From positions 682,001-746,000 of the forward strand of contig OZ287068.1 in assembly GCA_965645245.1 (NCBI GenBank): 64,000 bases of DNA, written 5' to 3'. The notes beneath the pieces were generated by a model. It ran no database searches. It was not told where the DNA came from and saw only the letters and a list, made by a program, of their open reading frames with translations. The translations under genes were made by a program, and so were the position numbers. The DNA comes from Massalongia carnosa. Lineage: Eukaryota. The first letter of the stretch is position 1, and every line of letters begins with the position of its first letter. Positions 1 through 64,000 of the stretch are shown piece by piece.

Positions 1-383
1 TGACGGGGTTTACCAAATCGCTTGCCTACCAACCTAGGTAGTAAATGAGAATGATCAGGAATAGATATTTCCTGTTCAAGTGGGCATCACCAATCACTAT
101 TTGCCTTATCTGAGCTAGTGTTTTTGTGCCATACGTTTGGCTAGAGGGCTAGTATAGAGAGAGGAAGGAGGATTTGAGATAGTAACGGAATTACTTACTG
201 AATGATCGAGAAAAGAAATCCTTCTCTGTTAAATAAAAGTAAAATCACGGATCCCACTTACACAAACGCCTCCAAAGTCAGTTATCATATTTCGATGCAA
301 AGCTCCTATTAACCGACATCATCGCTTAATCACGCCCCTATAACCTATGCGATTCTTTTTGCCAGAAATTTCAAACGACCGTT

Positions 384-1689
384 TCAGACCTGCACGGAAG
401 TCATTGTCTCAATCTGCCTGATGAGGAAGCTCTTCTCATCCGCGAACTGATCGTCGTCGGTTCGATCTTCCAAAAACTTTGGCAAGAAACTTAGGAGTCT
501 CTCGCGGTTGTTGACGAGTATCCGCTGCACGGCCACGGATTTGTGAGGGTTGGCGACGAAAACCTTAGTTTTACACATCAGTTCGAAGCGCACCAAAAAG
601 CTTATGGTTAAAATATTACCTTGAAAACATGGAATCCCTCGTACTGCACCATCTTGCGGTCATCCTTCAGCAAATTCATGCACAGCTTGAGATGCTCGCC
701 TCGATCCACGTATTGGGTCATGGTACTGTAATTGATGCGGTCAAGCAAAAGTTCCCCTAGAAGCTTTATTGATTGCCGCTTTGTGACGTAAGAGCTTGAT
801 TGCACCAGGATTGAATTGTAGCGCTGGAAGAACAGATCAAAGTTTATTGATAAATATTGAGCAACGAGCTGTTTGTGCCTAGTAAGGATTTCCTGAACGA
901 ACAATAAGCGTACGTCTAAGCAATCTCGCTTCAACTTTATAGCTTACTCTGAAAGTTGTAAAAGCATCAGTGCTCAGCTCGAATGCGCCTTGGTCGATCC
1001 AAGGGAAAAACTTCCAAAATATCCCTTCCCCCGACTGTTTGGTTTCTAGGTCAATCTGGTCGACATTGACAGCTCTTTCATTCTCTCGAGACTCGTCGTA
1101 CATAATGATGGCAGCTACAGCTTCATGTTTAAGGGCCTCCCTCATCACAACGCCACAAGGCATTGCACTCTCCTTGTGGTTATATCCTCGACATAACTCG
1201 ATGACAACCTCCGGTCTTTGATTAATGATGTGTGATAATGCGGGCGGATCGGCGTTTGAGCCGTTTGGAGGCTTGAAGCGCAGCACATAGGAGAATATGG
1301 ACTGGGCATCCTTTCGGGACTCAAACGGGAGCTTGTGTATGCTACGGGCGAGAGAGTATAGGAGGTCTTCCTGTAGGATAGCTGTGACCAGCTGCGAGGC
1401 TTGATCCGCGCTGGCTTCTGTCTCTGTAGGGGACTATCAGCAACCAAATCCAGGAGAGAAAGATATCTATCAGAATATCTGACCTTGAGTTCCCTGCAGT
1501 ACTAGTTTGATCTGAGCAAGCAGTTTAGCTAAGTCCTCTTCTGTCTTTGGTATTGTATTAGCTTTCCTCTGTTGTACAGGCAAAGGAGGCTACCTTCTGC
1601 GAAGCCGGTGGTTGCCATAACCGGGTAAGTAGGTCTTTCGCAGGTTTAGCGAGATCTGATTTTGTCTTGGTACGAAAGAGGAATGCCAT
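384..1689 (-). CDS. hymA: MO25/HymA (Hym1) RAM/MOR-network scaffold protein, 5 exons
   Basis: Spliced ORFs give MAFLFRTK...SSYVTKRQSIKLLGELLLDR...VQYEGFHVFKVFVANPHK, typical of the Mo25 family. ATG at 1689, four GT-AG introns, stop at 384. Confidence 0.93.
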
Positions 1690-2683
1690 TGGTTTGATGT
1701 CCTTTCCAGATTTCCAAATTTCAGATTAATATGACTACATATCGCTGTATCGAAGTGCTTGGTTGACGAAGTGTGACGATGGACGAATGAGCAGTCATGC
1801 TGGCTGATGTTTTGCATGTTAGGTAGTATGATAGAGAAAGGGGAGACCCACTACATACCTTAGGTATATAGGTTGTTGAAACAGTGGCTCTCATGTTATC
1901 TAGGCAAATAGAGTGAAATTCAACCAAGCAGATCTAGGCACCTGTCGACCTTGGCACTCTGTAAGTAGGTCCTCTTCACACTGACGGTACAGTTAGTATC
2001 ACTGAGATGCGGAAGTCTTCACCCCTAATTTGGTTGAAGAATAAGATCAGCATGTTGTTGAGATCTGATCAACTTGTTTCTGTGCTTAGTAAGCTATTTT
2101 ATGTCAAGGGTCCACCCCAAGTTCGATTACCTATCGGGGAGCATAAAGCCCCAAGTACTCTGTACAACGGACTCTGTACTGTTATAAAGAATTGTGATCT
2201 GTATTTTGTATATGCGTCTGATAAATCGGGCATCTAACAATCAATGATCTCACCTTTTTGTGGGCGGGATGGGCCTATCCTTTCTCTATGTTGATGATCA
2301 ATTATGCAAATCGGGGCGAGGTTACTCTGTACTCTACGGAGTACTAGCTAGTAATATGTACATACATACATACTAGGATTAGAACCTAAAATAATACTTT
2401 ATACTTATTTTCTACCACGGGTGATTAAAAAAAACAGAATATCTCCACACTATTTAAAGTCATAGTTTCATCAAATGGATTTTGTATCGTATTAATTCAA
2501 GTACAAAATGACTAAATACTACTCTATTCATTTAGGGTTCAATTAAGTATGTCATTGAATAAGCAACTCCTTGTGTAAATAAGTAAATTTGATTTGATGA
2601 GGGTGAGAAAGTTTGCGTTTACAGTTTTTTTTGTCACTCGCATGCCCGCACAAAGTTGAATGGCTTCGCCCTAGCAATTGTTT

Positions 2684-2700
2684 CTCATCGGAAAAAATAT
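2684..2700. promoter_or_regulatory. PAC-like element (CTCATCG = CGATGAG reverse) with adjacent RRPE-like GAAAAAATAT upstream of RPA190
   Basis: The motifs lie ~50-60 bp before the RPA190 ATG. PAC and RRPE are established ribosome-biogenesis motifs in yeasts; function here is inferred. Confidence 0.4.
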
Positions 2701-2746
2701 CCAACTCGTCGGAAAACCGCAGATGATATGGCAGAGGTAAATAACT

Positions 2747-8088
<5,342 letters not shown>

Positions 8089-8496
8089 TGGGGTGAGGGA
8101 GGAGAAAGGAAGGAGATATTTATCACGGTTACAGAACTTATTTGACGACCAAATTTTTGTTTGCTTCGCTTAACTCAAACGAAACCTGCTATGTACCTCG
8201 TATATACCTAAACATCGACATTCCAATTCTATTCCCAATCCTCAGCCTCAAAAAACCCACTTCTAGACTCCTCCGTCTCCTTCCTCAGCGTAAAGAAAAT
8301 GGGGTGGAGTGTAAATGAGTGAAAGAGAGGCGCCGATAAGGATTGAAGGAACTGTGTGGTGGGAACGGTTCGGCAACCTGTCCTTGGCCTTCCTTTGCCT
8401 TTGGGTAAGTGGTTTTCGTGCTTTGTGGGGAGCGAGATAGATGATCGTTTCGGTCGATAATCATGTAACGCAATGTACATCATGTCATTCATAGCC

Positions 8497-8514
8497 GTCG
8501 TCGTCGTCGTCGTC
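8497..8514. repeat. (GTC)6 microsatellite between the convergent RPA190 and RKR1 3' ends
   Basis: Direct reading: gtcgtcgtcgtcgtcgtc. Confidence 0.9.
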
Positions 8515-8629
8515 TTCTTTGCCCTGCTACTCCCTTTCCCTTCTCATCCTTTCCCACAGCGCCGACGAATGCGCTAGCTGGAAACCCTCCCTCACACAAA
8601 CCCTTCCCCCGCCCTTCAGGTCGAATATT

Positions 8630-11600
8630 CTAGGTATAGTGAAACGCATTCCGACACAACGGACAACTACTCGAGTTGCTGCTCTTGAACCACCGATACA
8701 AACAGTTTCCATGGAACATGTTACTGCACGTCCCGCACCGCTTCCCGGGCAACTGCCGATCCGCTCCCACTACGCTGTAACAGATGGCACACTCTGTCTG
8801 CCCCTTCAGTGTGGCCGTTACATTACGCCTCCATGCCACTAAGCCGTCGATCAAAAGGCCGCCCTCGTCTCCCCCGCCGCTGGTGCTGAAACTAATGACC
8901 CCTTGCGTCGCAAGCAGCCAGCCGCGCCACATCTTCTCGTCGACGCCAACGCGGTGTACGGAATCGACTGTGGCGCGTGCGAGCGGGTATGAGGGTGGGA
9001 GGCGGATGGCGATTTGCATGTAGTGCTCGTCGACGGGGATGCTGGCGGTGATTTCCCGGGCGGAAGAGGAGACTTTTACGGTCAAAGGTTGATCGGCAGT
9101 GTCATTGGATTGGGAGGGGGCCCATTCGCTGACGGTGCTAAGCTCGGAGGCAATGATACGAGGAGATATCTAAGGTTCGTTGAGGTAAGATTCATTAAGG
9201 ATTTAGAGGGTCTGACCCAATCGGGTGGGCGCGGCTTACGTATTTTTCCGTCCATGATTCTACATCGAGGGCTGTTTGACGGCTAGCGGCGTCTCGCCAC
9301 CAGGCTTTTGAAAGGCTGGGGAGGTGTTTGAGGGACAGGTAGTAGAGATGGGCTAGGAGCCAGTGGGTTTCTTGCTCTGGAGTCTTTAGGGCATCTGGGT
9401 TGTAGGAAGCTATGTCGTATTGGGAGGCATTTACAGGCTTTGACCTGTTATTAATCAGGATATCAAAGGTAAACTCTAGGAGATGTTGGAGGTATGTTCC
9501 GTCCTTCAAGCAAGCTACATAGTCAGCCTTAACATTTGACGATGATCCATTCCAGTAGTCATAGACGAGCTTCCAACTCAGAAGGTAGCTTCTGACGGAG
9601 GTAGGCATATGATTTTCAAAATCAGTCCCTGCGAGAAAGCTCACGTCGGGTGCGGCAAGGATTAGGGATAGTAATTCTTCAGGTAGCTTTGCAACGTAAT
9701 CCTTGGTCAAGGCTTTATCCAGCGACACCTGTTCTTGAGCCTTTGGAACACTTTGGTGTAGATTCTCATAAGCCGATTGCAGCAGGGCGAGCGATTCGGA
9801 AGCCAAAGCCGGATACAGATCCACAGCGGAATTTGTAGAATCGCAAGCTAAGTCTTTCAACTGCCGCGCCAGCAGCTCATTGACGATCTTGCGAGGTTCA
9901 TGAAACCTGTCCGGTATATCTGTAGCTATCTTAGCAATCAAATTACTTAATACATTGAGTACTTCTGGTAAACCTTGAAGTTGTATCAACAGACCAAGCA
10001 AACCTTTCTCCAATGAGTCTTGTTTTTGCGTCCAAGCGTCTTGTAAATCATCATTTGATTCTTCGGATTTTAACCTTTTCAATTGCTCAAAGAGCTGTAG
10101 ACTGGCATGAAGAAGTGGGATCTTATTATCTGTGATATCACCGACAAGCGACCACGAGTCCTTTACAGCATCGATTAGCTCGTTCCAAAAAACCCCATAT
10201 ATTTCCTTTATGGGTGCCAACACGGTCTTCAGTATCTTCATCATTTCCGTTTGCACAGGGACCGATAACACATCCTGATGCAATTGGGATATCAGATGTT
10301 TAACGAAGAATACCAATCTTTGCGGGGGGGTTTTAGCAACGAACTCCTCGTGCGTAATAACGATACAACTGAGAAAGACAAGTTGGCAGAAACCTGCTAC
10401 TGTAAGCTTTACCCGTGCGTAATGTAATCCTGTCCTACCTTCGTCGGGTTTTGTATGAAAATCATGACCAGTCAAGCCATCAAATAGCTTGCTGCAGTAC
10501 TTCAACAGAAGCGTAGATTCGGAAGCTGACGCTAAAAGCGCAGCTTTAGCAAACACGTCAGGAGACTTCCAGATTTTATCAAGCTGTTCCAAGTCATTTT
10601 GGAAAGCAGAGCTGCCATAAAATTCGATAAGCTCTGCCCCAATCAACGCATAAGCACAGCCACTATAATACGCCGCTGCCGAGGTACCGTGTGATTCTTT
10701 GAATAATTGTGTTCGTACGGTGTCCATAGAGCTATCATCCAAAGATTTCGCGTCTCGTATCCAGTTTACTTGAAACTTTTGTGCACCACCGACAAAAAGA
10801 GCTATTTCAGATGCAAGCTCTGAATCCTTAGTTTGCCACAGGGGAACAGATCCTACGACACCGATATTGTGGGTAGCCAACTGTATGAATAGAGCTAGGT
10901 TTTGAATAAGAACAACGCGCTGTTCATCAGTAATATAATCGGCTATTTCCGTTATGTTGAGCATCTCTGTGACATACCACGCCATGCGTAATGCGGGAGA
11001 ATATCCATCCAAGTCTCGAGGAATGGATTGAGGGACAGCAGTTTGGGGCGCTTTCCGAGCAATAAGATCTATGGCGCTAGCCAATGGCTTCATAATCGAC
11101 ATTGAGGGATTTGGCGATTGCTCCATGAATGGCTTCAGTGCTTTCTGCCATTGTGTAGGATTGGGCAGCAATTCTGCCGTCAGAGCCGGTAAATCATGCC
11201 GAGGAGCCTGGTGTAGCAATTTCTGTGATTGTTCAACAAGAGCATCGATCCTACGAAGGCTTAGTATTATAAAATATGAGAATGATGCTGCACATTATCT
11301 TAAGCCACTCACGACAGTGAATCTTGACTAGCCGTCTCAATTCCCCGATTAACAATTTCGATTATTGACCGTGTCGCCCCGCCGGATCCTTCCTCATTAA
11401 TAATTATTGCCTCGATGGCAACACTAAGATTACGAGCTTTGTCGGCTATACCAGTATTGTATGACTCTGTGAGAAATAGTAACTTTGACAACATACTCGA
11501 GCCATTACTAGATTGGATGAATGCCTTCAAAGATTGGCTGTTTCTTTTAGTCGTTACTTCCAGCCCTTGAAGGCACGCCAACTGTTCATCTTCCACTGAA

Positions 11601-13892
11601 AGGCCGTTGGTCATATCTACAAGTAGCTCATCAGTAAGTTCGCTCGGTGCATCTTGATTACCTAACGCTGCCATCACCAGATCCCAACGATCTTCATCAC
11701 CATGCTTTGCCATATCTAAGCTTTTTTTAACAACAGTGGTCAGAGCCTGAACCTTTGCGGGCCCAGCAAGAAAAGGAGAAGAGATGAGGCTTTTCAGCGC
11801 ATCAGACTTTGCTACAGACTCCGGTGCAATGTTCAGGTTACTTATACTATCCTCGTAGATAGGCCGCACGTTGGTTATGTCTTTGAGCCGGCTGAGTACT
11901 ACAATAAGTTGGTGTGCAGACGGAGAAAGCAGCAGTTTTGGGATGTCTTCCTGAGCAAATTTGGAAATAATAAACTTGGTTTCCTCATGAGCTCCAACAA
12001 GGTGGGGAAATAGTTCTGTAGCATACAACAGGATAGCTGCTGCCCCATAAGGTTTGCCATTTCTTTCATGGAGTGTAGAGATGGATATCTTGATCTCGGA
12101 AATTAGCGTACTTAGGAGCAGAGCACAAGGAAACTCCGAGTTTTCATCTTTACAAATAGAAGCTTGGAGATAGTACCATCTCTGAATTTTAGCAGCAACA
12201 GAATCCTGGGATTTCCTAAAGTCTTTCGATCGTTCAGGAAGCGAGGTTCTAATGTCTTGAATGATCTGGGAGGACAGATAAAGCCACTCTTCTTGGAATA
12301 TTTCATGAGAGATATTCAAAACCTGACGAAATGCTTTGACACATATAGCATGCTGATGAGGGGCTGAGACTGACCAGTTTAGGCTAGCGGGCGAGGAGGA
12401 AACATATTGGCGGAACAAGGGCGTAAGGAAGGATTGAGTGAGATGATCGCGAATGCCTTGACTGGAAATACAACCTTCAAGATATTCGCAAGCATCGAGA
12501 TAGGTATTCCAGGCGATAGCTTGATTGGCTCGTGGCTCATCCTTGTTCATTATGCCATCACGGAGGGCTTCTAGCACAAGGAACGAAGGTGTAAAAACGC
12601 CTTCCGAGGATTTTCCATTTTCCTGTTCGGATTCGGGTAAGAGAACTATTTGGGGAATGTGGCGCAGCAAGCTCTTGATTTTGGTCCAGTGCTCAGGTGG
12701 TCCTCCTTGAGAGCCTCTCTTAAGATATTGGCAAAGCCTGCGAGTAGCAGATTTTTTGCCGGAGCCACTATAATACTGGGTCCAAACGCATGGGGATTGA
12801 ACCGTTAGTAGAGACAGGGCTTCGATATACTGAAAAGCAGATCCAGCTTGGCTTATGTTCAGGCTTGAAGCAAGCATATTGTCACTTATTAGCGCCATGT
12901 CTATTGACACCATTGGCTTGGTGAAGATAGTAGTAACCAGCCTGTATACAGCAAGACGTAGGTATGGATCAGGATTGGAGGCGAATTTCCACACCTTCTC
13001 ATTGCGAACAAACTCCTCAACTTTGCCCTTCTTTCTTGTATGATCCAACGGGGAATCTCCATCTGTGTATTCGAGTAAGTTCGAGCTTGAGGCGTGTGAA
13101 ACACTGGAACTGACCTATTACGTTAGCTACCATCGAGATTGCAGCACCTACCACCCTGGCATATTTTGCTGAAGCATCATCAGGGCTGCTTGTCCTTTCA
13201 TCGCTCAGGGTGTAGATTGACTCTTTCTCTATGGCATTGTGGGCGTATTCCAAGATGGAAGAGCGGTACAAACGCCAGAGGCTCTTTAATTTCTCTTCGG
13301 AATTGAAGACCTGCTGTAATGATTCTCGAGCGGTTCGAGTGACAGCCCTGTCATTATCGTACAAGCCTGCAAGCCAAGAGCTCACAATTTGCGTCATATA
13401 CTTAGCGATTCGTTTGCCGCAAGACACGGATATTTGGCCTTGAAGAAGATGAGCAAGCTGACGAACCCGGCGTGCGGTAGCTATAGAAGTGCGTGGATAT
13501 ATTTTGATCTAGGAGACAACATTACATTACTATCATGAGGTACAAGTTCTCAATCCTCCAAAGTGACCCACCCAAGCCTCCAATATCGGCTCCTCCACTC
13601 CTCCCGTCTCCACCGCAACCGATGAGACATAGGCCTGTAACTCTTCTAACGCTTTAGATTTCGTTGTGCTATCCTTCTTTTGCAGATTTTTTAAGGCCAC
13701 GACAACATTGGGTTCAGAAATGTTGCTCAAATCTGGAGGCTCGTAGACGTAGGAAAGAGATGAGGAGGGAGCGGCGCCAAAGGTAGATGTCGCCCCAGAG
13801 TTTCCGATACTGCTGGCCGCATCAAGCTGTCCAATAGCGCCTGAGACAGCGCGACTACTGGAAGCCTGCGACTTGAACGACTTCTTGCCCAT
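8630..13892 (-). CDS. RKR1: Listerin E3 ubiquitin ligase (ribosome quality control), ~7 exons
   Basis: N-terminal MGKKSFKSQASSSRA...KNLQKKDSTTKSKALEEL and WLAGLYDNDRAV; C-terminal RWD-like region and RING CAICYSVV...CGTCSNMFHGNCLYRWFKSSNSSSCPLCR. Confidence 0.95.
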
Positions 13893-14202
13893 AGCTTGGA
13901 GACCGAAAGAACAGCAAGCGAGCTTAATCCGCCGAGGCCGCACAATAGAGGACTGGAGGCTGCCGCTCTGTATTTAATTGTGACGTTTCTTTGCCCGAGG
14001 CTTGGCAGCCACGCAGCCAATACAGGGTAAGTTACAGAGTACTCCGTATATAGAATACCTTAGGACTCCGTAGGGCTGATGAACTAACTATCCTGACTCC
14101 AGTATCGAGCTGCTGGAGCGCTCATCACTTTCAGCATCAACATTAGTATCAACGAACCCGGAAGCTCGAATGTAGCTAGCAACCAAACATTCAAATAAAA
14201 AA

Positions 14203-17098
14203 ATGAAATTTAACATCGAGTAAAACTACTCTATGGTCGTTCTGATGCTCGAAACTAATGCAAAAATATAGAGACCTCCCGATTTTATTTCCATATCCAC
14301 GGATATACCCAGGTCAGAACCTAGATAATGGTTGATCAAGTGTGCATCCACTAATAAAGATAGAACAATACGCGTATGGCCAAATCCATCCCAAAACAAG
14401 ATACATAATTACTAATCCCATGATTCTAGATACATGTGTGATCTCAAGCGTATGATCCGAGGCGTCAGGGATCAGCGGATGCAGCTAATCAAAAATGCAG
14501 GTACACTCGATGCGGGAGGGCACTGTGTGCTGGAGATGCCTTCGGGAACAGGAAAGACAGTCTCACTCCTGTCCTTAATCGTGGCGTATCAGCAATATTA
14601 TCCCGAACATAGAAAACTGATATACTGCTCTCGTAAGTTGGTTTCTTAGAATCGCATTTTTTTTCTCATGACGAATTAGGTACCATGTCGGAAATTGAAA
14701 AAGCATTGGCAGAACTAAAAGCCTTGATGAAATATCGCTCTGACCAACTTGGCTACGAGGAAGACTTTCGAGGCCTTGGATTGACTAGCCGAAAGAATCT
14801 GTGCCTTCACCCTTCGGTGAAGAGAGAAAAAAGTGGCTCGGTGGTTGATGCTCGATGTCGAGGTCTAACCGCGGGATTTGTAAAGGAGAAAAAGGGGAGG
14901 GGGGAAGAAGTTGATCTTTGCATCTACCACGATGTGAGACTCTGAACAAGCCTTAGACCTATCCGGCTAAGTTTTTCATAGAATCTAGATCTTTTGGAGC
15001 CCCATAATTTAGTTCCGCCGGGAGTCTTCACCCTCGACGGCCTTCTCAAGTACGGAGAACAGCACAAACAATGTCCTTACTTTTCCGCACGGCGAATGGT
15101 ACCAAGCTGCGCCCCTACTGTTTAAGCTGACTAACTGAACAAGATGCCTTTCTGCAACGTCATAATATACTCGTATCATTATCTGCTTGACCCTAAGATT
15201 GCCGAGCGAGTCTCCAAGGAGCTTTCGAAAGATTGCATTGTGGTGTTTGATGAGGCGCATAATATAGACAACGTCTGTATTGAGTCGCTAAGTATAGATT
15301 TGACCGAAGACTCGTTACGCAGAGCGACCAGAGGTGCCAACAACCTTGAGCGCAAGATCAGTGAGATGAGATCATCTGATGCGGAGAAGCTTCAGAATGA
15401 GTATGCAAAGCTTGTAGAGGGCTTACGCGACGCAGATGAGGCCAGAGAAGAGGATGCTTTCATGGCCAATCCAGGTACATCCTAAATACTTCATATGATC
15501 GAATGCGAGTAAATAACCTTATTCTAGCACTGCCGGATGATCTGCTTCAAGAAGCTGTACCGGGCAACATTAGGAGAGCCGAGCATTTTGTCGCTTTCCT
15601 TAAGCGATTTGTCGAATATCTAAAGGTACACAGCCAGCCCGTTTCTGCCCCTATAATAGAGACCAACATTGATTGATGATAGACACGAATGAAAGTCTTG
15701 CACGTGATATCGGAGACACCGCCCTCCTTTCTTCAGCATTTAAAAGAACTGACATTTATCGAGAAAAAGCCTCTCCGGTCATCTTTCTTATTCTATACCT
15801 ATCTATTCATATTGTGCTAATAGAATTTCAGTTTCTGCGCCGAACGTCTTACATCCCTTGTCCGGACGCTAGAACTTACCAACATCGAAGACTACCAACC
15901 TCTCCAAGAAGTCGCGACGTTCGCCACCCTTGCTGCCACCTACGACAAAGGCTTTCTCCTCATCCTCGAGCCCTACGAATCCGACACCGCCACTGTGCCC
16001 AACCCTGTCCTACACTTCACCTGCCTCGACGCCGCCATTGCCATTAAACCAGTCTTTGACCGCTTCAGCTCCGTCATCATCACGTCTGGTACTATCTCCC
16101 CACTAGAAATGTATCCCAAAATGCTCGGCTTCACGACGGTAGTGCAGGAATCCTACAGCATGACTCTTGCGCGCCGCTCCTTTCTTCCCATGATCGTCAC
16201 CCGCGGCAGCGACCAATCCGCCATCTCCTCGGGCTTTCAGATCCGCAACGAACCCGGCGTAGTCCGCAACTACGGCGCCCTACTACAGGCCTTTGCCCAA
16301 ATCACCCCTGACGGCGTAGTTGTCTTCTTTCCCTCGTACCTCTACATGGAATCTATCATTAGCATGTGGCAGGGTATGGGCATTCTCGATGAAATCTGGA
16401 AGTTCAAACTCATCCTCGTGGAAACTCCCGACAGCCAGGAAACGTCGCTCGCGCTCGAAACCTATCGCACTGCATGCTGCAACGGCCGGGGGGCCGTCCT
16501 ACTATGTGTTGCGCGGGGGAAAGTTTCCGAGGGCATCGATTTCGATCACCACTACGGCCGCACGGTGCTCTGCATCGGCGTGCCATTCCAGTACACGGAG
16601 TCGCGCATCCTGAAGGCACGGCTTGAGTTCCTGCGCGAAACGTACCGCATCCGCGAGAACGACTTCCTCTCCTTCGACGCAATGCGCCACGCGGCTCAGT
16701 GCCTCGGCCGCGTGCTGCGCGGCAAAGACGACTACGGCATCATGGTGCTGGCGGACCGCCGCTTCCAGAAGAAGCGCGCGCAGCTGCCCAAGTGGATCAC
16801 GCAGGCGCTGCTGGAGAGCGACACCAACCTCAGCACCGACATGGCGGTCGCGAGCGCGAAGAAGTTCTTGCGGACGATGGCGCAGCCGTTCAGCGGCAAG
16901 GACCAAGATGGGGTGAGCACGTGGAGTATTGAGGATCTGGAGCGGCACAAAAAGAAACTGGACGAGGAAAAGATCCGGGAGTTGAGAAACGAAGAGCATG
17001 TACTGAGGAGGGAGGGAGGGAATGGGGTTGCGCCGGAGGAGGAATTTGGAGAAGACATGGATGCGGAGATGATGGATTTGATGGACGGTCAAGTCTAA
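14203..17098 (+). CDS. RAD3: TFIIH 5'-3' DNA helicase XPD/Rad3, 11 exons including 17-, 10- and 20-nt exons
   Basis: Splicing reconstructs [49 protein letters not shown]. Also SRKNLCLHP (Fe-S region), DEAH motif, [11 protein letters not shown] and [16 protein letters not shown]. Confidence 0.97.
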
Positions 17099-17378
17099 AG
17101 TACCAAAGTTATCCTATGTCTCTACTAAGCAACAGCAATTTACGCAGTACAACGGCACTGATACTTGATTAACATAGTGATATAACGGAATTGCTCATAC
17201 TTATTTAAGCAACGCGGTGACAAATGCTACAAAGGAGGGTGAAGGTGCGCCCTCAACTAGCGCGACCTTCGAGAATATCCTCCCAACCCCCTTTTTTCCT
17301 TTTTACAAGGTTTGCACCCAAATATTTACACGAAATCCCGGAAACTTTTCTGTGGCGTAACTTCTCGTTATACCTTCG

Positions 17379-18963
17379 TTATGAGCGCTTTTCTAAATTC
17401 TTCCCCTGGTTCTTTCCTTCCCGGTTCTTTTCCCCCTTTTCTCTCAAGTACCTCCACGTCCTCCCTACTCCAGCAGTAAGCAGCCCCTTGATGCTCTGAC
17501 TAACACTCGGCCACGAGATGGTTCTCCTAATTACATTCTTAACATCCTTGTTCAGCGCCTTGTGCTCGTCGCCCGCGACTCTCTGCTCAAACTCCCCGCC
17601 TTGTTTCCGTCTGACCCTAGTCGGGTCCTCGTCATTGGAGTTTTCGAGCATCTGGTTGAACTCGAGTTGCGGGATCTGAAACTTGGACTGATACTGGAAA
17701 TAGAGTTTCTCGCGAAAGGATTTTGGCAAGCGACGGACCATGTTGCCGCGTTTCACGGGGTCCATGTCTTGGGCGAGCTGGGCGTTTGTATGGGGATCGT
17801 CAATCCAATCGGGCGAGCTACAGCGGCGATCTTTGAACGATACGTTGGGGAGGTTCTCAATCAGAGGGGCGTACAGGCGCCGGAAGTTGGGGAGTTGATG
17901 CTTGATAATGTTCCCGATCTTGTTGGGATTTTCGGCAGGGAGCGACATGCGGGGATCTCCTAGATAGGATATTCCCGCAATTGTGCCGTATAGATCTTGT
18001 TCCGAGAAAGCGGGTGGAAGAAGGAGAAGGGCTGTACGGACGGCTGAGATCAAGTTTACTTGATTGGCAAGGCGAACGCGAGGATCGTCTCGAAGGATCT
18101 TGACTGGCTTTTGAAGCCGGCCTGCTAAGTAAAGGGTATCCCATTGCGAAAGGTCTCTGCAAAGAGTATCCAGATTGACAACCCCATACTTGATCAGCGT
18201 ACCGTTAACCGTAATATAAGGATTAAAGTATACGCCAGCACCCCATTTATCTTGAATTCGTGAAACAAAAGACGAGCCAAGGGAACCAACTGCTGAATAA
18301 TGATCGCGATGCTGCTGTAAATTTAAGGAGTGCCAATGCTGGGTATATGAAACGCCAAATATAAAATCAATCATTTTGTTCTTGCCTTTCTGCATGGTTG
18401 ATATTGCGGGGTTAGGATTGGGGTGGAGGGGTGAAACGCCTGAGGAGCTAGAGCTAGTCTGGGGGAAAACGCCCGACCCGTAGGCAAAAGCATAACGTAT
18501 GGGTGCTCTGAATTGCCAAAGAATTTGACGGAGAGCTTCTTTGAACTCATCATTTATCACCATGTGCTGATTAACTCCAAAATTCGACGACGGGAGCTGC
18601 GAAAACGCTGATATATTAAGGTCCGGATTCTCGTCCCAGTCCTGTGGTGGGGCACTCGGGCGGTTGAACGGCTTCTGTGATAGACCAGAATTTGAAAGTT
18701 GAGATGAGGGAGATGAAGCATTGCTAGAGGATGTACCACGTTCAAAGTTGCTGCCAGAGCTTGTAGACGTCAACCGTGAACAGGAGCCGGATGGTATCTG
18801 GTACTGCCATCCTACTCTGACTAGTAGAAGACTTTGATTGAATTGAGAGAGGGCTAGATGATGAGATAACTGTAAAGGATTTTTTGTTAGCGTTGTTGAA
18901 ACGAGGGAGTTTATGAATGTATAACAAAAGGTTGGAGGACCTCACAGGAGCGAACCTCTGCAT
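17379..18963 (-). CDS. TAM41: Mitochondrial phosphatidate cytidylyltransferase Tam41/Mmp37, 2 exons
   Basis: FAYGSGVFPQ, MIDFIFGV, WDTLYLAGRLQKPV and ISYLGDPRM motifs. An 18-nt first exon (MQRFAP, 18963-18946) joins in frame through a 76-nt intron (GTGAGG...GCTAAC...ACAG, 18945-18870). Confidence 0.92.
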
Positions 18964-19408
18964 CTTGATAAGTATTCAATTGTTTCCAAGGATAGTATTT
19001 AATACAAGCTATCCTTGCGAGCCAAAAACCCTATGTTATGAAAGTGTAAAATCCGCGCCATTTAGCTAGACAAATAGAGCATCAAAAAGGTCAAGACATA
19101 GGGAGTACTCTGTAACTAAAATTTGTTGAATTGGGATATGAAGTTTGAAATGCGGAAGGCGCGGCCTGAAAACCCGGGCCGCGGCGTATTATTGTTCCGA
19201 GGTCTCATGATCATCACGTATAATATCTATCTTGACTAGCTGGTCACGTGGACAATAGGAACGAAACTTACGCTAGAGAAAAGTAAACAACACCAATTCT
19301 GTAGTGGATATACAAACACATTGACAATATCTGCGTGCTTTAAATACATCTTACACACTTGTGGACCGACTATAGAGTTATTTCTCTGCTTCATAAACTT
19401 GCTGTGCA

Positions 19409-22400
19409 ATGGCTGCCACCAATAGAATGGATACCTATGGGGCGCGACTCACATCTTTCAGCGCAGCAGCGCTGAAGAAGAGAGGGTCAGACACCAAGGG
19501 CACTAAAAAATTGAAATGGCCACATAAAATCCCAGCACCTGCTCATGTAAGTATGCTGCGCAGCAACAACGGGGCTACAATGCTAAATATGAATAGCTTG
19601 CTGCCGCGGGATTTTACTATCGACCAACACCCTCCAACCCGGACAATGCAACATGCTTCCTTTGCAACAACAATTTGGATGGTTGGGAGGCAGACGATAA
19701 TCCTATCTCTGAACACTTGAAACACTCCCCGAAATGCGGCTGGGCAATCAATATTGCCATTGAGCAGCAATTAAATGAGGGGAGCGCTGACCTTGAAAAC
19801 CCATTAACCGAGAGGTTGCTTGACGCGCGACGAATGACTTTTGGATCCAGTTGGCCACACGAGGGCAAAAAGGGATGGATCTGCAAGATTGAGAAGGTGG
19901 GATTTTCAGGCAAGCTTGGCCGAAAGCATTGCTAACCAGTTACCCCGTAGATGATAGAGTCGGGATGGTACTATAGCCCGAGCCTTGAGAGCGATGATTT
20001 TGTCAAGTGTTCATATTGCAACCTTGGACTTGATGGATGGGAACCAAAAGATAATCCTTAGTAAGATCCAGTTCTTTCGATTATGCTTATTTACTTATGC
20101 CTGAAAGCGATGAACATCTTCGGCGATCCCCAGAGTGCGCGTTTTTTACCTTTTCAGCGTTGCCAAAAACCAAGGCGGGTCGTCCAAGGAAGAGCAGGAC
20201 ATCGAAAGCATCGCGCATGTCTACACAATCGAGTATTACACCTGTCTCAGAAGGCACCGACTTCGCAGATATTGTTATTAATGAGGACGAAAGCATTGCA
20301 ATATCTACAGAGGAAGTCGAGAAACACTCAAAGATAGCTAAAGGAAGCAAGAAAGCTAGCAAAGTCAAGAAGCTGCCAGTAAAATCGAAGTTGAAGACTG
20401 CTTCTATGATGGCAGACGAGTCAGCTCTGGCCAGTAGCTTCATAGAGCCAGAGGACGACGATTTCAAAGTGAAAGTTCACGCACCCGCGTCAAAGAAGGG
20501 CCGGAATAAGAAGAGGTCAAGTGATGAAATGAATGAAGAAAGCGATGCACCGCAAGAAAACCCTTTTTTACCCGAAGATTCTGGGCCTCAAGCTCCGCCT
20601 CCGAAGCGGCGAGCGACAAGAACCAGAACCTGCTCCATGCAAGCTAGTTTTGAGCCTGATCCTGCTTCAAAAATAACACCTAAAATAGACACAAACTTAG
20701 AAGATACTGCAAGCATGCTACCTCCAGCTGCTCCTGCCTCCAACGGGGCGAAGAGGGGCAGAAAGAGTGGTTCGTCCACTCTGCGAAAGGCATCAGTTAC
20801 ATCAACAGCCTCAATAGCATCTTTGAGATCAGCGCTACCTGACGATAACGAGATTGATGCGGCGCTGGAGGCAGACCTTGATCGGCCTCTTACAGATGAT
20901 GAAATGGATATCGAGTACCCAGAGATTCAACAGCCAAAAACCCGTCGATTGACTCGAACGAGACCTGGCTCAAGGAACGGTGCTGCGTCTTTAGCTCGTG
21001 TGCGAAGGACCACTAGAGTAAGTACCGTTTCTAGAGAAGACGTGAATCGGGGAAAGCAGAACATTCCTCTAAAAGATGTCTATCAGAACGAACACGAACG
21101 GATAAGCAGCGGAGTGCCAAACACCTGTTCACATGCTGTATTTAATGGTATTGTATCGAAATCAGAGAGAACGAAAGAAGAGGAGTTGAAAAGCGGCTCT
21201 CCAAACCCGCCAGCCTCCACCGGCAAAGTTGTTGATGCTAAAGTAATTATTTCTGTTAAAATCCCCAAAATCCAGACAAACTTAGTCCCACCCAAGCCAA
21301 AAGGACCAAGAAGCCGGCAGCCATCTCGTCAAGTGCCCGGACGAAATGTATCAAAACCGGTGTCACCGGCTCTTGAAAATGTCGCTATTGTTATTCCATC
21401 TATAAGGAGCTCAATTCTTAGGGTCCCTATTGGTGGGGATGATTCTGGAAATGAGACTGACATTGATGTTGCTAGTCAGGTCCCTAAGAAGAGAGGGGTT
21501 AAAAAGGGAGTTACTATTACGAAGAAGAAGAAAGTAGGAAAGAAAACGGGTTTCATTGATGGGAGGGTCGAAGATATTTCTCAGCCAGAAGCTGGAGAGA
21601 CCGATTTGCACCATGGAGAGGATATTGCCATCACGATAGCGACTGATGTTGCTCCAAGCCCCAAACAAAACATTGTAGAACTAAAGTTACCGGGAGAAAA
21701 CTCAAGCTTGGAGAGAGAAAGCGCTAGGGAAACCACGCCAGCAGGAGTTCAACTGGCATTCGAAACGTCATCCCTGTCACATAACGATACGGATGGTATA
21801 GGCGTTCGATCTCCTAGCCAATCAGCTCCTCCGACTGATAATGCTAATGGCTCTTCCGATCCAACCGAATTAGTGCATGAAAGCACGCCACAACCGGTTG
21901 AGCTACTCCTGGATATTTCAAAGCAACTTCCTTCTCTAAAAACAACACCTCCACCGATAGTTTCGCCCCAGTCATCGGACGTGGAGAATCAGCCACCTTC
22001 ATCTCGTCCGTCCTCGACCCGTCCTCCGCTTTCCGTCAACTCACCATATAAGTCACAAATGACTCGGATGCCATCGGCTACCTGCACGCCCACTGCGTCC
22101 CCATCTAAGCGAAACTGCTCGAAACTGCAGAGCAGTATTCCTTGGGTGCCAGTAGAATTCGATAAATTCTTGGGGTTGTCAATGGATGGCAAGGAAAACA
22201 ACCCCTTCGCTACGGGAGGAATGATCGAAGGGTTAAAGGACAGACTGCCAAGTCCGGAGAAAATTTTGACCATGGAAGAATGGGTTCGCTTCAAGGCAAG
22301 GGCTTTAGAAGAGACGATGCGTAACGATTGTGAAAGATTAGTAGGGAAGTTTGAGGGCGAAGGTATTCAGGCTTTAAGAACGTTGGAGGGTATAGTTTGC

Positions 22401-22409
22401 GTTGATTGA
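19409..22409 (+). CDS. BIR1: Survivin-like chromosomal passenger protein with two BIR domains, 4 exons
   Basis: BIR motifs LAAAGF...CFLC...LDGWEADDNPISEHLKHSPKC and CSYCNLGLDGWEPKDNP...EHLRRSPEC; AT-hook-like GRPRK; C-terminal CERLVGKFEGEGIQALRTLEGI. Confidence 0.93.
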
Positions 22410-23062
22410 TGATCAGCTTTACATCCTCGGAGAAAAGTATGTGGATGATCTCTAGAAATACTCAAAGCGTTTGGATTCTTGGGAAGGGAGTTGTGGCTTG
22501 TTTCTTGGACAGGGACTAATAACAATCCTTTTCAACCCGAGCATAGATAAATGCATGAGTATAAGAGAGTGACTGAGTAACTGGGAGGGAGGAAGGAAAG
22601 AAAAGAACCTGCGAGAAAGAATTCAAACATCCACCAGCACCACCTTAAATACCTCCATCCAAGTTCTTCGTTTTCTCCCATCCTAACCCTAGCTAGCTAG
22701 CTAAGTAGCTCCTTTGTGAGAAAGAAACGAAGGAATAGAGGAACAAATACGGTGAATGTAATGTCAAAGGGAATATTGTAAACGGAGCCGTGCTTTAGAA
22801 TGAATTGACTTGGACAGAATCAGCGAAAAACATTTAATCACGATCCTTCCAGCGCTAAGCATGACACGATAAGATAGGAATTCCATCAACTGATAACGTT
22901 CCGTGAGAAGTGGTTGCTTGCCTGTCACAACACTAGACAGCAATTGGTCCGGAGTAAAATTATAGATACATGAATCAAGCACTCAGGGTATACCATTCAA
23001 TAACTTTCGCTATGCTCCTGAAAAACATCAAATCCTCCTCACAAAAATCGAAAACCCACCGC

Positions 23063-26000
23063 TCAGAACCCAAAACTGTCCAGCAAGCTATTCGTGTCTG
23101 GTTCCTCGAAGACTTTTTGTGGGGGTGCCTTCAATCCTCGAGGATGGTGTGGAGATCCTAGGCTGGGTAAATCATCAACTACCAAACTACTCCTACGCCT
23201 CAGCATTTTGCGTAGATCAGGCACGCTGCCATTTTTAGTATGTTCAGCAGGCTTTTCTCTTGGCTGGATGAGAAATTCCCAGCTACGCACTATTTCAAAC
23301 TGTTAGCTGGCTGATCCCGCCACCAAAGAGTTTAAAGGAATGATAGAAATAGAACTTACCTAAATCCAAAGCAAGCAGATCACAACCCATACGATCATAG
23401 AGCCTTGCATTCTGAATGACAAATTCCCATTCAGCTCGAGGTGAAATTTTCGAAGCCCCTTTTAGAGTCTGCAATGTCTTCTCTCTAAGTTGCTTATAAA
23501 GGACCACAAGCGCTGGATCATTGGCTAGGTAGGATTTTGATGACAGATTTGGTTTTTCCGGGGTAGGGAACAAAGTATAAACAGGGGACTGTTATAACTA
23601 TCAGAAAATCCTTCGACAAGCGTATTGTGTACATACGATTACAACACAAACAGCCATATCTCGTCGACCAAGCATCCAAAAGGTCCATGTGGCAAGCCAT
23701 CGATTCCCTTCAAGAGCGGCTTGCGGCAGAACTTTGTCCTCCAGGAGTGAGCGAAGCACCATACCATCGTCGCCCTCGTAGACTCGCGCAATAGCAACGG
23801 CGAGCTGGAGGTCTTGAAGCTGATGAGCGCAGACATTGACGGCATCTTGAAGATTGCCAGCTAACAAAAAGAAAGCTGCAGCGTATTCTAGTAGCTGTCA
23901 GCACGTCTTAGCGATCTACAATGAATACCCCTCACCGAAACGCCGTTTACCAAGAAGAGCATACGCGTTCTTTAACGCAGCAGTTTTCCATCTCGGCTCC
24001 ATGAAATTGTTTGACAAGAGCTTCTGGGTCGAGGATTGTTCCCTGTTCCATGCTGCCATGCGCCAAAGGCCAATCAGTACGTTCTTCTTCTTAAGCGCTA
24101 GGTAATATAGACTGCAGTCGACTGGATTTTTTTCATCTGTCTTGGTATACTCATTGCGTGCAATCACCTCAAATTGCGCTCTCTGTAGAACGTTAGCAGA
24201 GATTTGGAAGGAAGATACAGCCTACTGCACTCACCAATGCTGACAAATCTGTCATCCACATGAATATGCCGCTCTCTCTTGCATGTTTCCATAAAAATTT
24301 GCCTTGGAACTGCTTGGAAACAAGATGCACTAGTATATCTTGACTGCCGCTATGATAGGCCCAGACAATTTCCCTCCAGGTGATGCCGACTCGCCCAGCT
24401 GGCGCTTGACTTTTTCTAAGCATATGCTGCCGAAAGAAAAGTAAGTATCGCATCGCATTCTCATCCATGGAACGCCGATGCTTTTCGGCGGTAGCAACAC
24501 ATTCAACGATATCTGCAAGATGAATCTGCTCCTGGCTAGACAAATGTGGTAACGCAAGCTTCGCTAAGTTCTCATTGAGGAGTGCTGCGAGTTCTTCCGA
24601 TACAGTCTCTGGCTCGCTTTCTTCAATAAAGCTAGCATAAGAAGAATGCATCTCCTTGTATGCGCCGTTCGGTTGATCCTGTTAAGGTTAAAAGTTCCTC
24701 ATCATTTACAAACTGGATCACTTACTATCTGTTCAGTAAAGAAGTCATCGACCGGCACTGATACAAAGCTATCTAGCTCGTCTCCAGCACTAAAAAACCT
24801 GAGAGCTTTATGAAGATTGATTATAATCTTTTGGACATGGGCAAGCTTGCCAGCCAAAATGCACTGAGCCAAGAACTGTGGATGAAAAAGGGGAAGAGGA
24901 CCATTCAAATAGGTGACCAGATCGAAGATAGTCATGAGTCGATGTGTATGTACTGGTATTGAAAGGTCCGTGACAAACTCGTCAGAAGTAGTCACATTCT
25001 TGTCGTACACGTAAAGCTGATTGCCGGACCCAACGACCAAATTACCACTTCCAAGCCAGGTACTATCTCCAATGGGATGAGGAGTGGATTCTCTGATTAA
25101 AACTTGTCGTATAGGGGCCCACGCTGGACCTGTGCTGATATAGTCAAACCGCATTTGTGACAGAATCATCACCTTGTGGGGAAAGCCGACAGCAAGAATT
25201 GATTGATCGTCAGGAGTTGATGACCAATCCAGGTCCTGGACAAGATCTTGAATCCCATAACGAACATCATATTCTAATTGGCCGCTGGATGCATCCCAGA
25301 TTGTAAGACCGGTTCTGGCAGCATCAATCACTGCTGTCTTTCTAATCGAGCTCCCGCTTGCAAGGGAAGGGTCGTGGATACCCGTCTCCACACGCGAGGT
25401 AACAAGCCAATTGACGGTGGCTTTTTCAGGCTCTACGACCGCTGCCCAGCCGCAAAGCACGCCACTTCCTGTATAAGATATGGCAACGTCCTTTGCAAAG
25501 GTGTCTAAAAAGCTGGAAGCGACTGATGGAGAACCGGCCGGATCAACAGGGAGCACAAATATAAGATCCTCCTGAGCGCCGAGATCAAAGGAGCAGAACT
25601 CTGTAATAGCAGTATAAGAACGATCTCGAGATCCAGAACGACTCTTTTTATATTCTAATTGTATCTCCCAAACGATGCCTTTCATACGGGATGTAATGGT
25701 AGCCACATAAAATGAGGTCGAGACTCGGTCGGGCCTTCGTAACAATAAAAGACATAAAAGCTTTCCCTCCACTTCAAAGCAGGAAGATGCGACCTCGACT
25801 GCGACATAAGCTCTTGCATCCCAAATAGAAATACTATTATGGTGAAGATTAACAACAAAGTCTCCTTCATCGAGAAGGCATGTCCTATGAATATGCTCAT
25901 CACTGCTTATGGAGCTGTGACGAACCAAGGTCATTCCACTTTTGCAGATTTTTTGCTTCCAGAGTAATCCTTCGTTTTCATTCGTGCGAGAGAGCAGAGC

Positions 26001-27387
26001 GTTTCCGCTGCGGTTCCGCACAATTTTCTTGATAGGACTATCATGCCCAGTCCATAATGCTTTCCTCCGTAAGCGATTCTGGCGCGGAGATGGATCGAAG
26101 AGCTCATCGGCTTTGCCCTCCAGCCATTCAATCCTTCCATCGAAATGGTGAACCAACAGGTTGAAACTCGAGTCGGGTTCTTGATTACAGAAGTTAAGAA
26201 ATTGCAGGTTATGCTCGCCTGGAATCGCCGTTTTAAGGTTTGAGAGTCTGAAGCTTTCGACATGAGCAATATTGAATTTATTGGCAGGTTTCCTTGCCTT
26301 ACATCCTACATTTTCTAAGCCCCATGCAGACATATTACCGCTCCCATCTAACACCACACAGACCTCCGGCTTTCTTTTCGCAACTTCGAGCAAATGTTCC
26401 AAAGCATGATTTTCTTCGCTATTCAAGTTCGCCGCAGATTGCAATGCTCGTCCTGTAGCAAGAGTGAAGTCATGGCTGTCGATTATGAATGCATACCGCT
26501 CATTCTGCTGGCTGCCTGGCTGAAGAAGGCGAGGTTGGATGGATTCCTGCATGTCGATTTCCGCCCATAGTTGAAGAACCTGCAGCCCATGAGGATCTGT
26601 CGTAACCCATATCCTAACCTTATTATCGGTACATATCGAGTATAGCACATTGTCATAGCTTTGCTCTCGGTCGCAAGGCTTACGCCAATGCAGGCCTGTG
26701 ATTGTTCTCGGATGCGGAAGGTAGGTGAAGTCGAATCTTGTGTCATCGGCCCCAAACGATTGTCTTCGCCAAAGCTTGACCAACCGGTCATAAGAACTCG
26801 TCGACGCAATCAAGCTGGCATCAGGGGAGAAACTCGCAGATTTTGCAGGGCTGGAAAGATCTCGGCTCCATATCATCGACTGTTCCTCCCTCGTCTGAAA
26901 CAACCTTAACCTTTTTGATCCAACCAGCAATTCCTCATCTGATCCCCAGGATAGCGTGAATACTTCAGTGCCTTCATTCGGATTCTGGAAGCTGCATTGA
27001 AGGGACCACTAAATAATCGTAAATAACCCAGCACCGAAGCATTTCGGTGTCTCGAAGTCACCTTCAGCGCACCCTCATTCTTCCCATATGGTTGATAGAT
27101 GTAAACCTCCACCGAGTCACAGGTTGCTATCTTTCCGCTTACTTGATCAATCGCCACCGCGTCGAGAGCAAGGGAGCCATCGTGATATATAGTTTGGATG
27201 AGATCGTGTGGGCCGCCAAAAATGATGAGAGCGTTGCCAGATATGTATGCCTGTCAGGTGTCAGCGTTTCTGCCTTGAACAACATAAATGGCTCCCAAAT
27301 GTTGACCACAAGGCGTTGGCCCTCCCATTGCGTGGTACAGACAGCTTGAAGCTTCGCCTGGGGTTTGCCAGGTAGTACTACTCGCAT
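23063..27387 (-). CDS. RAV1: RAVE complex subunit Rav1 (V-ATPase assembly, WD40 repeats), ~8 exons
   Basis: Start MRVVLPGKPQAKLQA, WD-repeat region, and Rav1p_C motifs LPLFHPQFLAQ, WKTAALKNAYALLGKRRF, LYDRMGCDLLALDL; ends ...SLLDSFGF*. Confidence 0.93.
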
Positions 27388-27879
27388 GGAAGCGATTGTG
27401 ACTAGGTCCTTGAGCGTTGTTGAGGCCTCGCATATCAATTCTTATGATCTATTGACATTAGAAGGGCAGCCGGAAATAAAGCTAAGGGAAATTCAATGTG
27501 CAACTGAACTGGTCATTAGAAGCTCTAAATGAAGTGACGTTTACATACACCTGCTCTATTCTGCGCTTAGAGATTGTAGAACACATGATTCACTCAATAA
27601 TTCTTTGCATTAAGTCACACTAGACTACATGTGGTTAATAAGTTCCCTGGGGAAAGACGATATGTGAAAGCCTCAAAACAACCGCTCATCGTCAAAGGTT
27701 CTCGATAGTGGTAAGATGGAAATCATGAAAATATATAACTCGTTATCGTCGTATGACAAATGTTGAAACAGTCGCTAATGGGTATCATCCTAGCCCCAAA
27801 CTCCGATTTGATCCCTTATCCAATGTGTTGCCAAATACCGCTCGGCTAGTCAACCACTCCTCGGTTATCAATTCTTACC

Positions 27880-30800
27880 TTAACGCCCAGGGGTCCTTGG
27901 CTCGTCCTCCAAGATAGGTTTAAACGCCACAGATCTGCCTAGTCCACTCTGCCGTCCGGGGCGGGGTTCCGTACTGGGCCGAGATCTTAACCGACGTTGG
28001 AACGGGGTTCCGGCTGGGGTCGTTGAAACTCTAACCAAAGCCTTGGCCCTTGCTGCCCTTTTGGACGGGGTGCTCATGTAGCCGGGCAAAGGCGTGGTGC
28101 TGGACTCCAGAGGGGGGATCCACTCGTCCAAATCAAAGCCTTCATCAAAAGCGGTCCAATTTTCAGCACGATTGGCTATGTCATCTCCTTCTGTCCGGAA
28201 GCCCAAGCGCTTGGATCTTGTGGAAGTAATCCAATCGGGTTGAGGATGTCCTCGCAGGGCCGTAGTTTTTGAGTGCCAGCGTCGGAGAATATTATGAATA
28301 TGACGTCTATCGTACATGCCGCGAAGGGAATCTGCGTTTCCGGAACGGCCCTTGTGTTCAATCATCTGAAGGCGTGACTTGTGAAGCCAGCCGAAGGCGA
28401 TACTTTCTATCCGTAACTGGGCATATTGGTGAGCTCGCTCTTCAAGTTGCCGGTGGGTGCGAAGTCTTTCCAACCATCCGCCAAGATATTGATAGGCGAG
28501 TTTCCGTTGATAATGGTCATCCGCTTGGTGTTCCTGGTCTCGAGCGGATTCCCATCGAATCCTCCATGTATCGAATAGACTACTTGCGAGCTGCAGCAGG
28601 CGGCCTTCGTAGACAAGCCTTGCATCTTTATCAGATTCTAGCGCTTGACTTGTAAGACTTCGCCAGCGGATGAAAACTTCGTTAACAAGATCTATCTTCA
28701 ACTTTCGCCGGAATTGTGCATAAGCGTTGCGGCGCTTCTTCCGTCGGGACTGTGTGACGGCCGCTCGCCAACAGCTGAAAATTTTGATTGCCAGTGAGGA
28801 GAATCTTAAATTGCTTTGCCAACTTTGTATCCTCCGAATAGTAGCGAGACGAGCTTCCCAGCTCTGAAGAGCTTCGTGGGCGATGCGAGAGGCATAAAGT
28901 TCGGATGCTGTTCGTTCACTCTGGTGATGCGCTTCCAAATGGCTTCTCCACAATCCTATAGCCAGGTTCGATCGTCTTGCATTACAGGCTTGCATTAGAA
29001 TCTGATAGCGGTTGTGGCGTTCAGCCCTGATGCTAGACAAGCGATTTAAAATCTTCAACAGCATCCGTTGCTTCAATCTCCGAGCATGAAGCCTCTGGAG
29101 TAGCGCAGAGCGTTCAGCAAGTACCCACTTGTAAAGTGCCTCAAGCATAAAACGATCGCCAATCTGTTGAGCCAGAGTTTGCCACCGTAACTGATCATTC
29201 CATTCAGTCCAGGCCTTTCTCAAGGTCCGCAGCCGGTTAACCGCCTCAGCGTGGCGTTCCACCCTGTACCGGAATACAAAAGTAGCAAAAGTACTACCGG
29301 CCACTCTCCAATCCACCATGTTTGATACCTGTTGCGCCAAAGGTGAAAGCTGGCGTATTAATTTCCATTTAGTAAGCAATTGAGTAATGAGGTGCCGCTC
29401 GTTGAATGCTGCTGCTTGTTGTGAGGTGGACGTAAGAGTCCGAGTCTTGCTGATCCATTGCTCGAAAACAACCCTTTTATTTCTTTTGCTCCGGCTGGCG
29501 AAGAAATCAAGCTGATTATTTTCAAAGAGCCGTGCTCTCGTGATCCACAAGGTAAGATATCTAGCCTTCAGTTGAGCGGCTCGCCATTGGGGCGCCCGTC
29601 TTTGGCAGAATGCCCAAAACCAGCCCCAATATGCTGTCTTCAAGAGGGTTTCATCGTAACTGCTGCTGGCATTAGCTTCATGTATCTGAGTTGCAACGTA
29701 ACGCCGCTTCCAGATTGCGAGACATTTTCGTAAGCCCTGACGTCGAACCTTGAGCTCGTTCACAGCCGTGATCTCACGCCAGGCGTTGAAATACCTTAAC
29801 CTCAGAACATGTCCTCGGGTTATAGATGTACGTAAAGCCTCCTCATGGGCGCACTGCGCCCAATGCGTAAAAGCTTTGGTAATGAGAAACAAATCTCGAG
29901 CTTTAGCAGCTCGATGCTCTAGGTGACCGTAGAACCTTTCGGTTTCAGTAATTTGTCCTTTATCATGAAGTCTCCCTCGCCACTGCTCGAAGCCTTGACG
30001 CAGGAGTATGCCAGCATCGTAGTCGATAGCAACTACTTCACATTGTTTGTGGTGTTGCTCTGCTTGCAGCGCTGCGGACCGCCATTTCTTGATGATCCTA
30101 CGGGCAATGGCGTTAATCTGATAGTGCTGGAAGGTTTCTGCATCTCGGAGCAATTGAGTTTCAGATGGGCGATATAGAAGCTCACGGGGATCCAAAACAT
30201 ATGGCAGTTGAGCGCTATGAGTTATTTCAGATGTCCCATTTTCGCTCTGCTCAACACTTCCATCCACAAACGAGTCCTCCTTAAAACTGTAGGGACAAGC
30301 CTGGTTTGTATCAGTTTCAAAAATACCGTTAGAGAGCGCAATGTTTCGGTTCCCCTGATAGATATTGCTAGTGATAGACGCATTCCTTTTTTGATAATGC
30401 TGTAGGTTGCTGGCAAACTCCTGTGCCGTCAGCCGGCCCCTTTTAGGCAAGGCGGTAGAGGGCTGCACAGTTGACCATCGTTCATGCGTTTTCTCTGTAT
30501 ACCGGGTACTGGCTCTTGTCGCTGGTCGCTCCCTAGATAATAGCCTTGGGGTTTTATGGTGGTATGAGGAAGATGCTCGTGAGTGAGCTCGAGATCTATC
30601 TGCTCCAGTATTTTCGGTATCGGTTCCGTGAAAGGATGCTCGTCTAGTGTCTCCACGGCGCGCAGAAGCTCCGTTAGAATGCACGCTTGTAGCGAGATCA
30701 GTTCCGTCAACAATGAACGTCCTTGTGATATCCTGAATTCCGTCCTCGCCTTGGGAGAATTCAAGCTGTATTCCAAGCTCTTCCAGAAGTAATTCAAATC

Positions 30801-31125
30801 TCTCATAGAGCGATTGAGTCGACTGTTTTTTGTCGCCCATGCGCAGCAAGAAGCGCAAATAAACCTGATCATGATCAGGGTCCAATCCATTTTGCGCCAG
30901 TACCTGATCGTATGCAGCGAAGGTTGCGCGGTATGGTAGGGTTGCCACGTTCGGATCTTGCTCCGCGGTGGCAATGATCTGGTACAGGATTGCAACATCT
31001 GCAGCGCGAATATTAGCCACAGAGGTTTTCTGAAAGGGGTAACAAAACGCGCCTTGGTTGGTAAGTGGTGGGTAGTCTTCTGGGCTATTGTCGTTGTGAT
31101 CAGGCGGTGGGGACACTTGAGGCAT
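27880..31125 (-). CDS. SFI1: Spindle pole body half-bridge protein Sfi1 (centrin-binding repeats), probably with one 54-nt GC-AG intron
   Basis: Many Trp-anchored repeats (F..W), ARDLFLITKAFTHW, N-terminal DQVYLRFLLRMG and C-terminal PGYMSTPSKRAARAKA. Confidence 0.88.
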   Translation of the reverse strand: MPQVSPPPDHNDNSPEDYPPLTNQGAFCYPFQKTSVANIRAADVAILYQIIATAEQDPNVATLPYRATFAAYDQVLAQNGLDPDHDQVYLRFLLRMGDKKQSTQSLYERFELLLEELGIQLEFSQGEDGIQDITRTFIVDGTDLATSVHSNGASARRGDTRRASFHGTDTENTGADRSRAHSRASSSYHHKTPRLLSRERPATRASTRYTEKTHERWSTVQPSTALPKRGRLTAQEFASNLQHYQKRNASITSNIYQGNRNIALSNGIFETDTNQACPYSFKEDSFVDGSVEQSENGTSEITHSAQLPYVLDPRELLYRPSETQLLRDAETFQHYQINAIARRIIKKWRSAALQAEQHHKQCEVVAIDYDAGILLRQGFEQWRGRLHDKGQITETERFYGHLEHRAAKARDLFLITKAFTHWAQCAHEEALRTSITRGHVLRLRYFNAWREITAVNELKVRRQGLRKCLAIWKRRYVATQIHEANASSSYDETLLKTAYWGWFWAFCQRRAPQWRAAQLKARYLTLWITRARLFENNQLDFFASRSKRNKRVVFEQWISKTRTLTSTSQQAAAFNERHLITQLLTKWKLIRQLSPLAQQVSNMVDWRVAGSTFATFVFRYRVERHAEAVNRLRTLRKAWTEWNDQLRWQTLAQQIGDRFMLEALYKWVLAERSALLQRLHARRLKQRMLLKILNRLSSIRAERHNRYQILMQACNARRSNLAIGLWRSHLEAHHQSERTASELYASRIAHEALQSWEARLATIRRIQSWQSNLRFSSLAIKIFSCWRAAVTQSRRKKRRNAYAQFRRKLKIDLVNEVFIRWRSLTSQALESDKDARLVYEGRLLQLASSLFDTWRIRWESARDQEHQADDHYQRKLAYQYLGGWLERLRTHRQLEERAHQYAQLRIESIAFGWLHKSRLQMIEHKGRSGNADSLRGMYDRRHIHNILRRWHSKTTALRGHPQPDWITSTRSKRLGFRTEGDDIANRAENWTAFDEGFDLDEWIPPLESSTTPLPGYMSTPSKRAARAKALVRVSTTPAGTPFQRRLRSRPSTEPRPGRQSGLGRSVAFKPILEDEPRTPGR

Positions 31126-31449
31126 GGACAGATCCGGCGCCTACCACGCGTCTTTGTGGGAGGCATGAAGACAGAGTGGGCGTAAGTCGAGAAGCTACAC
31201 GAGAGAAGCAATGAGCACTGCCAAAACTGTCCTAGCAATGCTATGAGTAAAGACTTGGCGGTAAGAATGTGTCTGGCATGTTGATAGAAAAAGAAATGGA
31301 TGCGACTCAGGAATCGCGTCAACAATGGCTCACTAGTCGAAAAATATACACTAATGCCCTTCTGGCTTAGCGCTGTCGTTGTGAGGATTTCAATCTGCAT
31401 TCATGCTGAAAAGCTTTGATAGACCTTTTACCTAGAGCCGAATCTGGGC

Positions 31450-31759
31450 ATGCCTGGACGAAAGCGACCTATAGAGAAGTTTGCTCAGGCGGTCGCAAAG
31501 TGCTCCACCGAGGTAAATCCCCAACTCGATTGGCCTTTTCTCTACTCTATCAACTCAGAACAGAATAAGAATTGAAACGGGGATCTAGGCTTCAGTCTAT
31601 GGCAAATGCATTGTGACAGACTACAATGCTGTCTACAAGGACAAATGTCTCACCGAGTTCCTAAAGCTCAAGGAATGTTATCTTGTAAGCTACAACCCTG
31701 CTTGGGTTCGCGGTTTGAACTTAGGTGTATTGTAGAGGGCTGCTGCAAGGCAAAAATAG
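31450..31759 (+). CDS. 60-aa twin-CX9C mitochondrial protein, NDUFAF8-like complex I assembly factor, 3 exons (31450-31512, 31589-31684, 31736-31759)
   Basis: Spliced product MPGRKRPIEKFAQAVAKCSTEASVYGKCIVTDYNAVYKDKCLTEFLKLKECYLRAAARQK has two exact CX9C motifs; both introns are phase-0 GT-AG. Confidence 0.85.
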
Positions 31760-31946
31760 ATGGCCTGCAATGGAATACATCTCGAATTCCGCTAGAGGGA
31801 GGAATCACGGGGCAGGCAAAGAGAGGTCAAGTATTCAGCGATCTAAAATCACTTGCACGAACGCTATGTTCTATCAACGAAGCAGGGTCTATGACTACAA
31901 AATGAAACACCTTATTCCGCCTGACTTCAAACAGTAGTATTCATCT

Positions 31947-34900
31947 TCATATCTTCACCAATCGCAGCAAGAAAGTTGCCTTTTGCACTTCCTGCTCCTC
32001 CTCTGCAATGACTTCATCAATAACGTTACCATTGGGAATTCTTCCATCGAACGCCGTTACCACATGCTTGTCTAACTGCCGTCGCAGTGCCTTTTCAATG
32101 GTCTTTCCATGAGTCTCAAAAACTTCTTCGATTCCAATATCCTCCGGATCGCTAAGAATCTTGTACTCCATCTTCACATCGTCAGTTGCTACCAGCTTGG
32201 CCTTTTTCCGCAATTGCTGCACTCGGTTAATAACTTCGCGAGCCAGCCCTTCGCGCACCAGCTCTGGGTATGATGCAGTATCCAGGATTGTAAGCACATC
32301 GTTATCCGTGTTCGGTTCCATGGCTTTCGAGGTTTCGTCTTCTTTCAATCCGCGTTTTACAATCAGATCCTCTTCCCAAAGCTGGATGCCATCCACAGTA
32401 ATCTTCTTATCATGGACGAACTGGCGAACATCATCACTTGTGAGATTAGGGAGTGCTTTCCTCACCTTCTGCCCATCTTTCTTTAGCTTCTTTCCAAGTA
32501 TAGGCCAGTCGACCGTTACGCTGTATTGGACATTATACTTCTCCTCATCTGAGGATAAAATAAGATTATGAATGTTTAGCTCCTCGCAGATTGCGCTTTT
32601 CAACGATTTCACGTCATCAAGATATACCTCATCAGGATGAATGACAACCAAGGTCTTCAAAGGCTGCTTGAGACCAATGGTTCTCCGTTCTCGTGACACT
32701 CGTCCAAGCTCGATAATTCGCTGCATACGCCCTACCTGCCGTTCAACTTCTTCGTCAAACAACTCCTCGCGGACCTCGGGAAAAGAAGCAAAGTGAACGC
32801 TTCTCGAATCTTCGCCTTGTATGGACTTTGGAACAAAGGGTATAAGACGTTGATATATTGTCTCAGTAAGAAAAGGGGTGAATGGTGCCAGGCCGCGCGT
32901 TAAAGTATAAAGAACTTCAAACAATGTGTTCAGAGCACGTTTAGTATCCTCAATGCCAAATTCACCTTTGAGTCGACGTCGGTTGAACCGAATATACCAG
33001 TTGGTAGTATTGTCAATCAGACGAAGCAATCTTGGCACGACAGTATAGAGTCTATACGTGGCCATTTCCTCGTTGACGAATTTTAGTAAGCTTTGACAAC
33101 TTGCAAGAATCCAGCGATCCATCACATTCTCATTACTTGATTCTGACTTGGGATCAAATAGAAATTCAACCTCTTCAACTTTCTTCAGGAGAAGAACCTG
33201 GTCGCTGAAGAATCTGTAAGAGTTCCAGAGAGGAAGTAGAACTTTTGCCACAATCTCCTTAACCCCTGATTCTTTGAAGGCGAACGGTTCAGCGCGGACG
33301 ACTGGTGAATTTATCATGTATAGCCGAAGTGCATCGGAACCGTATTTCTCCATGATAAGAGCTGGATCGGGGTAATTCTTAAGCCGCTTTGACATCTTCT
33401 TGCCATCTGATGCAAGAACAATCCCATTCACAATGCAATTCTTGAAAGGCAAACACTGGAATAGATGTGTCCCTAAAACAGTCAATGTATAGAACCACCC
33501 CCGTGTTTGATCCAGGCCTTCTGCAATAAAATCACCCGGAAAGGAAGCTTTGAAATCCTCCACATGCTCAAAAGGATAATGAGATGAGGCATAAGGCATA
33601 CTCCCGGACTCGAACCAGCAGTCAAAGACCTCCTCAGTCCGTCGAAGAAGGCCTTTCCCTTGCTTACTGGGAATAGTGATGCTGTCGACCTTGTCTCGAT
33701 GGATATCTGTAATTTCCCCTTCGAAACCACTTAATCGCTTTAGTTCCTCCACACTTCCCACACAAACGACCTCCTTGAGGTCGTCGCTTACCCACAGCGG
33801 TAATGGAGTGCCCCAATATCGGTTTCTTGATACATTCCAGTCTCTGGCGTTGGCGATCCAATTTTTAAAGCGATTTTCTTTTACAAAATTTGGTACCCAG
33901 TGAGACTTATCTATGTTCTGCAGAATATCAGGGATGATATCAGTGACCTTCACGAACCACGAAGGCACGGCTTTATAGATAAGAGGTGTATCGGAACGCC
34001 AGCAGAAAGGATAGCTGTGGGTGATCTGGCTGTCGACTACGAGGCGACCAGTCCCTTTGAGATGTTTTATAATGGCTTTATCCGCAGCCTTCACGTGTTG
34101 GCCAGCGAAATCGCGGACTTCTGCAGTGAAGCGTCCTTGTTCATCCACAGGATTCGGTGGCAAACGTTTATCGCTAATGACGCCTGCCTGGAAGGCAACC
34201 TTGTAGTCCTCTTCGCCAAATGCCGGCGACTGATGAACTATGCCGACACCGCTTTCAGCCGTTACATAATTGGCATTCAGTAGCCTAAATCCGAAATCTT
34301 TGAACTCGTCATAGAAATAATTGAAGAGAGGCTCGTACTGCCATCCTAACATATCTTTACCTTTTATTCGATCTACGACCTTAAACTTTGCCTTCTTCGG
34401 ATCCTTGTAGAGCGTCTTCAAGAGAACTTCTAACAGGATGTAATTCTTGGTCGATGCCTCATCGTAGATCTTGACATATTCGAAATCGGGATGGGCTGCA
34501 AGAGCAATATTTGAAGGGAGCGTCCAAGGTGTCGTCGTCCATGCAAGGAAATTGGTTTGAGGATCGCTGAGGAGCGGGAACGTCACAACGACCGCAGGGT
34601 CCTGAGTATCCTGGTAGTTTTGTTGGGCTTCAAAATTGCTCAGGGGCGTGTTGAGAGCGGTGGAGTATGGCATAACCCGGTAGCCTCGATACACAGCATC
34701 CTTTTCGAAAAGTTGTTTGAACACCCACCAGACTGACTCCATAAAGGTAACATCCATAGTCTATGAGAATGGAACATTAGCGAATTAGCCTCTCCAGCTC
34801 CGTCTCTTTGCACAATATTTCTTACCTTATAATCATTATCAAAGTCGATCCAACGGCCCAGCCGGTCGATTGTTTCCCTCCATTCTCCAGCATATCTCAT

Positions 34901-35254
34901 AACAATGGCACGACATTCAGTATTATATTTCTCCAATCCCATCTCCATCACCGCGCTTTTGCCTGACAGACCAAATTTCTTATCAATCTCATGCTCGATC
35001 GGGAGTCCATGAGTGTCCCAGCCAAATCGTCGCTCCACATAATAACCCTTCATAGACCAATAACGAGGAATGATGTCTTTGATTGTGGAAGTGAGAAGAT
35101 GGCCATAGTGGGGTAAACCTGTTGCGAATGGAGGTCCATCGTAAAAAGTGTATGGTTGACGGCCCTTGGACAGCTCAAGCTGTCTCTCAAATGCTCTGAT
35201 ATCTTTCCACCGTTTCAAGACCTTTTCCTCCTCTCGAGGGAAGTCAACAGACAT
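31947..35254 (-). CDS. ILS1: Cytoplasmic isoleucyl-tRNA synthetase, 2 exons
   Basis: [14 protein letters not shown] (HIGH-type), [12 protein letters not shown] editing motif, [10 protein letters not shown] and KMSKR. Confidence 0.97.
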
Positions 35255-35355
35255 GATTGAAATATGACGGTAGCTCTCATGTGGCAGCTTTGTACTTGGC
35301 TCATCAAATGGGAGTAAATGGTCGCGAATGGTTTTTCTAGGAGTTATATTATGTA

Positions 35356-35362
35356 TGAGTCA
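35356..35362. promoter_or_regulatory. Gcn4/CpcA response element TGAGTCA about 100 bp upstream of the ILS1 ATG
   Basis: Perfect TGASTCA. Aminoacyl-tRNA synthetase genes are established cross-pathway-control targets. Confidence 0.6.
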
Positions 35363-35608
35363 GAGCTTGAAACCCAATTTTTAGATCTCAATATAGAAAC
35401 TATGTAGATTCGGAAAATCCCAGGACATAACCCAAAGAACTCGGAGTTCATTTACTGTAACTAGTGGTAATAAGATATAGATTATCAAACACATGAACAA
35501 GCCTCTAGTTTGACATATTTAGGTATGCACCTTGTTTATGAGTACATGGTATCTCTTTGCAAGTTCGCTCAAAGGCTCAAAATTGAGATCCGGTTATTTT
35601 GTATCATC

Positions 35609-38600
35609 CTACTCCTCCTGATCTGCATCACCGTCCTCCTCAGCATCGGACACCTGTTCTCCGAATTTCCGTAATGTTTTCTGAATAGGTTAGCCTCGAG
35701 CATTTTATTCAAGGTTGAAGCGCTATATACCTTATCCCTTGACCGTTTCTCCTCCAGATCTCCAAGAACCATGAATAAATCATCAAGTTCAGTTTGCGCA
35801 GTCTTCCGAGATTCTTCTTTAATATCAAGCTCGCCCTGTATGCGCGTTAACCTTGCCTCGGCATCCGCTGCCTTTTCTTCTGCCCGCTCAAGCCTCGACT
35901 CAAGGCTAGACAGCTTTGTAGAATAATCCTCGTGAGCAGTTTCAAGGTCTTGTATGTGATCCTTGTTAGACTTGGCAAGCTCGTTCTCTAGGCTCTGGAT
36001 AGTAGCTTTCAGATCATCAATTTCAGCATCAGTCCTTGCTCGTATCCTTGCTATAGCCGCGTCGCTATCATGTTTGGCTTTCTGCACTTCGTCTTGCATG
36101 GATAGGATAGCAGATTCATAATAAGTCTGAGCTGCCAGTTGGGCAACACGACTCTCCTTCGTAAGCTTTTGCAGATATTCTTCGTGATTTCGTTGCAGCG
36201 CATCGTTGATGTTTTTAATCCTACCTAATTCAATGGCTGCAGACTCTTTCGCCTTCCGATGATCAGCCTGCTCCTGGCCCAGCTTGCGTTCTATCGTCAC
36301 TATCTCGGAATCAAGTTTCTGTATTGTTTGTGAGCGATCCTCCACTTGCGACCTCAAAGAGTCGACTAGTTCACGAGATACACCCTTCTGTATACCATTG
36401 GCAATCACCGGGACTTCAATCCCCGGAGCACGGTCAATTGCACGCAGTATGCGACTGAAATTGTCTTTCAAGAAGTCCACGAATGTCCTGTCAAAATATA
36501 CTTCGGGAAGCCCTCCGAGCTTACTTGAATTTAGACATTGCGGTAGAACCTCAAAATCTCGGACCATAGGATGCTCTCTTAGCCTCGTGATTCTGTCAGT
36601 ATATTGTTCATGACCCAGCTGACCTGTGAGAAGTTGGTGAAGCGTTTCTCTTGGTATCGGGGAATCTTTCGTTGAGAACTCGTATACAATGCCTAGAAGA
36701 AACGCACAAAGACCTGACACCAGAATTCGAGAGGGATTATTTTGGACAACAAGCTGCACTATGCTCTGGACATTACTTCCTTCTCCAAGAAAATCATTTA
36801 CCCCATCATGATCCTCATACAACCACCCACATAGAGTCATTAGATAGCCGATGGCAACTCTTTCATCTCCGTCTTTTCGTTCACTAGATATTAGGTTGCC
36901 TGTCAACGCTTGTATAAAAGTGACTACTTCTTCTCCATTTTCTGCATCACCATCCTTGACGGCCATCGCAGTGTTCTTCGCCTCAAAGTCTTCGTACAGG
37001 AGGTGAAATAATAAAACAGAAGCTATCCACGGCCGATAAGGATCTACTCCACGCTCAGTTTCTGAATCTTCTACAAGGATCGTGAGTATGTTATCAGCCT
37101 CGTGGACTTCAGAGACGTGGCCCTCAATGGCTCTTCGCAGGAAAAATAAGCGTATCTGAGCATGGCCATATAAGTATGCTTTAATGCTTTCCGCTGCGGA
37201 TAGTCGAAGGTCGAAGGTTTGAATAGAAGAAGACTCGGTCAGCGCAAGTTCAAGGAGAGCTTGCAAAACATTGACTCTTGGTAACGGTGTCCTTGTATGT
37301 ACATGGCCATTAACTTGTGGAGCTACATCTTCATCTTGTGGAGAAACGACCTCGAGCTGACCAAAACTTTCCTGGAGACCACTATTTCCCCGTATTAGGT
37401 CCGCAGAAGTTGCCAAAGCCTTGATATATGAATCGTTAACTCAAGGCTATACTCACGTACTTTGAATAGATCCTGGCTTACCTCGGCCCTAATACCAATA
37501 TCAACTGATCTATGAAAAGCTATCTCAAGAATTTCGGTCATGACACCACTCTGCCAGAATGATATTTGATTGGCTTGCGTTCCTATACTTCCTTTGACTA
37601 AGAAAAGCTGTAAGATTGCCAAAAGTCCCCACAAGTTCTTGTCTCGCTGAGGCTTAGCCCATTCAGCAACACCTTCCGGAGAGTCCTGCTCTCGTAAGAC
37701 CTCCTTCAGCAGTCCATGGAGCTTTTTCACCCATCCCGTTTCTCTAAAATATGATTGATTGGAAACATTCAAGCGAAGAAGGTTTGCCAGAAGAGACAGG
37801 CAGTCTTGAACGGCAATGCCACCATTTGTAAGGGAACCTTCGGCATCGATGATACCGAATATCCTATCGAAAGCATTCTCAAAGGCTACGAGTTTCTGAA
37901 GATCTGGAGAGAAGGGAGTGAGCGCCGTGAGCAGAAGCAAACCCTCTACAAAACAGCGATGGTCAGCACAACGTGCTATCTATATACCTATCTAGCGTCA
38001 TACCGTTACGAATAGCTTCTCTCTTATCCTCGAGAACCGCCACTAATCTTGAAACGCCCAGAGGCGCTGTGTAGACACATTCTTGTGTGCGTTGCGGTCG
38101 AGCTGTGGATATGGCAGATATCAGCTGCAAGGAATACAACCGTGAGAAGAATTCGGAAGTATCCAGCAGATCCAGAAGAATGGTAATGTTTTCTTGCCGC
38201 TACTCAATCCAAATCAGTGAGGGCAATTGTATTCCTTGCTCGTATAAGAACTTACCTGAGTAAACTCATCGGCAAGCCAGAGTGCTATGTCTTCTGATGC
38301 CTCCGGCTGCAATACTTTTAGTGCAGTTATGCAATAGCCTCTATGATACTCACACTTGAGTCATCCGGATTGAACAGCATTAGTAGCGTCTCCAGTATCA
38401 CCTTGGTCGTGTCCGCATCTTCCACATCTTTATTGAGACAGCTAATCAAGTTTCTTAATGCCCCGGAAGCTACCGACGCAGGGTATAGCTTCGCGAAGCT
38501 TCTCAGCCCCAATATCGCAGCGCGTCTATCTTCTAGAAGGGTGGCACTTTGCAAGCGTCCACTGAGGGTGTTTATCGTCGTTGTGGCATTTTGCTTCGCC

Positions 38601-38629
38601 GGTGCCTGTGACTCGAGTATGCGGAACAT
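35609..38629 (-). CDS. USO1: ER-Golgi tether Uso1/p115, ~6 exons
   Basis: ATLLEDRRAAILGLRSF, LQKLVAFENAFDRIF head domain, long coiled coil, ELDDLFMVLGDLEEKR, and an acidic tail exon KTLRKFGEQVSDAEEDGDADQEE* (stop at 35609). Confidence 0.94.
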
Positions 38630-39097
38630 GGTGTTATACAGGTAAGGCGGGTCGTAGAACAGTAGTTCTTGAAAGACACATCATTTGATAGGTTGAAGTT
38701 CCGGCTATCCTTTAGGGGATACCTAACAGGGCGCGAAGTTGGCCCTTGTCAATAAACCAACACTGGGACGGAGGGCTCTCTTAGGCGGTCGATAGATTGA
38801 AATGTCCCACATGTCGTAAGGTACGGAGTAGGTATCTTTAGGGCTTCATGTATAAGGCACAATACAGCTAGTTTAGCGATAGTAATATTGCAGCGGCGCA
38901 AATGCTAGTTACTTATCGGGCGCTCCATCAAGCGCAATTCCTCATCGATAACGCCCCAAACCGGGTCCGCCTACGCAAATAAATAAGAGTATAGTATCCT
39001 ACCTTAATCACTGCTTCTGAACGAAACGTGCGGTAAGACACCTTCGCTGCGCATCAGTATTCGTTCTTCTCTGCTACAGTCTACTCTGTACTCGAGT

Positions 39098-39225
39098 GGT
39101 AATTTCTTTCATGCCTCTTGGTTTTCTGCTTGAAATACTGATAGTGTTGATTTATAGTGAGCTTGAAAAACGGAACCACCCCCTCAAACACAGTGCTATG
39201 CTCTGCTTACGCCTAAATTAAATAG
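39098..39225 (+). other. Candidate [D1,2] spliceosomal twin intron in the RAT1 5' leader
   Basis: G39098 + [GTAATT...TACTGAT...TTATAG, 39099-39157] + TGAGC... Removing the inner intron recreates a GTGAGC donor for an outer intron ending AATAG at 39225. Confidence 0.5.
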
Positions 39226-39235
39226 CTATAAAAAA

Positions 39236-42200
39236 ATGGGTGTCCCAGCCCTCTTCAGATGGCTGTCTCAGAAGTATCCCAAGATCGTTTCGTCCGTCAT
39301 CGAAGAACAGCCTCACGAGGTAGATGGACAACAAGTGCCTATTAATACCCTCCGTTCAAATCCCAATGGGGAAGAGTTCGACAATCTGTATCTGGATATG
39401 AATGGAATTGTGCATCCATGCTCTCACCCAGAAGACCGGCCGCCGCCGGCAACAGAAGAGGAGATGATGTTGGCGGTGTTTGCCTATACAGACCGCGTGG
39501 TGAACATGGTTCGGCCGAGAAGGCTTTTGCTTATTGCTGTTGGTATGTCTAAAGCTGTGGAGGTCCAGGATAAGATCTGGGCTTGTGTCCCCTCTGTGGA
39601 CGGCTGCCCTATCTACTGAGATTTCGAAGTCGCCAAGGGGGGTACATCTCTACAATTTACTTATTCTATCTATGAAAATTTGCGCTGACAATCACGATAT
39701 AGATGGAGTAGCGCCAAGGGCGAAGATGAACCAACAACGTTCGCGCCGTTTCAGATCCGCTCAAGAGGCAAAGGAAAAGGATGAAGACAAGGAGGCATTA
39801 CTCAAGATGCTTAAATCTCAAAATGGAGGCGTGGTGCATGAAGATACATCTAGTCTAATGCAAAAGAAAACTTGGGACAGCAACGCGATTACCCCAGGAA
39901 CTCCGTTTATGGACATTCTAGCCGCATGTCTTAGGTATTGGTGTGCGTATAAAATCAATACTGATCCGGCCTGGGAAAAGGTATACTAATCATCTATCTC
40001 AAACCCAAAAAGAGCACTAATGTTCGTAGGTTAAAGTCATCATCTCAGATGCTACAGTTCCAGGGGAAGGAGAACATAAGATAATGGAGTTTATCAGATC
40101 TCAGCGGGCTTCCCCTGACCATGATCCCAATACCCGCCACGTAATATACGGTCTTGTGTGTGATGAAATGATCTTGAACAACAGGCGGCTAATTATCAAT
40201 ATAGGATGCTGATCTTATCATGCTAGGACTAGCAACCCATGAACCTCATTTCCGTGTTCTGCGTGAAGATGTTTTCTTCCAAGAATCCAAAGCGCGAACA
40301 TGCCGCATCTGTGGACAAAAGGGTCATTTAGCGGACGCCTGCCTTGGGGAGGCAAAACAAAAGGACGGAGATTTCGACGAGAAAGATAAAGCCTTGGCCT
40401 TAAAGCCTTTCATCTGGCTCCATGTTTCGATCCTTCGGGAGTATTTGGAGGCGGAGCTCTATGTGCCACAGCAGCCGTTTCGATTCGATTTAGAGAGAGC
40501 TTTGGATGATTGGGTATTTATGTGCTTCTTCGTGGGGAATGACTTCCTCCCACATTTGCCAAGCCTTGACATCAGAGAGAATGGGATTGATACTCTCATT
40601 GCGATTTGGCGCGATAACATTCCTCTCATGGGTGGTTATGTTACTAAAGATGGTCACGTCGACTTAGAGCGAGCCCAATTTATACTAGATGGCTTGGCAA
40701 AACAGGAAGATGCGATCTTCCGACGCCGTCGACAAACAGAAGAGCGAAGAGATGCAAACGCCAAACGTCGAAAGCTTGATGAGCAGAGCAGAAGCAATAA
40801 TCGAAGCTCTAGCAGCGCAAATTCTGCCGGACCTAATACTCGTCGCAAATCTCCAGACTACACCACGCCCACCCATCATGGTACACCCCGCGCTAAGCCA
40901 GTAAACCCCACAGTGGCTCCCCCAGACCTTCCTCTATTCATTCCTAGTAAAGGTCATATCTCACGAGAGGAAAAGGCAATGACCCATGACATGGTTGTAA
41001 ATCGTAATTCGGTCTATAAAGCGAATATTGCAAATAAAAGTGCTGCGGCTACGCTGAAAAGCCGACTACTCAATGGCGGTAGGGGCAGCGAGGTTCCAGG
41101 TTCATCCACTGACAAGGCTCAAGACACCGTTGGACAAGTAGAGCCTTCTGAGAATGTGGAAGCAGAGAAAACGCCTTTATCAGCTCTAGGCAAGAGAAAA
41201 GCGGAGTTTATAGATGACGACGATAGCAGCACTCCCGGCCGCAGTTCTCCGAATCCTTCCAAGACGAACGGAGACATTGATGAGCCTCCACCAGACAATA
41301 TTCGTCTATGGGAAGAAGGCTATGCTGACAGATATTATGAGCAAAAGTTCAGCGTTGACCCCAAGGATGTTGGATTTCGCAGCCAGGTTGCAAAGGCGTA
41401 CGTTGAAGGCCTTGCTTGGGTGCTACTATATTACTTTCAAGGCTGTCCGTCTTGGACCTGGTACTATCCTTACCATTATGCTCCTTTTGCTACGGATTTT
41501 GTCGATTTGAATCGAATGAGTATTAAGTTCGAGAAAGGGAAACCTTTCAAGCCTTTTGAACAGTTAATGGGCGTTTTGCCCGCCGCTTCCAATCACGCCA
41601 TCCCAGAGGTTTTTAGGTCCTTGATGAATGACGAAGACAGCGATATCATTGATTTCTACCCAGAAGAGTTCCCTATTGACCTTAACGGTAAGAAATTTGC
41701 GTGGCAAGGGGTTGCTTTGTTGCCTTGGATTGATGAAAAGCGACTATTAAGCGCTATGGCAACTAGATACCCACTACTGTCAGCAGAAGATGCAGCCAGG
41801 AACGAAATGGGCAAAGATGTACTGATAATGTCTGATCGCCACCCTCTGTATGAGGATGTAGCAACCAATTTCTATTCCAAACGCCAAGGACTCCCAGTAT
41901 TTAAAATAAACCCTCAAGTGAGCGGGGGTCTAGCCGGTAGTGTTGAGAAAAACGAGGATTACTTACCTCAGAGCGCTCTTACATTCCCGTTAGACGATGG
42001 TGGAATGCCCAACCTCGATGAGGATCACTCAATCAGGTATGTCCTAATTGAGTTATTGGATGATTTGCTCTCTAACGACGACGCTAGTGTTCACTATGAA
42101 ATGCCTCGCTCCACGTACATTCATAAATCAATGCTTCTTGCCGGCATCAAATTTGCTCTGCCGGCACTCGATCGTGCTGATATTGAAGCAACAAAGGCTC

Positions 42201-42652
42201 GCGCGAACCGCTCAGGCCGTTCATATGGGGGGGTACCATTGCGAGGCGATCAAGGAAACGGTCGTAGTCGAGGTGGTCAAACTCAATTTGCTGACCCGAG
42301 GCCTAACCCTTTCGCCGCCCACGTCAATCCAGGTTTCCTTCCGCAGGTCGTGCCAGGAAATTATCGGGGAGGGCCACCTCCGCCCCCAGCAGGTTGGGGG
42401 CCCCCTCCGCCAGGATCTGAAGATTTTCGACGGGGTCCTCCGCCACCGCCCAGTTCATATGGAGGCCTTCCTCATGGATATCCGCCCCTTCCACAAAACT
42501 TCAATTACGGTAGGCCGCCCCCACCTTCACCCCAAGGCTACTATAATGGACATCATGATGGAAGTTATGGGACTCAATTTTCCAGCAACCAATACTCCGG
42601 TCCACCTCCAGATGGTCGGTATGGAGGGTATCACGACAGGAATGGCAGATGA
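39236..42652 (+). CDS. RAT1: Nuclear 5'-3' exoribonuclease Rat1/Xrn2, 5 coding exons
   Basis: [65 protein letters not shown] knuckle [14 protein letters not shown] and a Pro/Gly-rich tail. Confidence 0.97.
39543..39702 (+). other. 160-nt RAT1 intron containing a ~105-nt predicted three-way-junction RNA structure
   Basis: GTATGT donor, GCTGAC branch at 39684 and ATAG acceptor. Stems found by hand: 39556-63/39647-54, 39564-69/39576-81 and 39584-93/39637-46. Confidence 0.6.
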
Positions 42653-43282
42653 TATATCTGTTTTTGATCGAGGTTTCCTGCGATCGACGACGTCAGGCAA
42701 GGGCATATTATTTTTTTTCTTTTTCGGATGTGTACTTGATGTATTTTGATTTCCCAGATAAGTCCGGCATTCCGCAAACACGATGCCGTGTAACGTAGGA
42801 CAGTATAATACCCACGTTTGAAGGGTCCAGAACCCCTAGTTCCTCTGTCGTTGGTAGGACAATGTAAAAGTTTAAATTCGGCCTCCGAGAGGCGACAAAT
42901 ATAGCAACTTATAGAGAATGACCTAGCAATACAGGAGAAGCGAGATCTTTCTTCCAATCCCGATGTAGCAAACATCTTTCTTAAGCTTGAGAGAATGATC
43001 TTCTTCAACAATTCAATAAATCTAGACTTCGTTGTTCTCAGCGGCAGGTAACTCTCCAGTTACGGGTATGATGATGATGGGGGAATAATAGAGAAGAATC
43101 TTACCATCCGCTTCACCGTGGGTCTGCTTGCTTTTCAGCCCCCAGGCTAAATCCATAATACTTAAATATGAGGGTCACGGTTAAGTGTAACATTCAATAT
43201 TGATGCCAGCATTGTATTTAGTTAAGTGATTTTCTGGCTCAAGATTGTTGCTGGCGGAAGTGAAACAGTTCCTCATTTCTAG

Positions 43283-48316
<5,034 letters not shown>

Positions 48317-48970
48317 ATTATGGCGGAGATTAATAGGAGAATAAGAATAAAAATGATAGTTTCTCTTAGATATGAAAAATAAAATAAAAAAAACTCGAAA
48401 CACGTGTGGATTCCCGCACTCGACAATTGGATAGCCGGCAGTTTGATGGCTGGCAGTTGATAACGGAATACTGACAAATCGACTATCGACAGACAGACAT
48501 ACCCCTAAAAAAAAAAATAGAAAGATAGAATATCTGTCTTGCCTGTTTTTCTCCATCGCAGTTCGTCGCAGCCCGTTCCGTTTCCATCCCCGATCCCTGC
48601 CATCTACCCATCCACTCCGTCCTTTCCTTCAACCCCCCCTCCACATCCCCGCCTCTCCCCCGTTCTCCCGTACGATTTCTCAAGCTGCAGACGACGACGA
48701 CGAAGATATGTATGTATATTCTTTTCATTTCGTTTTGGTTTACCTATTGATTTTCTTTTTGTTATTTTTTGAGTTCTATTCCTGTTTCCCTGGCCCGAAG
48801 ATAAGTAGACAGGTGGGGACAAAGAAATAGACAGACAGTTTACAAGGAAGTCTTCTTCTCCTTCTCCTCCTCCTCTCCTTCCGCTCCCCCTTTCCTTTGT
48901 TTCCTTCGTTTCCAGTCACTGCCAAGCCTGTCTGGTGGGGTCGGTGCTATTTCTGCAGGAATCGATACAC

Positions 48971-49009
48971 GAGACGAAGGAGACGAAGGAGACGAAGGAG
49001 ACGAAGGAG
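48971..49009. repeat. (GAGACGAAG)x4 minisatellite
   Basis: Four exact 9-bp units read directly. Confidence 0.9.
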
Positions 49010-49391
49010 TGAATCATGTCAACTTTACTTGTGCGCGTTTTTTTTGCTTTTGTTTTGTTTTTGCTGCAGGAAAACTACAGAGGAAACAATAAAGTAGGAT
49101 TGGTTCATGCAGGTAGATAGAGGAGCAAAAAAATCGAGACAACGCTATCGACGGAAAGGGGAAGTGAGGGTTTTCATTCGAAGCTATCTATGTATCTAGG
49201 TATGTATGTATGGGCCCCACCCTCCCCGTTCCTTGTTTTTTTCTTTTCATTTCATTTCTTTTCTTTCGTTGATAGCTGCTAGGAAACTCGTTCATGCGTA
49301 CATACAAACATACATACAGAATCGTTACTATATATGTACAATACACCATACCGTGAGCATGAGATCCCACGTGCCCGCAAAGACGTAAGAT

Positions 49392-49432
49392 AGAGAGAGA
49401 GAGTGTGTGTGTATGTGTGTGTGTGTGTGTGT
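49392..49432. repeat. Compound (AG)n(TG)n microsatellite
   Basis: agagagagagagtgtgtgtgtatgtgtg... read directly. Confidence 0.9.
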
Positions 49433-49970
49433 AGGGGAAGAATGAGGGTAAACACGTTCCCTATGCAGTTCTCCTCGGCAATGGAAAATGATGGGGAAAA
49501 AACAACACTGATGGTGAGGGGAAATAAAAAGCAAACCATTAGATTATTAAACGTGCATCTCCTATTCGCACATTTCACGCCGATTCATCCCATCATTATT
49601 TCCCCCAAACAGGAAGCAGAAAAGTCAAGCACTTTTGTATAGTCCAGAGAACATTAAACCTGACCCATGAGGACGTAAAAAACCAGGAAATACCAATTGC
49701 GCCTGGAGCGCCAACGCTTGGTCTAAGGACCCAAAACAGTGGGTGGGTGTTACAAAACGGGTACTGACAACAAATTAAATCGAAAGGGTTTGGGGAGAAA
49801 GGTTAAAATCTTGGTGAAAGCCTTAAAGAGGATATTGGAAGCGTCCTGGCATGCAATTAAGATATGTGCCTAAATGTGGCTGGGTGGCTGCTGAAGACTT
49901 CCGCAAGGTAAATTCACATCCCAGTTCCCCGATAAGTAAAATGGAACATCGCAAGTCCAACAGCCCCATA

Positions 49971-52238
49971 TCATCCACCACGTCGCTTTGTCTTGCCCGG
50001 ATAGTCAACCTCAGGATGTATCACACGCATGTGCCTTGTAAGCGCGTCGTTCCGTGAGAATGTCTTCTCCTCCGTGCATAAGTGACACCGAATCTTTTGC
50101 TTCTTATTGTTATGAATAGTGTCCTCATGGCGGGTGAGATCGTAGGAACGCGAGAAGATTGTGTTGCACGGCTTGTTGGTTGACGGGTTGATTTGGGTGC
50201 ACCGGTGTGGGCCTGCTTGATTGTTACGGTTGGTGGCCGAGGCGGCGGCACTGCTGTTGTCGCCGGATGCGTGTGCAGCCGCGTTGGATGAGAGAATCGG
50301 AGTGCCAGGTGAGGCTAATGGAGATGTTTGGCGGTGAACTTCTCGTCGGTGTCGGTGCAGCCGTGAACCCGTGTCGAATCGTTGCGAGCAGCCGGCAGTT
50401 GTGCAGGTGTAGGAACCAGTGGCGGCCATGGTTTCCAAAGGCCGTTGCAGGCCAGGCGACGAGGGCGAATGCGATGTGGTGTCAGCATCCAGAGGAAAGC
50501 TCAACGGTTCCGGTTGGCTGTTTTCGCTCTTGGTCGACTCCATGGATGATAAGTGTGCGGGGAATTCGGGATCGGAAGCACTTCGCAAGCTGCTGCTTTG
50601 CCGGCGAGAAATCGCGATGAAGGGATACTGCTGAGGCATTTGGGCGTTATTGGGCAACGAGGCAGACATGAAGTGGACGTTGGGTTCAACTTGCACAGGC
50701 GTTGTGGACGATGAGAAATTCGATGAAATCGGTCGCCTGCTGGATTGCACATTACCATGGTTTTGCTGGAAATGACTGCTGTTGTCCACATCGCTTCGAG
50801 ACAAGTGTCGGGTATTGGAGTTGATGGATGCAAATTGATTTTCGCGCTTCTGCAGGCCTTGTTGGGAAAAGAGGGGCATCTTGGCGGCCTCTTCCGCTTC
50901 GCTGTAATCCAGCACCGCGTCCTTTGGAGAAATTGTATTCGACGGCCTTATGTCACGCGATGGGTTTGCCATTTGATACTCCCGTGTAGATGCCTCTGCT
51001 CGTTGCTCTTCTCTGGCCGACGATGCGGTGTCCAATAAGCGAGTGGCGGGGGAGTTTGCAATTGAAGCCGTGTTCGAATATCCCTCGGAGGCAAACTCCG
51101 AACCTTGACGAAATGGTGAGCGCTCTCGAGACACACTCTTCGCTGGCGATGCCGATCCTGCCGACATGTGGCGCTGGTTCATTGCTTGCAATCGATGCGA
51201 AAAGACCGTGGTGTACGGTGAGAGCATGTTGCTCCGATCCTGCTGTTGGGCGACGGGCGGAGGTGGCGCCGTCAACGGATTGTACAGTTCGTCCTCGTAC
51301 ACGTTCGACATTGTGCGGTCGAGGCTTGGCACATTGCGAGCATCCGCCAAATACCGCGATCTTTGTTCCTCGAGCATATCGTAAGCAGGAGGATATGGTG
51401 ATTCTGCCGTCGATCCCTCTTCGTGCTCCAAGTGAGGTCCGCGCTGGTCTGCCAACGCTTTGCTCATTGCCACTTGTACCGCCAAGTTCTCTTCATCATC
51501 AGCAGATGGATTGTAGTTCTGGAATGCTGGTGCGAACAGGGGATCTTGGTTTGGTGCGATCGAAGCCAAAAACAACGGTTTTGAGGAGTGTGCCGCGGCC
51601 GGGTATGCACCGTCGAAAGACTCCAGGCGAGGCGAAGAGGTTGAAGAGGAATCCAAATCCACGATTCGAGGATAGGACGAAGTCTGGGTGTATGGAGAAT
51701 CAGGGCCAGTAGATCCTATCGATGAACAAGACGATAATCTCTTGTGGGTCCTTCGATATCCCCGAGCGCTGAGCTGCTGCGGTCCTCCGCGTGGATTCAG
51801 ATGCGCCGGATTCCCCGACTGATCCCACGGATTCGAGTGTTGTATGTGCTCTGCGAGCCTGGGCGAGAAGGCGGAGGGCGCAAACGACGATGGTTCAATA
51901 TCCGGTGCCGACTGCTGCACGATAATTGGAGGATTGTGGGAAGGATTCTGGGAAGGATTCGTCATGTGTTGCACGTCGTGCTCGGACGAGGGATACTGGT
52001 CTGCGGTGAGGAACCGGTTTATTTGGGGATAAGCCTCGCTAAGACCGGTGTAATCGAACGATTCCGGCCCTGTTGGCAGCAACGGAGCCGATGTATAGTC
52101 TGGAGTGGCGAAGATGGGAGATGGTGATGGCGATAGTGATGGAGGAGGGGAATAGGTAACTTGGTCGTCGAAGTCGTAGGGAATCGAATAGACGTGATTA
52201 TTGTGTTGACGCAATTGCACTGAATCAGCGAATGGCAT
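49971..52238 (-). CDS. RPN4: C2H2 zinc-finger transcription factor, Rpn4-like proteasome regulator
   Basis: C-terminal CTQINPSTNKPCNTIFSRSYDLTRHEDTIH...CHLC...KTFSRNDALTRHMRVIH resembles the Rpn4 finger pair (FSRSYDLTRH and KTFSR.DALTRH). An extra upstream finger CTTAGC...HRREVH is present. Confidence 0.85.
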   Translation of the reverse strand: MPFADSVQLRQHNNHVYSIPYDFDDQVTYSPPPSLSPSPSPIFATPDYTSAPLLPTGPESFDYTGLSEAYPQINRFLTADQYPSSEHDVQHMTNPSQNPSHNPPIIVQQSAPDIEPSSFAPSAFSPRLAEHIQHSNPWDQSGNPAHLNPRGGPQQLSARGYRRTHKRLSSCSSIGSTGPDSPYTQTSSYPRIVDLDSSSTSSPRLESFDGAYPAAAHSSKPLFLASIAPNQDPLFAPAFQNYNPSADDEENLAVQVAMSKALADQRGPHLEHEEGSTAESPYPPAYDMLEEQRSRYLADARNVPSLDRTMSNVYEDELYNPLTAPPPPVAQQQDRSNMLSPYTTVFSHRLQAMNQRHMSAGSASPAKSVSRERSPFRQGSEFASEGYSNTASIANSPATRLLDTASSAREEQRAEASTREYQMANPSRDIRPSNTISPKDAVLDYSEAEEAAKMPLFSQQGLQKRENQFASINSNTRHLSRSDVDNSSHFQQNHGNVQSSRRPISSNFSSSTTPVQVEPNVHFMSASLPNNAQMPQQYPFIAISRRQSSSLRSASDPEFPAHLSSMESTKSENSQPEPLSFPLDADTTSHSPSSPGLQRPLETMAATGSYTCTTAGCSQRFDTGSRLHRHRREVHRQTSPLASPGTPILSSNAAAHASGDNSSAAASATNRNNQAGPHRCTQINPSTNKPCNTIFSRSYDLTRHEDTIHNNKKQKIRCHLCTEEKTFSRNDALTRHMRVIHPEVDYPGKTKRRGG

Positions 52239-55200
52239 GATCGGAGCGAAGCCCAGGGAGTATTAAAGTAAGTAGGCTGGTCGGCTGGTCGGCAGGTAGG
52301 CAGGTAGATAATAAAGCCCTGCAAAAGGGAAAAGGTGGCGGATAGCTCCTTTGTAGCAATCTCGTTCTGTTGTTGTTCTCTTGTGAGTTTGTGAATGGGT
52401 TCGAAAGCGCCGGTTCACTCCGCCATGAATGATGATGATGAATGATAAATGATATATACCGAACAATGTACGATGAACAATGAGCAACGAGCAATGAATA
52501 ATGAACAATATCAATGCACAAGTAAAAAGTCGAGTTGGGGCTCAGTCGGAACGATGTAGATATTAACCGACAACTCCGTGTGAATAAATGTACGTACAGA
52601 AGACGACTGTTTCGTCGGCATGTTTATCCATTTTCTTCATCCATTCTGATGATCCCTCCAGCGCTGGAAAAACGCGAACCTAGAATGACGTTCGATACGC
52701 TCTTAGTCTGTTCAAATCGGGGAGTCATATGCGACGATCCGATTCCACCGGGGTCTATCGGCCAATCAGAGCGTATTTAGTAAGCCTTCATGCAGGATTT
52801 TCTTTCGTCGGTATTCTAGAGCATAGAAGCCAACTCAAATCGTTCTATCCCGATCGGTTGCATTTTAACATCCTATCCCTGTTCACTAAACTACCCTTGT
52901 CTAGCCCTTTTCCCCCTCACTTGTCCAAATTTAGCCCGAGGTATCCTCCCTCAACACAGAAGAAAATGGCATCTCCGCCCGAATGTCGGTAGTTCATTCG
53001 TGGACATCTCCACACTCGCTGGCATTTTGAGGCGCAGTGATTTCGCGAGTCATGAGGGGAGTTATCACTAGCCACACCCAAGATGCAGGTAGGGTATCCC
53101 TTGAAAGCTCCACCAAAAGTACCTAGGTAAGTCGAAGCAACTTAGCCTCGTGACGTGCATCTCACGTGTCTTTACAGCTAGCTCGGCGCAGGTGCGAGAG
53201 AAAAAGAGAGAGAGAGAGACGCAATCCCTACTCAGCCTTCATGGGTAGATAAGTTTGCGCATGTGAGATGCCCGTACTCGTACCAGATCAGAACACATGA
53301 CTACATGCGGTCAAAGTACGTCAAAATAGGATATTGACTAGTTACGGCAAATCACCACTCAGGGACTTGGGAGAGCCCCCATGATGAGCACGGATCACAA
53401 GATTATGAAATCCAAATCAATACAAAGGCTACGTACCATTATGCTCACCAGCACAAAGCTTTTGACTATGAGCGGTCAGAGTGACGAAACTTGCTAGCTG
53501 AATTTTCTCGGAAATGCCATAACAGGCCGGCAATGCCGGAGAATAATAAAAAGGTTCATACGCGATCATCCACGAAGAGAGCACGTCGTGGCTGTTCTGA
53601 GCGACCTGCAAAACGCATGCCAGGTTAAGTGTGGTGAGCCTGAGATACTCTGTAGTTGGGCAGGAGACGGACCGACAAGCCTAAACTGAAATAACGATGA
53701 TTAATGCTTTTTTGGTGCCCCGATTCCATGTTCCAGAAACCCTTTTGCTGAGGCTTGCAGAAGCCATGTGGCCAGCCGAAGTAGTGCAGCCGAGGCTTAC
53801 CCAATGAAGTCTGCCCAAGCGTCAGGGTCATGGCGTTTCCGGTCCCGGCCGCGGAGGATCTTCCCAGAAAAGGATACGGATGCAAAAAAAAGCAAAAACA
53901 AAACAAATATTGGTTCAAAGTACAGAAGATGAGGCATTGCAATACTACGAGTTTATTCGGCGGGTGTCTAACGCTTTCTATTGTCGAAGTTATTCCGCGG
54001 AAATGCTGCGTTACACAATGGTTTTTTTTGCTCCATTCCCTCAGCTGGGGACGGCTTCTTACCAAAAGCCGAGGATGCGAGGCCGTGGATTCAATCCTCT
54101 GTACTATGTATTAGGCAAGCGTATCACTGAACGAAGGCTGCATCAAAAAAGTCCGATTTTAGCACCGAGCAGCGGTCGGCTTCGACCCATGGATGGTAGT
54201 TGTCCAACCCTAAGCGAGGCCTAAGATTTCCAATGCTATGGTAATATGTTAGGGCTACCACGTTGCCACAAATTCAACGTTGTTTCGACAAGGCATTACC
54301 TGTCTAGTAATATCGAAAGTGATGCTGTAAGAAGTAGCGAATGCGACGGCATCGAGTTTTCTCACAAGTTAACCGATGCTGTAAGGAAAATACTTCTAAT
54401 TTTGACAATGGTTCATGGCGGTCACAAAAGGGCTGAAGTCTTGGCAACGCCCAATTGAATACTGGGATGGAGTCTTTTTTCCCTTTCCGGCTGTTTTGTT
54501 CTCCAACAATAGCGATCAGCTGCACCACATTAGCACCTTAGGCAGAATCCTACATGAGAGTGAGGTTGAAACCACGTGGTGTTTGAGGTGCTTCAACATG
54601 ACAGTGCTGACCGCTATCAAGCCTTGGGAAGTATTTATGTCGAAAGTCGAGTACCGTTACCGAAGGATGACAAGATAAGGTTGGATCTTGTATTGCCTTG
54701 TTCCTTTTGCCATGTGTTTCCCCCCACTGTCAGATCTTTAGATAAAAGGTAGGTATCTATTCTGCCCTCCCGGTCCGAAGAGCCGTAAAATTAGATCCAA
54801 CATCCACGAACGCTTACAATAGACTATTGTGAGCGGTTCCCCTTTCCCATTCCAAAGTATTCCAAATCTCTAATAGATACCTACTACCAAAGTATTGACA
54901 AAGTAGAAAGTCAGCACTCGGCATTGTAGTCGTCCAGTTATCAAACCTAACTATCTAACTACAGAGTCACCAGGCGCTCACCTACCTCCTTATCTCTACC
55001 TACTAACATACCCTCATATTGCTTCTTTGCATAAAAGGCGCGGGCTCAACTACCGAAAACAAACCCGAGGACCGAGTACAGAGTTGGCACTCGTACGGAC
55101 GTACTCAAGTCCTCCTCGCTTCTTCCCCCTTCGTCGCACTACATGTTTACAAATCCAACCCTTTTACTTTCTCTTACCTACCCTCGGTATCTTAATTACT

Positions 55201-55940
55201 TACTCCGTACAGATGATTAGAAATCGGTCTTTCTACCTATTTAGGTAGCTCGCTGTTGTTTCATTTTTCTATCTATGCTTGATTCGAGAACTAGAATTCT
55301 ACTTTATGCTGCATCTGCGCCTGCCTGCCATCCCTGTTCATTTTGCTAGGATATTGGTATAGAGGGTACGTACACATCTACTTGCATCACAATACATTGG
55401 GCTTGCTTCGTGGCACACCATGGATGCGTGGATTTTGCGAGTCATACTCATCTACAGAACAAAACGGCGATTAATGCCTAGCAGGGAATTAGATTCCGCG
55501 TTACTTCTAAACACGAATGGTGAACTTTCTTCTGGATCGTATTTGGACGAACAGGCTTCAACTTTGGTGGGCAGTCTAGATCACGTCCAAGAGGCGATTA
55601 CCGTTTGGCACAAATGCCTATTTACACGTGGTCTCCGTGACTACTTAACATCGCAGTGCTGTTGCCTATCCGCGTCTAAATTTCGAGACCTCGACAGGCA
55701 TTAATGTTTGGCTCAATAGTGGCAAGTATGGGTCGATGACGCGTAACACAAATAGATAAAATATTTGAGCAGGAATTATCTGGTATCATTCCTGGCTGAC
55801 CGCTGACTCCGCCTGTTCCCTATGATACAAAACAAGAGGACCCATAAAAACAACCCAACCCCGTCGAGTCATCAGCCGCCAGTCCGCGACATGGCGGTAG
55901 TGGCGAACCATAGAAGATGTCGTAATAATAAAGACTGAGC

Positions 55941-56437
<497 letters not shown>

Positions 56438-57226
56438 GTTGGAGGTAGTAATGTGATAAGGTTTAGAAGCTGCGATAGATGAACGAGATTTGCAAGAAGG
56501 CGATTGTGGGAATGGAATGGTCGACTTGGATGGAGTAGATGGAACAAACAGAAAATGGTCCGAGTGAAGTTATTTGAAGGCGCGAGGGAGCGCGCATCAC
56601 GGTCTGGAGTAAGCTAATCCGCATCCGACCAACCAAACCTCCTAGGTGAGTTATCGCTAGTGCGGGTACTCTGTTGAAGGTCAGGAACGCATCCAAAAAC
56701 CGCAGCTTTTCGATTTTTATGTGCAAGCGTGAAATACATGTAAAATTAGGTTGTTCACTCTTCTTTTGAGAGATGAAAAGATCGTAATGCTGCTCTTTAT
56801 GATAAATTAATTAATTGCGCTTCATTGCGTGGTAGTCGTTATCGTTAATTGACCTTGTGGGTGCGGTGCTTGAGGGAACTAACGTTAGAGCACCTAAATT
56901 ATGATTGGCTATAATCTGTGTTAAGTCTGAAATTTTTTAATGTTCACCCAATTTATTTTCGCCAAAGCAAAAGCGCGTCGAAAAGGTCGGGGTTTCCATC
57001 GCAAACAAGTGAATAATATTCACTAGCGCGTTTTCTGTAACAGTTGCCTGAATCAACGATTTCTTCGATAAACTACTTATTCCCACATTTCCCGCTACAA
57101 CCTGCTTTTCCCAATCCATCCATTTACACCAACCATCCACCACATCACTACGTTCATCCTCCACCATTCCATCTCATCACAACAATCTTCAAATCATCAT
57201 CTAAACATAACTAAAAGTCATCAGCT

Positions 57227-57871
<645 letters not shown>

Positions 57872-60667
57872 GTATTCTCTTCAGATGGAAACGGTTTTGC
57901 TGTCACAACTGCTTAAGAACAATTGACCATTGACCTTGCAACATGGTCGCAATGTTAATTCTTTAGTTGCGAGTGACGCTTAGCTAGATCCTTCATTTTG
58001 TGGTTTCCTACAGCATTATCCTACAGTATTAGGGAGAGGGAATGGTACTTTGTTTACCGGGGTTCAAGGAATGGCGCGAGATTTGTCTGTACATTAATCG
58101 GCAACCGTGGTTGCTGTACGAAGCTGACGACAGAATACGATTCTTCGTCTTTTACCATCAAGTATGCTCACTCGTTATTCCCTGTGCTAGTTTCGCCAGA
58201 ATGGAACAGATAACTTATATGACTAAGTATTGAACATGCGATTCTTAGTATAAGAGTAGATGTACCCAGGCAATGATCCCAGCTCTACTTCACAAGGAGC
58301 CAAACGTTCCAATATAATCCTTCTAGAAAGCCGCTATGCCACTCACCTGTGTACTTTCACATTTAGTTGCTCATCTTACTAAACTACCTCCATACTGAAG
58401 TATCTAGTGACTACCGAGTCTAGTTCTGGTTTAGCCCATCTATAGAGTGACCTAGCTGCTGCTACCACTACTCCAAACCCCTGGAGGAAAGAATCAATCG
58501 TTGATGGGCCGTATATATCTATACATAGGGTACGGAGATAGGTATTCAGAAGGAAGGAGGAAGGAGGGGGGTTGTGTAGATATGTAAGTGGATAGGTAGG
58601 TGTTTCAAGGAGAACGAAGATAAGGAGGAATAGGAGCGATATGGGATGTTTGTCCTGAAGCGCATACCTCCCTCCCTAGAACACATCCTGATCAGTGCAG
58701 CTCGGCAGAACCGCTCTTCTCCGCAAAGGAAAACAGGAAGAGCGGGAAAAGGGGAAAGAATGGGGGAATGCGCCTGTTCTGTTCGGCTTAGGTTAGTTGA
58801 ATTGATTGAGCTGGGGAGTGTTAGGGACATGTGTGGCGATGATGGGGAAAAGACAGGAGAGGAGAGGCGAGCTGGAAGACGGATGGCTAGGACGGCGGTA
58901 TCTTTATTGATGTTATGTATACAAAATGCTAAGTGCTGCTGGTGCTGATGCTGCCCTTTGGAGAGGGAATACCAGTACTCTTGGGGTCAAGGCTGGGCCT
59001 TGTTTGACATTGTTCATCGTCCATGCCGTGTGTCATTGTGAGAGATCTGGCGAGGATGACTAGCAAGACTTGCTTCAAAACCAGCACTGAAGGTTCAGCT
59101 AATATTGTGCGCGTCTGCGTGTCGTTGTTTTTATTATTAGGTTTCGGTTCGGCAGGCATTCGATGCATTAATGTGTTCTTTGATGACACTTTGGGTTATA
59201 TAATCTTGGGAAGCGTGCTATTGCTGGTGGGATAAGTGTATCGTGATGTATTTTTCCTACATTTGAAAAGTGGAGATATTTTATCGCGTTTGAGGGGGGA
59301 TGGTGCTGAAATAGAGGCTGGAACTCCAACCATCACGCTATCATAGTTTTTGATGCCCTTTGTCTACAGCTTGACCAACCTATTTAATTGACCGAGTGTA
59401 TTGCTCACGCCGACCTCTATAGCCGTAGGTATCTCATGTCGATTTTGGTTTCCCCTTTAGTTTTTTATTATTAATTCATTAAGCGTATGCATCCTTAGGA
59501 TATGACGCTGTGACTGCTATTTATGTACATAAACAACAGTCAGGAAGTGGAAACCTGAACCACAGGGTAAACCACTCCCTTGTTCCACATTGAACGCAAC
59601 GAAATAGTTCTTCTACCACGCGGTGCATACACTCAGATCTTCAAGCGCTAGGAATCCTGTAGACTCGATGAACTAGACAGTGTATCTCCACACGTTCGAC
59701 GAACGTTCTCTCTCTTTAACCGTTTTGACTCAATGAAGGAAAGACTGGCTGTGATCGAGGGCAGATCGTGGTGTCGTATAAATGAAGGTGTGGAAGTGTG
59801 GCAATTCCGAATGAATGGGCTTTGTATGCCTTCGAAGTGGTGAATGGTCGGTAGAGACGTTGATCATTCGAACGGCCACCAAGGTGGGCTTCCGCGTTGG
59901 CGACGATCAGATATTGGTCACCTCCGAGGAGGTGTTGATAGCCTGCACCACGTAGAGGTTTCTGACCTAGCAGGCCTTTCCCCTTTAGATAGGGGTGTCT
60001 TGGAGAAAGAAAAAAAGCCTCCATGCCGGCTCGGATACGGCTTTCAGTCTTAAGTAGAGGCAAAACTTTATCGCCGTGCTCATGTCATTAGGATCGCTGC
60101 ACTACTTTCTTTCTCATCGGTGACTCGCAGTCCACGGCCAGCAGGTTTGACTCCTGAGCGAAGAACAAAAAAGCTCGAATAATTGATACAGCTGAGCAAG
60201 AACTCGAGAGGAACAGTTTCATGATACCAGACCAGAGATAATAACGCCTACAGAAAGATCTGTTGATAGCAATACCTATGGTGGTCTGGAGTAAAGGAAA
60301 TAAGAGTACGAAGACTATCGATGACGTCACTCGTAAAGGTGAGAAATGAGACCTGGCACTGAAAATGGAAGGTAATCGAATGAAAAAGACATAACCTACT
60401 GTTTGGGACGATCTTTTAACTGATGATATCTCACTGGTGAAGTTAAAAAAACTTCCGGGTTTCTTCCCAATGTTCTTCTACGCTAAGAACGTGTTAATTG
60501 GTGGTAGGATTGGGTTTTTATCATGTGCCAATTGTGCGAAGCCGAAAAGGCACTGCCTCTTAAATGAGAGCGAATGTTATTCATCAGATATGTAAGCAAT
60601 GTCATTGCGAAGCACCACGGTCGTTAACCACCCATGAAACAACTTTTTAAAATTAGAATTCGTCAAT

Positions 60668-61509
60668 ATGGCAAGCACATGTGCGCCTAGCACATTCTGG
60701 AGAAAGTTAGCTCGGCGGCATCATTGGCTTTTGCCAATCAAAGGACGACAGAAAGCAACCTATACGGAAAGGCCGATATCCAACCCTTCAAAGGAAGGAA
60801 CGCGGACGGCCCAGTCCGAGGGCTCTTCAACTTTGCGACTTCGTTATCTGAGTTTTCCTTGCAAACTTGTTGGTGCGTTCGCACGAACGCAACAGAAAAG
60901 ACCATATGCAACGCAAGTGGGCAGTAGCATTATCATTTGGGGCTGTGGGGATTTACTGGCCCAGAATTTCGGAGGAGCAGATTACGATCCATGGAGGACG
61001 TTGCGGCATCTGACTATAGGCATAACAGTTTCAATCCCCGGCTATATATGGTGCGGAGTCTTGAATAGGGCTCGAATTGACAATAGCGCTAATGGAAAAC
61101 GCAGGTTCATATATCTTGGGCAGTCTTTTAACTATGCCTCGAAGATCAAGTCTCTGGCTGCCAAGGTCGTCGTCAACCAGGCTGTATTTGCACCTGCGTT
61201 CAGCACCTACTTCTTTGGGATGCAGTCACTGCTGTCCGGAAGTACTCTTCAGGGAACTGCTGAGCATATCAAGCACACTGTGCCCGTCAGCTTGATGAAC
61301 TCTTGCAAATTGTGGCCTGCTGTGACGGCCTTCAATTTCACCTATGTTCAGCCACAATATCGAGCCCTATTTGCTGGTACGTCGTTCAGGATCTCACTCT
61401 GGGGTTCGCTAATTTCTGGGTAGGTCTAGTGGCCATTGGATGGCAATCATATTTGTCCTGGCTAAATCAGCAAGCTGTGAATCAAGAACAAGCGCAGAAG
61501 CCTTGCTGA
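60668..61509 (+). CDS. Mpv17/PMP22 family membrane protein (Sym1-like), 3 exons
   Basis: KRPYATQ...GDLLAQ...YDPWRTLR, KVVVNQAVFAP, LWPAVTAFNFTYV, and terminal exon GLVAIGWQSYLSWLNQ. Introns at 61051-61104 and about 61377-61423. Confidence 0.88.
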
Positions 61510-61960
61510 GGAGTTCAATCTTCAAAACATATACTAACTAATATGCATTTCCCAAACACTTGGATACTCAGGGGTGCCACTCTTCGACAAACTTCTCATT
61601 TAGGAAGGTTGCTGTTGGTCCTTCCTAGCATGGACCGAACGATTTCTTCAACTATAATAGCCTGAATAATACCTTCCACGGATGTAATGATAGATAGACA
61701 ATAGACACGTAGATGGCCTAAACAGGGCTAATGTGAGTAGGGTGAGTTTTGTTGACAAATTAAACCGGGCGGGATGTTATTTTTTGTCTCATTCACCCTA
61801 AAGTGCTGGTATCACGTAGATATATCTTAGCATTTTGAAGTTCAAGCCATTCATTCTGTACAGGATCGGCCTCAGGCTCGATAGTGTCTTGAATATCATG
61901 ACGCATCACTGACGCTAGCCGTCCAGCAACAATCATGGCCTAGAACATCCAATTGCTGGT

Positions 61961-63624
61961 ATGGATATCTCTATTGCTAACGCGTTGGAAGAAAAGAGTG
62001 ACTATGGCTCCGATTTCACTCTAGATGAAGAGGAGATCTTAAACGGCATTCTGCAGCAGCCTCCGCCCAAATTGGTTTCATACCCAGACCTCCCTCTTGC
62101 TAACACTGAAGACAATGAGAATATATACACTGCGCGGATCCCTCCAGATTCTCGCTACAGGACCTTGGGCAGCAGTGCCGGCGCGTTTTGGAAGGAGAAA
62201 TGGAAAAAGGGAAAGAGCAAAATTCCAGTTGAGATCGAAAGCCACGGCAGCGTCTCTACCGCTGGTAAGTTGTGCGTTGATTGTGAACATGACGAAACTA
62301 ATTGATAATCAAGCGTCTAGTTGGTACAAGTGAAAACCGCCATGGGAAAGCTCGCGAAGGCTCCTCGGAGTCAGCTCCAGAGCCCAAGCCCGAGCCTGAG
62401 CCTGAGCCTGACGTGTCCGACTTGAGGTCTCCCCTCGAGCGCTTTCGCACCAAACCTAAGAAACCCCTTTCCGTCACCGATCTCGTATCGCCATCATGGT
62501 GCGAGCTACAGTACTGGTACAATCTCACCAAATATGGGCGGAAGAGGCGTACACCGGCTATGAAACAAGGATCGGTGGTGCACAAGAAGCTCGAGGACCA
62601 GGTTCATCAGGCGGTGGCTGTGGACATTCACAGCAAGGAGGATGCATGGGGATTGAGGATCTGGAACATCATCCAAGGCTTGCAAACGCTTCGAGAAACG
62701 GGTATGACGCGCGAGCTGGAGGTTTGGGGCATCATTGACGGCGAAATCGTCAACGGCGTCATCGACGAGCTCTCTTACATCTGCCCGGATCGCGAACTTG
62801 AAAAAGCCGCTGATCCTGCCGAGCTCGGCGAACCCCCCCTCCCAGCCAACCAAAGCTCCATCACCCAGTTTCTGAAGCAATATTCCAATAACATTTCGGA
62901 TGACAGCAGCGGTGTGCTCCGAGACGTCCGCTCGGTGCTCAAAAAGACCTCCCGCATCTATATCACCGACGTGAAAACCCGCGGCGTCAAAACTATCCCG
63001 AAAGGCGCCTCCTTCCGCCCGACCGTTATGCAACTCATGCTCTACCACCGCCTGCTCTCCGACCTCATCGCCCATAAGACAGACCCAAACATCCTCTTCG
63101 ACCGCTACAGCCTCCAGCCCACCCGCCCCTTCAGCGACGCCTTCATCGCGCAAATCGCCGCCCTGAACGAAACCTTCTACGACGGCCCCTCCCAGTCCCC
63201 CAGCACCACTTCCCCCTCACCACCCTTATCCCCGCCCCTCAAAACGCAGCACGACACTATTGACCTCCTCCTAATGCACAACTCTCTTCACCAGCTCTGG
63301 ACTCTCCTCACACACGAAATCGACCTCACTTTTCCCCACGGCGCTGCCAGCCTTGGGCCCGTCCTCAAGGCTGAGTATCGCGCTCAAACCGACGGCGCAG
63401 TCCTCGGGATGAAAACCTTCCTACACGACGACGACGTCATGGACGATTACCTTGAGGACGGCATGCGCTGGTGGAAAGGCGAACGCGAGGCCCGCGGCGT
63501 GTGTGTCGAGGAGGCGTACAAATGTGGCGTGTGCGAATTCGCCGATGGGTGCGACTGGCGGCGGGAGAAGGTTGAGGAGGCCACGAGGGCGCATCGAGCT
63601 AGGAGGAGTAGAAGCGTGGTTTGA
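61961..63624 (+). CDS. EXO5: Exonuclease V (Exo5/Dem1, RecB-like 4Fe-4S nuclease), 2 exons
   Basis: LSVTDLVSPSWCELQ, GSVVHKKLE, TRELEVWG...GVIDEL, ITDVKTR, QLMLY and C-terminal KCGVCEFADGC Fe-S cysteines. Confidence 0.92.
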
Positions 63625-64000
63625 TTGGGGTGAGAGGGGGGAAAGGGGGTTTGGGTAGGGGGAAGATGCATCTGGGGGAACATATGCATGAATGAAGGGT
63701 TTGGGAGTTTGTTCTTATATGCATCCATGTTCTTCCACATATCGGTCAATCAACTACTCGCTCAACCCTCAAAGCACCCAAATATCCGGTGTTTCTCCGA
63801 ATCCCCCATGCTCAAACACCAGTTTCCTAGTCTCTCGATTTCTTCCACATTTCCACTTCCCCTCTTCTTTTCCTCTTCGCCCCAGCACTCTATCCCCAAG
63901 CAACCAACTACATAATAAATATTTTTTAAAAATAAAAGAGCAAGCAGCAATTCAGTTACCTACAACCCCCACCCCCCCTTCCCCTCTTCCCCTAAAAGAA

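What the first reader, a model, noticed from the sequence alone, without database searches (positions are those of the whole stretch)
39098..39238. Candidate stwintron in the RAT1/XRN2 5' leader that hides upstream ATGs
Seen: a 59-nt intron-like segment (GTAATT donor 39099, TACTGAT branch 39136-42, TTATAG acceptor 39157) is preceded by G39098 and followed directly by TGAGC. Excising it creates G|TGAGC, a good donor for a second 69-nt intron (GCTTAC branch candidate 39205-10, AATAG acceptor 39225) ending 10 nt before the Rat1 ATG. An alternative inner donor G|GTAAGA at 39033 would give the same junction. The unspliced leader carries ATG39111 (36-codon uORF ending TAA39221) and an in-frame ATG39198; only two-step splicing removes both. 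Known: [D1,2] stwintrons are described in Pezizomycotina. Inference: sequential splicing could gate translation or NMD of a nuclear RNA-decay enzyme, possibly as feedback. I know of no report for RAT1 leaders.
Basis: partly seen in the sequence, partly recalled or inferred. Interest (0 to 1): 0.8.

Follow-up and report, generated by a model that had tools for sequence, protein, structure and literature searches.

The report
Possible spliced leader of a RAT1 gene
The untranslated leader of a lichen fungus's RAT1/XRN2 gene carries two upstream start codons flanked by intron-like signals, so it is probably spliced, but whether this takes the proposed two nested steps cannot be told without RNA data.

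Summary
The gene is RAT1/XRN2 of a Lecanoromycete-like fungus.

The motif pattern alone is at chance level:
- The candidate fails the published strict [D1,2] search formula. The inner donor GTAATT lacks G5, and the outer intron has no DYTRAY branch site.
- 0 of 49 distinct orthologous leaders show the pattern.

No RNA run exists for this organism, so no junction could be checked.

One independent argument favours splicing. In the 49 relatives the nearest sense upstream ATG lies a median 230 nt from the start, and none lies within 60 nt. The antisense control has a median of 35 nt. In this window the nearest upstream ATG is at 38 nt, and at 207 nt only if 39099-39225 is removed.

My odds:
- Both upstream ATGs are spliced out: 0.40 (two-step about 0.22, one-step about 0.18).
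- No leader splicing: 0.37.
- Only 39157-39225 is spliced: 0.13.
- Only the inner intron is spliced: 0.08.

This is a plausible, unproven candidate of modest interest.

The parts
38327..38629 (-). First coding stretch of the divergent upstream gene (Uso1/p115-like by recall; no Pfam hit). Its ATG is at 38629.
   Evidence: ORF and translation. Pfam found nothing. The same N-terminus lies upstream on the opposite strand in 59 loci of relatives.
38905..39110 (+). 206-nt stretch with no sense ATG upstream of the candidate. This is the likely first leader exon; the transcription start is unknown.
   Evidence: ATG positions in 38630-39235 are 38802, 38811, 38848, 38902, 39111 and 39198. It holds a TATA-like run at about 38978-38998 and a C+T tract at 39060-39093 (26 of 34 bases). 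The roles of these two features are inferred.
39032..39038 (+). Alternative start of the inner intron: G39032 followed by GTAAGA, a canonical donor.
   Evidence: GTAAGA is one of the 24 donors in the published model A. It lies 98 nt from the inner branch site, outside the 25-80 range of that model.
39099..39157 (+). Candidate inner intron of 59 nt: GTAATT ... ACTGAT ... TAG, preceded by G39098.
   Evidence: The branch site and acceptor fit DYTRAY and HAG with a 12-nt spacing. The donor lacks G5 and is not among the 24 donors.
39157..39162 (+). Intact direct donor GTGAGC, made of the last G of the inner acceptor plus TGAGC. It competes with the two-step route.
   Evidence: If it is used first, the inner acceptor is destroyed and a 47-codon uORF from ATG39111 overlaps the main ATG out of frame.
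39158..39225 (+). Rest of the candidate outer intron (69 nt counting a leading G). The branch candidates are GCTTAC (39205-10) or CCTAAAT (39212-18). The acceptor is AATAG.
   Evidence: Neither branch candidate fits DYTRAY. 36 of 40 homology-defined introns of relatives have DYTRAY.
39111..39221 (+). 36-codon upstream ORF. The in-frame ATG39198 gives a 7-codon version.
   Evidence: Translations. The peptide is not conserved in the 80 loci of relatives (best E 0.87, none in a leader).
39236..42652 (+). RAT1/XRN2 coding region with four introns: 39543-39702, 39981-40029, 40156-40204 and 42037-42087.
   Evidence: Pfam XRN_N at 1.5e-29 and XRN_M at 4.3e-139. Joined frame. The fourth, in-frame intron is shown by a 17-residue gap in six homologues.

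Best explanation
The segment 39099-39225 (or 39033-39225) of the RAT1 primary transcript is intronic and absent from the mature mRNA. Its removal takes away both upstream ATGs (39111, 39198) and leaves a leader with no AUG for about 200 nt, as in related fungi.

The route is unresolved. I slightly favour two steps (about 0.22 of the 0.40):
- The best branch site and acceptor in the leader (ACTGAT ... TAG at 39157) should be used first, from GTAAGA39033 or GTAATT39099.
- Both of these donors are preceded by a G. That first cut therefore rebuilds G|UGAGC, from which a second cut to 39225 can follow.

A single cut from 39099 or 39033 straight to 39225 is the other route (about 0.18).

Shown: the motifs, and the uATG contrast with relatives. 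Inferred: that the transcript starts upstream of 39099, that any splice occurs, and the order of the cuts.
For: (1) Nearest sense uATG in 49 distinct orthologous leaders:
- Median 230 nt; 0 of 49 within 60 nt; 28 of 49 beyond 200 nt.
- The antisense control in the same DNA has a median of 35 nt, and 28 of 49 within 38 nt.
- Shuffles have a median of 58 nt.
- The neighbouring Uso1-like leader shows no such purge: median 25.5 nt, 19 of 22 within 60 nt.

(2) The window has uATGs at 38 and 125 nt.
- Removing 39099-39225 gives 207 nt.
- Removing only 39157-39225 gives 56 nt.
- Removing only the inner intron gives 38 nt.

(3) 206 nt upstream of 39111 are ATG-free. Only 97 of 980 shuffles exceed 200 nt.

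(4) Splice-like signals bracket exactly the uATG-bearing stretch and end 10 nt before the start.
- The hybrid motif TAG|TGAGC fits HAG+URWGY.
- The inner branch site and acceptor are canonical.
- The lengths of 59 and 69 nt resemble the gene's own introns of 49, 49, 51 and 160 nt.

(5) Weak signals do occur in real introns here.
- The gene's own intron 2 has donor GTATAC.
- One relative's intron 1 has only an ACTTAC-type branch site.
Against: - No RNA data exist at all. The four runs found are genomic contigs without joints.
- The outer branch site is non-canonical. DYTRAY is present in 36 of 40 homology-defined introns, and in 17 of 18 in the strict set.
- GTAATT lacks G5, which 33 of 40 introns have (18 of 18 in the strict set).
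- The strict model A is not matched.
- A relaxed single-intron pattern ending within 30 nt of the ATG arises by chance in 6 of 49 relatives, 6 of 49 reverse complements and 362 of 2000 shuffles.
- Relatives show no leader intron signal: canonical pattern in 3 of 49 forward against 11 of 49 reverse, none ending within 60 nt of the ATG.
- The intergenic length of 606 nt is like that of the closest relatives (582-633 nt), so there is no sign of an inserted 127 nt.
- Base composition does not discriminate.
- The transcription start is unknown.
Confidence: 0.4

Rival explanations
1. There is no splicing in the leader. Either transcription starts downstream of 39198, giving a leader of at most 37 nt, or the upstream ATGs stay in the mRNA. 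In the latter case they are lineage-specific uORFs that are tolerated by leaky scanning or used to damp translation. The splice-like motifs are then chance matches.
For: - The motif patterns are at chance frequency (relaxed pattern 4 against 2.4±2.0; canonical intron 156 against 152.9).
- A relaxed intron pattern ending near the ATG occurs in 6 of 49 relatives and 362 of 2000 shuffles.
- Relatives show no leader intron signal and no [D1,2] pattern, 0 of 49.
- The outer branch site and the inner donor are off consensus.
- Both uATGs lack A at -3 and G at +4, while the main ATG has both. That these are weak and strong Kozak contexts is recalled.
- A TTTATAG at 39151-57 could act as a TATA element for a short leader (inference).
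Against: - 0 of 49 orthologous leaders have a uATG within 60 nt, whereas the window has one at 38 nt.
- The 206-nt ATG-free stretch upstream of 39111 would then be a coincidence: 97 of 980 shuffles exceed 200 nt.
- The uORF peptide is not conserved.
- The 7-codon uORF ends 14 nt before the main ATG. That such a short gap is poor for reinitiation is recalled.
Confidence: 0.37
2. There is one ordinary 69-nt leader intron, 39157-39225, cut directly from the intact GTGAGC donor. Transcription starts between about 39112 and 39150, just after the C+T tract, so ATG39111 is never transcribed and ATG39198 is spliced out. No nested splicing is needed.
For: - GTGAGC at 39157 is intact in the genome and is one of the 24 canonical donors.
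- The C+T tract at 39060-93 ends just upstream. That starts in filamentous fungi often lie right after such tracts is recalled.
- The length of 69 nt is typical.
Against: - It uses the same non-canonical branch site as the outer intron.
- The first exon would be only about 10-45 nt.
- The long ATG-free stretch upstream of 39111 is left unexplained.
- If transcription starts further upstream, this cut yields a 47-codon uORF that overlaps the main ATG out of frame.
Confidence: 0.13
3. Only the well-signalled intron 39033-39157 (125 nt; or 39099-39157) is removed. The 7-codon uORF at 39198 stays in the mRNA as a translational brake.
For: GTAAGA ... ACTGAT ... TAG is the only combination in the leader in which donor, branch site and acceptor all fit the published canonical motifs (the single canonical match in the window's 400 nt upstream).
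Against: - It leaves a uATG at 38 nt, which none of 49 relatives has.
- A canonical-pattern match is expected by chance about once per 0.8 kb per strand.
- The regenerated GTGAGC donor would invite a second cut.
Confidence: 0.08

Closest known systems
[D1,2] spliceosomal twin introns (stwintrons) of Pezizomycotina (Flipphi, Fekete, Karaffa and co-workers). I read passages of PMC5639578 and PMC9024468, plus section 2.1 of PMC9024468.
   Same: - A G is followed by a complete small intron whose acceptor abuts URWGY, so excision rebuilds a GURWGY donor. Here that is G|...TAG|TGAGC.
- Both parts have typical fungal intron lengths (59 and 69 nt).
   Different: - It fails the published search formula at the inner donor (no G5) and the outer branch site (no DYTRAY).
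- It lies in a 5' leader, so no reading frame forces the two-step route.
- No splicing intermediate or exon junction has been seen.
- It is not present in 49 orthologous leaders, whereas most described unique stwintrons share their position among related species (PMC9024468 passage).
Ordinary 5'-UTR introns that remove upstream AUGs (a general eukaryotic feature; recalled)
   Same: An intron-like stretch ends 10 nt before the start codon and contains all the near uATGs. After removal the leader resembles those of relatives.
   Different: The 3' branch site is off consensus. A much better internal branch site and acceptor sits in the middle, which makes a single clean cut less likely.
Sheared sister stwintron HCOc046A in the 5' UTR of a Hypoxylon sp. 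CO27-5 gene, 29 nt upstream of the start codon (PMC8469720, passage seen)
   Same: A stwintron-related element lies in a fungal 5' leader close to the start codon.
   Different: That element belongs to a repeated, sequence-similar family of one Sordariomycete lineage. The stretch here has no other copy in the window or in the 80 related loci, and it comes from a Lecanoromycete-like fungus.
XRN2 autoregulation in Caenorhabditis elegans (PMC5025045; title and start of abstract seen)
   Same: It is a precedent that the level of this nuclear exonuclease is under feedback control.
   Different: It is an animal. I did not read the mechanism in that paper, and nothing here shows feedback.

Membership tests
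[D1,2] stwintron | The complex intron starts with two Gs: G1 of the outer donor directly followed by a full inner donor. | tested here: met
   G39098+GTAATT and G39032+GTAAGA. The first donor is off consensus.
[D1,2] stwintron | The inner intron has a canonical donor (G at +5; one of the 24 hexamers of model A). | tested here: inconclusive
   GTAATT is not among the 24. GTAAGA39033 is, but it lies 98 nt from the branch site, outside the model's 25-80 range.
[D1,2] stwintron | The inner branch site is DYTRAY, with an HAG acceptor 4-20 nt downstream. | tested here: met
   ACTGAT at 39137-42, a 12-nt spacer, then TAG at 39155-57.
[D1,2] stwintron | Hybrid motif HAG+URWGY: excision rebuilds a canonical outer donor. 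| tested here: met
   TAG|TGAGC gives G|TGAGC, and GTGAGC is among the 24 donors. This is in silico only.
[D1,2] stwintron | The outer intron has a DYTRAY branch site and an HAG acceptor. | tested here: not met
   There is no DYTRAY in 39163-39221, only GCTTAC and CCTAAAT. The acceptor TAG is present.
[D1,2] stwintron | Match to the whole published search formula (model A). | tested here: not met
   0 hits on the plus strand of the window.
[D1,2] stwintron | A splicing intermediate lacking only the inner intron is detected in RNA. | not testable with these tools
   No RNA holder is listed, and the four runs laid are genomic contigs.
[D1,2] stwintron | The mature mRNA lacks the whole complex intron, including the leading G. 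| not testable with these tools
   No RNA data exist.
[D1,2] stwintron | The same position is occupied in orthologues of related taxa. This is usual but not obligatory. | tested here: not met
   0 of 49 distinct orthologous leaders match model A or the relaxed model. The nearest relative is 86% identical in exon 1.
RAT1/XRN2 5'-3' exoribonuclease (host gene) | XRN_N and XRN_M domains, and orthology to fungal 5'-3' exoribonuclease 2. | tested here: met
   Pfam E-values of 1.5e-29 and 4.3e-139. The best named hits are '5'-3' exoribonuclease 2' of lichen fungi at 63-75% identity.

The most novel reading that the evidence does not exclude
The leader is a splicing-order gate on RAT1 dosage.
- If the inner intron is cut first, G|UGAGC is rebuilt, a second cut follows, and the mRNA has a clean AUG-free leader.
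- If the intact GTGAGC at 39157 is used first, the inner acceptor is destroyed. The mRNA is then a dead end, with a 47-codon uORF that runs out of frame over the RAT1 start codon. It is poorly translated and possibly an NMD target.
- The ratio of the two orders, perhaps influenced by Rat1's own action on nascent or unspliced RNA, would set enzyme output.
Probability: 0.05. Interest if true: 0.75.

Novelty: new member of a known kind. Interest (0 to 1): 0.3.

Why it matters
If real, this would be a stwintron, or at least a uATG-hiding leader intron, in a lichen-forming fungus and in the gene for the nuclear 5'-3' exonuclease. In a leader, unlike in a coding region, the order of the two cuts decides between a translatable and a blocked mRNA.

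No report for RAT1 turned up in the searches I made. The full-text search for 'stwintron' found 12 papers. Two of them hold 'UTR' and two hold 'untranslated'. 'Exoribonuclease' occurs 0 times in the two papers I searched for it.

A by-product stands on its own. RAT1 leaders across about 49 fungal lineages are kept free of upstream AUGs for a median of 230 nt. That is a testable constraint on how this enzyme is translated.

Tried and rejected
- **RNA evidence:** no RNA holder is listed. All four runs laid are genomic contigs, with no joints.
- **Whole genome:** none is held, so genome-wide intron statistics and repeat copies could not be obtained.
- **Earlier findings of this scan:** none.
- **ORF-joining search for introns in the window:** too noisy, with 58 clusters on the plus strand alone, many of them spurious. 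I abandoned it.
- **Second homology-based intron extraction:** it gave only 18 introns, which I kept as the 'strict set'.
- **Alignment of the whole Uso1-RAT1 intergenic region with nine relatives:** mean column identity 40%, with no usable anchor.
- **Shared 8-mers and an ATGTAAT-like motif as a distance anchor:** inconclusive.
- **Bracketing of relatives' uATGs by canonical introns:** 2 canonical-like matches among the 13 loci listed; one of the 13 was not properly read, as it had too little upstream sequence. I saw no pattern.
- **Base composition of the candidate against leaders and introns:** T of at least 47% is rare in both, in 10 of 1421 and 5 of 434 windows. It does not discriminate.
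- **RNA fold of 39020-39245:** z = -0.04.
- **Rfam on 38600-39750:** 0 matches.
- **Repeat copies of 39000-39235 in the window and the 80 loci:** none beyond 12-nt chance words.
- **Conservation of the uORF peptide:** none.
- **Published frequency of fungal 5'-UTR introns:** I found no figure, so my prior of about 5-10% is recalled.
Full report
**What is there**

- G39098, then GTAATT at 39099.
- TACTGAT at 39136-42.
- TTATAG ending at 39157, directly followed by TGAGC.
- GCTTAC at 39205-10.
- AATAG ending at 39225, then 10 nt and ATG39236.
- A second possible inner donor, GGTAAGA, at 39032-38.
- ATG39111 opens a 36-codon uORF ending at TAA39219-21. ATG39198 lies in the same frame and gives a 7-codon version.

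The last G of the inner acceptor plus TGAGC is itself an intact GTGAGC donor at 39157. This holds for every [D1,2] arrangement. In a coding region the reading frame shows which donor is used. In a leader nothing does.

**The gene and the organism**

- The ORF from 39236 carries XRN_N (1.5e-29), and the large downstream ORF carries XRN_M (4.3e-139).
- The best named relatives are '5'-3' exoribonuclease 2' of lichen-forming Lecanoromycetes, for example Pseudocyphellaria aurata at 75%. The gene is therefore RAT1/XRN2 of a Lecanoromycete-like fungus.
- The coding region has four introns:
  - 39543-39702: GTATGT ... GCTGAC ... TAG.
  - 39981-40029: GTATAC ... ACTAAT ... TAG.
  - 40156-40204: GTGTGT ... 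GCTAAT ... TAG.
  - 42037-42087: a 51-nt in-frame intron, GTATGT ... TCTAAC ... TAG. ORF reading misses it, and six homologues show it as a 17-residue gap.
- Upstream, on the other strand, a Uso1-like gene starts at 38629 (the name is recalled, since Pfam found nothing).
- The two start codons are 606 nt apart.

**RNA evidence**

None could be had.
- The run search listed four holders, none on record as RNA.
- Laid on 37000-43500, all four are genomic contigs. Three are near-identical long pieces and one is a low-depth set of short pieces. There are no joints, no differences and no informative ends.
- No whole genome is held.

**Is the motif pattern more than chance?**

No.
- I took the exact [D1,2] search formula ('model A') from section 2.1 of PMC9024468. 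It requires:
  - a G plus one of 24 donors, all with G at +5;
  - DYTRAY branch sites;
  - HAG acceptors;
  - set spacings.
- The candidate fails it twice. GTAATT is not among the 24 donors, and there is no DYTRAY in 39163-39221.
- With GTAAGA39033 as inner donor, the donor-to-branch distance is 98 nt, outside the 25-80 range.
- In the window, model A has 0 hits on the plus strand and 1 on the minus strand. Thirty dinucleotide shuffles give a mean of 0.23.
It has 4 start sites (39032, 39098 and two on the minus strand), against 2.37±1.97 in shuffles (max 7).
- A plain canonical-intron pattern has 156 starts against 152.9±14.0, so such patterns carry almost no information by themselves.

How strict real introns are:
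- Among 40 distinct RAT1 introns of relatives, defined by protein alignment only, 33 have G5, 36 have DYTRAY and 40 have HAG. These 40 are what remained of 51 found after removing identical copies.
- Four of the seven non-G5 cases lie in a low-complexity part and are doubtful.
- In a stricter set, 18 of 18 have G5 and 17 of 18 have DYTRAY.
- Weak signals are not impossible. The gene's own intron 2 has GTATAC, and one relative's intron 1 has only an ACTTAC-type branch site.

**Relatives**

- A scan of metagenome contigs with exon 1 gave 80 loci, 69-86% identical over the matched residues of exon 1.
- 75 of them had a recognisable MG[VI]P start, and 70 had at least 300 nt upstream without N.
- Collapsing near-duplicates (more than 30% shared 12-mers) left 49 distinct leaders.
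- Dropped before any count were 5 loci without a start, 5 that were too short or held N, and 21 duplicates.
- In the 400 nt upstream of the start:
  - model A matched 0 of 49;
  - the relaxed model matched 0 of 49;
  - the canonical single-intron pattern matched 3 of 49, against 11 of 49 on the reverse complement;
  - none ended within 60 nt of the ATG.
- The leaders are not alignable.
- The divergent Uso1-RAT1 pair is conserved in 59 loci, with 321-824 nt between the starts. The closest relatives have 582-633 nt, so the window's 606 nt shows no extra 127 nt.
The nearest relative is distant enough that a young, lineage-specific feature would not be seen.

**The one argument that favours splicing**

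Distance from the start codon to the nearest upstream ATG:

| Sequence set | Median | Other counts |
|---|---|---|
| 49 orthologous RAT1 leaders, sense strand | 230 nt | 0 of 49 within 60 nt; 11 of 49 within 125 nt; 28 of 49 beyond 200 nt |
| Same DNA, antisense | 35 nt | 28 of 49 within 38 nt |
| Shuffles | 58 nt | 353 of 980 within 38 nt |
| Neighbouring Uso1-like leaders | 25.5 nt | 19 of 22 within 60 nt |

The first three rows are and the last. RAT1 leaders are therefore long and kept free of upstream AUGs, specifically on the sense strand.

The window breaks this rule, with uATGs at 38 and 125 nt. Further upstream it then has 206 nt without any ATG. The nearest uATG under each splicing scenario is:

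| Segment removed | Nearest uATG |
|---|---|
| None | 38 nt |
| Inner intron only | 38 nt |
| 39157-39225 only | 56 nt |
| 39033-39225 | 141 nt |
| 39099-39225 | 207 nt |

Only removal of the whole stretch makes the leader look like its relatives. The alternatives are a very short leader or lineage-specific uORFs. The uORF peptide is not conserved.

**Weighing**

- Against splicing stand:
  - a low prior for a leader intron (about 5-10%, recalled);
  - no sign of one in relatives;
  - an off-consensus outer branch site;
  - the fact that a relaxed intron pattern ending within 30 nt of the ATG arises by chance in 6 of 49 relatives, 6 of 49 reverse complements and 362 of 2000 shuffles.
- For splicing stands the rarity of a near uATG in this gene's leaders (0 of 49), together with the ATG-free stretch upstream.
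- A rough Bayesian combination of these figures gives about 0.3-0.6 for 'both uATGs are spliced out'. I settle on 0.40.
- Given that, the two-step route is slightly the more natural (about 0.22 against 0.18):
  - The only canonical branch site and acceptor in the leader is the internal one at 39141/39157, so a donor at 39033 or 39099 should pair with it first.
  - Both donors happen to be preceded by G, so G|UGAGC is rebuilt for a second cut.
  - A one-step cut would have to skip that good internal site in favour of a weak one.
  - This reasoning rests on intron-definition pairing in filamentous fungi, as stated in a PMC5639578 passage. It is inference.
- My odds for the rivals are:
  - no leader splicing, 0.37;
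  - a single ordinary intron 39157-39225 with a start just after the C+T tract at 39060-93, 0.13;
  - the inner intron only, 0.08.

**Other checks**

- The region has no Rfam match.
- It has no unusual fold (z = -0.04).
- It has no repeat copies.
- Its composition does not separate intron from leader.

**Comparison with what is known**

- [D1,2] stwintrons are established in Pezizomycotina and are proven by detecting the intermediate RNA (PMC5639578 and PMC9024468, passages).
- One stwintron-derived element in a 5' UTR, 29 nt before the start codon, is on record in Hypoxylon (PMC8469720, passage).
- I found none reported for RAT1:
  - 12 papers hold 'stwintron'.
  - 'Exoribonuclease' occurs 0 times in the two papers I searched for it.
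  - Two papers hold 'UTR' and two hold 'untranslated'.
  - I did not open the supplementary tables of these papers, which list the host genes, so a RAT1 case there cannot be excluded.
- XRN2 autoregulation is known in C. elegans (PMC5025045; listing and abstract start only).

**Verdict**

- The pattern is not statistically remarkable.
- Strict family membership is not met.
- The two-step mechanism is untested.
- The idea that this stretch is intronic and hides upstream AUGs gains real, though indirect, comparative support.
- If it is real, it is a new member of a known kind, and its interest is modest until RNA is examined.

Noticed in passing
window 42037-42087 (+): RAT1 has a fourth coding intron of 51 nt: GTATGT ... 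TCTAAC ... TAG. It is in frame and free of stops, so ORF-based reading adds 17 false residues. Six homologues lack them.
   Followed up: yes
window 39981-40029 (+); L032 3249-3297, L033 3250-3298: RAT1 intron 2 has a donor without G at +5: GTATAC here, GTACAC in two related loci. An off-consensus donor seems to persist at this intron position.
   Followed up: partly
window 23158-23360 (-): This is the only match in the window to the published strict [D1,2] stwintron formula. Removing just the first 70 nt (23290-23359) keeps a long open frame, and a repeated WEF.IQ motif continues through the supposed outer intron. It is most simply a plain intron followed by coding sequence. Full removal would instead give a stop 8 codons later.
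   Followed up: partly
window 38327-39236; L001-L080: The divergent Uso1-like/RAT1 gene pair is conserved in 59 of the 80 related loci, with 321-824 nt between the two start codons.
   Followed up: partly
loci of relatives, 300 nt upstream of the RAT1 start: RAT1 leaders are free of sense-strand upstream ATGs for a median of 230 nt (0 of 49 within 60 nt). The antisense control has a median of 35 nt. This is a strong, gene-specific constraint.
   Followed up: yes
loci of relatives, upstream of the Uso1-like start; window 38630-38690 (-): In 19 of 22 relatives an ATG lies within 60 nt upstream of the assumed Uso1-like start (median 25.5 nt; 52 and 55 nt in the window). This could be a conserved small uORF or a different true start.
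   Followed up: no
L003, L005, L010, L032, L045 at 436-529 nt upstream of the RAT1 start; window about 38847: A shared ATGTAAT-containing block lies in the intergenic region of several relatives. The window has only a loose look-alike (CATGTATAA). It may be a promoter element.
   Followed up: no

Follow-up and report, generated by a model that had tools for sequence, protein, structure and literature searches.

A sense-strand RNA hairpin conserved in the first coding intron of the exonuclease gene RAT1 is probably a control or splicing element in filamentous ascomycetes

Introduction

The nuclear 5'-3' exonuclease Rat1 (XRN2) terminates transcription by RNA polymerase II, processes rRNA and snoRNAs to their mature forms, and removes aberrant RNA from the nucleus. 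To our knowledge, almost nothing is known of how the cell sets the level of this enzyme, beyond one study in a nematode. The RAT1 gene of Massalongia carnosa, located in a stretch of 64,000 nucleotides (GCA_965645245.1, contig OZ287068.1, positions 682,001 to 746,000 of the forward strand; hereafter, the window), raises the question of what a first coding intron of 160 nt contains when introns 2 and 3 of the same gene are 47 nt (39983-40029) and 49 nt (40156-40204) long. The original prediction saw in this intron a G-U-rich three-way junction of helices P1, P2, and P3 and took it for a candidate cis-regulatory element or intronic noncoding RNA. As described below, intron 1 is oversized because it carries inside it an old hairpin of about 60-75 nt, which is probably a previously undescribed control or splicing element of RAT1. 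That it is such an element is likely because filamentous fungi that are only distantly related have the hairpin in the same intron.

The intron and its fold

The intron predicted at 39543-39702 on the + strand was borne out by its splice signals, by the reading frame, and by the presence of an intron (GT..AG) at exactly the same codon in 50 of 80 RAT1 loci taken from metagenome contigs, the comparison set used throughout. It is a GT..AG intron in phase 1, with GTATGT from 39543, the branch motif CTGAC at 39685-39689, and a terminal TAG ending at 39702. Its removal joins ...RRLLLIAV through a split Asp codon (D) to the reading frame of exon 2, and its retention leads, in the window sequence, to a stop codon after 25 intron codons. 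The features of the region are as follows.

39236..39542, + strand: RAT1/XRN2 exon 1, with the ATG at 39236, 102 codons, and base 1 of the Asp codon that the intron splits; 70-86% identity to exon 1 of the 80 loci
39543..39702, + strand: intron 1 of the coding region, 160 nt, phase 1, GTATGT...CTGAC...TAG; intron at the same position in 50/80 loci
39556..39563, + strand: 5' strand of P1, UGUGGAGG, outer helix in the minimum free energy (MFE) folds; lineage-specific, unconserved
39564..39581, + strand: P2, small hairpin UCCAGG-AUAAGA-UCUGGG in the MFE folds; lineage-specific, orthologs having no counterpart at a fixed place
39579..39654, + strand: covariance model R1 of the conserved hairpin, matched over its full length at 65.8 bits
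39584..39595, + strand: 5' strand of the lower stem of the conserved hairpin, UGUGUCCCCUCU, C/U-rich; information content across the 5' strand block 0.91 bit per position
39597..39605, + strand: 5' strand of the middle stem of the conserved hairpin, UGG-A-CGGCU, with the A at 39600 bulged (fold and alignment)
39606..39627, + strand: variable tip with a small AUCU-ACUG-AGAU hairpin; tip loops differ among orthologs
39628..39635, + strand: 3' strand of the middle stem of the conserved hairpin, AGUCGCCA (fold and alignment)
39636..39646, + strand: 3' strand of the lower stem of the conserved hairpin, AGGGGGGUACA, a G run and then GUA; information content across the 3' strand block 0.98 bit per position
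39647..39654, + strand: 3' strand of P1, UCUCUACA, within a tract 3' of the hairpin that is pyrimidine-rich in most orthologs; U at +8 past the G run in 20/22 sequences
39685..39689, + strand: branch-point motif CTGAC, branch A at 39688; T at 39689 in run X4, still CTGAY
39703..39982, + strand: RAT1 exon 2, starting with the AT of the Asp codon (translation)

Contigs of run X4 differ from the window at 6 of 1501 nt over 38900-40400; the only one of these inside the intron is 39689 C>T, and the hairpin is unchanged. Over the same interval, contigs of X5 leave 39578-39697 uncovered, and the match of X8 and X9 contigs is confined to a 34-nt low-complexity stretch of exon 2.

Unconstrained MFE folding returned the helices that had been drawn by hand, with one-base register shifts as the only differences: P1 at 39556-63/39647-54, P2 at 39564-81, and P3 at 39584-93/39637-46, extended by UGG-a-CGGCU/AGUCGCCA and then by the AUCU-ACUG-AGAU tip. 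The folding energy proved to be beyond chance when compared with dinucleotide-shuffled controls: the whole intron folds at -48.1 kcal/mol (z -2.11; 6/200 shuffles equal or better) and the core, 39556-39654, at -43.5 kcal/mol (z -3.38; 1/200). The antisense strand reaches only -31.0 kcal/mol (z +0.42; 128/200 shuffles equal or better), and the strand asymmetry from G-U pairs, which had been noticed by eye, is therefore real. Intron 1 thus holds a genuine sense-strand-specific RNA structure. In the window, P1 pairs a segment 3' of the 5' splice site with a segment upstream of the branch point, and with P1, P2, and P3 all formed, the stretch from the 5' splice site to the branch point has only 13 nt and about 35 nt left unpaired.

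Orthologous introns

Comparison with the orthologous introns showed that the P3 core is kept in 34 of the 50 loci with an intron at this position. These 34 of 80 hairpin-bearing introns are 135-175 nt long (median 159). Another 15 of the 80 loci have a hairpin-free intron of 49-98 nt, and one, L062, has a 160-nt intron without the hairpin; the intron is absent in 27, and 3 are truncated. On the tree, hairpin holders sit on many deep branches, interspersed with losers, the H label requiring 7 changes. The hairpin has been lost repeatedly. In L052 it is gone from an intron of 58 nt, against 144 nt in its neighbour L036, and a locus with 100% identity over 193 aa to Penicillium citrinum Rat1 has a hairpin-free intron of 84 nt. 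As there are several such losses, including the one in the Penicillium citrinum-like locus, the hairpin is dispensable. The nearest named relative of the window protein is Pseudocyphellaria aurata (75% over 88% of the 815-aa query), that of L037 is Thermoascus thermophilus (91%), and that of L043 is Coniosporium apollinis (71%), so that the nearest named relatives of the holders belong to the Lecanoromycetes, the Eurotiales, and a rock fungus of the Dothideomycetes.

The conserved hairpin corresponds to P3 (window 39584-39646) and is about 60-75 nt long. Its consensus reads, in order, YCUCCCCU, a small bulge, GGACGGCU, a variable tip, AGUCGYC, and AGGGGGGUA. In the lower stem the C/U-rich strand pairs with AGGGGGG(UA); beyond a bulge of 1-3 bases, GGACGGCU pairs with AGUCGYC to form the middle stem, in which a G-U wobble is conserved and an A or C is bulged. 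Together this gives a bulged helix of roughly 20-25 bp. Unpaired features are kept too: nearly every member has a break where the lower stem passes into the middle stem, and the bulged A or C is retained. The tip sequence AUCU/AGAU is partly conserved. [quoted passage not shown] In silico removal of the core hairpin leaves about 45 + 60 nt of intron in most orthologs. Of 26 distinct sequences, 21 fold unaided into the two-tier hairpin and 5 do not; fold z is below -2 in 16 of them.

The original prediction of a structured cis-regulatory or noncoding RNA therefore holds for a sense-specific structure with a conserved P3 and is not supported for the three-way junction. P1 and P2 are conserved neither in sequence nor in position. 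In the orthologs, purines predominate in the 5' flank and pyrimidines in the 3' flank, and the two are able to pair, but 15-nt intron flanks pair at -7.9 kcal/mol when matched and at -7.2 kcal/mol when mismatched across loci (p = 0.11). Nor did the proposed two-part module with the leader gain support: with the 536 nt upstream of the ATG, blastn gave no similarity in the 80 loci.

Sequence conservation and covariation

When the window is compared with the other loci by blastn, only the exons and the hairpin part of intron 1 match; the leader and introns 2 and 3 give no similarity. Information content is 0.91-0.98 bit per position on the hairpin strands against 0.15 in the 5' flank and 0.29 in the 3' flank of the same intron. 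Among 22 non-redundant holders, median identity is 0.79 for the exon-1 protein, 0.56 for the hairpin strands, 0.32 for fourfold-degenerate sites, and 0.32 for the 3' flank; the fourfold-degenerate sites are saturated among holders, yet the hairpin is detectable by plain blastn. Covariance model R1 scores 22.1-67.3 bits on the plus strand of the window and the 34 loci, and at most 27.6 bits on the minus strand at the same places.

Paired cells amount to 76-77% in two alignments versus 47-56% when partners are slid. Compared with shuffles, they are 76.1% versus 73.9% in the first alignment (22/500 shuffles reach the observed value) and 76.8% versus 73.8% in the second (3/500), values which, by the caveat that comes with the pairing-test tool, 5-25% of unstructured alignments attain. 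Changes on both sides of a pair number 31 versus 20.2 in shuffles (5/500) and 27 versus 18.0 (6/500), respectively. With RNAalifold, either alignment retains no more than the 6-bp C/G lower stem (-3.5 and -4.2 kcal/mol). Both strands are altered together in the divergent members L029, L034, and L024, and each lower-stem pair is U-G in 4 to 8 of the 26 sequences. Covariation is only modest, as the hairpin strands are conserved in sequence. An invariant G strand stands opposite a C/U-variable 5' strand, a pattern that is also expected under selection for pairing alone, because G pairs with both C and U. Taken together, the hairpin is very probably a conserved RNA element under selection.

Identity of the element

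A match to a known snoRNA or MITE family had been named in advance as an observation that would speak against the prediction. No Rfam 15 family matched, at E values up to 10 in the window and at gathering thresholds in 20 ortholog loci, and no second copy of the hairpin occurs in the 395,861 bases of the window and the 80 loci, where all other matches are at or below 14.5 bits. A dispersed repeat is also at odds with the orthologous position of the hairpin. One weak R1 match, upstream of RAT1 in L021 (1963-2062, 14.5 bits), was rejected since its 5' half is unconserved in the relatives L023, L026, and L027; a faint one lies at window 42650-42717 (13.1 bits, E 0.11). A box C/D or H/ACA snoRNA was discarded because, besides the missing family match, the RUGAUGA box is absent by inspection and the internal loop, of 1-4 nt, is too small for a pseudouridylation pocket. 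The exonuclease-resistant fold that had been suggested found no support either: the part that is conserved is a plain bulged hairpin with no Rfam match, and the P1-P2 junction is lineage-specific.

Several other identities were considered, and most were set aside. A budding-yeast-type Rnt1 substrate would carry [A/U]GNN, found in 2 of 30 predicted tip loops, which vary in length and sequence; this signal is that of budding yeast and may not be that of Pezizomycotina. As a decoy 5' splice site (GURNGU), the end of the G run has GU in 20/26 sequences, GUA in 16/26, and a G at +5 in only 6/26, or 8/26 with L031 and L068 added by eye, both of which the script had anchored one base off; G at +5 is present in 40/40 distinct real 5' splice sites. 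A reading as nested intron or poison exon was dismissed, as an AG 3' of the pyrimidine strand is seen by eye in only about 9 of 25 sequences and an upstream branch motif is lacking. The distance from intron start to hairpin varies modulo 3, at variance with a coding reading. A hammerhead-like CUGAUGA was seen in L001 only, and the register is unsuitable for a k-turn. As for a zipper, in which pairing is constrained and sequence is free to drift, the hairpin strands are more constrained in sequence than it would require. The structural distance between 5' splice site and branch point in MFE folds has a median of 17.5 in long and 6.5 in short introns, but we regard this measure as uninformative, since the MFE pairs the ends of almost any sequence. 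What the hairpin does resemble, in the manner of RPL22 and RPL30, is a conserved structured element inside the intron of the gene that it would regulate.

Possible roles of the hairpin

The hairpin would act in cis on the RAT1 pre-mRNA, most likely as a putative protein-binding site, and would set the rate at which intron 1 is removed. Selection has very probably retained it since before the split of the Lecanoromycetes, the Eurotiomycetes, and a Dothideomycetes-like lineage. Whether it has a regulatory role beyond constitutive splicing, by tuning RAT1 pre-mRNA between splicing and decay, we rate at slightly under an even chance. Unspliced RAT1 transcripts would be natural substrates for nonsense-mediated decay or for 5'-3' decay in the nucleus, the activity of Rat1 itself. 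From decay by Rat1 it would follow that RAT1 output falls at high Rat1 activity and rises when that activity is low. A specific feedback loop of Rat1 through the hairpin is rather unlikely, and equally doubtful is a homeostat of nuclear 5'-3' exonuclease activity with the hairpin as its sensor arm. In such a homeostat, the hairpin would keep intron 1 slowly spliced, and Rat1 or Rat1-Rai1 would degrade the waiting pre-mRNA in competition with splicing, or would arrive via a partner that binds the hairpin; a decrease in Rat1 activity, for instance by pAp inhibition under sulphur or salt stress, would then raise RAT1 mRNA automatically. We know of no binding of Rat1 to internal hairpins, which counts against a reading in which Rat1 itself is the binder. 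A precedent for feedback on the enzyme is XRN2 of C. elegans, which is reported to be autoregulated, partly through destabilisation of its own transcript (PMC5025045).

A simpler account, which is possible though not the one we favour, is that the hairpin only aids splicing: an old insertion would have made the intron too long for a system preferring 50-90 nt, the fold would bring 5' splice site and branch point together without any regulation, and precise deletion would now and then remove the hairpin. The short unpaired distance in the window fold (13 + ~35 nt ahead of the branch point) agrees with this, as do the length of 49-98 nt in 15 of the 16 hairpin-free introns at the site, the repeated clean losses that yield normal short introns (58 nt in L052 next to 144 nt in L036), and the invariant G strand opposite a C/U-variable one. 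Conserved bulgy hairpins of ~60 bp are enriched in the long introns of Aspergillus (mean 183 nt) and were read in the same way by the authors who described them (PMC2467506); as a general feature of such introns, they also count against a special role in RAT1. However, most orthologs without their core hairpin would retain ~45 + 60 nt rather than a 55-nt intron, and the outer helices that should close the gap are without demonstrable co-evolution (p = 0.11). Unpaired features (the stem discontinuity and the bulged A or C) are conserved as well. Retention of the sequence on many deep branches of three fungal classes is not easily explained in this way and would be unexpected if loss were neutral or favourable.

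Cleavage of the hairpin is improbable as its main role. An RNase III-type or other double-strand endonuclease would cut it, giving Rat1 a 5'-monophosphate entry and leading to destruction of unspliced RAT1 RNA or to early termination, much as in Rnt1-dependent decay and fail-safe termination in budding yeast. The bulged helix of ~20-25 bp is long enough for such enzymes, and in yeast the combination of an RNase III cut with subsequent digestion by Rat1 is established (see also PMC2779338), but only 2 of 30 predicted tip loops show the budding-yeast signal, an A/UGNN tetraloop, and RNase III enzymes do not need a conserved stem sequence. A cut within the intron would also kill the transcript at any Rat1 level and so would not give feedback by itself. 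Still less probable is an independent small RNA of an undescribed intron-hosted class, freed by exonucleolytic trimming that needs Rat1, with RAT1 merely as host. Both strands and part of the tip (AUCU/AGAU) are indeed conserved in sequence, and intron-hosted small RNAs are common in filamentous fungi (see also PMC8216456). Against it stand the lack of an Rfam family in the searches given above, the C/D and H/ACA boxes not seen by inspection, the small internal loop, and the fact that the hairpin never occurs outside intron 1, with no copy in 5-kb loci whose intron is short or missing. Most of the members contain CCCCT and AGGGG, which we take to resemble stress-response elements, and these inverted motifs could be bound by proteins at the DNA level within the first intron, the RNA fold being a by-product. 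This is very improbable, as L024, L022, L029, and L034 change the G and C runs in step, destroying the motifs and keeping the pairing; the U-G pairs of the lower stem (4 to 8 of 26 sequences) form in sense RNA only, and the antisense strand scores far lower with the model.

A control or splicing element of RAT1, the reading preferred here, would matter in several ways. A sequence-conserved element common to three classes of filamentous ascomycetes offers a mutable handle on the level of Rat1, and it is a deep-rooted addition to the short list of conserved fungal intronic structures. If the homeostat were true, lichen fungi, Thermoascus-like moulds, and rock fungi would share an ancient feedback on an essential RNA-decay enzyme, dropped in some lineages, for example, Penicillium. 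If the hairpin only aids splicing, it would be a clean natural case of an intron insertion maintained by the need to fold.

Relation to known systems

Screens of fungal genomes have yielded mRNA-associated structures such as those in the RPS13 intron, the lysyl-tRNA synthetase intron or 5' UTR, and the metacaspase 1B intron (Gao et al. 2021, PMC8216456), and 15 motifs were described by Li & Breaker 2017 (PMC5640933). Like these, the RAT1 hairpin belongs to the intron of one gene across Pezizomycotina, but its covariation is weaker than the screens required. Because its stems are conserved rather than covarying, covariation-based screens would tend to miss it. RAT1, XRN, or exonuclease is not mentioned in the main text of either paper, and a literature search of limited coverage found no published structure in an intron of RAT1, XRN2, or dhp1.

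Autoregulatory intronic hairpins of yeast, e.g., that of RPL22 (PMC4838235), are likewise conserved structures in an intron of the gene for an RNA-handling protein, and the logic proposed is the same, i.e., control of splicing combined with decay of the unspliced form. Unlike the RPL22-type binders, Rat1 is an exonuclease without known hairpin specificity, and the binding of Rat1 or another protein to the RAT1 hairpin is putative. The Rnt1 stem-loops that are understood to give Rat1 entry (see Rondon et al. 2009) are also stem-loops in nascent RNA coupled to Rat1, a coupling that is putative for the RAT1 hairpin; the latter differs in that it has no conserved A/UGNN and that its stems are conserved in sequence. 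Flavivirus exonuclease-resistant RNAs share with the window fold a three-way junction in an RNA exposed to a 5'-3' exonuclease, but in RAT1 the junction is unconserved and only a plain hairpin, unmatched in Rfam, has been kept. In C. elegans, the level of XRN2 is adjusted by feedback, as in the homeostat considered above; the worm uses the intercistronic region of an operon and a cryptic promoter instead of a hairpin in an intron (Miki et al. 2016, PMC5025045).

There is also a structural likeness to the hairpins of long Aspergillus introns (McGuire & Galagan 2008, PMC2467506), which are also bulged, ~60 nt long, and located in the middle of an intron of 2-3 times the usual length. The outer pairing in the window also joins the splice signals in the way of the 'zipper' pairings between 5' splice site and branch point in budding yeast. 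The RAT1 hairpin differs from both in that its primary sequence is conserved over three classes, and not only its pairing within a genus, and in that the core hairpin alone leaves the intron above normal size in most orthologs.

RAT1 and its first intron

The N-terminus of the nuclear 5'-3' exoribonuclease Rat1/XRN2 is encoded on the plus strand from window position 39236 onward. The closest named relatives of its large exon are from Lecanoromycetes lichen fungi, with Pseudocyphellaria aurata as the best named match (75 % identical, with 88 % of the 815-aa query covered), and 89 % of the sampled RAT1 words are present in a lichen metagenome run. Intron 1 lies in phase 1 inside an Asp codon, after ...RRLLLIAV.

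RAT1 introns in the window
39543-39702, plus strand: intron 1, 160 nt, with a GTATGT start, CTGAC at 39685-39689 and a TAG end
39983-40029, plus strand: coding intron 2, 47 nt, read from sequence
40156-40204, plus strand: coding intron 3, 49 nt, read from sequence

The original prediction was a hand-drawn three-way junction in intron 1, consisting of an outer helix (P1, 39556-63/39647-54), a small hairpin (P2, 39564-81) and a long hairpin (P3, 39584-39646). RNAfold recovered these helices nearly base for base. The 99-nt core (39556-39654) folds at -43.5 kcal/mol (z -3.38), a value equalled or bettered by 1 of 200 dinucleotide shuffles, and the whole intron at -48.1 kcal/mol (z -2.11; 6 of 200). 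The proposed sense-strand specificity of the fold was borne out, as the antisense strand reaches only -31.0 kcal/mol (z +0.42), with 128 of 200 shuffles doing equally well or better.

A hairpin shared by orthologous introns

Relatives of exon 1 were taken from metagenome contigs, and in the best 80 of 277 confirmed relatives exons 1 and 2 were positioned by tblastn. A GT..AG intron interrupts exactly the same codon in 50 of these 80 loci, while 27 have no intron there and three contigs end before exon 2. The lengths of the 50 introns are bimodal, 35 measuring 135-175 nt and 15 measuring 49-98 nt. Placed side by side, the long introns share an element, which is P3. It opens with YCUCCCCU and, after 1-4 unpaired bases, GGACGGCU; a tip of 15-30 nt that varies between loci separates these from AGUCGYC, R and AGGGGGG, the last mostly followed by UA. 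A covariance model (R1), built on a MAFFT alignment of 26 distinct sequences, scored 22.1-67.3 bits on the plus strand in the window and 34 loci (the "holders") and at most 27.6 bits on the minus strand at the same places. P3 is common to 34 of the 50 same-codon introns; its covariation is modest (see below).

The sole long intron without the hairpin, in locus L062 (2343-2502, 160 nt), has a long branch in the tree (0.65); a short pairing in it, GCGCUCU...AGAGGGCGU, may be what is left of a collapsed hairpin. Locus L012, which ends early, has a partial model match at its terminus. No further copy scored above 14.5 bits elsewhere in the 395,861 bases of window and loci, so a repeat was rejected for this search space. 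A weak plus-strand match at 42650-42717 (13.1 bits, E 0.11), directly after the long RAT1 reading frame, is probably due to chance.

A hidden 5' splice site at the hairpin is a poor candidate, G being found at +5 in 6-8 of 26 sequences versus 40 of 40 real sites, and a coding function is out because the frame is not conserved. Rfam 15 gave no family match at E up to 10 in window 38900-40300 and none at gathering scores in 20 holder loci. On the minus strand at 39964-40053, overlapping intron 2, the box C/D families SNORD33 (17.3 bits, gathering 44) and sR11 (15.4 bits, gathering 39) match below threshold and were treated as chance. RAT1, XRN or an exonuclease is mentioned neither in the main texts of two systematic screens for structured fungal RNAs (PMC8216456, PMC5640933) nor in three supplementary files of the latter, and a search within one library of papers found no description of a RAT1-intron hairpin. 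The core hairpin is apparently an undescribed, deeply conserved RAT1 element.

Conservation was confined to P3. P1 and P2 are not conserved across orthologs, and the three-way junction thus did not hold as a shared structure. Most holders have a purine-rich 5' flank and a pyrimidine-rich 3' flank (U at +8 in 20 of 22 sequences), so that some outer pairing is usually possible; matched flanks paired no better than between-species swaps (p = 0.11). Tip loops are variable, with A/UGNN fitting in 2 of 30. With neither a conserved junction nor an Rfam 15 match, the suggested exonuclease-resistant fold found no support. The same holds for a partnership with a stwintron in the leader, as blastn matched the leader/promoter region (38700-39235) to none of the 80 loci.

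Pairing and selection

By measures on which 5-25 % of unstructured alignments score equally well, the chosen 18-pair structure was paired in 76.1 % of cells of the MAFFT alignment versus 73.9 % in shuffles (22 of 500 as high), and both sides had changed in 31 cells versus 20.2 (5 of 500); slid partners gave 47-56 %. A model-fitted alignment of 24 sequences, which is biased towards structure, gave 76.8 % versus 73.8 % (3 of 500; slides 48-56 %) and a covariation score of 0.342 versus 0.293 (3 of 500). L032 and L033 were excluded from it, since otherwise their antisense matches would have been included. In both alignments the RNAalifold consensus retained just six C/G pairs of the lower stem; the register of the middle stem differs from lineage to lineage. 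Unaided, 21 of the 26 distinct sequences fold into the two-tier hairpin (exceptions L005, L022, L014, L016 and L031), with z below -2 in 16 and a median of -2.19. U-G occurs at each lower-stem pair in 4 to 8 of 26 sequences. The most divergent members alter both strands in concert: CCUCCUUGAG/CUCGAGGAGG and GACGAU/AUCGUC in L029, ACUUCUCC/GGGGAAGU in L034 and UCCUUG/CAAGGA in L024. The hairpin is probably an RNA structure, with modest statistical support.

With sequences anchored on the stems, conservation amounts to 0.91 and 0.98 bit per position in the two strands of the hairpin, versus 0.15 in the 5' flank and 0.29 in the 3' flank of the same intron. Among 22 non-redundant holders (231 pairs), median identity was 0.79 for the exon-1 protein, 0.32 for fourfold-degenerate third positions, which are saturated, and 0.56 for the hairpin strands versus 0.32 for the 3' flank. 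When the window leader (536 nt), intron 1 and the intron 2-exon 3-intron 3 block were used in blastn, other loci were matched solely via exon 3 and the hairpin part of intron 1. Judged by these sequence comparisons, the hairpin is under selection.

Distribution and history

One holder, L037, present in identical form in three metagenomes, shares 91 % identity with Thermoascus thermophilus (Eurotiales). L043 is closest to Coniosporium apollinis (71 %), a weak class assignment because that fungus belongs to the Dothideomycetes of uncertain placement. Compared with 38 named proteins only, most remaining holders are closest to Lecanoromycetes. In a protein tree of 195 columns, holders are found on many deep branches, with short-intron and intron-less rows between them, and the holder label requires 7 changes, versus 18.5 on average in shuffles. 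Most simply, the ancestral intron bore the hairpin and was then repeatedly shortened or lost, the order of events being inferred because the tree has no root and its deep branching is poorly resolved. Examples of loss are L052 (58 nt), which adjoins L036 (144 nt), the intron-less L044 and L048, which adjoin L068, and L030, which matches Rat1 of Penicillium citrinum at 100 % over 193 aa and whose intron, at 84 nt, lacks the hairpin. In the Coniosporium-like L043 (2970-5198; also in L040), RAT1 after intron 1 is a single uninterrupted 742-codon frame, so introns 2 and 3 of the window have no counterpart there; this lineage retains the hairpin-bearing intron 1 (175 nt).

Possible role of the hairpin

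The finding is real and more informative than the single-sequence fold had suggested, and the hairpin belongs among the conserved intronic RNA structures of fungal genes. Its existence, conservation, strand and position are shown; the mechanistic steps are proposals. Tentatively preferred is a regulatory hairpin, which a protein would recognise and which would set the rate of intron 1 removal. Unspliced RAT1 RNA meets a stop 25 codons into intron 1 and might be open to nuclear 5'-3' decay, Rat1's own activity, and RAT1 would then be under negative feedback; in C. elegans, feedback on XRN2 via transcript destabilisation has been documented (PMC5025045). Long retention in many independent lineages, primary-sequence conservation and conserved helix discontinuities favour this regulatory reading.

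The hairpin may instead only aid splicing, as an old insertion tolerated through folding, kept folded by selection and lost on clean deletion. Such hairpins are reported to be generally enriched in long Aspergillus introns (PMC2467506), the repeated losses were harmless and the conservation pattern is obtainable from G-U tolerance alone; this explanation is the main rival, somewhat less probable than the regulatory one. An RNase III-type cleavage site feeding Rat1 is improbable, and an independent small RNA hosted by the intron slightly more so. Least probable is a DNA element, against which it speaks that L029, L034 and L024 destroy the CCCCT/AGGGG motifs while pairing stays.

Sequencing runs across intron 1

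Run X4, a lichen metagenome, has six differences from the window in 1501 nt. A single one falls in the intron: T replaces C at 39689, so that the branch motif ends in T (CTGAT for CTGAC). In run X5 (organism B), a 504-nt contig equals 39159-39577 without difference and continues with 85 letters unlike the window; it diverges at 39577-39578, within the intron just 5' of the conserved hairpin, and no X5 contig spans 39578-39697. Either a break in the assembly or a structural difference may account for this. A second contig in both X4 and X5 matches over only 42 nt at the intron 1-exon 2 junction (39698-39739, eight differences) and is likely RAT1 or XRN1 of another organism in the sample. A 34-nt stretch of Lys/Glu/Asp-rich coding sequence in exon 2 (39782-39815) is matched with three differences by contigs of X5, X8 and X9, which have a depth of 50-143, are otherwise unlike the window and probably represent an unrelated abundant sequence.
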